A DNA stretch of 63,954 bases, the filler included, from Aduncisulcus paluster (lineage: Eukaryota): NCBI GenBank assembly GCA_024181965.1. It is 5 parts of 5 records of this genome, joined end to end, with 100 filler letters (N's around TTAATTAATTAA, not from the genome) between each part and the next. Parts side by side here need not be neighbours in the genome. Positions count along the whole stretch, not along the records: positions 1 to 31,222 come from BQXS01011281.1; 4 more parts are not named here. One strand, written 5' to 3'. Positions 1 through 63,954 of the stretch are shown piece by piece. How positions within the stretch are numbered: position 1 is the stretch's first letter; each line of letters opens with the position of its first letter. Both the position numbers and the translations under genes were made by a program. The notes beneath the pieces are model-generated. The model made no database searches. It was not told the origin of the DNA and was given only the letters and a program-made list of their open reading frames with translations.

Positions 1-12218: not shown

Positions 12219-15200
12219 ATGTCCAATTTTTTTTCTTTTTTGCTTTTGGGTTTTTCTATGGAAGACCAAACTCATTATTGTGTAGATGTTTACACAATAT
12301 ATAGAAATATAGAATCAAACACACAAACGGATGCAGTTATCTTCTCGTTTAAATCCCAATTCGATAAATTAACCCATATGAGTTTTGAAGATGCCTGTGT
12401 GTTTATTCAAGCGACAGAAATGGCTATAAAAAGGAGGTTACCTCTCATTGCTATCTTTAATACCTCAAATTTTCTTATAGAAGATCGAATTCAATCCTTC
12501 TTCGTTCTCCCGACTCTTATCTCTTCATTTATTCGGGCTTCTTCGATGATTCCAACAGCTATATTTGCGTCTGGTGATATTCATGGAGTTGTTGCTCTTA
12601 TGATGAAAATAGCCACCGTATCTTGCCATGTATCTCATAATAGGTTCGATGAGATGTATTTGGCTGCTTTGAAAAGTCAATCCTTATTTATTCCTGATAG
12701 CCAGTCAAATTATTTTTCTCTGATTAGCCCCATTGACTATTGTAACCCCCTATATTCAGCCGATCTTGTACAACAAACCTTTGGTAAGAATTCAAGGAAC
12801 TTAGGGAAAAGCAAGGCTGAAATCTCATCTAAATTGGGATCTCATGTCATCTCTAAGCCGGATACAGTGAAGCCACCAGAGTTACACTTCTCTAATGCAT
12901 CTCTGCCGGACTTCTTCATTCAAGCATATTTCAAGGAGTTAAATTTGATGACAACACACCATGCAGTTGCAACAGGGATTATTACAAAGAGTTGTTTGTC
13001 CTTCATTGATGCTCTCAATACTATGTGTTACAAACTCCCCTATATTCCTGGAAATGTGTTTAAAAGCTCCCAGATTCTTCACTCTTTTCTTGCTAGTACC
13101 TTTAAAGACGCAGCACTTCGGAAATTGATTCGACTCCCGAGTTATTCGCGAATCCACTCATATTTTTCATCATCTCCTCGTGGTCTTTCGAATCACCACA
13201 GTGAAGGAAGGTCCCATGGCCATTCTCATCCATCGTCTGCCCCTTCAACCCATGTGAACCGACAACTATCGTTCTCAACATCAAAATCGGCGTCAAGCAC
13301 TTCCTCAAGCCGTTCTACTTCAACTGCCCCTCAGGTCCCTGCCCAAGCCCCATCATCTGACTCTGTCCATGGGGATGCAGGGCATTCGGGACATTCTTTC
13401 CAGCAGATGATTTCTCGCCTTGACAAATTTATTGATAATTACATATACCCGAAAGATCGTGAGACACCCACACTTCCTCTCAATTTCTCCCATATCCTGT
13501 CCTTTTATGGCCATATTCATAATGCTCCCGTTACATACATGCTTCACAGTGAAATCATTCTTGTATTCTTCTCTTTGCGCAAAAGGGCTCCATACCCTCC
13601 TCAACTGATTCAAATCCCGCGAGTTCAGACTCATCATCATCATATGCCTCCTCCGCATCCTACATCAAGACTCGCTACCACCTCTGAGCCCTCAAGCCAC
13701 CATGGATCCAGTGCTGTCCATGGAAGTGGTGCAGAGGAGTATATTCCCCAATCTTCACAGCAAGCTAGAGGCAAGAAGAAGATGCCCACGTATGCTGAGT
13801 TGTTCCATGCTAATGGGTTTGCTGTTCCAAGGGCTGACGAAGAAGAATGGGAAGAGTTCCCACCTTCTCTCCTGGCCTCTTCCATTGAGCGTGTGTGCAA
13901 GGATATTAAGAAGTACAGTAATTTGCCAATGATGATTTTCTACGATGGTGACTCCTTCTCCCATCCTCAGTATGGACTCTCTCCAGAGCATGAGTCGGGC
14001 TCTGAGCTAGTTTCTGCCGTTGCCACACTCTCCAGGACTCTTTTGAACCATCCAGCCACAGTGGGGACCCTCTTTTTTGGTTTATGCACAGGTATACTAA
14101 GTTCAATGCTCTGTATCGGAGGTAACATGGCCATTGTTGGAAATGTGAAAGGTCTTGAACGTTCTGGGAAAGAGAAAGACGAAGAATCGGAAGAAGCTGC
14201 TCCTTCAATGGATCACATGCCATCCACAGGGGTGGGAAGATCCATCTCCATTGTAGGTCACAGTGGTGTTGTCCCTCACTCTGATGCCTTTTCAGCCTCA
14301 ACATTAACTAGCAGCACTAAAGGCATTGAGTATACGCCCAGGGCTGGAGGTAGTGATATGGGCTTATCGTCCCAGAATCTTTCTGTCATGGGATCTCATA
14401 CTCTCCCCACTTCTAAGGGCTATTTCGATTATTTGAGTGATCGAATCTCTTCATCGTCTCTCATTGGATCCAACATTGCTCAGATCTTGAATTATCGAGA
14501 TGTATATCCCTTGGGAATGAACGGATACACAATAGCTGGGAAAGGTATTGTTGCGACCGCTAAAGGTGCTTATTCAATCGTTGAGTATCTGAACGTTGAG
14601 TGTAGAGAACGAAACAAGGTGAAACATCATACTGAAGCCCTATTAAAACGTCACCTGTACGATTCCGAGTCTCGTATCTCCACCCCAGATATAACTACCA
14701 GAAGATCTGATGTTATTCCGGGTTCTCTTCCATCTGATGTGGTATCAAGTGCGTCACCCGTACACTCTTCAATGTCAGTCCGTCATCCCCTGACATCCAG
14801 CTCGGCTTCTCCAGCTCCATCATCTTCCCATGCCGATGGTTCCACGCCCAGTCATCACAAGATGTATGATCCCAGCCTCTTCCATCTTTTACATCAGCAT
14901 ACAGAGGTCGTGAGCAGACTTGGTATCTTGAAAACTCTGATTAGATGTCGAGAAGTCATCCAAACTCAAGAGAAGAGAAACACTGAATTGCAGGCTCATC
15001 TTGCAAAGATCGTGGGTGTTGATTCTCAAAATCATCATCAAGGGAAAGGAAAGGCAAAGAAATCTTCGAGTTCTGAAGGTCAAACTATTGGCAAAAGAAG
15101 AACCTCTAAAGCTCACCAACAAGATGAATCTGTAAAGCCTTCTAAATCCGCTCTGATAACGACAAGCCAAGATCCCATTGCTAAGCCTTGTGCACTTTAT

Positions 15201-18200
15201 TCCCAAATATATCCGTCAACTGTCGATGGGTGGGGAATTCCTCTCTTGGGTCTCTTATCACGTGCTACTTTCTTTCGTCTGAAACACACGAACACTCACT
15301 TCGGAAGTGCAACGAAATCATCTGATTCTACAAGTGCTTCAGTGAAAGAGCAGAATTTGTTCATCCGAAAAGAGGGATATTCATTCCCTGTGAAATCAAG
15401 CTCCTCATTAACCCCAGTTCTCAACACTGTCACATCTCCTTCAATATCAACTACAATTCCCCTTGAAATTTCTGATTCAAAGGCGACATTGAAACATTTA
15501 CAAGGATATCTCGAGACAGGGCTCCATCATCTGTCTATTCATGCCCATCCACTATTCTCTCCTTCTACTTTCCCTCAGCAAGTATTGCCCACCCTGATGG
15601 CCCCTGTGCATACGGCATCGCTTCAAATGTTGAGAAAGATCCAGCGTAAACCCAATCTCCATTTAACGTATATTTCTGATGGTGTGTCTGGCCTTATGGA
15701 AGCCATTCGAAAGCAATCCGCCCCTGCATTTTACGATACCACCTTGTCCCTTGGGCAGGAAAGTGTCCTCAATGGTTCTCTCAGAACGGCAGACATTTAT
15801 GAACTCACCGATCAGCTTCTTCTTGTTCAGAATAATAACTTTGCTTGTGAACTTTTCTCCTGTGATGGGTATACAAAGTGTCTCTCTGTTGCCAAAGATG
15901 ATCCTTTTAAGCGTGTTGTTGCCTTCAAGAAGTGTGTTCCCCATGTTCTTGTGGCAGCTGCCGTTAAGACAAGGGGAACTTACTCCTCTCGTCCGGATCT
16001 CCTCTGTCCTCCCTGCTCCTCCCTCTCCATGACCTTGATCCGTCTCTTGTTACAGAGCGGAGTGGAGGTCGTTCGTATCTGCGACCCTCTGAACGATGTG
16101 GAAGCCATGTCTCCATTTATTAGAGTTGTCAACGATGCTGGGAGGATTTCTATGGGATGCATTACGATCAGCACAGATCCTGTTCTTAACAGAGGATGGG
16201 AGAGGGAGAAGTATGCTCAAGAATTCAGAACAGAGGAAGTGGATGAAGACGAAGTGAAAGATTCTTCTGTGTTGAAGAAAAAATCCAAGAAAGGCAGAGA
16301 ATCGACATCCACAGCTGCTGCCACTGATGGTAGAGCCCCCCAGTATGATGTATCTACCTCCAAGACTCATCCTCTTCCTTCTTCATCTTCCACTCAGAAA
16401 TTATCATCGAGTGTATCCTCCATTTCTTCAAGCTCTTCGTCCGGTCATTCGGAGTCTCGTCCTAGTCGCAACAAAGATGAAGAAGAAGATGTAACCGAGA
16501 TGACGAACACATCTGCTTCGGTCGATCACAGTAACTCTCACAATAACCGTGGAGACTCCACATCTCATATCACAGCTGAAGATCACGATGATGATGACAA
16601 ACATGGGTCACACAATGAGTTTACAGCCTCCAAGGATGAAGACGAAGAGGAGGATCTCAGCATGGATGACACTACAGTTGATGAAACATCCAGAAAGAAC
16701 ACTCCCCATTCTTCTCTTCGTGATGGTTCAACACACCCGTCTTCCAACATGTCCTCCTCCCAGGGATCATCAGAGGAAGAGGAAGAGGAAAGCAGTCTTC
16801 ACGCAATCCCTGTTGCCTCACCTACACTGACTGATCAACATCCTGTGTCAACCTCTGCTTTCCCAAAGACTCCTGCATCAAACACCACACCTCAGACGAC
16901 AGCACCACCAACGTACACCTCATCTATTCTGAATGGTCCTGCCCTTCCAGAGACACCAACAACTAAGAGGAAGGAATCATCAGCAACAGCATCCTCAACA
17001 AAGCCATCGACAAGAGGTAGAAGACGTAAGCATAGCCATCACGACCATAAGTCATCCAGCTCTGATAAACGGGGAAAATCCAGTACAAAATCCTCCATAT
17101 GTCCACCAAGGTCTACTTTCCTCCGCATTGGACAATTATGCCAACGGATGGCTGCCCTTGGATGCCATTGTATCTGCATAGATGATAGATGCGGCCGTAT
17201 TTCGCCTCAAGCTGCCGCCCCTCTCATGCGTATCATTCGAATGGCTGTTCCCAACGTTCCCATCTTCTTCCTTGGTTGTGACACTTCAGGTACAACAGCC
17301 GCAACAGGTGTGGCGATGATAGGTGGATCATGTGACGGTGTTGGTGTTTCTTTAGCCCCATTCACTGGTCCCGGTCTCCCTCCTGCTCCTCAACCCATCC
17401 TCTCTTCCCTCACCAACACTCCTTTCCTCTCCTCTGCTCCCGAGATGGGCATCTTCACGCATATGCAACAGGCTTTGGTACGTCTTTGTGTAACCAAGAG
17501 AATAGAGAACATGAAACGGGTATCACAGGTTGTGGAGAGTGCAGACAAAGGACAATGGGACAGAGAAGCTGTTCGTGCTCGTCTGCGACTTGGTAGACGC
17601 CGTGAGGCTGAGTGGAGAAAGAAGATCCATATCCAAGAGTTGAAGCGTATCATGAATAACCGCAGTCGTGAGCTTCTTATCATGCACAAACGTGGAGGAA
17701 AGACTCTTACAAGACTTCAAGGTTTCCAGAAGACTCAAGTCATTGCTCAGGAAGGGCATAAACTCCCAAGTTTGATTTGTTTGACATCTTCATTTTCACT
17801 GGCCTCAACCCCACAGAATCTGAGTGAGAGCCACGTAAGTCCTGCTCTGTGTAATACCATATGCGCAGCCGTTGACAAACTTATTGATTCATTTGAACCG
17901 ACTTTCTCACCTCCGTTGTCTATTTCTGGGACACGTATGGGCGAGCATTGTGCTGTCTCGAATCTTCTTGAACTCCTGGGGAAACCATCATGTGATTTGT
18001 CCACTATTCCTTTCGTTTCCTCTCAAGCAGTCCCTGTCCTCCCAATTGAACTTGTCCGTATCGCCAGAGAATGTGGATGCTCTGTTTTAGAACTCTGGAG
18101 ATTGTCACATGTTCTATTCCAGAGTGGATTGTCCTCAAGCTCAGGGTTTATGTTGTCCCCTCTGTTCCACGATGTCGTGTCAAACATTTCGAGGATAATC

Positions 18201-19751
18201 TCCAACTTGTCATCAGAAAACCACCCACATGTGACCGATAGTTTCATCTCCCGTGCAGTCATCAACACTTTGATCCGTTCTGCATGCTGGAAACAAGGAT
18301 CTTGTGAAATGTGGGAGCTCGTGGCGCGTGCCAAGACAATCCCGCCCTCTCGGATAGCCCATGCATACTCTCACTTGCTGAAAGAGTCCTGGATGTGTGG
18401 ATTTACTGCTGTAATGCGAGGTCATGTGATGAAATGCGAGAAAGAAAGGTATGTTGATGGACAGATTGATGACGGACAAGGTGCTGACTTCGATGTAATT
18501 TCAACCCCCACCCTTGGACCTATTCCTTTCGATCTTTCTGCTTCCGCTGGTAAGGCTACTCCACTTGGTCGTCCTCACGCTCTCTCCCTCCGGGATGACC
18601 CATCGATCTTCCGTGCTCTGATCACCCCGAGCATTGATGATGTTATCCAAGCCTACATTCACAGGGCTGAGATGTGTGGAAATGCCGAGGTATGTAAACC
18701 TGACCCTTCTTCAGTTCCACTCTCTACCTCTGGACTCTCTGATAAGATATCCGAATCATATGTGTTGTTGTCACGCCTATTCCCATTCGCATTCAACTCC
18801 TTCTATTCTTTCAAGGAACGGTATGGTACATTTGCTGACTCTTTGTCTCCTCGTATGTGGCTTCTTGGACTCTCTGTTGGTGAGACCATGCAAGTCAGCT
18901 GTGGTAGCTCACATGTGTTCCCGAATCCTTTCTCTTCTGAAGTTTTCAACTCCTGGGTACAAACTCGTGGTGACAAAGACCCCGAAGAGTTTGTTGTGGA
19001 TGACGATGACGACGTGTATCGTGAGACAAAGACCAAGAAACACTCAGCCCATCATGGAGTACACTCCCGTCGTTCAGCCTCAAGGAGAAGTGTGCCTCGG
19101 CGAGCCTCATCCTCGCTTCTCTCTTCCACACAGCCCAATCCTTCGACTGTTACTCCAGCCTCCATTACACTCGTGAGTGTTGTGCCCGATGGAAAGGGTG
19201 GAATCATATGTAACTATAACATCAGTACAATCCCTTGGGCTATCGTGGCCGTTCACGTTGAGAATAACACCCATATCCAGAACGACTCGGATAAGTTTGG
19301 ACGAATCATGCAAACCTGCATGCTCAATGGTACTGGTCAACATTCTCATGGAATGTTCAACAAACCACTGTTTGTGAAGGTAAATGATCACGTGTCCACG
19401 GCTCTTCTTTCAGGTATCCATTCTTCTGCTGAACCAGCTGATATTCAACATGGAGTGTCTTATGCTTGCAGGAAATTGCCTGAATTGGAGTCTTTCTCAT
19501 GCCACATTCCCATATTTAGCAACTGTACGGGAAATGTCTGTCGGGTCAATGTGAGTGTTGGTGACGTGGTAAGCGTTGGAACAGTGATAATGTCCATTGA
19601 AGACAGTAGACGTTCCATTGAACCTCTTGTTGCCACTCATACAGGTGTTGTCACATCCGTTTTGAAGAAAATGGGCGAAAGTATCGGAAAGGGTGAAATT
19701 GTCTGTGGCATTGTAGAAATCTTTGATGACATGACATTTTGTCAAGAGTAA
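12219..19751 (+). CDS. Divergent transcarboxylase-like fusion: two acyl-CoA carboxyltransferase subdomains + pyruvate carboxyltransferase TIM barrel + biotin-carrier-like domain; catalytic motifs degenerate
   Basis: N-terminal blocks align by eye with PCCB/12S (LPLIAIFNTS..IED, RASSMIPTAI, LPMMIFYD). Middle aligns with pyruvate carboxylase CT (DTTLSLGQES..LRTADI, DDPFKRVVAFKKCVPHV, GVEVVRICDPLNDV, GCHCICIDDRCGRISP, CDTSGTTAAT, FKERYG). C-terminal SNCTGNVCRVNVSVGDVV...ATHTGVVTSV matches the biotinyl/lipoyl fold. No biotin carboxylase domain. Start may be Met at 12258. Confidence 0.8.
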   Translation: MSNFFSFLLLGFSMEDQTHYCVDVYTIYRNIESNTQTDAVIFSFKSQFDKLTHMSFEDACVFIQATEMAIKRRLPLIAIFNTSNFLIEDRIQSFFVLPTLISSFIRASSMIPTAIFASGDIHGVVALMMKIATVSCHVSHNRFDEMYLAALKSQSLFIPDSQSNYFSLISPIDYCNPLYSADLVQQTFGKNSRNLGKSKAEISSKLGSHVISKPDTVKPPELHFSNASLPDFFIQAYFKELNLMTTHHAVATGIITKSCLSFIDALNTMCYKLPYIPGNVFKSSQILHSFLASTFKDAALRKLIRLPSYSRIHSYFSSSPRGLSNHHSEGRSHGHSHPSSAPSTHVNRQLSFSTSKSASSTSSSRSTSTAPQVPAQAPSSDSVHGDAGHSGHSFQQMISRLDKFIDNYIYPKDRETPTLPLNFSHILSFYGHIHNAPVTYMLHSEIILVFFSLRKRAPYPPQLIQIPRVQTHHHHMPPPHPTSRLATTSEPSSHHGSSAVHGSGAEEYIPQSSQQARGKKKMPTYAELFHANGFAVPRADEEEWEEFPPSLLASSIERVCKDIKKYSNLPMMIFYDGDSFSHPQYGLSPEHESGSELVSAVATLSRTLLNHPATVGTLFFGLCTGILSSMLCIGGNMAIVGNVKGLERSGKEKDEESEEAAPSMDHMPSTGVGRSISIVGHSGVVPHSDAFSASTLTSSTKGIEYTPRAGGSDMGLSSQNLSVMGSHTLPTSKGYFDYLSDRISSSSLIGSNIAQILNYRDVYPLGMNGYTIAGKGIVATAKGAYSIVEYLNVECRERNKVKHHTEALLKRHLYDSESRISTPDITTRRSDVIPGSLPSDVVSSASPVHSSMSVRHPLTSSSASPAPSSSHADGSTPSHHKMYDPSLFHLLHQHTEVVSRLGILKTLIRCREVIQTQEKRNTELQAHLAKIVGVDSQNHHQGKGKAKKSSSSEGQTIGKRRTSKAHQQDESVKPSKSALITTSQDPIAKPCALYSQIYPSTVDGWGIPLLGLLSRATFFRLKHTNTHFGSATKSSDSTSASVKEQNLFIRKEGYSFPVKSSSSLTPVLNTVTSPSISTTIPLEISDSKATLKHLQGYLETGLHHLSIHAHPLFSPSTFPQQVLPTLMAPVHTASLQMLRKIQRKPNLHLTYISDGVSGLMEAIRKQSAPAFYDTTLSLGQESVLNGSLRTADIYELTDQLLLVQNNNFACELFSCDGYTKCLSVAKDDPFKRVVAFKKCVPHVLVAAAVKTRGTYSSRPDLLCPPCSSLSMTLIRLLLQSGVEVVRICDPLNDVEAMSPFIRVVNDAGRISMGCITISTDPVLNRGWEREKYAQEFRTEEVDEDEVKDSSVLKKKSKKGRESTSTAAATDGRAPQYDVSTSKTHPLPSSSSTQKLSSSVSSISSSSSSGHSESRPSRNKDEEEDVTEMTNTSASVDHSNSHNNRGDSTSHITAEDHDDDDKHGSHNEFTASKDEDEEEDLSMDDTTVDETSRKNTPHSSLRDGSTHPSSNMSSSQGSSEEEEEESSLHAIPVASPTLTDQHPVSTSAFPKTPASNTTPQTTAPPTYTSSILNGPALPETPTTKRKESSATASSTKPSTRGRRRKHSHHDHKSSSSDKRGKSSTKSSICPPRSTFLRIGQLCQRMAALGCHCICIDDRCGRISPQAAAPLMRIIRMAVPNVPIFFLGCDTSGTTAATGVAMIGGSCDGVGVSLAPFTGPGLPPAPQPILSSLTNTPFLSSAPEMGIFTHMQQALVRLCVTKRIENMKRVSQVVESADKGQWDREAVRARLRLGRRREAEWRKKIHIQELKRIMNNRSRELLIMHKRGGKTLTRLQGFQKTQVIAQEGHKLPSLICLTSSFSLASTPQNLSESHVSPALCNTICAAVDKLIDSFEPTFSPPLSISGTRMGEHCAVSNLLELLGKPSCDLSTIPFVSSQAVPVLPIELVRIARECGCSVLELWRLSHVLFQSGLSSSSGFMLSPLFHDVVSNISRIISNLSSENHPHVTDSFISRAVINTLIRSACWKQGSCEMWELVARAKTIPPSRIAHAYSHLLKESWMCGFTAVMRGHVMKCEKERYVDGQIDDGQGADFDVISTPTLGPIPFDLSASAGKATPLGRPHALSLRDDPSIFRALITPSIDDVIQAYIHRAEMCGNAEVCKPDPSSVPLSTSGLSDKISESYVLLSRLFPFAFNSFYSFKERYGTFADSLSPRMWLLGLSVGETMQVSCGSSHVFPNPFSSEVFNSWVQTRGDKDPEEFVVDDDDDVYRETKTKKHSAHHGVHSRRSASRRSVPRRASSSLLSSTQPNPSTVTPASITLVSVVPDGKGGIICNYNISTIPWAIVAVHVENNTHIQNDSDKFGRIMQTCMLNGTGQHSHGMFNKPLFVKVNDHVSTALLSGIHSSAEPADIQHGVSYACRKLPELESFSCHIPIFSNCTGNVCRVNVSVGDVVSVGTVIMSIEDSRRSIEPLVATHTGVVTSVLKKMGESIGKGEIVCGIVEIFDDMTFCQE

Positions 19752-20181
19752 GTAAATAAATACAGATATTTAATACTAATGTTACTAATTGACTCAGATT
19801 TTGAAAAATGCGTTTTTTACCGTTATTTGAGATATTTATTGTTATTAAATGGAAAAATAAAAAATCCAATTTAAATTAATTTTCATTTTCTTCCATTACA
19901 CTTCGAATACAACCCGTCTCTTGTCATTAAGTTTTCTTGAAAAATCAGAGTCTTGAATAGTCGTCTATCTTGCATAATTAATATAATAAAATTGAGTTTG
20001 TTTTTTTTTGTTATATAGAGTTTATAATAAATCGGATTTTTGTTTTCCATTTTCATTTTTCTGCCACCGATAGTGATTTAGTCTTCCAAGACTGATAGGT
20101 GTTTTCTGTTTATCTCCTTTTTGTTCGTTTGGTGGGATCCCACTGTGTTTTTTCTTATTCGTTGTCTTTTCATTTGTTAGT

Positions 20182-21045
20182 ATGACAATTTTCTTGCATA
20201 ATCTTCCATTTTATATCTCCAATGAAGAGATTCTCGATCTGGCGACCTCTCGCATTGGTGAAGTTAAATTTTTCTTCCACAAAGATAGAGTGAGGTATTG
20301 TTTTATGGATTTTGCGACAGAAGAGGAGGAATTAAAAGCTATTGACACCTTTAATGGTATGACTCTTAAAGGTCGAGTTTTAGGTGCTGAACCCGCTAAA
20401 AGATGTTTCTTACCTGAGCATAAACATTTCCATTCGAAAGCTCTCCGCTCTTCTTCCGTGTCTTCTTTGACTGATTCCATTTCTTCCACTGAAGGTGATT
20501 TTTCCTCTTCTTGTGATAGTCCATTACAATCACCTGCTTCCCCTCGAACAATGGCGCCCCAAGCCCAATATTCTGCCATATCTACAGTGCAAGATCTCCC
20601 ATTCTGTGGTGCTGGCCACTATCATGAGGCTACCACTCTCCACCCACCCAGTTATGATCACGCTCGCATGTATTCTTCCAGTTATCCTGCTTTGCATGGG
20701 TCTATGTATTCTTCAGAGTTGCAATCCCAGCCGATTTACCCCTTCCAACCTCAAAGGGTGCATTCTTATCCATATTATCCTTCCAATTTCTATTCTCCGC
20801 ATCAGTCAGTGCCCTATTCTGGAGAAAACTATCAATTTATGCACCATAGGCGTTTGACAAGTTTGTCTGACTCTCAGCCTCTCATTTCAGAATCTCCATC
20901 TTCATCTGGAAGCCTCTCTATTGCATCTTCCGATCCTCTGTTGTATGCTCCCCCAGCTCTGTCTTCAGGATGCTCCGAAGCCACAATTCAGAATCCTCAT
21001 GTTCCTCTACGTGGGTCGAGCCTATTTTCGTCTGTCTCCAAGTAA
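20182..21045 (+). CDS. Single-RRM RNA-binding protein with S/P/Y-rich low-complexity tail
   Basis: RNP2-like IFLHNL, RNP1-like RYCFMDF, AIDTFNGMTLKGRVL; intronless paralog of 39427-40225. Confidence 0.88.
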   Translation: MTIFLHNLPFYISNEEILDLATSRIGEVKFFFHKDRVRYCFMDFATEEEELKAIDTFNGMTLKGRVLGAEPAKRCFLPEHKHFHSKALRSSSVSSLTDSISSTEGDFSSSCDSPLQSPASPRTMAPQAQYSAISTVQDLPFCGAGHYHEATTLHPPSYDHARMYSSSYPALHGSMYSSELQSQPIYPFQPQRVHSYPYYPSNFYSPHQSVPYSGENYQFMHHRRLTSLSDSQPLISESPSSSGSLSIASSDPLLYAPPALSSGCSEATIQNPHVPLRGSSLFSSVSK

Positions 21046-22126
21046 GTTTTTTCCTGGTCTTCAATTTTAATTGAATTTTGTGATTAATTTTGGCCATGGA
21101 CAAGCTGATTCATTCCTGTCGTTTTATAATATCTTTATTCTTTATTGCATATTTTCATACGAGTTGAAATTTTTGTCTTTGTCTTACTACCTCTTTCTGG
21201 AATCATCTCAAGAATCTTTTGGCCGTCTACTCATGGCGACACTGGTTTATTTTTATCAATTCTATTTTTATTCTACACATTCCTCTCCGTGAAAATATCT
21301 TGTTGTCTCTCTCGAGTAGATAGATAGGATCTTGGTGTTTCATCTTTCTTCAATCTTCCATTCCTCTTTTATGTTGTCCTTTATTCTTTTTCTATCTATC
21401 CATTTGTCTTCTTTTATTTTTTTTTCTATGAGATTATTAAGTAATCAATTGTGATCCCTTTCTCCCTCTCGTTTATCTCTCTCAAGTAGATAGTGCCTGT
21501 TTTGTACTAGCAGTATTTGTGTTGGGGGGCGAAACGTATCCCTCGCCGAAGAATAGGTTCCGAATATCTTTCAAATGATTCTTTTCCTTCTGCATTTTTT
21601 TGTCTTCTTGAGATTTATTGATTTTTTTCCCTGTGAAATTAGATTTTTTTTCCTTCATTTCAAAAATTAATAATTTTTTTCTAATAATTTCGAATACTAA
21701 CTTTCTTTATCATAATATCAAAATAATTATTATCTCAATGTTATTTCTGAATTTTATATATTTGTCGCTTTTTTTTACCTTATTTGTGACTTTTATCTAT
21801 CTATATTTGGTTTTCCCAATTACAAAATTTGTGTTATATTTATTATTTATATTTATATATATCTAAAAAATCCTATAAAACAATAATTATTTCCCCTTAT
21901 TTTTTTAATCTTTTGATGGGAAATATATTATATTCTTCTTTGTCGTTCGATTAGACGGTGGGTGAGTGTAACGGGGCTTGAATATGCTTTTTGTTCGAGC
22001 TCTCAAGACTTCATTTCCTACATCTTTTACGATCAGCAATTTCACTTACATGCATAATCTATTACCCGAGGCGGTTACTTCGTGTCTTGGTTGTTGTTGG
22101 TTCTCAACTTTCTAATTTTAGTTGTC

Positions 22127-22128
<2 letters not shown>

Positions 22129-22184
<56 letters not shown>
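22129..22184 (+). repeat. Poly(T) tract, 56 nt
   Basis: Seen directly, within a 1.9-kb T-rich non-coding stretch. Confidence 0.95.
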
Positions 22185-22649
22185 CTTCTTTATAAATCTC
22201 ATCTGATCTATTTTTTTATGTATTTTCAGAGACAGATGCATTCACGACAATATTCTAATTATCATTATTTTGTTTTATTTTTTTTTTTTTTCTCTTAATT
22301 GGACCTCTATTAAATAATCTTTATTATTCTTACTACCTAAATCCTCATTGTACATTTATATCTTTTCCCCTTTGTGTTTGTATTTGTGAGGTGATAATTA
22401 TGTATAGATACTATTTTATTAGGATAGTAATTCACATTCTATGACTCTTCTCTTGTATTTTTTGGCTTCTTTGAAGACTTATTTTGTTTTATCCAACTAA
22501 ATGATAATCTTTTTCCTCTTTTTATCTCTAATCAATAAAATTTTCAATGGATTTCCACCTTTTTTCCTGGCCATTCTCTAAAATATGGTGCGTTCAACTC
22601 TAATGAATGCCAACCAGAAAAATAAGGGCATAAAAATAACAAAATCAGC

Positions 22650-22911
22650 AAAAAACTGCACCCCATCCAGAATTATAAATTTTATACCATTCTTAAAAAT
22701 GTAAATTTTAATCAAATATCAAAATGGGATTTGCCATCTGTCAACTTGGGATAAATGAACCCACACGTGCTCGGAACACGGTATTCCGAAATGGAATGAT
22801 AAGAATGAACTTCGATCTGCGTTGAAACTGGAATTAAAATTTGCAACGCACACAAAACGAAGAAAATCTTCTTCTTAACTTGAAGTTCTTGTCTGGTCTA
22901 GCTTGGGGATG
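22650..22911 (-). ncRNA. Candidate structured RNA of unknown class (or structured NOL10 3' UTR)
   Basis: Several nested helices, a possible terminal helix and a following T6 run on the minus strand; no snRNA/RNase P/MRP/SRP consensus recognised (see findings). Confidence 0.3.
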
Positions 22912-22928
22912 AAAATATCAACTATGAT

Positions 22929-25047
22929 TTATTTAGAATATTTTTTCCCTGATTTTTTAGTTTTTTTCTTCCCAATTTTTGCAGCTTCTTCTTTATCTCT
23001 CCTGAAGTCAACATCTTCAAAGAGGGAAGCAAATCTCTTATCTTGAAGCAATCCTTGCCCCAATTCTTCCTCCTCGCTGTCTTCAAGCTGGTCTTGGATC
23101 TGTTTCATCTCTTCTTTTCTCTTCTTTTCCTCAAGCAACACGCGGTCAGCAAGACTCTCCGAAAGTTCTTTTTCTTTCCTCTTCTTTTTCCGTTCCTTTT
23201 CATCTTTTTTCCATTGTTTTCTATCCTTTTCAAGCTTGGCATCACGAACAAGCCGTTCATCAATATAATATCCATTCAAATAAGGCAATAAAAGCGATGT
23301 ACCGATAAGATGGGACAATCCAAGAGAAATCATATCAGCAGGGGTCAAGAAAGTGTAATCGCTGTACAAAGCATTCACTCCTACCTTCCCAAGCTTCTCG
23401 ATAGCGCCAAGGTGAGACGACGAAGCCAGAGTTTCCTCCANNNNNNNNNNNNNNNNNNNNAAGTTCTTTTTCTTTCCTCTTCTTTTTCCGTTCCTTTTCA
23501 TCTTTTTTCCATTGTTTTCTATCCTTTTCAAGCTTGGCATCACGAACAAGCCGTTCATCAATATAATATCCATTCAAATAAGGCAATAAAAGCGATGTAC
23601 CGATAAGATGGGACAATCCAAGAGAAATCATATCAGCAGGGGTCAAGAAAGTGTAATCGCTGTACAAAGCATTCACTCCTACCTTCCCAAGCTTCTCGAT
23701 AGCGCCAAGGTGAGACGACGAAGCCAGAGTTTCCTCCATCTCCATTCCAGATTGTTGGACAGCAGTTCCCATTCCAGATCCAAGCCCTTCTCTCTCTTTC
23801 TTCACGAGCTCCAGCGATGCAGCCCACGACGGCGCTGGGGCAATTGTTGAGGAGAGCACCGTTTGAATCTGCTTTGTTTGGCGAGCAACGAAAAACATTC
23901 CAGAGCCAGGATATACGCATACATCATTGATGTGAGCCATGTGCTGAGTCTGTTTTTTGAGAGCTCCCTGCATGCGAGGCTCATATACGAATAGAGGTCT
24001 TTTCTCACCATATCTCTCACATTCAGAGACACACCAGGTCTTAAAACTGAATCTATCAGAGGAAAATAAGAGAGCGCCGGGAGTTGAACCCAAGGATGTT
24101 GATATAGAAGAAAATGAAGGGTCACTTGTACCAATAGCAGACGAAGAACTTGGGATTGATGATTTCCCGCGTACATCCTCCATACCATCAAAGTCTTCCT
24201 CACCGAGTTCTTTAAGATGTCCTGCCGCCAGCTCTTTATCTTGCTCTTCGAGCTCGGCCTGAATAACGGGTTGTTGACTCCAAGACAAAGAAATTATTTC
24301 AGAATCGTACCCTTGGTCCAAAGTAAACAATGGCTTGGAGGAACGGAGATCAAAACATGAAACACATCCACCTTTTGTTCCAACAGCAAGTTTTAATCCA
24401 CTTGGATGCATTGAAACAACCGAAGGTATCGTTGAAAGGTGATTGTCAGAAGATAGATATGATGCTGGTAAAGTAGCTGAAACATCGAGTAAACCAACCC
24501 TTTTTTGTACTCTTGGATCAAAACATTCAACATATCCGCATTCAGTTCCGATGGCAACGAGACCATGCACATCAGACCAAGAAACACATGTTCCAGCGGC
24601 AAAAGGTGAAGTAAGTCTTTGGACACGATGCAAAGGTTGTGATAATTCGTAAGATCGAAGGAAAGAACCCTTCGTTAATGATAATCTATACAACTCTGGA
24701 CTAGAAGCCGCAATAAGCAATTCAGCATGGGCTTCATCAAATTCTAATTGTCTAGGAACCTCAGGGATTCGCGTTTTATAATGAAATCCTCCTTTAGTAT
24801 GAAATTCAATGTTCCTATCAGCTTCTGCAAAGACTATTTTGTCAGCATTCTCTGAAAGGATATAAAAGTCTACAATATCACTATCGGTAGTTCTTGAAAC
24901 TTTTAATGAAAGATTATTCACATCAAATATTTTATATTGTGGAGGGTAACGTCCTATCGTAACAATATGTCTACCATCAGGAGAAACCTTCACTTTCTGA
25001 CATTCCCCTGGGAACTGAAAATTCTGAATCAATGAATTCGATATCAT
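22929..25047 (-). CDS. NOL10: Nucleolar protein 10 (NOL10/Enp2), WD40 + NUC153; split by gap 23441-23460 with duplicated overlap
   Basis: LIQNFQFP..CQKVKVSPDG, GRYPPQYKIFDVNNLSLK, IEFHTKGGFHYKTRIP, APAPSWAASLE, YSDYTFLT, LIGTSLLLPYLNGYYID and NUC153-like DKRFASLFEDVDF. 23163-23440 is repeated at 23461-23738. Confidence 0.93.
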
Positions 25048-25369
25048 CGATTTTTATAAAGCTATATTCAGTCAAAAGGGGAGAAAGATTGATTGATTCT
25101 AGCACAAACAAATAATTAATCTACAAGGATTTTATTGCATAATATAACAATATAATTAAGGATATATAATGATTTTTAGATTTATATATTGTCATAATGG
25201 GAAATTCCGGAGATAAATCCCTATGCTGATTACAGAGGTTATTATGACGAATAATATTTATCATGAGTAAGATGTTACCAGATTTGTCCAAAAAATAATT
25301 GATTTGCCGACATTTTTCATTTGGAAAAAATATCAACAAAATGGTTTTGTTTGAGCTGTCATTCTAATC

Positions 25370-26065
25370 ATGGAGAGTGGGAAACGACGTTTTAGTGAGA
25401 AAGATACCGATAAGGAGAAAGATAGAAGGGATCGTGCAAAATCTATCCGGGTAGAACAATGTGAAGATGGATTCACTCGGGTTTATTTAGATTTTGATAA
25501 AGAGGCTTATAATAAGGGATTCAGATTTGTAAATGCAATATTAGGACCAGGAGCCACATTCATGAAGTGGATTTCGCATAAGTGTGGCGTAAAATCTTTT
25601 GTTAGTGGAAGGTACTCAAAATATGTCGATGATCAAGTCACAAACATAAAAATATCCGGAGATTCGGCAATCAAAGTTAGAAAAGCTGTTAAATATGCTC
25701 AAGATCTGGTTTTGCAAGTGAAGGAAGATTTTGATGATTATTTAAAAAATGGACCCACACAACCTCAAGGCTCCAGTTCGAGTTATTCTCGGGGTGATTC
25801 TCGCCCTTCATATGGTGTAGGTAGTCGTTGGGACCATCATCCAGGTAGATATGGAGATAGATACGACAGAGGACAATCCAGAGGTTCATATTCAGATCGC
25901 GGATCTGGGGATAGAATGGGTCATCAACAGAAGAGATTGCATTCTTATGATAGATCATATGATAATCCTGTGGATAGAATGTCAAAAGCTCCTCCTCCTC
26001 AAATTAAACAACAATCGTCTTCTATGGATCAGTATGTTGGTTTCCTTGATGAACTTGGGGATTAA
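25370..26065 (+). CDS. KH-domain RNA-binding protein (SF1/KHDC4-type maxi-KH) with R/S/G/D/Y-rich tail
   Basis: FRFVNAILGPGATFMKWISHKCGVKSFVSGRYS and KAVKYAQDLVLQV resemble the KHDC4/BLOM7 and SF1 KH domain. Confidence 0.7.
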   Translation: MESGKRRFSEKDTDKEKDRRDRAKSIRVEQCEDGFTRVYLDFDKEAYNKGFRFVNAILGPGATFMKWISHKCGVKSFVSGRYSKYVDDQVTNIKISGDSAIKVRKAVKYAQDLVLQVKEDFDDYLKNGPTQPQGSSSSYSRGDSRPSYGVGSRWDHHPGRYGDRYDRGQSRGSYSDRGSGDRMGHQQKRLHSYDRSYDNPVDRMSKAPPPQIKQQSSSMDQYVGFLDELGD

Positions 26066-26560
26066 TTCCAATATTACAGAGGATATTATTTTGTAAATAA
26101 ATTATTTCTGNNNNNNNNNNNNNNNNNNNNAAAAGCTGTTAAATATGCTCAAGATCTGGTTTTGCAAGTGAAGGAAGATTTTGATGATTATTTAAAAAAT
26201 GGACCCACACAACCTCAAGGCTCCAGTTCGAGTTATTCTCGGGGTGATTCTCGCACTTCATATGGTGTAGGTAGTCGTTGGGACCATCATCCAGGTAGAT
26301 ATGGAGATAGATACGACAGAGGACAATCCAGAGGTTCATATTCAGATCGCGGATCTGGGGATAGAATGGGTCATCAACAGAAGAGATTGCATTCTTATGA
26401 TAGATCATATGATAATCCTGTGGATAGAATGTCAAAAGCTCCTCCTCCTCAAATTAAACAACAATCGTCTTCTATGGATCAGTATGTTGGTTTCCTTGAT
26501 GAACTTGGGGATTAATTCCAATATTACAGAGGATATTATTTTGTAAATAAATTATTTCTG
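25681..26560. repeat. Duplicated overlap across the gap 26111-26130 (ORF 26162..26515 is a redundant copy)
   Basis: 25681-26110 equals 26131-26560 apart from one substitution noticed (CCT/ACT). Confidence 0.88.
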
Positions 26561-26657
26561 ATTATTATTTTTCTCTCATCAAACGGAATTCGTTTTGTCT
26601 GCAAAACTTGTTTGTTTCTTGTCATTCACGCAATACAAAGATTCCTAATATTTAGAA

Positions 26658-28643
26658 ATGGATATTGATAATGATGTAGAAGATTTTTCTGACATCGATA
26701 CAGATTTTGAAAGTGCTGTTTCAGCCTATATTCGTGCTGCAACTGGTCTCACAACAAAGGTTGATGTTAGCGGAATACAACATTATAGAACTGCATGTAG
26801 AAAACTTGAAATACTTCCTTCTTCATCTGTTGAACAAGAATTGAGGAGTGTCGATCGTCAAGGTGGTAAGAAAACAGATTTCAATTTTCGCTCGGTTTAT
26901 TTGGGCCCTGAAGGAGGTAAATCGATTGCTGAGGTACTTCAGATCGTTGATATGAAAAAGATTAACTTTTCTGGATGTGCTCTTTTTGGTGAAGGTGTCG
27001 AAGCTGTTGTCCAAGGTGTGTTAAAAAAAGACGATGTTGAAGACCTTGATTTCTCCGATAATTCATTTGGTAAAGACCATAAGCTACAACCATTTACCCA
27101 AGAACAGCTTGATGCTTTGAAGGTAGAAGAAGAACGGAAGAAAGCGAGAAAGCGTGAAATTGCAAAATTATTAAAGAAAAATCCCAGAATGAAACCCGAA
27201 GATTTTGATAAACCTGCAGGAGGAGATGATCCTGATGATATTGGTGCTGCAATTGATGTTAGCGGAATACAACATTATAGAACTGCATGTAGAAAACTTG
27301 AAATACTTCCTTCTTCATCTGTTGAACAAGAATTGAGGAGTGTCGATCGTCAAGGTGGTAAGAAAACAGATTTCAATTTTCGCTCGGTTTATTTGGGCCC
27401 TGAAGGAGGTAAATCGATTGCTGAGGTACTTCAGATCGTTGATATGAAAAAGATTAACTTTTCTGGATGTGCTCTTTTTGGTGAAGGTGTCGAAGCTGTT
27501 GTCCAAGGTGTGTTAAAAAAAGACGATGTTGAAGACCTTGATTTCTCCGATAATTCATTTGGTAAAGACCATAAGCTACAACCATTTACCCAAGAACAGC
27601 TTGATGCTTTGAAGGTAGAAGAAGAAGAACGGAAGAAAGCGAGAAAGCGTGAAATTGCAAAATTATTAAAGAAAAATCCCAGAATGAAACCCGAAGATTT
27701 TGATAAACCTGCAGGAGGAGATGATCCTGATGATATTGGTGCTGCAATTAAGAAAGATTTCCACGAGTTTCAAGTTACTTGTGAAAGTCAGGGAGTTAGA
27801 GCCATTTCTCTCCTTGTGAATCAGTGTAGATCACTCAAAGCCCTTAAAATATCCAGGAATGGGATTAATGATGCCGGTGCAATTCAAATCATGGAGTCTT
27901 GTGATCATGCTGGCCGTTTGACTTCTATTGATTTGTCTCATAACGAACTCTCTGACAAAAGCTTTGAAATAATCCTCAAAACACTTCAAGAACTTGTTGT
28001 CTCATCTATATCTCTTAATAACAATAAGATACGTGGTCTGTGCTGTTCCTCGTTGCTCAAACATGTCAGATATCTCACAACTATTGATTTATCCACCAAT
28101 CCACTTGAAGACGATGGTGGAATGAGTGTTTTGAAGTGCCTTATTCCGGGAACACCATGGTTCTGTGAAACCCTGACCAAGCTATCTCTTTCTGAGTGTG
28201 GTCTGAAGAAAGGGTCAGCCGAGTGTCTCAAGGCTATTATTAGTTCCAATTCTTCTCCATCCTTAGAGATTGATGTATCAAAGAATCCCTTTAAGCTCGC
28301 TGATATGAATACAATATGTGAGGCCGTCATTCAACGAGGAGGCATTCCCACGTATGATGAGGAAGGGAACATGGTTGCCAGCGCTGTTCCCAAACATGAA
28401 CCCCTCGCTGCCTTAGCACTTCAGGGAATAACTATAACATATGATGACTATTCAACCATTACCAGAGCTTGTGAGGCATACGATGGAGCAGACAAGGCCG
28501 GAGTTGGTGTCATTGCACTTTATGTTGACGCTCCATCTGCAGTTGCTCGGGATCCACATGAATTCGATGATCTAGAGACAGAAGAAAAGGAAGCGAATAA
28601 GGAACCTCCAAAGAAGGGGAAGAAAAGTAGAAAGGGAAAATGA
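26658..28643 (+). CDS. RNI-like leucine-rich repeat protein (LRRC74-like), containing an in-frame ~492-bp duplication
   Basis: YRTACRKLEILPSS N-terminal block and LRRs (LDFSDNSF, LKISRNGI, IDLSHNEL, IDLSTNPL, LSLSECGL). 26761-27252 is repeated at 27253-27747 with one extra Glu codon. Confidence 0.8.
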   Translation: MDIDNDVEDFSDIDTDFESAVSAYIRAATGLTTKVDVSGIQHYRTACRKLEILPSSSVEQELRSVDRQGGKKTDFNFRSVYLGPEGGKSIAEVLQIVDMKKINFSGCALFGEGVEAVVQGVLKKDDVEDLDFSDNSFGKDHKLQPFTQEQLDALKVEEERKKARKREIAKLLKKNPRMKPEDFDKPAGGDDPDDIGAAIDVSGIQHYRTACRKLEILPSSSVEQELRSVDRQGGKKTDFNFRSVYLGPEGGKSIAEVLQIVDMKKINFSGCALFGEGVEAVVQGVLKKDDVEDLDFSDNSFGKDHKLQPFTQEQLDALKVEEEERKKARKREIAKLLKKNPRMKPEDFDKPAGGDDPDDIGAAIKKDFHEFQVTCESQGVRAISLLVNQCRSLKALKISRNGINDAGAIQIMESCDHAGRLTSIDLSHNELSDKSFEIILKTLQELVVSSISLNNNKIRGLCCSSLLKHVRYLTTIDLSTNPLEDDGGMSVLKCLIPGTPWFCETLTKLSLSECGLKKGSAECLKAIISSNSSPSLEIDVSKNPFKLADMNTICEAVIQRGGIPTYDEEGNMVASAVPKHEPLAALALQGITITYDDYSTITRACEAYDGADKAGVGVIALYVDAPSAVARDPHEFDDLETEEKEANKEPPKKGKKSRKGK

Positions 28644-28710
28644 ATTATTTGAAATTCTTGTATTTTGATTATTTAATAACCTATTTATGAATTTATTTGT
28701 GATATCATAT

Positions 28711-28774
28711 CATGTCCACTGGACATGCAGTGTTGAGGAAACGCAGTCACTGCGCCGCAGTGCATTAAATGCAC
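28711..28774. repeat. Cluster of four perfect inverted repeats with 1-nt spacers, three of them interlocking
   Basis: CATGTCCA-c-TGGACATG, CGCAGT-c-ACTGCG, CACTGCG-c-CGCAGTG, GTGCATT-a-AATGCAC. Confidence 0.9.
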
Positions 28775-29020
28775 CCCGTTCCAAAATTTTCTTTATAATT
28801 CTTTTCAACCGAGATTAGTTCAATTTCATGAAGATTCTTCAGAAGAACCGATGAGAGAATTTTATAAACTTTTAAATTAAACACAATAAAACAATAATAA
28901 TTCATGGTTGAACTGTATTAATAACGACATGTGTTGATTCGATGATCATTTCAAAATGATCCATCACTAGTCAGATCTCATTAGAAACAAGGAGTTTGAA
29001 ACAACCGTTTTGTCTGATTA

Positions 29021-31195
29021 TCATTTTTTTGAATCCCAAACCTGAATAGAAGGGGTTTCCAATTCATCAGTAATTGGAGTGGATTGAACAACTTGGATGG
29101 ATTGGTCGAAATCTTTTCCAAATTTTGGAATGTATTCGAGTTCATCATTTTCAAATTTCTTACAGGCTTCAACCATGGTCATTCTTTCTTCAACATCATT
29201 ATTGATCAGGCCATAGAATACTTCAACAATAGTCTCTTGAATTGACGTTGCTAACTTCGGTTTGTGCCTTCTGAGTTTGCTTAATTTTTTGTAAGTCTTG
29301 GTTTCTTCAATCCTTGGAAATGACATGTTGGACTTCCCTTCTTCAAGAATTGAAATAATCTCATTAATTATTATTTTGGGATGTTTGCGATAATCTACAT
29401 CCTGAAGAGGGAGCGATTCATCCATAAGAGAGTAAATACACATTCCCATGGCATAATTATCACTTTTCTTGGAGTATTCCCCACTTTTGAGACACTCAAG
29501 TGCATTGTATGGAAGTGTTCCAACAATTGTACGACCGTGATCATCAGATTGACTCTGAGCTCTAAGGTCGGAAAGACCCAAATCACACACAACAATGTTA
29601 CATTTGGAATCGGCAATTCTCACCAAAAGGTTTTCAGGCTTCAAATCTTTGTGAATGAATTCCATTTTCTTCATTTTTTGGAGATCTCTTAAACATTCAA
29701 GCATTTCTTTAATGGCTGAAACGATTTTTAGTGCATCTCCTTTGGCCCAATGTTTCAAAAATTCAACCAAGTTCCCTCCTTTGCATAGTTCCATACCAAA
29801 ACCGACATTTCCAAGTTTGTCGAGTTGGTGGAAAAAATACATGGGCCTTGGAATTCGATGGAAGACATCCGGGTGATTAAACATTGTCCGTTGTAAAATA
29901 AACTCTTTTTTGCATGCCTCAATTTGTTTGTCGCCAGGATTCTTAAGTACTTTCAAGACAAGCTCATTGCCATTAATTTTGACAATAAAAGCGGCTCCGA
30001 ACCCACCAACTGCAATTAATCCAACCCACTCAATACATTCTTTATCAGCGGAGAGACTTTCATCAATATCTTCAATTTCAGGACCTTCCATGAGTTGGAG
30101 TTCAATTGACATCATTGTAAATGAAGCAACAAAGGTTCGCTTCTTGCCTTTCCTCCTCTTTTTTTCCGTTTCTGACTTCTTTTTATGCACGGCTTCAGTA
30201 GCTTCGAAGAAGATGGAAACACTTCCAAGAGATTTCGACATAGAGATAGCCGATGGCTTGAGAATAGAAACAATTTCCGTGCATAAATCCCTCACTTTCT
30301 TGTCTTCCCTAAAGTTACAGACCATTTGAATATAATGAACTCGAGCCAATATGTGATCAATACGTTTGGACCAAATCTCAAGGAATTCAGAGTCGATTTT
30401 CCCTTCTAATTTCTGAACAAGAACAGGACAAAACCGTCTCGTCATTCCGCACCAATCTCGTATCATAAATTTCTGTTTCGGATCAGTTGCAGCCCGATGA
30501 ATGGCATTATCAAACCACACACTAGGAAATCCAGACTCACACAGGAATATTGGGCTAACTGCCAGCTTTGATGTAATGTCTGTCGATAATTTTAACGGAT
30601 CATTTGGGAAAATCTCATATAGTATATCTTTGGCGGCATCAGGATCAAGACAAATCGTACCAATATATGGGTTTAATTTCCAGGCAACTTCAACACTATT
30701 AGGTTCACGGAGCTTCTCCATAATCTTCTCAGTTAGTTCTTTATGGATGAATTTCAATCGTCTATTAGGCATTCTTGCAGTAACAATTGCCAACAAATCA
30801 AAAACATGTCCAATGGCTGTAGACGATTCACTATTTTTGAGGATAAATTCAAGAGGACTCAGTAATTCACGTCCAGGAACAACATGACGGAATTTTCGGC
30901 ACAAAAAATAAAACATTTTCTTGATGGGATACTCCTCCCCTTTCTTTGCCAATTCTTTTTCTTCTTCTTCAGTGGGTCTATATTGCATATCTACCATATC
31001 AAACGCCAGATAAGCGAACCTGGAAACGATATATTCATTGGATGGGAAACATAATGTGGCCTTGAAAATTTCGGTTCGAAGGTTGTAGAAATTATTTTCC
31101 TCAAATTGTCTCAATACCCGCTCAGGACAAAATCTTACGTCAATAAGTGCCATTAAACGGGAGAATATTGCCAAAATTAGCTCAACCGTTTTACC
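29021..31195 (-). CDS. Divergent Ser/Thr-type protein kinase with long helical N-terminal region, 5'-truncated by contig end
   Basis: GGFG loop, VLK, IHKDLKPEN, CDLGLS, GTLPYNALE, KSDNYAMG. Frame remains open upstream of 31174 (VKTVELI) to a chimeric contig tail. Confidence 0.92.
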   Translation of the reverse strand, partial: GKTVELILAIFSRLMALIDVRFCPERVLRQFEENNFYNLRTEIFKATLCFPSNEYIVSRFAYLAFDMVDMQYRPTEEEEKELAKKGEEYPIKKMFYFLCRKFRHVVPGRELLSPLEFILKNSESSTAIGHVFDLLAIVTARMPNRRLKFIHKELTEKIMEKLREPNSVEVAWKLNPYIGTICLDPDAAKDILYEIFPNDPLKLSTDITSKLAVSPIFLCESGFPSVWFDNAIHRAATDPKQKFMIRDWCGMTRRFCPVLVQKLEGKIDSEFLEIWSKRIDHILARVHYIQMVCNFREDKKVRDLCTEIVSILKPSAISMSKSLGSVSIFFEATEAVHKKKSETEKKRRKGKKRTFVASFTMMSIELQLMEGPEIEDIDESLSADKECIEWVGLIAVGGFGAAFIVKINGNELVLKVLKNPGDKQIEACKKEFILQRTMFNHPDVFHRIPRPMYFFHQLDKLGNVGFGMELCKGGNLVEFLKHWAKGDALKIVSAIKEMLECLRDLQKMKKMEFIHKDLKPENLLVRIADSKCNIVVCDLGLSDLRAQSQSDDHGRTIVGTLPYNALECLKSGEYSKKSDNYAMGMCIYSLMDESLPLQDVDYRKHPKIIINEIISILEEGKSNMSFPRIEETKTYKKLSKLRRHKPKLATSIQETIVEVFYGLINNDVEERMTMVEACKKFENDELEYIPKFGKDFDQSIQVVQSTPITDELETPSIQVWDSKK

Positions 31196-31222
31196 TAAGA
31201 AAGATTTCCACGAGTTTCAAGT

Positions 31223-31322
31223 NNNNNNNNNNNNNNNNNNNNNNNNNNNNNNNNNNNNNNNNNNNNTTAATTAATTAANNNNNNNNNNNNNNNNNNNNNN
31301 NNNNNNNNNNNNNNNNNNNNNN
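31223..31322. other. Artificial contig spacer N44-TTAATTAATTAA-N44
   Basis: 100-nt spacer with a six-frame stop linker; the same spacer occurs four times. Confidence 0.97.
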
Positions 31323-31740
31323 TCAAGTCATAATTAACCACTATACTCCAAAGTATTGTGGAATATTCAAGAAATATGTTGAAAAATGATTACAATCCTG
31401 TATTCGTGGTTCTCCAAACTCTAATCACCCTTGCCAACGAACAATCAATAAATCCCTCAGATCCGCTGTAAAAGTATGTTCTAAACTCTTGTAGAAACTC
31501 ATTAAATGCTTTATTTTGGAAGTTTACAAACTTCAATGTCACAGCCAAATTCGAAAAAACATCTCTTTCATCTCAGATTGATGTCATATCATGAACGACA
31601 AAGGAAGGTAATGACTTGATGAGTTACAATTAAATAAGAAGCCGATGATTAAAATGCTTGAGATATGTAAGAATTGCAAGGTAAAAGAAAGAAAATAAGA
31701 CATAATATGAAGGCTAAACACAAGTATAAATGATGGATGT

Positions 31741-31765
31741 CTAAAAATAGATTTTCTAAAAATAG
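31741..31765. promoter_or_regulatory. Double CTA(A/T)4TAG element (MEF2-type consensus)
   Basis: CTAAAAATAG-ATTTT-CTAAAAATAG; same composite at 50377-50401. Confidence 0.45.
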
Positions 31766-31851
31766 ATTTGAGTTTCCTATTTCTCATTTTTTTGGAATAA
31801 TATCCCCCCTTTAAATCGAAATTCCAATGATATAGGATTATGTGATTGAAA

Positions 31852-33549
31852 TTAGACAAATAGTTTGCTATAATCGAGAGGAACACTCATAGTTACCCCG
31901 CCTCGTTCAATTGATCCCTCGATAGCCCCATCATCGTCTTCCAAAGACCTTTCTTCCTTTTTATATTCGTCTCTGACTGTCCTCACTCTTTCGATTGCTC
32001 TCTTCATATCATCCAATGCCAAATGTTTAGCATAGTGATGCCAATACAGTTTCTTGCCGAACAACCGATCAATTTTCTCAAGGGCTATATCTAGTGTATT
32101 TGTAATGGCAGTCGAATTTGATAGAGAGAGGAAAGAGTAGGGCAACTCGACACACTCACCTTGATGCCACCTTACAGCTCCTTGGGAACACACACCAACC
32201 TTAAATCCATCAACAGCCCAAATAGGCATCTTCATTCGACCCCTTTGTTTCTCAATACACCAACTCATATCCTCAACACACACACGGGCCCCTCTCCCGA
32301 ACACACCACAGGACAAAGTGCACGCAGATTGGAAATACGACAATCGAGTTCTTCCTAATGACCCTCCTGTCTTACTCCCTGGTTTCACAGCTGGCCCAGA
32401 AGATGAAGCTGCATCGCTGCACATGCAACAATCTCGCGAAAAGACAGAAAGACACGCTTCCCGTAAAGACAGAGGAAGTGTCCTTGGAGATAGTGGAGAT
32501 AACGAAGGAATAAGGAGATTTAACGAAGAGAATGGGACCATATTAGTATTCAATTCACTTATATCAACATTCAATTCACCTCCATATCTCATTCCGGCAG
32601 TAATGTCACACAAAACACTGGCAATCGTTCCATTAATAAAACCATAGGGCGTTTCCTCGGGTTCATCGGACGTTGCTATTGTCTTGGATGCTGCAGAACT
32701 GGTCGGCGATACATCCTTGAATAACGAGGGAGAAAATGTTTTCAGAGATTGTGGGATATCTTTGCTTTTCAAGATAGGACTGTAAGCCTCTCCAAATGCA
32801 TATTTCAATGGGGAAGATTTAGTAGTGATTGTCCGATCTCTTGCTCTTCTCGGAATCTTTTTAATTCGATGTGCAATTCGTTCGATCTGTTCATTTTCAA
32901 AGGGCAGGATAACATCAGCTGTCTCCATCAAGTGAGAAAGAGAAAGTATACAATTATAAGGGGAGGTAATGACATCATCCGAATGAACATTTGGAACAAC
33001 GGACGCAGAGACTCGAGTGAGTTCAGGGAAGAGATCTTTCACACATTCCAAAACTCTCACGCCAAGTCCACTTCCGGTACCCCCACCCAAAGAATGCAGA
33101 AGAAACACACTCTGAGGACTATCACACAGATCTAATTGCTTCCGAAGATGATCCTCGATTGACCTTGCATGCTTCTCTCCATATTCAACATATCCACAGG
33201 CCCAATTATTTCCAGAACCGCTACCAGTGACATCATCAAGACGGTAATCAGCCGTAAATAAATCTTGTAAGGGCCCTTGTAACAAACGATTTAGAACTCC
33301 CTCTTCCATATCAATGAGAACTGCCCTAGCTTTGAGTTTTCGAACTTTATCACCTCCACTCGAACCATAGTATCCATCTTTTATCTTTAGATGAGCCCCC
33401 TCAATCACGTCAGATGTATTATGAAAAAAAGTAGATAGAGATTCTCCTTGTGGATGAAAGGCCTGCTCAATAAGGCATTGACGCCAAAAATCACAGCCAA
33501 GTTGGTTTCCACATTGCCCTACTTGAACGATAATACATTCATGAGGCAT
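31852..33549 (-). CDS. TUBE1: Epsilon-tubulin
   Basis: MPHECIIVQVGQCGNQLG, LKARAVLIDMEEGV, GSGNNWA, HSLGGGTGSGLG and DDVITSPYN are epsilon-tubulin blocks; true start is probably the ATG at 33549. Confidence 0.93.
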   Translation of the reverse strand: MPHECIIVQVGQCGNQLGCDFWRQCLIEQAFHPQGESLSTFFHNTSDVIEGAHLKIKDGYYGSSGGDKVRKLKARAVLIDMEEGVLNRLLQGPLQDLFTADYRLDDVTGSGSGNNWACGYVEYGEKHARSIEDHLRKQLDLCDSPQSVFLLHSLGGGTGSGLGVRVLECVKDLFPELTRVSASVVPNVHSDDVITSPYNCILSLSHLMETADVILPFENEQIERIAHRIKKIPRRARDRTITTKSSPLKYAFGEAYSPILKSKDIPQSLKTFSPSLFKDVSPTSSAASKTIATSDEPEETPYGFINGTIASVLCDITAGMRYGGELNVDISELNTNMVPFSSLNLLIPSLSPLSPRTLPLSLREACLSVFSRDCCMCSDAASSSGPAVKPGSKTGGSLGRTRLSYFQSACTLSCGVFGRGARVCVEDMSWCIEKQRGRMKMPIWAVDGFKVGVCSQGAVRWHQGECVELPYSFLSLSNSTAITNTLDIALEKIDRLFGKKLYWHHYAKHLALDDMKRAIERVRTVRDEYKKEERSLEDDDGAIEGSIERGGVTMSVPLDYSKLFV

Positions 33550-33867
33550 AAAATACGGCTGGAATGTGATCAAAATGATCCGAATTTGGCCCAGAAAGAT
33601 ATTCCCAACATGATAATATATTATTCCGTTCAACATATTAAAGAGTAAATAAATAAACCATATGAATTTTCCAAGCACAATATTATTGTGAGTACCCAAT
33701 GATATTACATTTTGGAGTCTACCACATGAAATTCAACATTTTGAAAAAATATACGGGATCTATTGCCCATTATAGCTAAGTATTAATTCATTCTGGACTA
33801 ATTTACACTGTAATAAATGATATTTTGTCAAGATTACTATCCAATCGTCTTTTGGACGACGAGACTG

Positions 33868-36800
33868 ATGAATCTTGCGTTATCTGATTTTGGATTAGAT
33901 GACGTAGTACCAGAAAGCTCGAAAAAGAAGGAATTCACAGATGATGAACTCCATCTTTCTTCTGGAAAAAGAAGGGTAAATCCTGATGCAATTCCTATTG
34001 CTGAACAGACCAAAGAACACAAATCAAAGCATACTGACATATTTACTGATGATGTTGACATTATAGAAATCAAAAAATCATTACCTACAATTGTTGACGA
34101 GATTCCTCTGGCAAAGTGTTATCAAGCAGATGATCCAAGGAAAGCAATTGTCCACCAACTGGCATTTCCTCCTCGCCATCCACCTCCTGATACAGAAGAT
34201 CCCATATACAATCCTCCCATGCCTGAGAACCCAGTTCGTGAATATCCATTTAAATTAGATCCATTTCAGCGTCTTGCCACTTCATGCATTGCTCAGAATC
34301 AATCTGTCCTTGTTTCTGCCCATACTTCAGCCGGTAAGACTGTTGTTGCCGAATATGCTATTGCTGAAGCTCTTAAGGAAAAAGAAGGGTAAATCCTGAT
34401 GCAATTCCTATTGCTGAACAGACCAAAGAACACAAATCAAAGCATACTGACATATTTACTGATGATGTTGACATTATAGAAATCAAAAAATCATTACCTA
34501 CAATTGTTGACGAGATTCCTCTGGCAAAGTGTTATCAAGCAGATGATCCAAGGAAAGCAATTGTCCACCAACTGGCATTTCCTCCTCGCCATCCACCTCC
34601 TGATACAGAAGATCCCATATACAATCCTCCCATGCCTGAGAACCCAGTTCGTGAATATCCATTTAAATTAGATCCATTTCAGCGTCTTGCCACTTCATGC
34701 ATTGCTCAGAATCAATCTGTCCTTGTTTCTGCCCATACTTCAGCCGGTAAGACTGTTGTTGCCGAATATGCTATTGCTGAAGCTCTTAAGAAATCCCAGC
34801 GAGTGATCTATACTTCTCCAATTAAAGCTCTCTCAAATCAGAAATACCGTGATCTTTCCGCTGCTTTTCCTGGAAAAGTTGGTCTGATGACCGGAGATGA
34901 TGTGATCAATGAGGATTCTTCTTGTATTGTTATGACAACAGAAATCCTTCGTTCTATGCTCTATCGTGACGCTGAGGTCACCCGTGAAGTAGGATGGGTT
35001 ATATTTGATGAGGTACATTATTTGGCTGATAAAAGTCGTGGTTTCGTATGGGAAGAAACTATTATTGCTCTACGTGACCGTGTTCGATTTGTTTTCCTCT
35101 CCGCCACAATCCCCAATGCAAGTGAGTTTGCTGGTTGGGTTTCTTGTGTCCACCATCTTCCTGTTCATGTTGTGTACACTGAATTCCGTCCTGTTCCGCT
35201 CGAGCATTATATTATCCCTGAAGGATCTTCATTTGCTTACCTTTGTGTGGACGACAAGAGTCAATTCAGATCAGACTCCTTCAACAAAGCAATCCAGGAA
35301 GTTACCAAGATGCACGGAGGAGGCAGGAAACGGAGGAAAGGTGGGTTACCTTGTTCCCCGGATGCACTTCGGAAACTGTTGAAACTTCTCAAAGCCAAAT
35401 CCTTCCTTCCTGTGATTTGTTTTGCCTTTGGAAAGAAATCTGTCGAACAACTCGCTGTCCAAATCAAGGATATGACATTAACATCCACATCCGAACAGAA
35501 AACCATCCGTTCCATCTTTGACGCCGCAGTCCAGCAGCTCCCCAAGGATGATCGGTCTCTCCCATTTGTCCAGGACGTTGGATCCATGCTTGTACGTGGT
35601 GTCGGAATCCACCACAGTGGTTTGTTGCCAACAATGAAAGAAATAGTTGAGATTATGTTCCAACAAGGCCTTGTCAAGATCCTATTCGCCACTGAAACGT
35701 TTGCTATGGGTTTAAATCTTCCCGCAAGGACTGTTATATTCTCTCAAATGTCCAAATTCGATGGAGAGACGACTAGATTGCTATTGCCCGGAGAGTACAT
35801 CCAAATGGCTGGTCGTGCAGGTCGAAGGGGCCAAGATGAGAAAGGAACAGTGATGGTTTTGCTGTCCGAATCGTTAGACTCTGATGATTTGAAAGGAATG
35901 GTGAAAGGGTCTTCCCATCCCCTGGAATCGTCTTTTAAACTAAGTTGGACCATGGTTCTTACCTTAAAACGAAGAGAGGATGGCTCTCCAGCTGAAGTTA
36001 TCAATAATTCTTTCGCTGTATATCACCAGCGCCATTCATTACCGCAGCTTGTAGGATCTCTGGGAGAAGCCAAAGAAGCCCTTGCTCAATCTGAGAAATC
36101 CATGACTGTTGCTGATATTCAAGATTTAGAGACCTGGCTGAAAGTATGTGAGAGTGAAAGACATCGCTCTGAAATGATCAGACACTTTGTGACATCACCT
36201 GCAAGGAGCAAGAGATTTATTCGCATCGGACGTGTTGTCCAATTTGTAGGACGAATCGGTCATGTGCCAAATGAGGAGACCCGTGTTCACAACAAAGAAC
36301 AAAGAGAGAAGTCAATGCGAATTCAAAAGGGTCTAAATAAGGGACAATCTCCACAAGACAAAGGAAGCAAAAGTGATATTACATCCATGAAGGATTCTGA
36401 AATCGATATTTTCCAAGAGGAAATGTTCACCGCTATTATTGTCAGCAAAAGGGACAATTCCAATCGCCGTGGTACTAAAAAGCGTGCCAAAGCCTCGGAT
36501 ATTGAGTTGATGTTGTATGTACCAGAGCTAGACGAAGAGATGGTACTGTTACAAGAGATGGACACTCTCCATTCCAAGACTGCTGTGACTGTGGGAGCAG
36601 GCAGCAAGAAGATGAAGAAAAAGGGATCTAAATCTGCTATTGAGAATGTCCGCATCGCCCTCGATGCTTGTCGGACAGTCCCTGGTACCAATGGAATAGT
36701 GAACACAACTCTCCATGCCGTCAGTTCATTCAGTCCTGTTTTTGTGGACGTTCCTGGCACCCACCCTGAGAGTTTGGCAGCTAGGAAGAAGCTGTATGCA

Positions 36801-37688
36801 CACATGGAGGCAGCCAAACAGAAACTTAGTGGCGATTTCCATTGGATTGACCCTGCCAAGGATATGGGTCTCTCAGATAATGAAGAATATATGACCCATG
36901 TTCGGAAATTGAAGCTCCTGGAAGAATCCAGAGAGGAATGCAAGTTTTCTTCTCGTTCTAGCACCGATCAACGTCACCGCCTTAGTTTGTACCAAACAAT
37001 TGCTGAAGCTCGGCAGAAGCTTGATGATGTTCAGACTCAAGTCCACCATGGAACAGCTTCGACCTTTCTTGAGGAATTGAGTGGAATGTGGAGCATTGCA
37101 AGACGTCTGGGATATGTTCGACATGGCACAGATGGAGTTCTTAGCGAAAAGGGACGATTCGCATGTCTTGTGTCGGCTGCTGACGAGATTTTACTCACTG
37201 AGGCTTCATTTGATAAGACATTTGCTGAACTTGACGGCCCCAGTCTTGCTGCTGTGTTATCATGTCTTGTGGATGAGAGACAAGTCAATAATGATCCTGA
37301 ACTCGATTCGGAGGATGCGATGAGTGCCATAGAAGCTCTCAAGGAGAAAGCCGAGCAGTTGGCTGTTCTGTCCGAGGAACAGGGGTTGGATGACCGTGCC
37401 GATGTGTATCGTAAGACGGTATGTCCACGTGCTTCAAAGATTGTCAAGAGATGGTGCGAGGGAGCCAATTTCGAGGAAATCATGGAATTGGCTGAGGAGT
37501 ATGGCATATTTGAAGGAGAGGTTGTTCGTCTCGGAAGACGTCTGAACGAGTTACTTCGACAGCTCTGTGATGCCTCCGTGAGTGTTGGAGCAACGGATAT
37601 GGGAGAAGTCTTTAAGAAAGCCATGGAAAGTGTCAAACGAGGAATCATGTTTACCGAATCATTATATCACCTTGTTGAGGATGAGTAA
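33868..37688 (+). CDS. MTR4: Exosome/TRAMP RNA helicase Mtr4 (MTREX); 5' end disrupted by an exact 412-bp duplication
   Basis: [71 protein letters not shown], arch insertion and DSHCT end ([10 protein letters not shown]). Collapsing 33965-34376/34377-34788 joins ORFs 33817..34392 and 34632..37688. Confidence 0.93.
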
Positions 37689-37709
37689 TAACCATGATTA
37701 AGGCATAAT

Positions 37710-39340
37710 CAAGGTCGAATCAAGGCCGAATCATAATCAAATTATTTTAAAATCAGACAGTTTATTAGATGGGTCCCGAAAGCAAGGGATAGAAATTAGG
37801 TATTATCCAAATATGAATGATCTACGTTCTATTTTTAGAAAGTACGTTGAGAATGTAGAAGATACAAGTCAGATAACTAAGATTAAAGGAAATAACGAGA
37901 GAATTTGAGATGAACATTCATGTGAATATCGCATCAATAAAAATTATAAAAAAAAGAAGAACGGAGAGTCAGGTTCAACAAGCTTCATGAAATTTCGATA
38001 GAAAATATATAAGCAGGATTAAAGAGAGAGATTAGATAAGAGTAACAAGAGGGGATCAGAATTAGCGAAATTCTGATCACTGACATAAAATTAATTTAAA
38101 AGAAAAATAACACTTGAAATGTGATGAGAAAAAACCAATATGAATGATCTACGTTCTATTTTTAGAAAGTACGTTGAGAATGTAGAAGATACAAGTCAGA
38201 TAACTAAGATTAAAGGAAATAACGAGAGAATTTGAGATGAACATTCATGTGAATATCGCATCAATAAAAATTATAAAAAAAAGAAGAACGGAGAGTCAGG
38301 TTCAACAAGCTTCATGAAATTTCGATAGAAAATATATAAGCAGGATTAAAGAGAGAGATTAGATAAGAGTAACAAGAGGGGATCAGAATTAGCGAAATTC
38401 TGATCTTTTTAGAAAGTACGTTGAGAATGTAGAAGATACAAGTCAGATAACTAAGATTAAAGGAAATAACGAGAGAATTTGAGATGAACATTCATGTGAA
38501 TATCGCATCAATAAAAATTATAAAAAAAAGAAGAACGGAGAGTCAGGTTCAACAAGCTTCATGAAATTTCGATAGAAAATATATAAGCAGGATTAAAGAG
38601 AGAGATTAGATAAGAGTAAGGTCGAATCAAGGCCGAATCATAATCAAATTATTTTAAAATCAGACAGTTTATTAGATGGGTCCCGAAAGCAAGGGATAGA
38701 AATTAGGTATTATCCAAATATGAATGATCTACGTTCTATTTTTAGAAAGTACGTTGAGAATGTAGAAGATACAAGTCAGATAACTAAGATTAAAGGAAAT
38801 AACGAGAGAATTTGAGATGAACATTCATGTGAATATCGCATCAATAAAAATTATAAAAAAAAGAAGAACGGAGAGTCAGGTTCAACAAGCTTCATGAAAT
38901 TTCGATAGAAAATATATAAGCAGGATTAAAGAGAGAGATTAGATAAGAGTAACAAGAGGGGATCAGAATTAGCGAAATTCTGATCACTGACATAGAAATT
39001 AGGTATTATCCAAATATGAATGATCTACGTTCTATTTTTAGAAAGTACGTTGAGAATGTAGAAGATACAAGTCAGATAACTAAGATTAAAGGAAATAACG
39101 AGAGAATTTGAGATGAACATTCATGTGAATATCGCATCAATAAAAATTATAAAAAAAAGAAGAACGGAGAGTCAGGTTCAACAAGCTTCATGAAATTTCG
39201 ATAGAAAATATATAAGCAGGATTAAAGAGAGAGATTAGATAAGAGTAACAAGAGGGGATCAGAATTAGCGAAATTCTGATCACTGACATAAAATTAATTT
39301 AAAAGAAAAATAACACTTGAAATGTGATGAGAAAAAACCA
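37710..39340. repeat. Five staggered, apparently identical copies of a ~210-380-bp non-coding block between MTR4 and the RRM gene
   Basis: Core TTTTTAGAAAGTACG...GATAAGAGTAA recurs near 37832, 38159, 38406, 38738 and 39034 with different start and end points. Confidence 0.9.
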
Positions 39341-39426
39341 AAATATTGCTTTTTGAATAAAGACAACATTGCTACAATCATAAAAAACGAGATTCGGAAA
39401 CAAATATATATCAACAAAAAAAGATA

Positions 39427-40225
39427 TCATCTCACCTTCCACGCCAATTCATCAAACCTCACAGGAATGTCAAACAACTCAGCCTCAGAGGTCCTAGAAG
39501 AGGGAGGAAGGAAATACTCCTGAGAAAATTGGTAACTTTCCCTCTCAAGGAGGGTTGGAGGAGACACAGAAGTATATTCATGCGATAAATCAAAGCTAGA
39601 CGACGCAGGAAAACGTGGATCATGCTCAGAAGCTCCATATTGTGGCATTGGATAAGACATGAAACGAGATTCATATGAAGGATACTCCATGAACTCAATC
39701 TGTCTCATAATAGCAGCCTGTTCGTGATAACGCAGATATTTCAGACTGGATAAGATTGCTTGAAGGAGAGATGACGTTGGAACATCGCGGTGAGAAGAAC
39801 GAACAGGATGAGAAGCGGAAGACAAAATAATTTGTGAATCTGTCTCGCTCACAATCTCAAACTTTTCCAAAGGCTTATGAATCTTCATAACATGTTTCTG
39901 ATGGTCGATCACTTTCTTCTTCCTACTATCTTGGAGAGATTGCTTTGCCCAATCACAACCAAGAGTATTACCTTTAAAAGAATAATTATTCAACGTTTCA
40001 ATCGCACCCTTTTCTTCAGCTTTTGAGTGCATATCGATAAAAGCAAATCGTTGTCCATCAGAAAAAGAGAGGCGAGTCACCTAGAATAGATAATGAGTAC
40101 AAAAAAACAAATCCAAAATTAACATGTAGAAGTTAGAAACATACATTCCCACGAACAAGAGACAGTATAAGTGTACTTAATTCTTGTTTTGTTGTATGAG
40201 AAATGTTAAACAAGAAAATGGTCAT
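39427..40225 (-). CDS. Single-RRM RNA-binding protein, two exons; paralog of 20182-21045
   Basis: Exon 1 40225-40145 MTIFLFNISHTTKQELSTLILSLVRGN; exon 2 40080-39427 VTRLSFSDGQRFAFIDM...AIETLNNYSFKGNTLGCDWAK. Confidence 0.87.
40081..40144 (-). other. Spliceosomal intron in RRM gene (64 nt, phase 0)
   Basis: GTATGT...TTCTAG; splicing supplies the RNP2 motif and an MTIFL start matching the paralog. Confidence 0.88.
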
Positions 40226-40606
40226 TGTGGTTTAAAAAAGAATAAATAGGTTACAAAACCAAATACAAAAGACTTATTATTGTCAAAACTGACTTTTGAT
40301 CATGATCAAAAAACGCAATTTTTTTGAAATGAACAGATGGATAATTCAAATAAAAAACAAGCAAATTTTATTTTATACCATTTAATAATTGCTAATCCTT
40401 TTCGAAACATTCATGGAATCGTGTATTTATCTCCAAGTCGAGCAGTCTCATCGATTATTTTTTTTGCTTCTTCTGATTTTAAATTTCCTCTTCAAATACA
40501 AAGACAATCGATTATTAAAATCATTTTCCAAAATCTATGAAGTTATTCAGGAAAGAAAACATAGAAATAAAATATGTAGCACTGAAATTAACAATTTCGA
40601 AAATAT

Positions 40607-41092
40607 TTATTCAATGGGGGGGATTTTGATTGTAGCTCCTTCTAATTCAGAGGAAACAGACATAGCACATGCCAAACGAGATGTTTCGGTTGGTTCATCA
40701 ACAAATTCGAGAGTATCGGCTTCATCCTCACTCGGAGCAGAGACCTTTTCGTAATGTTCCTTATCAAGAATACAATGACATGTTCCACAAGCAACATTAC
40801 CACCACATGCAGTAACAAGTGGAATCCCAGCAGCTTGAATAGCAGCACTCAGAGAATCACCATCGTTTGCGGTAACTGTGTGCTTCCCACCATCAGCATC
40901 AATAACATTAAAAGTTCTAATAAACAAGATCAGAACCCATAAAAACAACATTCAATAATTATAAATATTTGAATGATAATGTCGAAAATACCAAAAATGA
41001 TATCCCCTTAATATACACAAAAAAAGAGTGATAACTTACGAAAACAACCTAAAACCAATTGTATCAATAAGAGATTTGGAAACAGCGAGCAT
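40607..41092 (-). CDS. FDX: Adrenodoxin-type [2Fe-2S] ferredoxin with MRO/hydrogenosomal presequence, two exons
   Basis: Exon 1 41092-41040 MLAVSKSLIDTIGFRLF(S); exon 2 40916-40607 with ACGGNVACGTCHC...SRLAC (C-x5-C-x2-C...C). Confidence 0.93.
40917..41039 (-). other. Spliceosomal intron in ferredoxin (123 nt, phase 2)
   Basis: GTAAGT...TATTAG; joins TC|A (Ser) giving RLFSTFNV in frame. Confidence 0.88.
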
Positions 41093-41096
41093 AGTA

Positions 41097-41922
41097 TCAG
41101 ACAAATACGGGAAATGTTCCAAAAAAAAAAGGAAAACATTGGACCAGCTCTTCCACTTCTTTAGGGGTCCCTTTATATTTTTTTCTCATCTCTAACCCAC
41201 GCAAACAGTCCCAGGCAGCCAAAAATGTGTACTGACTGTAAAATCCAGCTGGAACTCTATCTTTGTACGTACAATATAGTTTAAGAAACCGTGTTATTAC
41301 TGCAACATGGCGTGAAACTTCGACAGCTCTATGTCGGATTCTTTTGACGATCTTTGGAGGAAATATTTTCGATGTACTAAACTTATGTGTCAGGGAAGTT
41401 CTGAATAATCTTCTTAAATTAGTGGTGTCAAAAATAAGGCCGGCGATAGAGTATACCAAACCATTCTTCTCATACCACGTCCCTTTCCCTTCAATCTCAC
41501 ACGATATAACATTTGGTAAATCAATAGGAAGGAAGTGCCATTCATACCAATGTTTAGGTCTTGTGAATTCATACTTCTTAAATGTCTTCTTGCCATCGCA
41601 ATCAGTAAAAAAGAAGAGAAGAGTGGGTGAACTCCAATTCCTATGGACACATATATAAGCACCTTTCATCGTACTAGGTGATGAAAAAGGTATGTAAAGA
41701 TCGGAAAACACGACAAATTCCCCCCCTTTCAACATTCTTTGGGCATTTGAACTCTGATCATATAACTCAGATTCCTTAGTAAACCTTGCACTGTTACACT
41801 TAACAATTGGGATTGAAAGATCTACAAGCTTTGGATCATCACGTGGAATGGGACTAGAATAACTACCTCCTTCCTTTACAAACACCGAGTTCACAATTGG
41901 AGCTTCAGACCATAGTTTCTCA
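41097..41922 (-). pseudogene. 5'-truncated single-repeat copy of the expanded two-repeat family, fused to an unrelated ~105-aa tail
   Basis: Begins at the inter-repeat linker EKLWSEAPIV with an in-frame TAA six codons upstream and no ATG until MLKGG; highly similar to the second repeat of 58374-59456. Confidence 0.55.
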
Positions 41923-42044
41923 GCAAAAGTCAGATTTTATCTTCATCACAAGCAAAATTATAAAAAATATAAAATCATGAAAATAACAGTGAGATAGGAT
42001 ATAATTTATTCATAATAGGTTCGAGCATGATGAGCAAAGATAAA

Positions 42045-43232
42045 TCATTTCAAAAAGATTGTAACGACATCTTCATCGTGCAAAACATGATCCTTTCCAA
42101 CACGTTGCCCAGGGAATTTAACACTAGTTCCCCATACTTTTGCGTATGAAAACAATCTAACCATATCTTTATGAATTCTCTGACAAAATGCTTCAACGGT
42201 GGGAGCTCCCATCTTACCAGTCAAAATAACTGGATCATCGAAATCGGCCTTCTGTTTCCTTCTCTTAGAATATACTCTGGTAATCTTAAGGTTGTCAAAT
42301 ATACAATCTTTTAATTCATCCAGGTTCCACTCGTGGTGAGCACAAACTGGGATCCATTGTGGTAACATATCAAATAAATCAAGCTCTTCAATGGTAATCT
42401 GATCAATCTTGTTACATATATAAACAGCTGGCAAATAAACACGGTTACCCTCGACAGCATCAATCAATTCATCGACTGTGGAATCTTCTCTAACAAGAAC
42501 ATCACAATTGGGGATCTTAAGCTCGCTCATAACAGCCTGGACGCTCTCCTTATTTAGGTGAGTGCATTCACACGTGCTTGTAAAATTAACACCTCCGCTC
42601 TTCTTCCTTTTAACAGTAATATCAGGAGGGGTACGGTTAACACGGATTCCAAATTTATGAAGTTCCTTTTCAATCTTATTCTTAAGAGTCATAGGTTTGG
42701 CAGAATCCAAAACAATACACAACAGATCACATGTACGAGCAGTACCAATAACCTGACGACCACGACCCTTATTATCGGCAGCACCTTCAATAATTCCGGG
42801 CAAATCCAAAAGCTGAATACGTGTAGAATTGTGGATAAAAGTTCCAGGAATACAAGTCAAGGTGGTAAATTCATATGCAGCAACTTCACTCTTGGAAGTT
42901 GTTAATTTAGTGAGAAGAGTTGATTTTCCAACTGAAGGGAACCCAATCATCCCGACTCGAGCATTTCCTGATCGAGAAACATCGAATCCAGATCCCTTAC
43001 CAGTGGAGGCAGAGGCAGAAGTAACCAATTCTTCCTTTAATTTGGAAAGTTTAGCACGTAATCTACAAAGATGAGATTCTGTAGCTTTGTTTTTTTGAGT
43101 CTAAATGAGATAAGTATGAAAATATATGCACAATCAGGAAATGTTACGATAAAGAACAAAAATAAATTATCTGACACATACACGAGCTATTTCTTCCTCT
43201 ATTTCTTTTATCTTGGCCTCTACACTACTCAT
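42045..43232 (-). CDS. DRG1: Developmentally regulated GTP-binding protein DRG1/Rbg1, two exons
   Basis: Exon 1 43232-43182 MSSVEAKIKEIEEEIAR; exon 2 from 43100 TQKNKATESHL...; GFPSVGKS, YEFTTL, DLPGIIEGA, NKIDQITIEEL, AHHEWN, TGS domain. Confidence 0.95.
43101..43181 (-). other. Spliceosomal intron in DRG1 (81 nt, phase 0)
   Basis: GTATGT...TTTAG; restores the invariant AR|TQKNKAT. Confidence 0.93.
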
Positions 43233-43493
43233 TGCTTTCCTAGCTGCAAGAAAACCATGATTGTTGAATGCTAAAAATAGAAATTCAAATCATCACGCTA
43301 TCTTTACCATAAAATATCTTGCTACTCCAAAATATCGACAAAAATAAAAAATAAACAACCAATTCATTGAATATAAAGAAAAATTCATTTATTCATAAGT
43401 GGATCCATGCGGAGAGACTTTTACAATTTGCCGAAGAATTATATGTAATATGCCCAATGTTGACAAACAAAAAAGGATTAATGATGCAATAAT

Positions 43494-45245
43494 TTATAAA
43501 TTGGATTCAATCTTTAACAAAAGTGCAGCCAAATAAGCACTGTAAGAACTTTTGTCTTCGAGATATTTCTTAATAAAAGATGGATATTTTCTCACAATTT
43601 CTGAGTCCATAAGATCAAATTTGCCAGTTATTGCATCCATTATCTTGAACCTCACCTGATAATCAGACTCATCAAACGATCTTGATAATTCAGAAGCTCG
43701 ATGTTTTGCAATCACAATACCCTTGTTCTCACTATCTATTCTTAGTTGCCATCCTGTCAGCCATGTGACACAGCTCCTATATTCTTCAATTACCTCGGAC
43801 ATTTTCTTCTTATAATCCCTGAGGAATGTTTCAGATGTCTGAAGTTGGTCACTTTGCTTACGAACCTTTCGATTGAGATAACGCATCTTCTTGCTCAAGT
43901 CATCAATAATCAAGCGTGTGGCTTCTTGTTGCTCGGGAGTGGACTGTGGTAGAGTAGTAGAAACGACTGCCAAGGGTGTCCGCTTCACAATCGCAGGAGT
44001 CAAGGCTTGAATGGCTCTCGATTGATACATTTCTACCTGTTTTTTAAGCTCTTGGTTCTCTTTTCTCAGAGTATCAAGCTCTTGTGTAATGTTCTGCCTA
44101 GCTTCTGCAGTAGGATTCATCACTACATGAAGAACTTTCCTCTGAGCTTGTTGTTCTTGCAGAGATCTACGTTTGCCAAGGACACCAATAGAACCGCTTG
44201 TTCTTGAAGAACTGGACACAGCCACCGTACGATCAGCTTCTTCCTCTTCCTCGACTGCTTTCTCTTCTTTTCTCCTTCTATCCTCTTCCTCTTGCTTTGT
44301 TCTCATTTCACGAATTCTGTCCATCTCCTTTTTAGCCTCTGAACGCATCTCACGGACCTCAATAAGTTTCTGTTCAGCTTGGGAACGAAGATCCTCAAGC
44401 TCTTCCCTTTCTTTGTCGAGTTCCTTGTGTTTGGTTGTCAAAATATCCTTGTGGTCTCTCAATTTTCTCAATTCCATCGTTAATTCTTGTTCTTTAGCCT
44501 TCAAAGCATCCTTCATTTTGATAATAGATGATTGCGATGCCAAGGATTCTTTTTTTTCTTCTTCTTCCAATTGTTTCACCCGGCGTCTTCCAAGAGCTTT
44601 GGCGGAATCAAGCTCAGAACTCAAATCAGTAATATGTTTTTCCAGATAAGTCTTTTCCTCTTGTAAGGTTTGTATTTCATCCCGCAAACAATCATTTTTC
44701 AAATCTTTTTCTTCATTTTTCCGTTTTAATTCATCAATTTGGATTTCAAATCGTTTTTGAGAATCAGAATACTCAGTAATTTCTTGTTGTTGGAAGGTAA
44801 TGTCTTCTTCAAGCATCTTCTTGTTATCTTCCAACTCTATAATTTGTTTTCGATATTCTTCAACCTGTTTTGTGGCTTCATTGGCGGTTTTGAGTTGAAC
44901 TTTAAGAGAAGATACACTCTCCTCTAAAATCTCATTACTATGTTGTATACTTTCAAGTCTCGCCTTAAATTCACCAAGAGTAGACTGCAATTTGCTAATC
45001 TCATTGTTTTTTTCGTCAATAATTCTTTGAAGTTTCGATTTTTCAATTTCTCTCTTATTATGTATTTCTGCAAGTTCCTGATCAATAAATGAAAAATCTG
45101 TTGTTAATCCGCCCACTTCCTTTTGTTCAGTTGCCACACTACTTCGTGACAAGGGAAGGGGACAGGGATCTATTGGATCAGTTTCAAATGCTGAAGCAAT
45201 TTGTTCCTGAAGATTTGAAAAGAATGCTGTGCTGCTCGTTTTCAT
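43494..45245 (-). CDS. MAD1: Spindle assembly checkpoint protein Mad1
   Basis: Long coiled coil, Mad2-interaction motif RKVLHVVMNP followed by LRKENQEL, and RWD-like C-terminus EYRSCVTWLTGWQL...SYSAYLAALLLKI. Confidence 0.82.
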   Translation of the reverse strand: MKTSSTAFFSNLQEQIASAFETDPIDPCPLPLSRSSVATEQKEVGGLTTDFSFIDQELAEIHNKREIEKSKLQRIIDEKNNEISKLQSTLGEFKARLESIQHSNEILEESVSSLKVQLKTANEATKQVEEYRKQIIELEDNKKMLEEDITFQQQEITEYSDSQKRFEIQIDELKRKNEEKDLKNDCLRDEIQTLQEEKTYLEKHITDLSSELDSAKALGRRRVKQLEEEEKKESLASQSSIIKMKDALKAKEQELTMELRKLRDHKDILTTKHKELDKEREELEDLRSQAEQKLIEVREMRSEAKKEMDRIREMRTKQEEEDRRRKEEKAVEEEEEADRTVAVSSSSRTSGSIGVLGKRRSLQEQQAQRKVLHVVMNPTAEARQNITQELDTLRKENQELKKQVEMYQSRAIQALTPAIVKRTPLAVVSTTLPQSTPEQQEATRLIIDDLSKKMRYLNRKVRKQSDQLQTSETFLRDYKKKMSEVIEEYRSCVTWLTGWQLRIDSENKGIVIAKHRASELSRSFDESDYQVRFKIMDAITGKFDLMDSEIVRKYPSFIKKYLEDKSSYSAYLAALLLKIESNL

Positions 45246-45570
45246 TTTTAATACAAAAAAGAGTAATGTCTAATCTGATAGTGCACAGAAATAGTGTAAA
45301 TTTTTTTTTGTTCATTGAATGAGCATAACAAATGAGGAAAGTTGCATAATTTTCATAATAATCAACATTTTATTGCATTTGCCCTTAATAAATTTGACTG
45401 ACTATGCTTAATACACGAATTAAGTTTTCACGCGTAAAAGGAATAATTATCAGATATATGATATATTATCGAACAAAATTGAATACATTATCCATTTCTC
45501 CTTAAAAAATATTATTATTTAATAACATCCTTTGATTTTAGAATTTTGTTTTCCATTTTTCTTCGGTAAT

Positions 45571-46974
45571 ATGAGTTCCTTTTCACATTTTTCAAATTTT
45601 TTAAAAAAATATGCCCCAGAATTACTTGATATGGATTCGTTTGGGCGGCTTTATAATGACTTTCGACCCTCAAGAAGTGATGATCCTGTTGATTGGGATG
45701 ATAAGTTAAATTTTTGGCGTAAAATAGTTATAGAATATTCTAAATGGTGCAACACATATGTTGTTACTCTTGAAGATATTCAAAAAGCATTTACTATTGA
45801 TTCTTTTTCACCAAGCTGTCTCCCAACAGTTTTCGAGATAATGGAACGAGATGGCGACTTAATTCATATGTCAACAATAGAATCTGAGAAAGAAGCATCC
45901 CAATCTGATGACGGAAACTTCTTTGTGAAGATGGTGAGCAAGACTTGGAAGTATCTTTTTTCATCCAAAAAGTTGCCTATTCAACCCACAACAAAATTAC
46001 TGGTAAAATCAACGTGTAAAATCATTTCCGATGAATTGAAATCAATTGCTGAAAAATCTATGTCCTTAGAGGATAAAATGATTGTGATCCCTAAAAAACA
46101 TTCAGATTCTATTCATGATAGTCTTTCCACACTATCATCCGGGATAATTCAGACTTCATTGAGTTCAGGATCCAATTCTATCCTTAATTTAATGCCTTCA
46201 TCCCTGTTCCCCCACGTTTCTGCTATTCCTGGCGATTCCACGGGAGATTCTGTCCTTCTCTGCTTTTCTGATGCAAAAGACAAAGAAGAGAATGAGAAAG
46301 AACTCCGCGGAATGTGTTTGCTTACCTCTTTGAAGGATCGATTGAGTTGTGATCTCGAATCTTTATATTCAGAAGTTGATAAATTCCGGCATTCTGCCAT
46401 GGAACATAGAAAGACTCTTCTTGCAAGACATCCAGGTAATCCTGCCATTATTCGAGAAGATATGAGACTGAAACATATGCTTTCATCGGTTGTTAGAAAG
46501 AAGAAGTCCATAGCACTCAAAGAGAGTTCCCTTGAGAAAGTTGAGGCCATGCTCGCCTCCCTTAGTCAAGCCAGAGAGTTGGCAATCGCTCGTAAGGCCA
46601 TTCACCAGGGTGCTGCAATGTTGAGTGAGAAGAAGAAAGAGATTGAATCTCTTGATGCTGTTATGGAGAAGGTCAGGGATGGAATGGAGGGTATTTCTGA
46701 AGGAGTTGAAGAGTTCATGTCATACGATACACTGGGTGAGAAAGGAGATGAAGACGTAGAGGTGGAGGCTGAACTTATTGCTCTCCAGAAAGAGATTGAC
46801 GAGGAGCAAGCTCGAGACAAGGATATCGACGCAATCGCAGCTTCATTATCTGCTCTCGAAGTGTTTTCTGATACTCCTGCAAAAGATACGGACAAAGATG
46901 GACATAAATCAGAAGAGAAGCCAGAGGAGAAAGAGAAAGAGAAAGAAGGATCCTTTGAAGAGTTGTTGTTTTGA
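45571..46974 (+). CDS. CHMP7: CHMP7/Cmp7 (ESCRT-II winged-helix + ESCRT-III Snf7 hybrid)
   Basis: LYNDF..SRSDDPVDWDDKLNFWR and LEDIQKAF...PSCLPTVF match the CHMP7 N-terminus; C-terminal Snf7-like helices with acidic tail (VEAELIALQKE). First ATG at 45571. Confidence 0.85.
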   Translation: MSSFSHFSNFLKKYAPELLDMDSFGRLYNDFRPSRSDDPVDWDDKLNFWRKIVIEYSKWCNTYVVTLEDIQKAFTIDSFSPSCLPTVFEIMERDGDLIHMSTIESEKEASQSDDGNFFVKMVSKTWKYLFSSKKLPIQPTTKLLVKSTCKIISDELKSIAEKSMSLEDKMIVIPKKHSDSIHDSLSTLSSGIIQTSLSSGSNSILNLMPSSLFPHVSAIPGDSTGDSVLLCFSDAKDKEENEKELRGMCLLTSLKDRLSCDLESLYSEVDKFRHSAMEHRKTLLARHPGNPAIIREDMRLKHMLSSVVRKKKSIALKESSLEKVEAMLASLSQARELAIARKAIHQGAAMLSEKKKEIESLDAVMEKVRDGMEGISEGVEEFMSYDTLGEKGDEDVEVEAELIALQKEIDEEQARDKDIDAIAASLSALEVFSDTPAKDTDKDGHKSEEKPEEKEKEKEGSFEELLF

Positions 46975-48208
46975 AGGATATTGTTTTGAAGGATATTGAG
47001 AGTAGCATTGTCCATACAAACCAATGTGCGAGATAGGTCTATACTATTGTATCCGATCATGCATGTAAAACATATTGTTACCATTGTTTACTTGAAGTTG
47101 ATCATTGATCCGTGTTAGAAGCTGACTATATACTGTCTCATAGACAAATCTATAATATACTATACTATAATTCTATCATAACCTCTGAATATCTATGCCA
47201 TTTGAATAATATAATATAAAATATTAAGAATACTATTGACATATGTGAGGTATAATATTTGTTATTTGTCAACAATGAAAAAGAAAGGAGATGAGCAATT
47301 GAACTTATATTCTCAATAACTGATAGATAGTTTAGGATTCCCAATGAGAAGTACTTCTTTTGACATGGATAAAATGATTCGACTAATTCAAACAAAAATA
47401 AAATCTTTACCGTGTTTCCATGTTTAGGAACACGTGTTCTCCAATAAACAAACAAATGTTTCTTTCGTTACGAAAGAATTTAGTATTATGATTTAAAATA
47501 TCTCTTCGATCCAGAAAACGAGTGATATTGACATTCAGCGATGGTCAGACAGCGAGATTACAGGGAAGTCTCTTCAGCAAGTAATGAGTATACCAAAATT
47601 GTCGCGATTGGACCCCTGAAATTTCTCCAACAAATAAGATGAGCTCAATAACACAGCGATAGAGATTGAAATATACGAGTTGGCACCATGATGAAAAGGC
47701 AAAGGAAAATTATGCTCAGAAGACAATAATTTCTTGATATGAATCCATTTATATTATGAAGAATTCTGAAAAATAAACAATTTGAAGAACTATTTCTGTG
47801 AAATGTGAAGTAATTCCTCCCAGAAGAAGAACGTTGCAAATTATATTCTTTGTTATTGCGTTTAATTAATCTTAAAAACGAATCACTCTCAAAAGAGAGC
47901 AGATGGAGCATGTGGAGCAACAAAGCGAGAGATATCACAATAAATAGAATGATCGCGGCATAAACTATATATATACAAAACTTATTTATATCAATTTTAT
48001 CTATCATTGTCTATGCGTTTATCTAATTCATCACCAATCACATTTCTTTTTTTAACTTCTAATCTGAATCTAATAAATATAAAATAACTGGATCAATATC
48101 TGTTAAATACAATATATATTCAATATCATAATTATAAATATCCATAATATCTCAAGATCTCTTTCTAGAGATGACGGAAGCAAAGTTGCTGGCTTGGAAA
48201 CGTTAACA

Positions 48209-48940
48209 ATGTCCACCCCAGAAAAGACCGAATCCCTTGGTTTAGAAATTAGCGAAATGCTCACTGGTGCCTTATCAGACTCCGGAGACCTTTGTACTCT
48301 TGCTGTTGCATCTCAATTATCTAAAGAAGCTAAATCTGCAATTAAATTGACTACATCAAATGCTATTCACTTTGATACCGGAGCTATAGATGATATTTCC
48401 TCAAATTCTTCAAAGATATTGGAACAGTTGGCTGGTATGGAAGCTCTTGTCTCATTTTGTTCACCTCACATCGAGACGATCCATGATTTATTAGATATTT
48501 CAACTCTTTCTAAAACTAAAATACCATTACAATGTGTGACACAGAGGGCTAAATATTACAAAGAACTTTTCGATACCGAAAGGCAGAAAAAACTAGCCTT
48601 GATTGAAGAAGAGAAAAAACGCAAAGCAGCCGAGGAAAAACGCCTTAAACTTGAGCAACAGAGGAAACAAGAAGAGGAACAAAGATGTATTCGTGAGAAG
48701 CTTGAAAAAGAGAAACAAGAAAAATTAAGACAGCAACAATTGGCGATTGAAGCTGAAAAACGGAGAAAAGAGGAACAACAAAGGAAAAAAGAAGAAGCTC
48801 AAAGAAAAGAAGAGGAAAGACTTCGGAAGATTGAGGAAGAAAAAGCTAGAAAGATTCAAGAAGCCAAAAGGAAAGAAGAAGAGGCGAAAAAGAAGATAGA
48901 AGAAGAAAAACAAAGAAAAGAAGAAGCTGCAAGGAAGATA
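48209..48940 (+). CDS. Hypothetical protein with E/K/R-rich charged helix, 3'-truncated by contig end
   Basis: Open frame from ATG 48209; the apparent stop at 48956-48958 lies in a chimeric tail copied from ~39341. An upstream exon is possible (TTTCTAG at ~48162-48168). Confidence 0.65.
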
Positions 48941-48977
48941 GAAAATATTGCTTTTTGAATAAAGACAACATTGCTAC

Positions 48978-49077
48978 NNNNNNNNNNNNNNNNNNNNNNN
49001 NNNNNNNNNNNNNNNNNNNNNTTAATTAATTAANNNNNNNNNNNNNNNNNNNNNNNNNNNNNNNNNNNNNNNNNNNN
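48978..49077. other. Artificial contig spacer N44-TTAATTAATTAA-N44
   Basis: Same structure as 31223-31322. Confidence 0.97.
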
Positions 49078-49079
49078 GT

Positions 49080-50255
49080 TGTAAATTGGTCTGGGTTGAA
49101 CCAGAGTATGAAATCATTCAATCTGCAAATTCCATTGAAGGATCTAAGCAAAGAAAACAACTAATTCCACCCGAAGCTATTGTATTTCCTGTATCTCTTC
49201 GGCATATGAAGCTTCAAGAGAAGAAGAAAATGAAATCACAAGATCACACCTTTGATGATCATAAAACCGAAACAAACCCATCAATCTCCTCTATTCCATC
49301 ATCTCCTTATTTGTCTTCTGCGGATCTCTCTTCTCCTTCTTTCCTTCTTTCTCACCCTCATTTGTTACCTTCCCCTTGTCCTATTCCTCTTCTTCCACTT
49401 TTTTCACGGCTTACATTATCAATAACACCCCCACCATTGCTTTCATTGTTTATTCCAAAGAAATTTCTATATCACTTATCCCAGTGCTGGAGAGTGTGTG
49501 CTTCCTTACATATGACAAGGGCTGTGTGGAAAAGGGTTCGAGAGCGATGCATGTGGGGCGGAAGAAGAGACACACTGGATGTCAACGGGAAGGAGTCAAA
49601 GGATGCCCGTGGAATGTCAATGGCAATCGGTTCCATAAAGGGAAGAATGACTGGTATGGGAGTTTGGGCAGGAAAAGATGGAGAGCATCGTTGGGGAGCT
49701 GAAAATGTTCGTATTAGGGAGCGGAGAATGCCTGAAAAAGATGCTTTAAGACGAAAGCACGAGTCCATCGATGCCAATATTACTGCTGCACGAAATCTCA
49801 ACAATTCTTTGTGGTTCTTTTTATGGCTTTGTAACGACATTTTGACTAAAATATCCTTCCATTTATCTCAAAATATTTCAGACATTTGTAGAAAATACAT
49901 AACCATGTTGACACGTGATGTTTCATTTGAGAAAGCTCGGTCTGAGTTTGAAAGAATGATATTGAGTATCCGAAAGGTGTGTTTTCTTGGGGATATTTCA
50001 ATTGCTGAGAATTTTGGTTCATTATTAAACACGATGCTCGTGTTCTTTAAATTATTCAACAAAGCTCAAGATGAATATTTGTTCAAAGATCTTGTTTATG
50101 GAGTTCCAGATTATTCCTTAAAGAGTCGAAAAACTGTAAGAAATCAGCTCATTACATTTTCTTCAAAGACATCTCGTATCTTCAATGATTTTAAACGGCA
50201 CCGTGATATTTTTACACAGCTGTGTCATGTTCACCGAATGAAGGTTTTTGAATAG
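49080..50255 (+). CDS. 3' part of a probable gamma-tubulin complex component (GCP/Spc97-Spc98 family, GRIP2 region)
   Basis: LTLSITPPPLLSLFIPKKFLYHLSQCWRVC and FEKARSEFERMILSIRKVCFL resemble GRIP2 blocks (L.L.Y.V.WPL.III...Y..IF; L...H...L..I...CLL). 5' end lost in gap. Confidence 0.5.
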   Translation, partial: CKLVWVEPEYEIIQSANSIEGSKQRKQLIPPEAIVFPVSLRHMKLQEKKKMKSQDHTFDDHKTETNPSISSIPSSPYLSSADLSSPSFLLSHPHLLPSPCPIPLLPLFSRLTLSITPPPLLSLFIPKKFLYHLSQCWRVCASLHMTRAVWKRVRERCMWGGRRDTLDVNGKESKDARGMSMAIGSIKGRMTGMGVWAGKDGEHRWGAENVRIRERRMPEKDALRRKHESIDANITAARNLNNSLWFFLWLCNDILTKISFHLSQNISDICRKYITMLTRDVSFEKARSEFERMILSIRKVCFLGDISIAENFGSLLNTMLVFFKLFNKAQDEYLFKDLVYGVPDYSLKSRKTVRNQLITFSSKTSRIFNDFKRHRDIFTQLCHVHRMKVFE

Positions 50256-50376
50256 ATTTTATATGGATTCCATTTTCGAATATTCGTAAATAAATCTTCC
50301 AAACTCAACAGAAAGGGTCAAACCCTCAAAATTTGACAGTTTTGAACAACGATTATCATTAAATTCTTCATGAAAT

Positions 50377-50401
50377 CTATTTTTAGATTTTCTAAAAATA
50401 G
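50377..50401. promoter_or_regulatory. Double CTA(A/T)4TAG element forming a 12-bp-arm inverted repeat
   Basis: TCTATTTTTAGA-TTT-TCTAAAAATAGA at 50376-50402. Confidence 0.45.
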
Positions 50402-51031
50402 AACATGAAAAAAAAATCATGCGGATTTCCATGAATTGATGGTTATTATTGCTTTAATGGGCATTTTACACTTATTTTTAGCATTTTAATTCAGCAGATT
50501 CTCTATTTTTTCGAATGATGATGTAACATCATGATTCATGATGTTCTGGGCTGTGGTATTGACAGATATACTATAGTCCTATTCCAGAGTAATTTGAAAT
50601 TCTTGATCAAATTGATCACAATGTGGGAATTATGGCAACCTAAGGTACTTACTTTAGGAGCTTCTTTCCAGTTCTGTTTTCTGCCGGAAAACTTGTCTGG
50701 AATTTGGATTCTCTTGACTGTCAAGTTGACATCCCACATTCAATTTGAGCCCAAATTAAAAGCATAAAAAACTTTATTCAACGAATTCATTGAAATACCT
50801 CTTAAACAGAACACCAATCACCTAATGTTATAATGTTATAATCATTTTGATAAGTTATGATTATTTTAAGAACATTCATGACGCCATCTGAATATATTAT
50901 ACTCAAAAAAATCATAAACTTCTAAATTTCTCTATCTCGAATAACTATTAAGGCATTTGATTCCATTGATCAAAATCATATTTTCGAACACACAACATTG
51001 ATGTATTTCTAAAAATAGATAAAAATATTTT

Positions 51032-53500
51032 TTACATATGATCAAACATAAATTCCAAAAGATCTTGTAAAAGCAATGTTTTCCTCACTGCATACTTATA
51101 ATCGTTATGAGCCTTGCCAGATGTCACCATAAATTGCAAAATTGGTTGAATATAATTCTTAACAGCCCTTGTAACCTCTTCATCACCACTTCCAAACCAT
51201 ATTGCCTCTTGGCCTTCCATGCAACAAGGAAGACATCCAAACAAGGGAAGTTCAGGAGCTCTTGAAGGCCCTCTAGCTGTGCAGTAATATTCAAGACAAT
51301 TCCAAAGATTGGTCTCACTGATACTTTCCAAATGCACCAATGAAAGGAGATTGGGAAGTGATGATATCGGGGCAGTCGTTGGGGAAGGAAGAAGATGGTG
51401 TGAACGAGGATGATGATGATGACACAGATACACACTTTCAAAACATGGGCTTTCGATCTCATCAGCGCACTCACCAGAACACTCTATCAACCCATCACAG
51501 TGTGCAGCATTCTTGGACAAGGTATCCGGAACAAGACAATGACGAGACGGGGAAGGCGTATGTGAAACACGATCATCTTCGCTTTCAATGTCAATTCTAT
51601 CAGATCCTTGTTCGGAACATTCAATTGATTCACAATCATCATTCTCCTCATGCTCCTCAGAATCAGAGGAATTATTATTCACAGGATCCAAACGCAAGAT
51701 AGATTCTTTTGATCTGAAACGATCTTTTTTGACTTGATCTTTAGTTCCCAAGCCAGATTCTTTTGTTTCTTTCTCTTTCTGAGAACATGATCCAGTTTTC
51801 CACCCAGTGATCAAACACTCCCAAGAATACCTTTGTTCAAGGCCTTTTGAAGTGCATTTCGCCTGAGAAACCTTATCTCCTTCTTTCTCAACTCCAGAAA
51901 TAGATCCACCCTGTTCTGAAGAAGAATATTCAGAGTAATAATAATCATAAGATTCATCATAGGATTCCTCTCCTTTTTTCTCACCATCTACAGAGAAATC
52001 ATCAAGTTTGATTTCATGTGACTGCTTTGAATTTGAATCCAACGGAATTGAAGGAGGATTATGTGATGGATTTTCAAGAAGAGAAAGAAGAGAAAGGAGA
52101 TCTTCAGAAACATGAAGAGAATTAGAACATGTATGGCGAGGAGATTCTTGTTTGGCGGTTTCAAAATCTTGGAAAGAAGGTGACCGCGAAACACCATTTT
52201 CATTGGAGACACTATGCTCAGCCTCTTTCTCATCCAAATCTATTTTTAGATCCTTCTCACAAACATCTTTCTTCTTCGAATCTTGAATATGCTTTGCGCA
52301 TTCAACATAAAATGAAAGAGGTAGAGAAGACAACTTCCTGACATGAACATCCGAATCTCTACAAAAAGATAAATCAATCGATAATAATTCTTCTTTTGCA
52401 CTGCGAGAACTGATTTCTCTCATTTCGGGAGAATCTTGTCTCACAGAGAGCGAAGAAGGGTTTGGGGAGGTTTGCACTGAGATAGGATGCATTTCACCCG
52501 TCGAACTCTTTCCAACTTCTTTCAGTCCAAAAATAGATTCGTGTTTCTCATCTTTCGTAGAACCAGATTCCCTAAGTTTTTCGCCAGGGTCTGTTGCACT
52601 CTCAAGGTCTTCACATTTTTGACACACACAATCATGAACATCAATCCCTTTGCTCATCAAAAGAAAATGCCTAACAATGTCGTGATGTTTCTCAAGAGCG
52701 CTGGACATCGTTTGACCTGGACTTGAGGGAGAATAATGCAAATGAGGACCAAAGGCTCCATATCCTTTCGGAATAAACGTTGATACATCAGGAGAAAACC
52801 CAGTTTTTGCCCACAAAAGGTCTTTTTCGGCCTGAATGCGCTCTTCAGGAGAACATACATATCCGTCTGGTTTTCTGACTCGAAACTGGTGATACGTGAT
52901 GAAAAAACCATTCAAAAAAGCTCTAGTACGAGTATCTATCTTAATTGGATACCAAGTTACTGCAAACCAGGAGGTTTTAATATCGATATCATTCGAAGTG
53001 AGGGTACACAAAATGGGGTTCTTTTTATGGAGTTCTTGAATCATATTTATCAGCGGGGGCCTAATAGATGGTGCTCTTTCTTCATCAAATTTCAATAATA
53101 ATTTCCCAGGAATAATTTCTTCCATCGATTTCGAAGTAATTGGATCAATCACGGTTTTATATGTTGGTTTCGAATATAATTCAATAACAGATAAGTATGG
53201 TGTATAAAATGAGGTATATTTTAAATTGTCAATAATAACTCTTGTCGGCAATCCAAATGGAGCATCGAAGAAGCGCCACACGGAGGCAAGGTTATATACA
53301 ATATTATTTTGTTTATCTTTTTCATCTTTAATTTCCATTTTTGCTGAAGATACTTCATAACATGGTACGTCTGGTGCAGCACATACAGAAAAAACGTCCA
53401 GATTATAAGCTCTTAAACATTGAGGCTTTCCAGCAAGTGTAAAAAAGTTTATACCCTGTATTGGAGCCTGTGTAGCTCTGGTAAATCTATTGGAAGACAT
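51032..53500 (-). CDS. DUF789-family protein with a large acidic/Ser-rich insertion
   Basis: YNLASVWRFF, FYTPYLSVIELY, GKLLLKFDEERAPSIRPPL, LCTLTSNDI, SWFAVTWYPI, FITYH and C-terminal LPLFG...W...HNDY match DUF789 blocks (YYVPYLSAIQLY, SWISVAWYPI, FLTYH, LPVFG, HPDF). Confidence 0.8.
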   Translation of the reverse strand: MSSNRFTRATQAPIQGINFFTLAGKPQCLRAYNLDVFSVCAAPDVPCYEVSSAKMEIKDEKDKQNNIVYNLASVWRFFDAPFGLPTRVIIDNLKYTSFYTPYLSVIELYSKPTYKTVIDPITSKSMEEIIPGKLLLKFDEERAPSIRPPLINMIQELHKKNPILCTLTSNDIDIKTSWFAVTWYPIKIDTRTRAFLNGFFITYHQFRVRKPDGYVCSPEERIQAEKDLLWAKTGFSPDVSTFIPKGYGAFGPHLHYSPSSPGQTMSSALEKHHDIVRHFLLMSKGIDVHDCVCQKCEDLESATDPGEKLRESGSTKDEKHESIFGLKEVGKSSTGEMHPISVQTSPNPSSLSVRQDSPEMREISSRSAKEELLSIDLSFCRDSDVHVRKLSSLPLSFYVECAKHIQDSKKKDVCEKDLKIDLDEKEAEHSVSNENGVSRSPSFQDFETAKQESPRHTCSNSLHVSEDLLSLLSLLENPSHNPPSIPLDSNSKQSHEIKLDDFSVDGEKKGEESYDESYDYYYSEYSSSEQGGSISGVEKEGDKVSQAKCTSKGLEQRYSWECLITGWKTGSCSQKEKETKESGLGTKDQVKKDRFRSKESILRLDPVNNNSSDSEEHEENDDCESIECSEQGSDRIDIESEDDRVSHTPSPSRHCLVPDTLSKNAAHCDGLIECSGECADEIESPCFESVYLCHHHHPRSHHLLPSPTTAPISSLPNLLSLVHLESISETNLWNCLEYYCTARGPSRAPELPLFGCLPCCMEGQEAIWFGSGDEEVTRAVKNYIQPILQFMVTSGKAHNDYKYAVRKTLLLQDLLEFMFDHM

Positions 53501-53700
53501 TCAAGTATCAAACGTCCCAAAAACACGGCTTTCCAGAGGAGATCGAAGTTTGATTTTGGATTGGGATTATTTTCAGGCATTATTTTTGAACTCGATGCAA
53601 ATAATTGCGATTCAACAAAATAAATAGAGATCAACTCGTTCTATAATGATTTTCTGATGGGTAATCCTAGATTGGATTATTTCTTCGAGATCTTGGTACT

Positions 53701-54213
53701 ATGTTTAAAAAGTATGTATATTTGACCCTCATTTTCCCATTTTAATTTCAATATTCCTTTTCTGACCGTTTTCTCTCTTTATTCATAGATTTACCCGTGA
53801 TGATTTGGGCATGAGAACTCAAATCAAAAAAAAGCAAATTAAGGAATTAAGAACATTTCTTCTTGATAAATATCCAAAAATAGAAGAACATCTTGATGAA
53901 GTTGTCCCGTTAAAGAAGGGTTCTATTATATGTACTGTCAAATGTTCCAATCGTGTTGGCTTATTAACCGTAAACGATTCAATATTATTTTTTTCGTTGA
54001 TGGGAAGTGAAAAGAAAGCATATTGGTATCCAACTCTCCGCCTAATTCACAAATACCCCGATATCCTTCCAAAAGTTTACGTTCATGAAGGTGCATTAAA
54101 GCGGGTTTTGAGGGGCTCAAATGTTTTTTCTCCCGGAATTGAACATACAGAAACTTTATCCAAAATATCCAAAGGTGAAACTGTTGCAGTATATGGTATT
54201 GGCAAAGAACATG
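53701..54213 (+). CDS. MCTS1: MCTS1/Tma20 (pre-PUA + PUA translation reinitiation factor), two exons, 3'-truncated by gap
   Basis: Exon 1 53701-53711 plus exon 2 from 53789 gives MFKKFTRDD...; YPTLRLIHKYP, VHEGALKRVLRGSNVFSPG, GKEH. Confidence 0.93.
53712..53788 (+). other. Spliceosomal intron in MCTS1 (77 nt, phase 2)
   Basis: GTATGT...CTGAC...CATAG; restores the conserved MFKKF. Confidence 0.93.
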
Positions 54214-54313
54214 NNNNNNNNNNNNNNNNNNNNNNNNNNNNNNNNNNNNNNNNNNNNTTAATTAATTAANNNNNNNNNNNNNNNNNNNNNNNNNNNNNNN
54301 NNNNNNNNNNNNN
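54214..54313. other. Artificial contig spacer N44-TTAATTAATTAA-N44
   Basis: Same structure as the other spacers. Confidence 0.97.
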
Positions 54314-56620
54314 GACGATTTTTTCTTTTAGCAAAGCTATTTCTTTCGCTTTGATAGATATTTCAGTTTGGTTATTCTCAAGTTCATCTGATTTTCGAAG
54401 AAGATCGGATTCATATTCTTTTTGAAGTTCTTGCATTTTAATCCTATTCATTTCTATTTCTTTCGCATGATTGGCGGTTTCTGTTCGCAATTTCTCATCA
54501 AGTTTATCCCGATTTTGAATGGCTTCTTGATGCAAAGCTTTTAATCGAAGAATTTCTTTGTCTTTCGAATCAAGTTCACGGGTTTGAGAGGAAAGTTGTT
54601 TGTTGACACGTTTGATGGTCTGTTCTTGATCGGTAAATTTAAACCCTAACTGGACGATTTTTTCTTTTAGCAAAGCTATTTCTTTCGCTTTGATAGATAT
54701 TTCAGTTTGGTTATTCTCAAGTTCATCTGATTTTCGAAGAAGATCGGATTCATATTCTTTTTGAAGTTCTTGCATTTTAATCCTATTCATTTCTATTTCT
54801 TTCGCATGATTGGCGGTTTCTGTTCGCAATTTCTCATCAAGTTTATCCCGATTTTGAATGGCTTCTTGATGCAAAGTCTTTAATCGAAGAATTTCTTTGT
54901 CTTTGGAATCAAGATCACTCAAGTGTGAAGCAATCTGCTCTTTGCCTTGTTCGATGATCTTCTCTTGCTCAGAAAGTTTGGAACGCAAATCAACAACTCT
55001 TTCCTCAACTAACTGAGAAATTGAGAGGGTGGTTTGGATTGAAACAGATGAACATTGAGTGCCTACACGGGCTCTAGGCTTATCAACAAAAGATGACATA
55101 TCAAAGCCTTGAAGAAGGGACTGAGAAGTATGTTTATCTAATTCTTTGCCACTAATTTTTACACCTTTCCCTTCACCAATTCCCAAAAAGACAACCATAA
55201 CTCGTTTCATGATTGATTTAACCAAATTTGAACATTTATCTTTTTCTTGGGATAGATTTCCTCTTATTCTGCTTTCAAGTCGACTAAATTCCTCGCCAAT
55301 TCGAACAACTCGTTCATTTTGTGCAGCTGACAAATTGGCTACATATTTATACAAGCCCATTGCTGAGGAGCTCAATATTGGGGAAAATATTTGAGAAGAA
55401 GAGGAGGAGGAAGAGGAGGAAGAAGAAGAGGAGCAAAGAGGAGGAACTGAGGACGTCTTGTCGGGGAATATCGTTTTAAATCGTTCCTCTATAAGTTTTG
55501 CTCGAGACATTACTGCTTGCATCATGTCTGCATATTCACGCAGGGTTGAATGAAGAACTCTATTCTCTAGCATAACTGCACGTAATATCTGCGAATGGGC
55601 AACAATATGCTCAGCTGAAGCCTGAACCTCGTATTCTGCAATAAATCTGAGTTGGCACTCAAAAACTCGTCGCATCATCTTCTCCTTAACAAGATGGGCG
55701 AGAGTCGATGAGAGCATGGAGACACATGCCTTGGCAATCATTGAATGCATATTTGCACGAAGTTCTGCTGAATATTGTGCTTTCTTGGCAACCACAAGTG
55801 AACGAGATATTAACTCATGATCTTGTTTTAGACACTCATACAGCTCTTCCAAAGTTTTCGGTGGCGACATACGTGGTTGATCAGGAGCGGAAGAGATATA
55901 TTCCTCACCAGTGTGTGAAGAACATGGGGGAGATGGAGTATTTAGAAATAGCCTCTTCCTTCTCTCAGAATCGATCTTTTTCAGCATGTCATCGGGGGAT
56001 TTGGAATGGGGGTCAATAGAAACAGTCGTAACAGTATCCTCTTTTTGTTTCGTTTTTAACCATTGTTCCATCATTTTACGAGAGGATCGATGAGTCTCCT
56101 TCGAAAGTTGGGCCATGGCTTCCTTGATAGCATGAGTGCAGTCAACCTCAGCGGTTCGAATGCTCTGTTGAATGTTATCACACAAAATGACATTATTTTT
56201 AAGTGGAATTTGTTGAGCCAGGAAATCATCAAATTCTCGACGAATTGAATCTCTTTCTTCCATCATCATGTCACGTTTTGCACATAAATCTTGAATCTGA
56301 TCCTTAAGGCGAATAATTTCTTCATTTATATCTCCAGGAGGAGAAGGAGTATGCGTCGAAAAAAAAGGTGTTTCATAAAAAGAAGTAGGAAAATCAGGAA
56401 ATTTTGGTAGGGGTGGGAAATCGAAACTTACAGTATATATTTCATCTTTTTCCTTTTCTTTCTTGTCATTGGATATAAATAAACTTATCTGGTTTTTCAA
56501 AAAACTATTCTCTTGTCCTAATTCTATCTTACCTTTTTTCAACTTTTCATTCTCTTCTAATAAATATCGTACCTTCAAAATTTCTGCTTCTTTTTCTATA
56601 TCGTAGCTTAATTCTATCAT
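54314..56620 (-). CDS. Hypothetical coiled-coil protein with 113-aa tandem repeats, 3'-truncated by gap
   Basis: Long open frame (first ATG 56620, frame open further upstream); LDSKDKEILRLK...LLKEKIV occurs twice with a 339-bp period. Confidence 0.75.
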
Positions 56621-56925
56621 TTTATCTATTATTTCATCGGGAAAAGCAAGTTGCAAAATGATGGTGTTGAAAAGGTCAATTATCTCAGTATATTTGAAGA
56701 TTTTATTATGTGTATTACAATATTAGTGAAAATTATTTGCACAAAATTTCCTAATTTTAACATAAGGAGGCACTAGATTGAGTCGACTCTATAGACCATA
56801 GTTCAACATAAATTCCAACATAAATTTATATATCAGCTAAAAAGTAGAGATAAAATAAGATTTTGGTGAAATAATTCTTGGAAAAATGATAATATGGAGA
56901 TTTCGGATAGTTGGTTCAGTTTTGG

Positions 56926-58016
56926 ATGAGATTTGATAAGAGGACAAAGAAATCACATCTTGAACAATGCCCTAGAGGTTGTCCACCTCCACTTAGCACC
57001 GAAATATGTAAGTAAGTTGCTGTATTTCTGTTTTCTGCTTATTTTTTCTTTATCTTTTAGTTTTATCATCTTTATTAGCTGGAGGGAGAAGGATATGTAG
57101 TTCTTGTGGTGCAGTCATTGAAAGGAATATTATTGATGAGTCAGCTGAAGCAAGGCAATTCGCAAGTGATGGTGGAGATCTTGCCAAGGACAGACAAAGG
57201 TCAGAATTGACGAGTAACCCGTTTTATACGGGGTCATATGTCTCTGGCCGTATGGAATATATGACTGCCGAGAGTCGAGGTGGCGGAGCACGAACAATTA
57301 TACGTTCAGATGCGGGTAAAAAATCAAAACACGATTTGATGATAGACCGTGCACGAGACTCGATTCGTTTACAGTGTCAGCGGCTACGAATCCATTCCAA
57401 ACATGTTGAAATTACGGCTTTGAGTTATTTTAATACATATTTACTGGCTCTCGATGAGTCAAAAACTGAGGAAGGCAAAAAGACAAAACGATACCCCATT
57501 GATTCCAAAGTCCCTTTCTATACCGCTGCTTGTCTTTTTAGGGCGTGTATTCTTGAGAGGGAAGAGATTCCCAAATCTTTTATTATCTCTTCCCTCCGAG
57601 ACATCCAAGAAAAGGACCTGAACAAGGCCGATAATGATCTAAGGAAGATGTGTTCCATAATTCCAAGGGGGAGGATCCCGCCTCATCGCCTAGTAGATCG
57701 AATTGTGTTCCAAATGAAGATCGACCAACAAGTATCGAGAGTTGGAGTGGCATTATGTGAGCAACGTGGAATTCAAAAAGTTCTTTCAGGCAAAATTGGA
57801 ACAGCAGCTGCAGCCATTGTGCTATTCCTTTTAGATAGGATTAGGAAGAGTGTCAAGGGACAAGACGCAAGAAGAGAGACAATCTGCAGGTTAATGGGGG
57901 TAACAAAGCCGACAGTGAATAATGCTCTCAAAGAAATGACACCAGCTCTTACAATTGGACTCGATATCTTACCTGAAGATGTGTCGCTAATTTGGGGGAA
58001 AATAAAATTAATTTAA
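56926..58016 (+). CDS. TFIIB: Transcription factor IIB-like protein (Zn ribbon + B-reader + two cyclin folds), two exons
   Basis: Exon 1 56926-57007 MRFDKRTKKSHLEQCPRGCPPPLSTEI; exon 2 from 57079 (S)GGRRICSSCGAVIERNIIDESAEARQF; AACLFRAC, IGTAAAAIV, ICRLMGVTKPTV. Confidence 0.82.
57008..57078 (+). other. Spliceosomal intron in TFIIB (71 nt, phase 1)
   Basis: GTAAGT...TATTAG; splicing unites the two Cys pairs of the zinc ribbon. Alternative in-frame acceptor at 57060. Confidence 0.8.
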
Positions 58017-58373
58017 TTCTATACTTATTTTATTCGTTGTTTCTATCCTGAATTACATGTATTACACGATATCACTATCTGAGATTGCCAACCCAGTGGT
58101 GTTTTCTCAATTTCTCCTTCGTTGAAACAAATTGTATGTTTTCTATACGTCATATCTTTTATTAAATATGCATTAAGACATATTTTAATCGATGACTCCC
58201 AATTATACTAACTATATTGTGCTGTGTGGTCGTTTCTTGTTCGTTTTATTAGTTTTGTCTTTGTTTCTCGGATCGTTCTCCTTGAAATTCGCAATTATTC
58301 TGTTTGTTTACAAATACTACTATTATTCTGCTTGGTTTTATTTTTTAGATAAGAAATTCTATTTCTATTTCAA

Positions 58374-59456
58374 ATGAGTTCATCCACAGGTGTTATTATT
58401 CAAACTGTGGAACCTGTGTTTGTTCATGAAGGAGATAAGTATTGCTGTCCAATTCCTAGAGATGTCCCCAATATTAAGAGTGCAGAGTTTCCAACTATCA
58501 AAGCAATAGATGGAACTGAGGAAGAAGGTGATGAAAAGTACGATCAGAGTTCTAACGCACAATCTATGATGAAAGGAGAGTATCATCAAGGAATCTTTAC
58601 GCATATCTCCATTCCTTTCTCCTCATCTTCACCAATGAAAGGAGCTTATATCTGTCTTGATAGTGATTCTCCATCACACCTTACCTTCACTCTCACATCT
58701 TCAAAGGGTGATGAAACATCCAAGAAATACGAGTTTCCTGAATTTAAAGGTTGTCATTGGTATTTCCTTCCTGTTGATCTCCCTGATGTTGTTCTATGTG
58801 AGATTACAGGGAAAGGAAGAGAGGAAGAGTATTTTGGAATACGTTCCCTTGTTTTCATCAGAGAAGAAACTCTTGAAGAAATCACGTTTCGTGAAGCCAG
58901 AGAGAAATTATGGTCTGAAGCTCCAGTTGTGAAACCAGAGTTTGTTAAGGAAGGTGGTAAAAAATCTATTACCATTCCACGAGCTGATCCAAAGCTTGTA
59001 GCTCATTCATTCACAATGGTTAAGGGCAAGGATGATTCGTTTAGTAAGGAATCTGAGGAATATGATCAGAGTTCAGATGCACAAAGAATGTTGAAAGGGG
59101 AAGATAGTGTTTACTTATCCCATCTTTCCATCCCTTTCCCATCACCTAGTCCAATGAAAGGTGCTTATATCTGTGTGGATAAGGAGTTGAGTTCCCCTTC
59201 TCTTCTCTTTACTTTCACTGATTGTGCTGGTAAGAAGACATCCAAGAAGTATGAATTCACAAAACCTAAACATTGGTATGAATGGCACTTCCTTCCTATT
59301 GATTTGTGTAATGTTGTATTGTGCGAAATTGAAGGGAAAGGAAGGTGGAAAGAGAAGAATAGAAGAGATTTTTGGATCTACTCCCTTGTTTTTACTACCA
59401 TTCCAGAGGAAATTATTGTTGAACGATTATGTCTTCTTCCGTGGAATAGTTTTTAA
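58374..59456 (+). CDS. Lineage-expanded hypothetical protein with two tandem ~160-aa repeats
   Basis: Repeat motif PIPR.DP...YDQSS.AQ.M.KGE...H.SIPF.S.SPMKGAYIC...TSKKYEF...W.FLP.DL..VVLCEI.GKG...SLVF occurs twice; paralogs at 62539-63627 and 41097-41922. Confidence 0.88.
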   Translation: MSSSTGVIIQTVEPVFVHEGDKYCCPIPRDVPNIKSAEFPTIKAIDGTEEEGDEKYDQSSNAQSMMKGEYHQGIFTHISIPFSSSSPMKGAYICLDSDSPSHLTFTLTSSKGDETSKKYEFPEFKGCHWYFLPVDLPDVVLCEITGKGREEEYFGIRSLVFIREETLEEITFREAREKLWSEAPVVKPEFVKEGGKKSITIPRADPKLVAHSFTMVKGKDDSFSKESEEYDQSSDAQRMLKGEDSVYLSHLSIPFPSPSPMKGAYICVDKELSSPSLLFTFTDCAGKKTSKKYEFTKPKHWYEWHFLPIDLCNVVLCEIEGKGRWKEKNRRDFWIYSLVFTTIPEEIIVERLCLLPWNSF

Positions 59457-59595
59457 CGTCGAATACCATTCGGAATGGGCGTCTATCATTTCGAGACTGA
59501 CCTTTTCAGTTGCCAAGGATGATCATAAGGTATTCAACGTTAAATGTTGAACATTTAATGTCAATTGAATCATTTTATTGTCTATAATATAGACT

Positions 59596-60278
59596 CTATA
59601 ATTCCTTCGATATTATTGCTTTAAAATCCTCAAGGAGGTTATGGGTTGATAGGGGAGTCGATTCGAGATGAGGATCTTGGGCTGGAGGTAGAGTCAAAGA
59701 AGGCGGAGGGCACCACACCTCTTTCCCGAACAATCCAATAATAGGAACAAATATTGAAGCTCCACAGGATACATTTCGAATTTCAGTGAGGTCAGTTGAA
59801 GTAAAAATGTCATCAACATGAGTTCTTTTCTCGCATTTCGAGGCATAATCATTCAACATGTCCCGTAATACACTTTCATCATATTCTTGAAGTTGATATT
59901 TGCTCACAAGTTGACTCGAAGCAAGTACTGATCCATCTTTCTTCATGAGACTGAGGGAATCTGGACTTACAGTCTTGAATAGATCTCCATCGTCATTCTC
60001 TCCCTTCAAAATGAGTTGTTCCCCACTTTTCTTTATAGATTCATAATGTTTTATCCGCGATTTATCTCTTTTCTTTATCTCACTGATTAACTTCTTTGTG
60101 CTTCTAAACCAAACGCATAATTCTCTGCCACAAATAGAACTTAAGAGATCGCTGTTTATCTCATTGGCCTCGTCAAGAGAAAGGGATGATAGATTCTGTT
60201 TTGGAAATATGATGGCTTTTCCAGAATCATAGAGAGCACAATGTTTACGAGAAAATATCTTTCTAAGTGGAAGCAATG
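59596..60278 (-). CDS. 3' part of a hypothetical protein, 5' end lost in gap
   Basis: 226-codon stop-free frame abutting the spacer; no family recognised. Confidence 0.65.
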
Positions 60279-60378
60279 NNNNNNNNNNNNNNNNNNNNNN
60301 NNNNNNNNNNNNNNNNNNNNNNTTAATTAATTAANNNNNNNNNNNNNNNNNNNNNNNNNNNNNNNNNNNNNNNNNNNN
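60279..60378. other. Artificial contig spacer N44-TTAATTAATTAA-N44
   Basis: Same structure as the other spacers. Confidence 0.97.
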
Positions 60379-60379
60379 G

Positions 60380-61879
60380 TCCACATGTTCGGATGAAGGT
60401 TGTGGGTTGTTGTCATCTGGTGAAACTGCTTGTTATGACCATGGAACGTGTGTTCAGGATGATTCTGGATCAAGTTATTGCTACTGTTCCCCAGGTTGGG
60501 ATGTGGCAACTGCTTGTAACACTGTGAATGGTGACTGTGGTGACTCTGCTGATAGTTTTTGCTCAGGAAATAGTGGTGAATGTGTCTCCATTGATTATCT
60601 TACTGGAGAAAGTATGTGTGAATGTAAGGAAGGTTGGGATGGAGATCTTTGTACTGATGACATTTGTGTGTGTGATCCTGACCATGGATTGGCATGCAAC
60701 ACAAACTCCACCACTGGAGAACGAGTGTGTTTATGTCTGGAAGGTTGGAGTGGGCCTTCATGTTCGGTTCCTTCTTGTAGCTGCGGTGACACTGGTTCTT
60801 GTGTTCTCCAGAGCAGTGGTGCCTTGGTTTGTGAGTGTATTCTTGGTTGGGGTGGTTCGGAATGTTCTGTGGACACCTGTGGGTCCCAATGCATCACGCT
60901 TGGAGATGGGAAAAGAGTTAATATTTCAATGCAGAATCAACAAATGTCTTTCCATAATTCTTCTTCAAGTTCTGGGTCACTATTCCCACTTATTAATCAT
61001 GCCAAATCCAATGGCATTGTGTCGTCATCTCATTTATTGAAGGGTTCATTGATATTGATCCCGAATTCAACAGACAAACTTGCCTCAAGTGAGGATATGA
61101 CTCTTTGTGATGGTTTCCATACATTTTCACGCGAAATTTTAGAGGATGATATCGAACATTATCTTGTGATCTGTATTGATTCGGAATGCCATGAAGTCCA
61201 GACAGAAACGTTCACTGGTGAAGTCACTGAGTATATTTCAAGCTCCCAGAATGCTTATGAAGATATTGTTCCAGTTCCAGTCCTCACTTCTGTTTTTTCA
61301 ACAAATACTTCATACATTACTCACTCTGTCTCTGCCTCTTCCTCTTCCTCTTCTTCAAGTTCTTCCGCAAGCCCTTTCTCAAGCTTTTCCTTGATTAGTA
61401 ACTCTCTTTATGATGAGATTGTCAGCTCTTCTCTCTGTTTCGACTCCTTGGATTCTCTCCCTTTCAGGTGCACATCTGAAGTCAACGGATCTCTCCTCAT
61501 GCTCGATGGAGCTGTTTATGCTTGTATTGGAATACTTTGGAGACCAATCCAGGGTTCTTCAAATGGTGTAGATGGAACCTTGACTGATATTGGTGATGAT
61601 GCGAGTTATGATAGGCTTTATCAAGTTTTCTCTTCAGATTTGTTTGATGAGGCCGTAATCAAAGGAAGGGGAATGGATGGATTTGGTTTCACTTCTGAAA
61701 TATCTGAGAATGATGTTCATTCCAAGTATTATGAATCTGTACATTCTTCAACGATTATTCTGCCTCTTCTTAAGGCCAATTCTCGTTCATTTTCAGGATG
61801 TTCAATCTTCTTCGACACTATTTCTGATGATATTATTGTCTGTTGTGATGAAGAATGTTCGAAGATTGTCTTTTCATGA
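60380..61879 (+). CDS. 3' part of a Cys-rich EGF-like (tenascin-type) repeat protein
   Basis: Four C.C..GW...C repeats (CYCSPGWDVATAC, CECKEGWDGDLC, CLCLEGWSGPSC, CECILGWGGSEC) followed by an acidic Ser-rich domain; frame open from 60380. Confidence 0.85.
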   Translation, partial: STCSDEGCGLLSSGETACYDHGTCVQDDSGSSYCYCSPGWDVATACNTVNGDCGDSADSFCSGNSGECVSIDYLTGESMCECKEGWDGDLCTDDICVCDPDHGLACNTNSTTGERVCLCLEGWSGPSCSVPSCSCGDTGSCVLQSSGALVCECILGWGGSECSVDTCGSQCITLGDGKRVNISMQNQQMSFHNSSSSSGSLFPLINHAKSNGIVSSSHLLKGSLILIPNSTDKLASSEDMTLCDGFHTFSREILEDDIEHYLVICIDSECHEVQTETFTGEVTEYISSSQNAYEDIVPVPVLTSVFSTNTSYITHSVSASSSSSSSSSSASPFSSFSLISNSLYDEIVSSSLCFDSLDSLPFRCTSEVNGSLLMLDGAVYACIGILWRPIQGSSNGVDGTLTDIGDDASYDRLYQVFSSDLFDEAVIKGRGMDGFGFTSEISENDVHSKYYESVHSSTIILPLLKANSRSFSGCSIFFDTISDDIIVCCDEECSKIVFS

Positions 61880-62538
61880 TAATATTAACATGCAGCTCTT
61901 TTTAACTATAATATTATTCCTAAAAATTTTTTATTAACACATAATTTTTAATTTTAATTATTTAATTTTTCAACTGAATCCTGCTTCAATTCTATTCTAT
62001 TCTGATAACACTAAATTTGAGGTCAAATTGGATTTCCTCTCAGAGAATCTGAATTTATCAATTTAGATTTTTTTATTGCAATAGTTGCAATATAATTTAT
62101 GTTCTTGATTTCGCAATTTCCCCCATTTTTTTCTGTTGAAACTTTTGGTCCTTTTTCTATTTTTATACAATCTGAGAATATTCTGTTTTTTGTTTCTCTC
62201 TTCTTCTAATACTTTTTGGAGAGATTATTATTGTATTTTGTGATCAAACAGAGTAACAAACAATTGACTCAATTGAATTAACATCGAAAAAGAAAAAAAA
62301 GATAATTCTTCCTAAATAAAGATAGATGATTAAATCGTTTTGCTAACCAAAATGTTTGAACAAGATTCTTGTTTCAAGAAACATATGTTACATATTGTAA
62401 ATTTGAAGAATACGATCAAGAAGAACGGAAAAATCACAAAATGCAGATGTGTAAGAAGAGGAAAAGGAAAAGATGGGTGGAAATGACAAACTTGGACAAG
62501 AAAATTAATTGGCATCAAAAAATTCTAATTCTCTTAAC

Positions 62539-63627
62539 TTATTTCCATGGAAGTAAGGATAATTGTTCAGAGATAAGATATTCTTCAGATTTAGTGAAAA
62601 CAAGGGAGAAGATATAGAAATATGGACAATTCTTACATCTCCACGTTCCTTTCCCTTCAATCTCACACAATAAAACATTCAGCAAAAATATAGGAAGGAA
62701 GTACCAAGCAAATCTATATTTAGGTTTTGGAAATTCATATTTTTTCGATGTTTTCTTCCCATCAGAAAGAGTGAAAGTAAAGAGAAGAGCGGGAGAACTA
62801 TTGAAAATATCAACACATATATACGCACCTTTCATTGAAGAATAAGATGGTGGGAAAGGGATGGAAAGATGGGACAAGTATACAAAATCTTCCCCTTTCA
62901 ACATTTTTTGTGCATTAAAACTCCTATCATACCATCGAGATTCCTTACTATACGTGTCATCCTTGCACTTAACAATTGATAATGAAGGATTAATGACCAT
63001 TGGATCATCACGTGGAATGGGAACAGGTTTTCTACCATCAGATCTTTTTTCTCCTTCCCAAATAAACTCTGGTTTCACTACTTCAGCTTCAGTCCATAGT
63101 TTTTCTTTGGCGACACGAGCTAAAATTTCTTCCGGTGTTTCTTCTCGAAAGAAAATGAGAGTTTCGATTCTAAAATACTCTTTATCGCTTCCTTTCCCTG
63201 TGATCTCACAAAGAACCACATCAGGTAGATCAACAGGAAGGAAATACCAATGCTTCCCAATAAATTCAGCAAAATCGTATTTCTTGGATGTTTTATCACC
63301 CTTTATGGATGTGAAAGTGAAGGTAAGGTGACATACAGAAGTCAGATAAATATAGGCACCTTTCATTGGGGAAGCAAAAGAGAAAGGAATGGAGATATAA
63401 GTAAAGTGTCCATTATTCCATTCTCCTTTCATCATGTTTTGTGCATCAAAACTTCTATCGTACCCAACTTGGCCTTCTTTCTTGGTTTCATTTCTTGCTT
63501 TGACACTCAGAAATTCAGGACTCCTAATATTGGGGGAATCAAAAGGAATTGGACGGAAATTCCATGAAGTACTATCAATAATACACTCTGGTTTCACACT
63601 TTGAATGGAACTAGATGAACAACTCAT
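62539..63627 (-). CDS. Lineage-expanded two-repeat hypothetical protein (paralog of 58374-59456)
   Basis: ATG at 63627 (MSCSSSSIQSVKPE); same two repeats, EKLW.EA.VVKPEF linker and LLPW C-terminus. Confidence 0.88.
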   Translation of the reverse strand: MSCSSSSIQSVKPECIIDSTSWNFRPIPFDSPNIRSPEFLSVKARNETKKEGQVGYDRSFDAQNMMKGEWNNGHFTYISIPFSFASPMKGAYIYLTSVCHLTFTFTSIKGDKTSKKYDFAEFIGKHWYFLPVDLPDVVLCEITGKGSDKEYFRIETLIFFREETPEEILARVAKEKLWTEAEVVKPEFIWEGEKRSDGRKPVPIPRDDPMVINPSLSIVKCKDDTYSKESRWYDRSFNAQKMLKGEDFVYLSHLSIPFPPSYSSMKGAYICVDIFNSSPALLFTFTLSDGKKTSKKYEFPKPKYRFAWYFLPIFLLNVLLCEIEGKGTWRCKNCPYFYIFSLVFTKSEEYLISEQLSLLPWK

Positions 63628-63954
63628 TGGCAATACAGTTTCAATTTAAGTGGAAATAAGAAGATGAAGATCTACAATATTTGATTGAATAAAAGAAAAA
63701 ATTTGAATAAATAAAGTTATAAAAAGATGAAAATAAACCCAGAAAACCTCAACAGAAACAAACGAGATGGAACAAAGCCTTGAGAAAGGACACAGAGGAA
63801 ACTTTAACGGCCATCATGGAGAGTGAACATGCGACGGACGAACAGAAAGAATCGGCAAAAACCCAATTGATCGCTCTGAGAGGTAACGCTACGAAAAGGA
63901 ATGTGATGAACTATCTGCTGCTCAAACACCCTTTCGTGGGAGACAGGACGGAGC

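Follow-up and report, generated by a model that had tools for sequence, protein, structure and literature searches.

A probable expressed pseudoenzyme related to biotin-dependent carboxyl-transfer enzymes in Aduncisulcus paluster

The window analysed here, a stretch of 63,954 nucleotides of Aduncisulcus paluster DNA (filler letters included), contains a single uninterrupted open reading frame on the plus strand at positions 12219-19751, designated P0001, which starts with ATG, ends with TAA and encodes 2510 amino acids over 7,533 nt. Proteins encoded by the neighbouring genes are tubulin-like, DRG-like and proteasome alpha-3-like, and no Rfam family was found over the whole window. The features of the locus, with the evidence for each in brackets, are as follows.

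12219-19751, plus strand: the complete ORF, 2510 aa (stop count, codon log-odds, contig from sequencing run X2)
12333-12569, plus strand: probable remnant of the N-terminal half of an acyl-CoA carboxyltransferase (CT), aa 39-117 (weak signal: PDB, 27-sequence profile, hhalign, Atlas features)
12570-15674, plus strand: about 1035 aa without recognisable family, in which globular-looking stretches alternate with S/T/H/P/E/K-rich low-complexity runs (composition map)
15675-16190, plus strand: first part of a pyruvate carboxyltransferase TIM barrel, aa 1153-1324 (PDB, own profile positions 29-177, NCBIfam, MAFFT)
16191-17132, plus strand: S/T/E/D/H/K-rich insert of about 315 aa, aa 1324-1638, in the loop that follows barrel strand 5 (profile, MAFFT, pLDDT)
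17133-17423, plus strand: second part of the TIM barrel, aa 1639-1735 (PDB, own profile, MAFFT; weak Pfam HMGL-like match)
17424-19517, plus strand: about 700 aa between barrel and biotinyl domain, with a weak PYC_OADA trace at aa 2176-2229, nt 18744-18905 (Pfam)
19518-19706, plus strand: biotinyl/lipoyl-type domain without a hairpin Lys, aa 2434-2496 (Pfam Biotin_lipoyl, PDB)

Over half of P0001, namely aa 118-1152 and 1736-2433, shows no recognisable fold.

Stop counting over positions 12219-19751 revealed 0 stops in frame 1 and between 95 and 167 in each of the other five frames, while shuffled versions of the ORF (n = 200) contained 124 stops on average and never fewer than 98. Frame-1 codon log-odds were positive in all nine regions tested, inserts included, with values of 0.15-0.35 compared with 0.22-0.52 in 11 neighbouring genes. 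Neither internal duplications nor, using Tandem Repeats Finder, tandem repeats were detected in the ORF. P0001 is a real, coding and open frame, and the 7.5-kb uninterrupted ORF proposed in the preliminary description of this DNA stands. Run X2 yielded one contig of 7417 nt over positions 12282-19695 with no joints or splice, and an X2 contig also bridges a 113-nt GT..AG intron in the neighbouring gene through a joint that is absent from DNA run X1; the ends of this intron (GTATGT...TTAG) are not diagnostic of a taxon. The assignment of X2 as an RNA run is a guess of the tool, the contig gives no level, ends or strand, and only stretches with X2 cover were counted as transcript evidence. Judged by this contig from a presumed RNA run, P0001 is probably expressed. 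The sole variant between the assembly and the runs seen within P0001 is an in-frame 3-nt indel, a GAA insertion at 16478 within the barrel insert, which occurs in both X1 and X2.

The C-terminal 1,360 residues show clear homology to the pyruvate carboxyltransferase TIM barrel and biotinyl domain found in pyruvate carboxylase (PC) and oxaloacetate decarboxylase (OadA). A phmmer search of the PDB returned pyruvate carboxylase (E 6.7e-15), with two collinear stretches and the biotinyl domain aligned, and, among 48 candidate frames, the C-terminal half matched 30 of 30 bacterial PC/OadA homologues with E values from 7e-21 to 3e-8. Our own profile built from these 30 homologues covered P0001 as three pieces in collinear order (E 3.8e-30 for the whole protein). 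The NCBIfam pyruvate carboxylase model gave E 4.2e-28 and yet remained far below its cut-off, the equivalogs NF009554 and TIGR01235 scoring 97.7 and 93 bits versus cut-offs of 965 and 1114, with the match confined to model positions from about 516 onward. Models of the 5S type matched the barrel less well (PDB E 4e-3, NCBIfam E 6.9e-9). Identity to the homologues in the MAFFT alignment was 17-25%. The Pfam families proposed earlier for this part were recovered to differing degrees: Biotin_lipoyl matched clearly (E 1.4e-6 for the segment and 4.9e-5 for the whole protein, alongside a PDB match of the domain at E 3.7e-6), HMGL-like matched the barrel weakly, and PYC_OADA left a trace below cut-off (E 0.022, 14.9 bits, cut-off 27). 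An hhalign comparison of aa 1736-2370 with our PC/OadA profile was not significant (probability 0.18). Both the barrel and the biotinyl domain are significantly homologous at the level of sequence.

The several-hundred-residue insertion claimed earlier for the TIM barrel was recovered as a low-complexity insert between own-profile positions 177 and 184, which forms a clean block in the MAFFT alignment with the homologues, carries the coding signature, and has a pLDDT below 50 in an alignment-driven AlphaFold2 model of aa 1153-1760. As the alignment supplies the fold, this model and its Foldseek matches to pyruvate carboxylase are not independent evidence of fold retention and serve only to place the insert.

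Comparison with the 30 homologues revealed that the barrel motif RDxHQS is replaced by SLGQES (15747-15764), LRG by VKT, KDMAG by DDRCG (within IDDRCG, 17178-17195) and HxHxH by FFLGC (within FFLGCD, 17265-17282), while the acceptor motif E-A-M-K-M of the biotinyl domain, in which A, M, K and M are each present in 30 of 30 homologues, reads E-D-S-R-R (19599-19613). Eight columns invariant in all 30 homologues, namely R, D, H and Q of RDxHQS, R of LRG, K of KDMAG, the last H of HxHxH and K of AMKM, are occupied in P0001 by S, L, Q, E, K, D, C and R, so that every one of them is replaced. The middle His column of HxHxH (23 H and 7 Q among the 30) holds L, and the WGGATFD block of the barrel family is gone. 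The exchange of the biotinyl Lys for Arg also appears in the PDB alignments, and the hairpin holds no Lys at all. Based on the structural literature for PC and 5S, we take the replaced barrel columns to be the metal ligands (Asp, carbamylated Lys, His-x-His) and the substrate-binding Arg/Gln/Arg. Overall, 18 of 55 family-invariant columns are kept, mostly structural ones and none of the eight catalytic or acceptor ones. At this 33% survival, all eight catalytic columns would be lost with a chance of about 0.04, which sets their loss only modestly apart from general divergence. As judged from these alignments, P0001 lacks the residues for catalysis and biotin carriage, in agreement with the earlier claim that chemistry had been lost at the biotin acceptor and in the metal- and substrate-binding site of the pyruvate CT; the motif coordinates given there were all correct. 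The reading that we favour takes P0001 to be an expressed, frame-intact pseudoenzyme, strongly diverged from a biotin-dependent carboxyl-transfer enzyme.

The N-terminal part bears on the ancestry of such a pseudoenzyme. A PDB search with aa 1-330 gave three matches, all of them propionyl-CoA carboxylase (PCC) beta chains at E~1 and in the register of the oxyanion motif. Our own 27-sequence CT profile matched at E 7e-4 (Z = 1), a score reached by none of 2000 shuffles, hhalign gave E 0.011, and Atlas features pointed to Carboxyl_trans clusters (0.89) for the ten best family-bearing matches. A larger profile of 107 sequences, mostly PccB orthologues at least 61% identical to one another, weakened the match to E 0.07 in the same register. 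The Pfam and NCBIfam scans returned no acyl-CoA CT family at the N-terminus, and a single-sequence AlphaFold2 prediction of aa 1-330 reached a mean pLDDT of 33.8, too low to be of use. In the CT alignment, the D-S-G-G-A oxyanion motif corresponds to N-T-S-N-F, the D, G, G and A that are invariant in 27 of 27 sequences being N, S, N and F in P0001, which bears out the earlier statement that the Gly-Gly motif is replaced by TSNFLIEDR (12462-12488). Residues 39-117 or so are thus a probable, if weakly supported, remnant of the N-terminal half of an acyl-CoA CT. The C-terminal half gave no signal in the PDB, Pfam, Atlas features (aa 520-810), two own profiles or hhalign, and its fold may have diverged too far to be detected. 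The second Gly-rich equivalence proposed earlier, of GDIHGV (12573-12590) to GPCAGG, lies outside every tool alignment and was not upheld. Of the four folds said to be kept, two, the TIM barrel and the biotinyl domain, have support from sequence and the N-terminal CT half retains a weak core of about 55-80 residues, whereas the claimed C-terminal CT half was not found by any method.

A rival reading is a dead enzyme of another origin, descended from a pyruvate carboxylase or from a CT-BCCP chain of the PycB/OadA type that had been joined to an unrelated N-terminal region of 1150 residues. The stronger scores of the PC models over the 5S models (NCBIfam 4e-28 vs 7e-9; PDB 7e-15 vs 4e-3) speak for such an origin, as do the weak signal of the N-terminal CT and the missing C-terminal half. 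However, PCC beta chains are the sole PDB matches of aa 1-330 and align in the oxyanion-motif register, independent methods agree on that CT register, the ten best family-bearing Atlas matches carry Carboxyl_trans features, and neither Pfam nor NCBIfam detected a biotin carboxylase (BC) or ATP-grasp family in the whole protein or in eight segments of it, as had been claimed from the sequence at the outset. We consider this origin unlikely. The most probable ancestor would instead be a single-chain transcarboxylase of the protist type, composed of acyl-CoA CT, pyruvate CT and biotin carrier and devoid of BC, and we hold a transcarboxylase-fusion ancestry to be reasonably likely.

A further alternative is that P0001 is a functionless relic whose role was lost and which now drifts; chance alone, or a recent loss, would explain why its frame remains open and transcribed. 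The loss of all catalytic columns and the absence of a detectable family over more than half of the length fit such a relic, as does the lack of an orthologue that could show constraint. Word-indexed protein searches with the whole protein and, at near and at shorter lengths, with aa 1140-1330 found no homologue, though these are weak negatives that depend on shared words and, for the whole protein, may be swamped by low-complexity words. No match at E<=0.001 was obtained for aa 1-1200 among 1.84 billion protein representatives; P0001 itself went unmatched as well, which shows that this library does not include the proteome of the organism, and two metagenome scans (aa 1141-1330 and aa 1626-1760) gave no relatives. 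Since no orthologue was found, purifying selection is argued here from the open frame and codon statistics and not from dN/dS. The 17-25% identity to homologues implies a long history, and despite this history the 2510 codons hold 0 stops where about 124 would be expected. The gene-like codon signature extends through every region including the inserts, the sole variant is a 3-nt indel that preserves the frame, and the 18 invariant columns that survive are mostly structural, all of which speak against drift. A relic is thus rather improbable, and P0001 is very probably a dead homologue under selection for its open frame. That it is still an enzyme of altered chemistry, with another metal site (Cys1687, Asp1655/1656) or another modification of the carrier, is highly improbable. 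The Asp and Cys now found in place of Lys and His close to the former metal site might in principle be able to bind a metal, and the motifs that define the fold persist. However, P0001 has lost the acceptor Lys, the WGGATFD block and the Arg/Gln/Arg columns that bind the substrate, the carrier hairpin is devoid of Lys, and the alignment-driven model places about 315 disordered residues in a loop after a barrel strand.

Pseudoenzymes are common. For the pseudoenzyme reading of P0001, the replaced columns would leave the protein unable to bind the active-site metal, to be biotinylated or to transfer a carboxyl group, from which we infer that a role other than catalysis has kept it. The likeliest such role would use what remains of the barrel and carrier folds as interaction surfaces, while the long disordered inserts would be platforms for docking or regulation. 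P0001 might then serve as a scaffold, or regulate another biotin enzyme as BADC proteins do in plants. According to a bioRxiv report (10.1101/634550), BADC proteins are BCCP homologues without the acceptor Lys, retained as non-catalytic proteins, that inhibit heteromeric ACCase by displacing active subunits. They give one real precedent to the earlier suggestion of a scaffold or dominant regulatory subunit of an active paralogue, which would be a reasonable reading. Such a scaffolding or regulatory mechanism is proposed by analogy and only tentatively, and the whole statement, which combines a dead homologue, fusion ancestry and a scaffold or regulator, we judge to be slightly favoured. A bolder version appears doubtful, in which P0001 is a whole-enzyme analogue of BADC: a complete but dead transcarboxylase chain, unable to be biotinylated, that assembles together with an active biotin enzyme in its own cell and tunes or poisons that enzyme's activity. 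The active partner would then be a transcarboxylase, a pyruvate carboxylase or an acyl-CoA carboxylase, and the inserts would be arms for control or docking that are themselves regulated, for example by phosphorylation. If P0001 is a regulator or scaffold, the BADC principle would be carried over from one carrier domain to an entire enzyme of several domains, and a handle on the control of malonyl-CoA or oxaloacetate supply in a little-studied eukaryote would be gained. If it is merely a relic, it would offer a clean case of fold-retaining, site-specific decay together with a doubling of size through disordered inserts. In the titles and abstracts searched, neither a dead transcarboxylase nor a dead pyruvate-carboxyltransferase chain is described.

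Among known systems, the CT and BCCP regions of pyruvate carboxylase, OadA and PycB provide the best matches for aa 1153-1735 and 2371-2496, in collinear order, but P0001 differs from them in having no BC domain, in the replacement of the invariant catalytic columns, in a barrel split by about 315 aa and in a PYC_OADA region that is barely traceable. The transcarboxylase of Propionibacterium (12S + 5S + 1.3S) comprises the three functional modules proposed for P0001, and its 5S subunit matches the barrel; in contrast, it is built from separate subunits, is active and biotinylated, and the barrel of P0001 scores far better against PC than against 5S. With BADC, P0001 shares a biotin-carrier fold without the acceptor Lys, a likeness in possible mode of action and not in ancestry. 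BADC, however, is small, consists of one domain and has a known partner, whereas P0001 is a dead enzyme of several domains. The fused transcarboxylase of Giardia has a length of about 1,340 aa, and P0001 is roughly twice as long; for protist single-chain transcarboxylases, Jordan et al. 2003 is reportedly the reference cited. Published accounts describe such fusions in Giardia and retortamonads (PMC7985675) and in Entamoeba and Mastigamoeba (PMC8136499) and, together with PMC3199775, bear out what the preliminary description said of the domain order of transcarboxylase and of a fused form in Giardia. As described there, the protist fusions are active and supply malonyl-CoA, whereas P0001 lacks every catalytic and acceptor residue tested, and its C-terminal CT half is not recognisable, the two being compared by description. 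Like the protist single-chain (methyl)malonyl-CoA:pyruvate transcarboxylase of these accounts, P0001 is a single eukaryotic polypeptide without biotin carboxylase, and its proposed order of acyl-CoA CT, pyruvate CT and biotin carrier is that of the protist enzymes (PMC7985675, PMC8136499).

The transcarboxylase-like open reading frame (ORF), described earlier as running uninterrupted over 7.5 kb, has no stops in frame 1 over 12219-19751, compared with 95-167 in the other five frames and a mean of 124 (minimum 98) in 200 shuffles of its sequence. Eleven neighbouring genes with Pfam support served to train a codon log-odds model and themselves reached 0.22-0.52 per codon; under this model the ORF scored 0.15-0.35 per codon in frame 1 and below zero in frames 2 and 3, and the signal held in 9/9 regions tested, low-complexity inserts included. 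Along the ORF, a genuine protein-coding gene, no tandem repeats or internal duplications were found. The eukaryotic window is densely packed with genes, its two strands carrying 30 ORFs of 200 aa or more; a family scan of 27 ORFs besides this one returned, among others, PARG, Utp21, a proteasome alpha subunit, an RRM protein, NOL10, a protein kinase, a divergent tubulin, Mtr4, MAD1 and a DRG GTPase, and no biotin-related gene.

Features of the window
9945-10057, minus strand: intron, 113 nt, GTATGT...TTAG, joined in an X2 contig
11084-11932, plus strand: proteasome alpha-3-like ORF, starting at about residue 39 of solved relatives
12219-19751, plus strand: transcarboxylase-like ORF, 2510 codons, ATG start, TAA end, uninterrupted
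31852-33699, minus strand: tubulin-family protein, 615 aa; best solved relatives are beta-tubulins (only E 3e-46, GTPase domain)

The stretch is present in two public runs of one sample, X1 (DNA), with long contigs spanning genes and spacers, and X2, whose RNA nature is only a guess. An X2 contig joins over the GT..AG intron of an adjacent gene on the minus strand, a joint absent from X1, and thus ORF 8813-9913, which carries no Pfam family, represents the 3' exon of a longer gene that extends to 10157 or beyond. As a single 7417-nt X2 contig covers 12282-19695 without a joint, an unspliced full-length transcript of the ORF is likely, short of proof. Inside the ORF, window and runs differ only at 16478, where both X1 and X2 carry an in-frame GAA insertion.

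Two perfect direct repeats were observed elsewhere. The first (278 nt; 23163-23440 and 23461-23738, spacing 298 nt) lies within a minus-strand NOL10-like gene and shifts its frame, so that the gene is broken up into two overlapping ORFs, 23335-25047 and 22929-23573, both of which match NOL10_2nd; the repeat reflects a recent tandem duplication or else an error of assembly. The second (at least 205 nt; 10429-10633 and 10796-11000, spacing 367 nt) lies upstream of the proteasome alpha-3-like ORF, and window and run contigs differ here, since the X1 contig omits one copy (joint 10428 to 10796). Given its late start, this ORF probably lacks an upstream exon, possibly located in or near the duplicated stretch. 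The tubulin-family protein is probably a divergent member outside the alpha, beta and gamma classes, enlarged by inserts. Housekeeping proteins are far longer than usual (Utp21-like, 1434 aa; PARG-like, 764 aa; 4512-8816, minus strand, and others), so that large inserts seem common across this genome and not special to the transcarboxylase-like gene.

Searching the PDB with the encoded protein, P0001, by phmmer retrieved pyruvate carboxylases (E 6.7e-15), aligned collinearly over aa 1153-1318, aa 1640-1731 and the biotinyl domain, followed by oxaloacetate decarboxylase alpha (4.6e-7) and the transcarboxylase 5S subunit (4e-3). Pyruvate carboxylase models also led in NCBIfam (E 4.2e-28; 97.7 bits against a cut-off of 965), with the 5S model at E 6.9e-9. 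In Pfam, Biotin_lipoyl (aa 2438-2496) was the sole family passing, HMGL-like and PYC_OADA being sub-cut-off traces; as proposed earlier, neither scan reported a biotin carboxylase family. PYC_OADA matches were present in 51/81 sampled genomes. Thirty bacterial PC/OadA-type genes were compared with P0001 as 48 candidate frames, among which its C-terminal half matched 30/30 homologues, the other 18 frames being off-frame ORFs. The profile of these 30 aligned with P0001 in three collinear pieces (whole-protein E 3.8e-30 at Z=1), and we regard the C-terminal homology to a pyruvate carboxyltransferase (CT) and biotinyl domain as secure.

Pieces of the 30-homologue profile aligned with P0001
Profile positions 29-177: aa 1168-1323
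Profile positions 184-279: aa 1639-1735
Profile positions 517-632: aa 2371-2495

Because the pieces are collinear with a break at 177/184, aa 1324-1638 (~315 residues) form a clean insertion, in line with the insert of several hundred residues suggested for the TIM barrel; MAFFT recovered the identical block. An AlphaFold2 model placed it, disordered, between the fifth strand and the next helix, although the model, like the pyruvate carboxylases that Foldseek matched to it, depends on the alignment and lends no independent support.

The preliminary description, whose coordinates all proved correct, saw every recognisable catalytic site as dead, and at its four C-terminal motifs, as well as at LRG, family-invariant columns are indeed replaced.

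Motif columns in the 30 homologues and in P0001
RDxHQS: R, D, H and Q each 30/30; S, L, Q, E in P0001
LRG: R 30/30; K in P0001
KDMAG: K 30/30, M 30/30; D, R in P0001
HxHxH: last H 30/30, middle H 23/30 (Q in 7); C and L, respectively, in P0001
EAMKM: A, M, K and M each 30/30; D, S, R, R in P0001

We take these columns, from the structural literature, to be the metal ligands, carbamylated Lys, pyruvate-binding residues and biotin acceptor. The biotinyl-Lys position is Arg in the PDB alignments too, and the biotinyl hairpin contains no Lys. P0001 matches the consensus in 84/339 aligned columns and keeps 18/55 invariant ones, mostly Gly, Pro, Asp and Arg distant from the motif sites, but none of the eight catalytic columns. 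At the overall survival rate, losing all eight has a chance of roughly 4%; site loss is complete, yet only modestly more specific than general divergence.

Far less certainty attaches to the acyl-CoA CT identity proposed for the N-terminal half. Within its CT(N) part, aa ~39-117 find weak support: aa 1-330 had three PDB matches at E<=10, all propionyl-CoA carboxylase beta chains (E~1), aligning aa 39-117 with residues 84-163 across the oxyanion motif, and a profile of 27 bacterial PccB/MccB-type CTs (32 loci, five dropped because the midpoint ORF was an unrelated frame) matched aa 57-113 (E 7e-4, Z=1), a score reached by 0/2000 shuffles. Hhalign gave the same register (E 0.011), and language-model features of aa 1-330 pointed to Carboxyl_trans clusters (best 0.89, 178 shared features), as a lead only. 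In that shared register A69, P75, I77 and P112 are kept, and the family-invariant oxyanion residues D, G, G, A read N, S, N, F. In contrast, Pfam and NCBIfam returned nothing for the N-terminal CT, aa 1-1200 had no match among 1.84 billion representatives, the match fell to E 0.07 with a profile of 107 sequences in which close PccB orthologues predominate, and a single-sequence fold of aa 1-330 was useless (pLDDT 33.8). The postulated CT(C) half escaped PDB search, profiles, hhalign and language-model features alike, and the pairing of GDIHGV with GPCAGG falls outside every tool alignment. No family was assigned to aa 118-1152 and 1736-2433, except a weak PYC_OADA trace (aa 2176-2229).

P0001 is thus most likely a pseudoenzyme descended from a biotin-dependent carboxyl-transfer enzyme, and the preliminary observation is largely sound and worth recording. 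The order of CT remnant, pyruvate-CT barrel and carrier fits a single-chain transcarboxylase ancestry, as does the lack of any biotin carboxylase family in the Pfam and NCBIfam scans. As the barrel scores highest against pyruvate carboxylase models, an origin from pyruvate carboxylase or a PycB-type protein with an unrelated N-terminus keeps some probability, albeit a low one. Single-chain transcarboxylase, for which Jordan et al. 2003 is reportedly the reference, has its precedent in Giardia, as noted earlier, and also occurs in retortamonads. PMC7985675 covers both, and PMC8136499 has the enzyme supplying malonyl-CoA in Entamoeba and Mastigamoeba.

Judged from its residues, P0001 could not accept biotin at the canonical site and appears to lack the metal and substrate site, so that any function would be non-catalytic. 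No orthologue emerged from protein searches, metagenome scans (aa 1141-1330 and 1626-1760) or the 1.84 billion representatives (aa 1-1200), and in the titles and abstracts searched, neither a dead transcarboxylase nor a dead pyruvate-carboxyltransferase chain was described. Pseudoenzymes are frequent, and P0001 is so far an orphan with a putative role: we infer that it may serve as a scaffold or regulator, working via its retained folds and long disordered inserts. For such a role the nearest parallel is offered by the plant BADC proteins, Lys-less BCCP homologues that, according to bioRxiv 10.1101/634550, inhibit ACCase by replacing active subunits.
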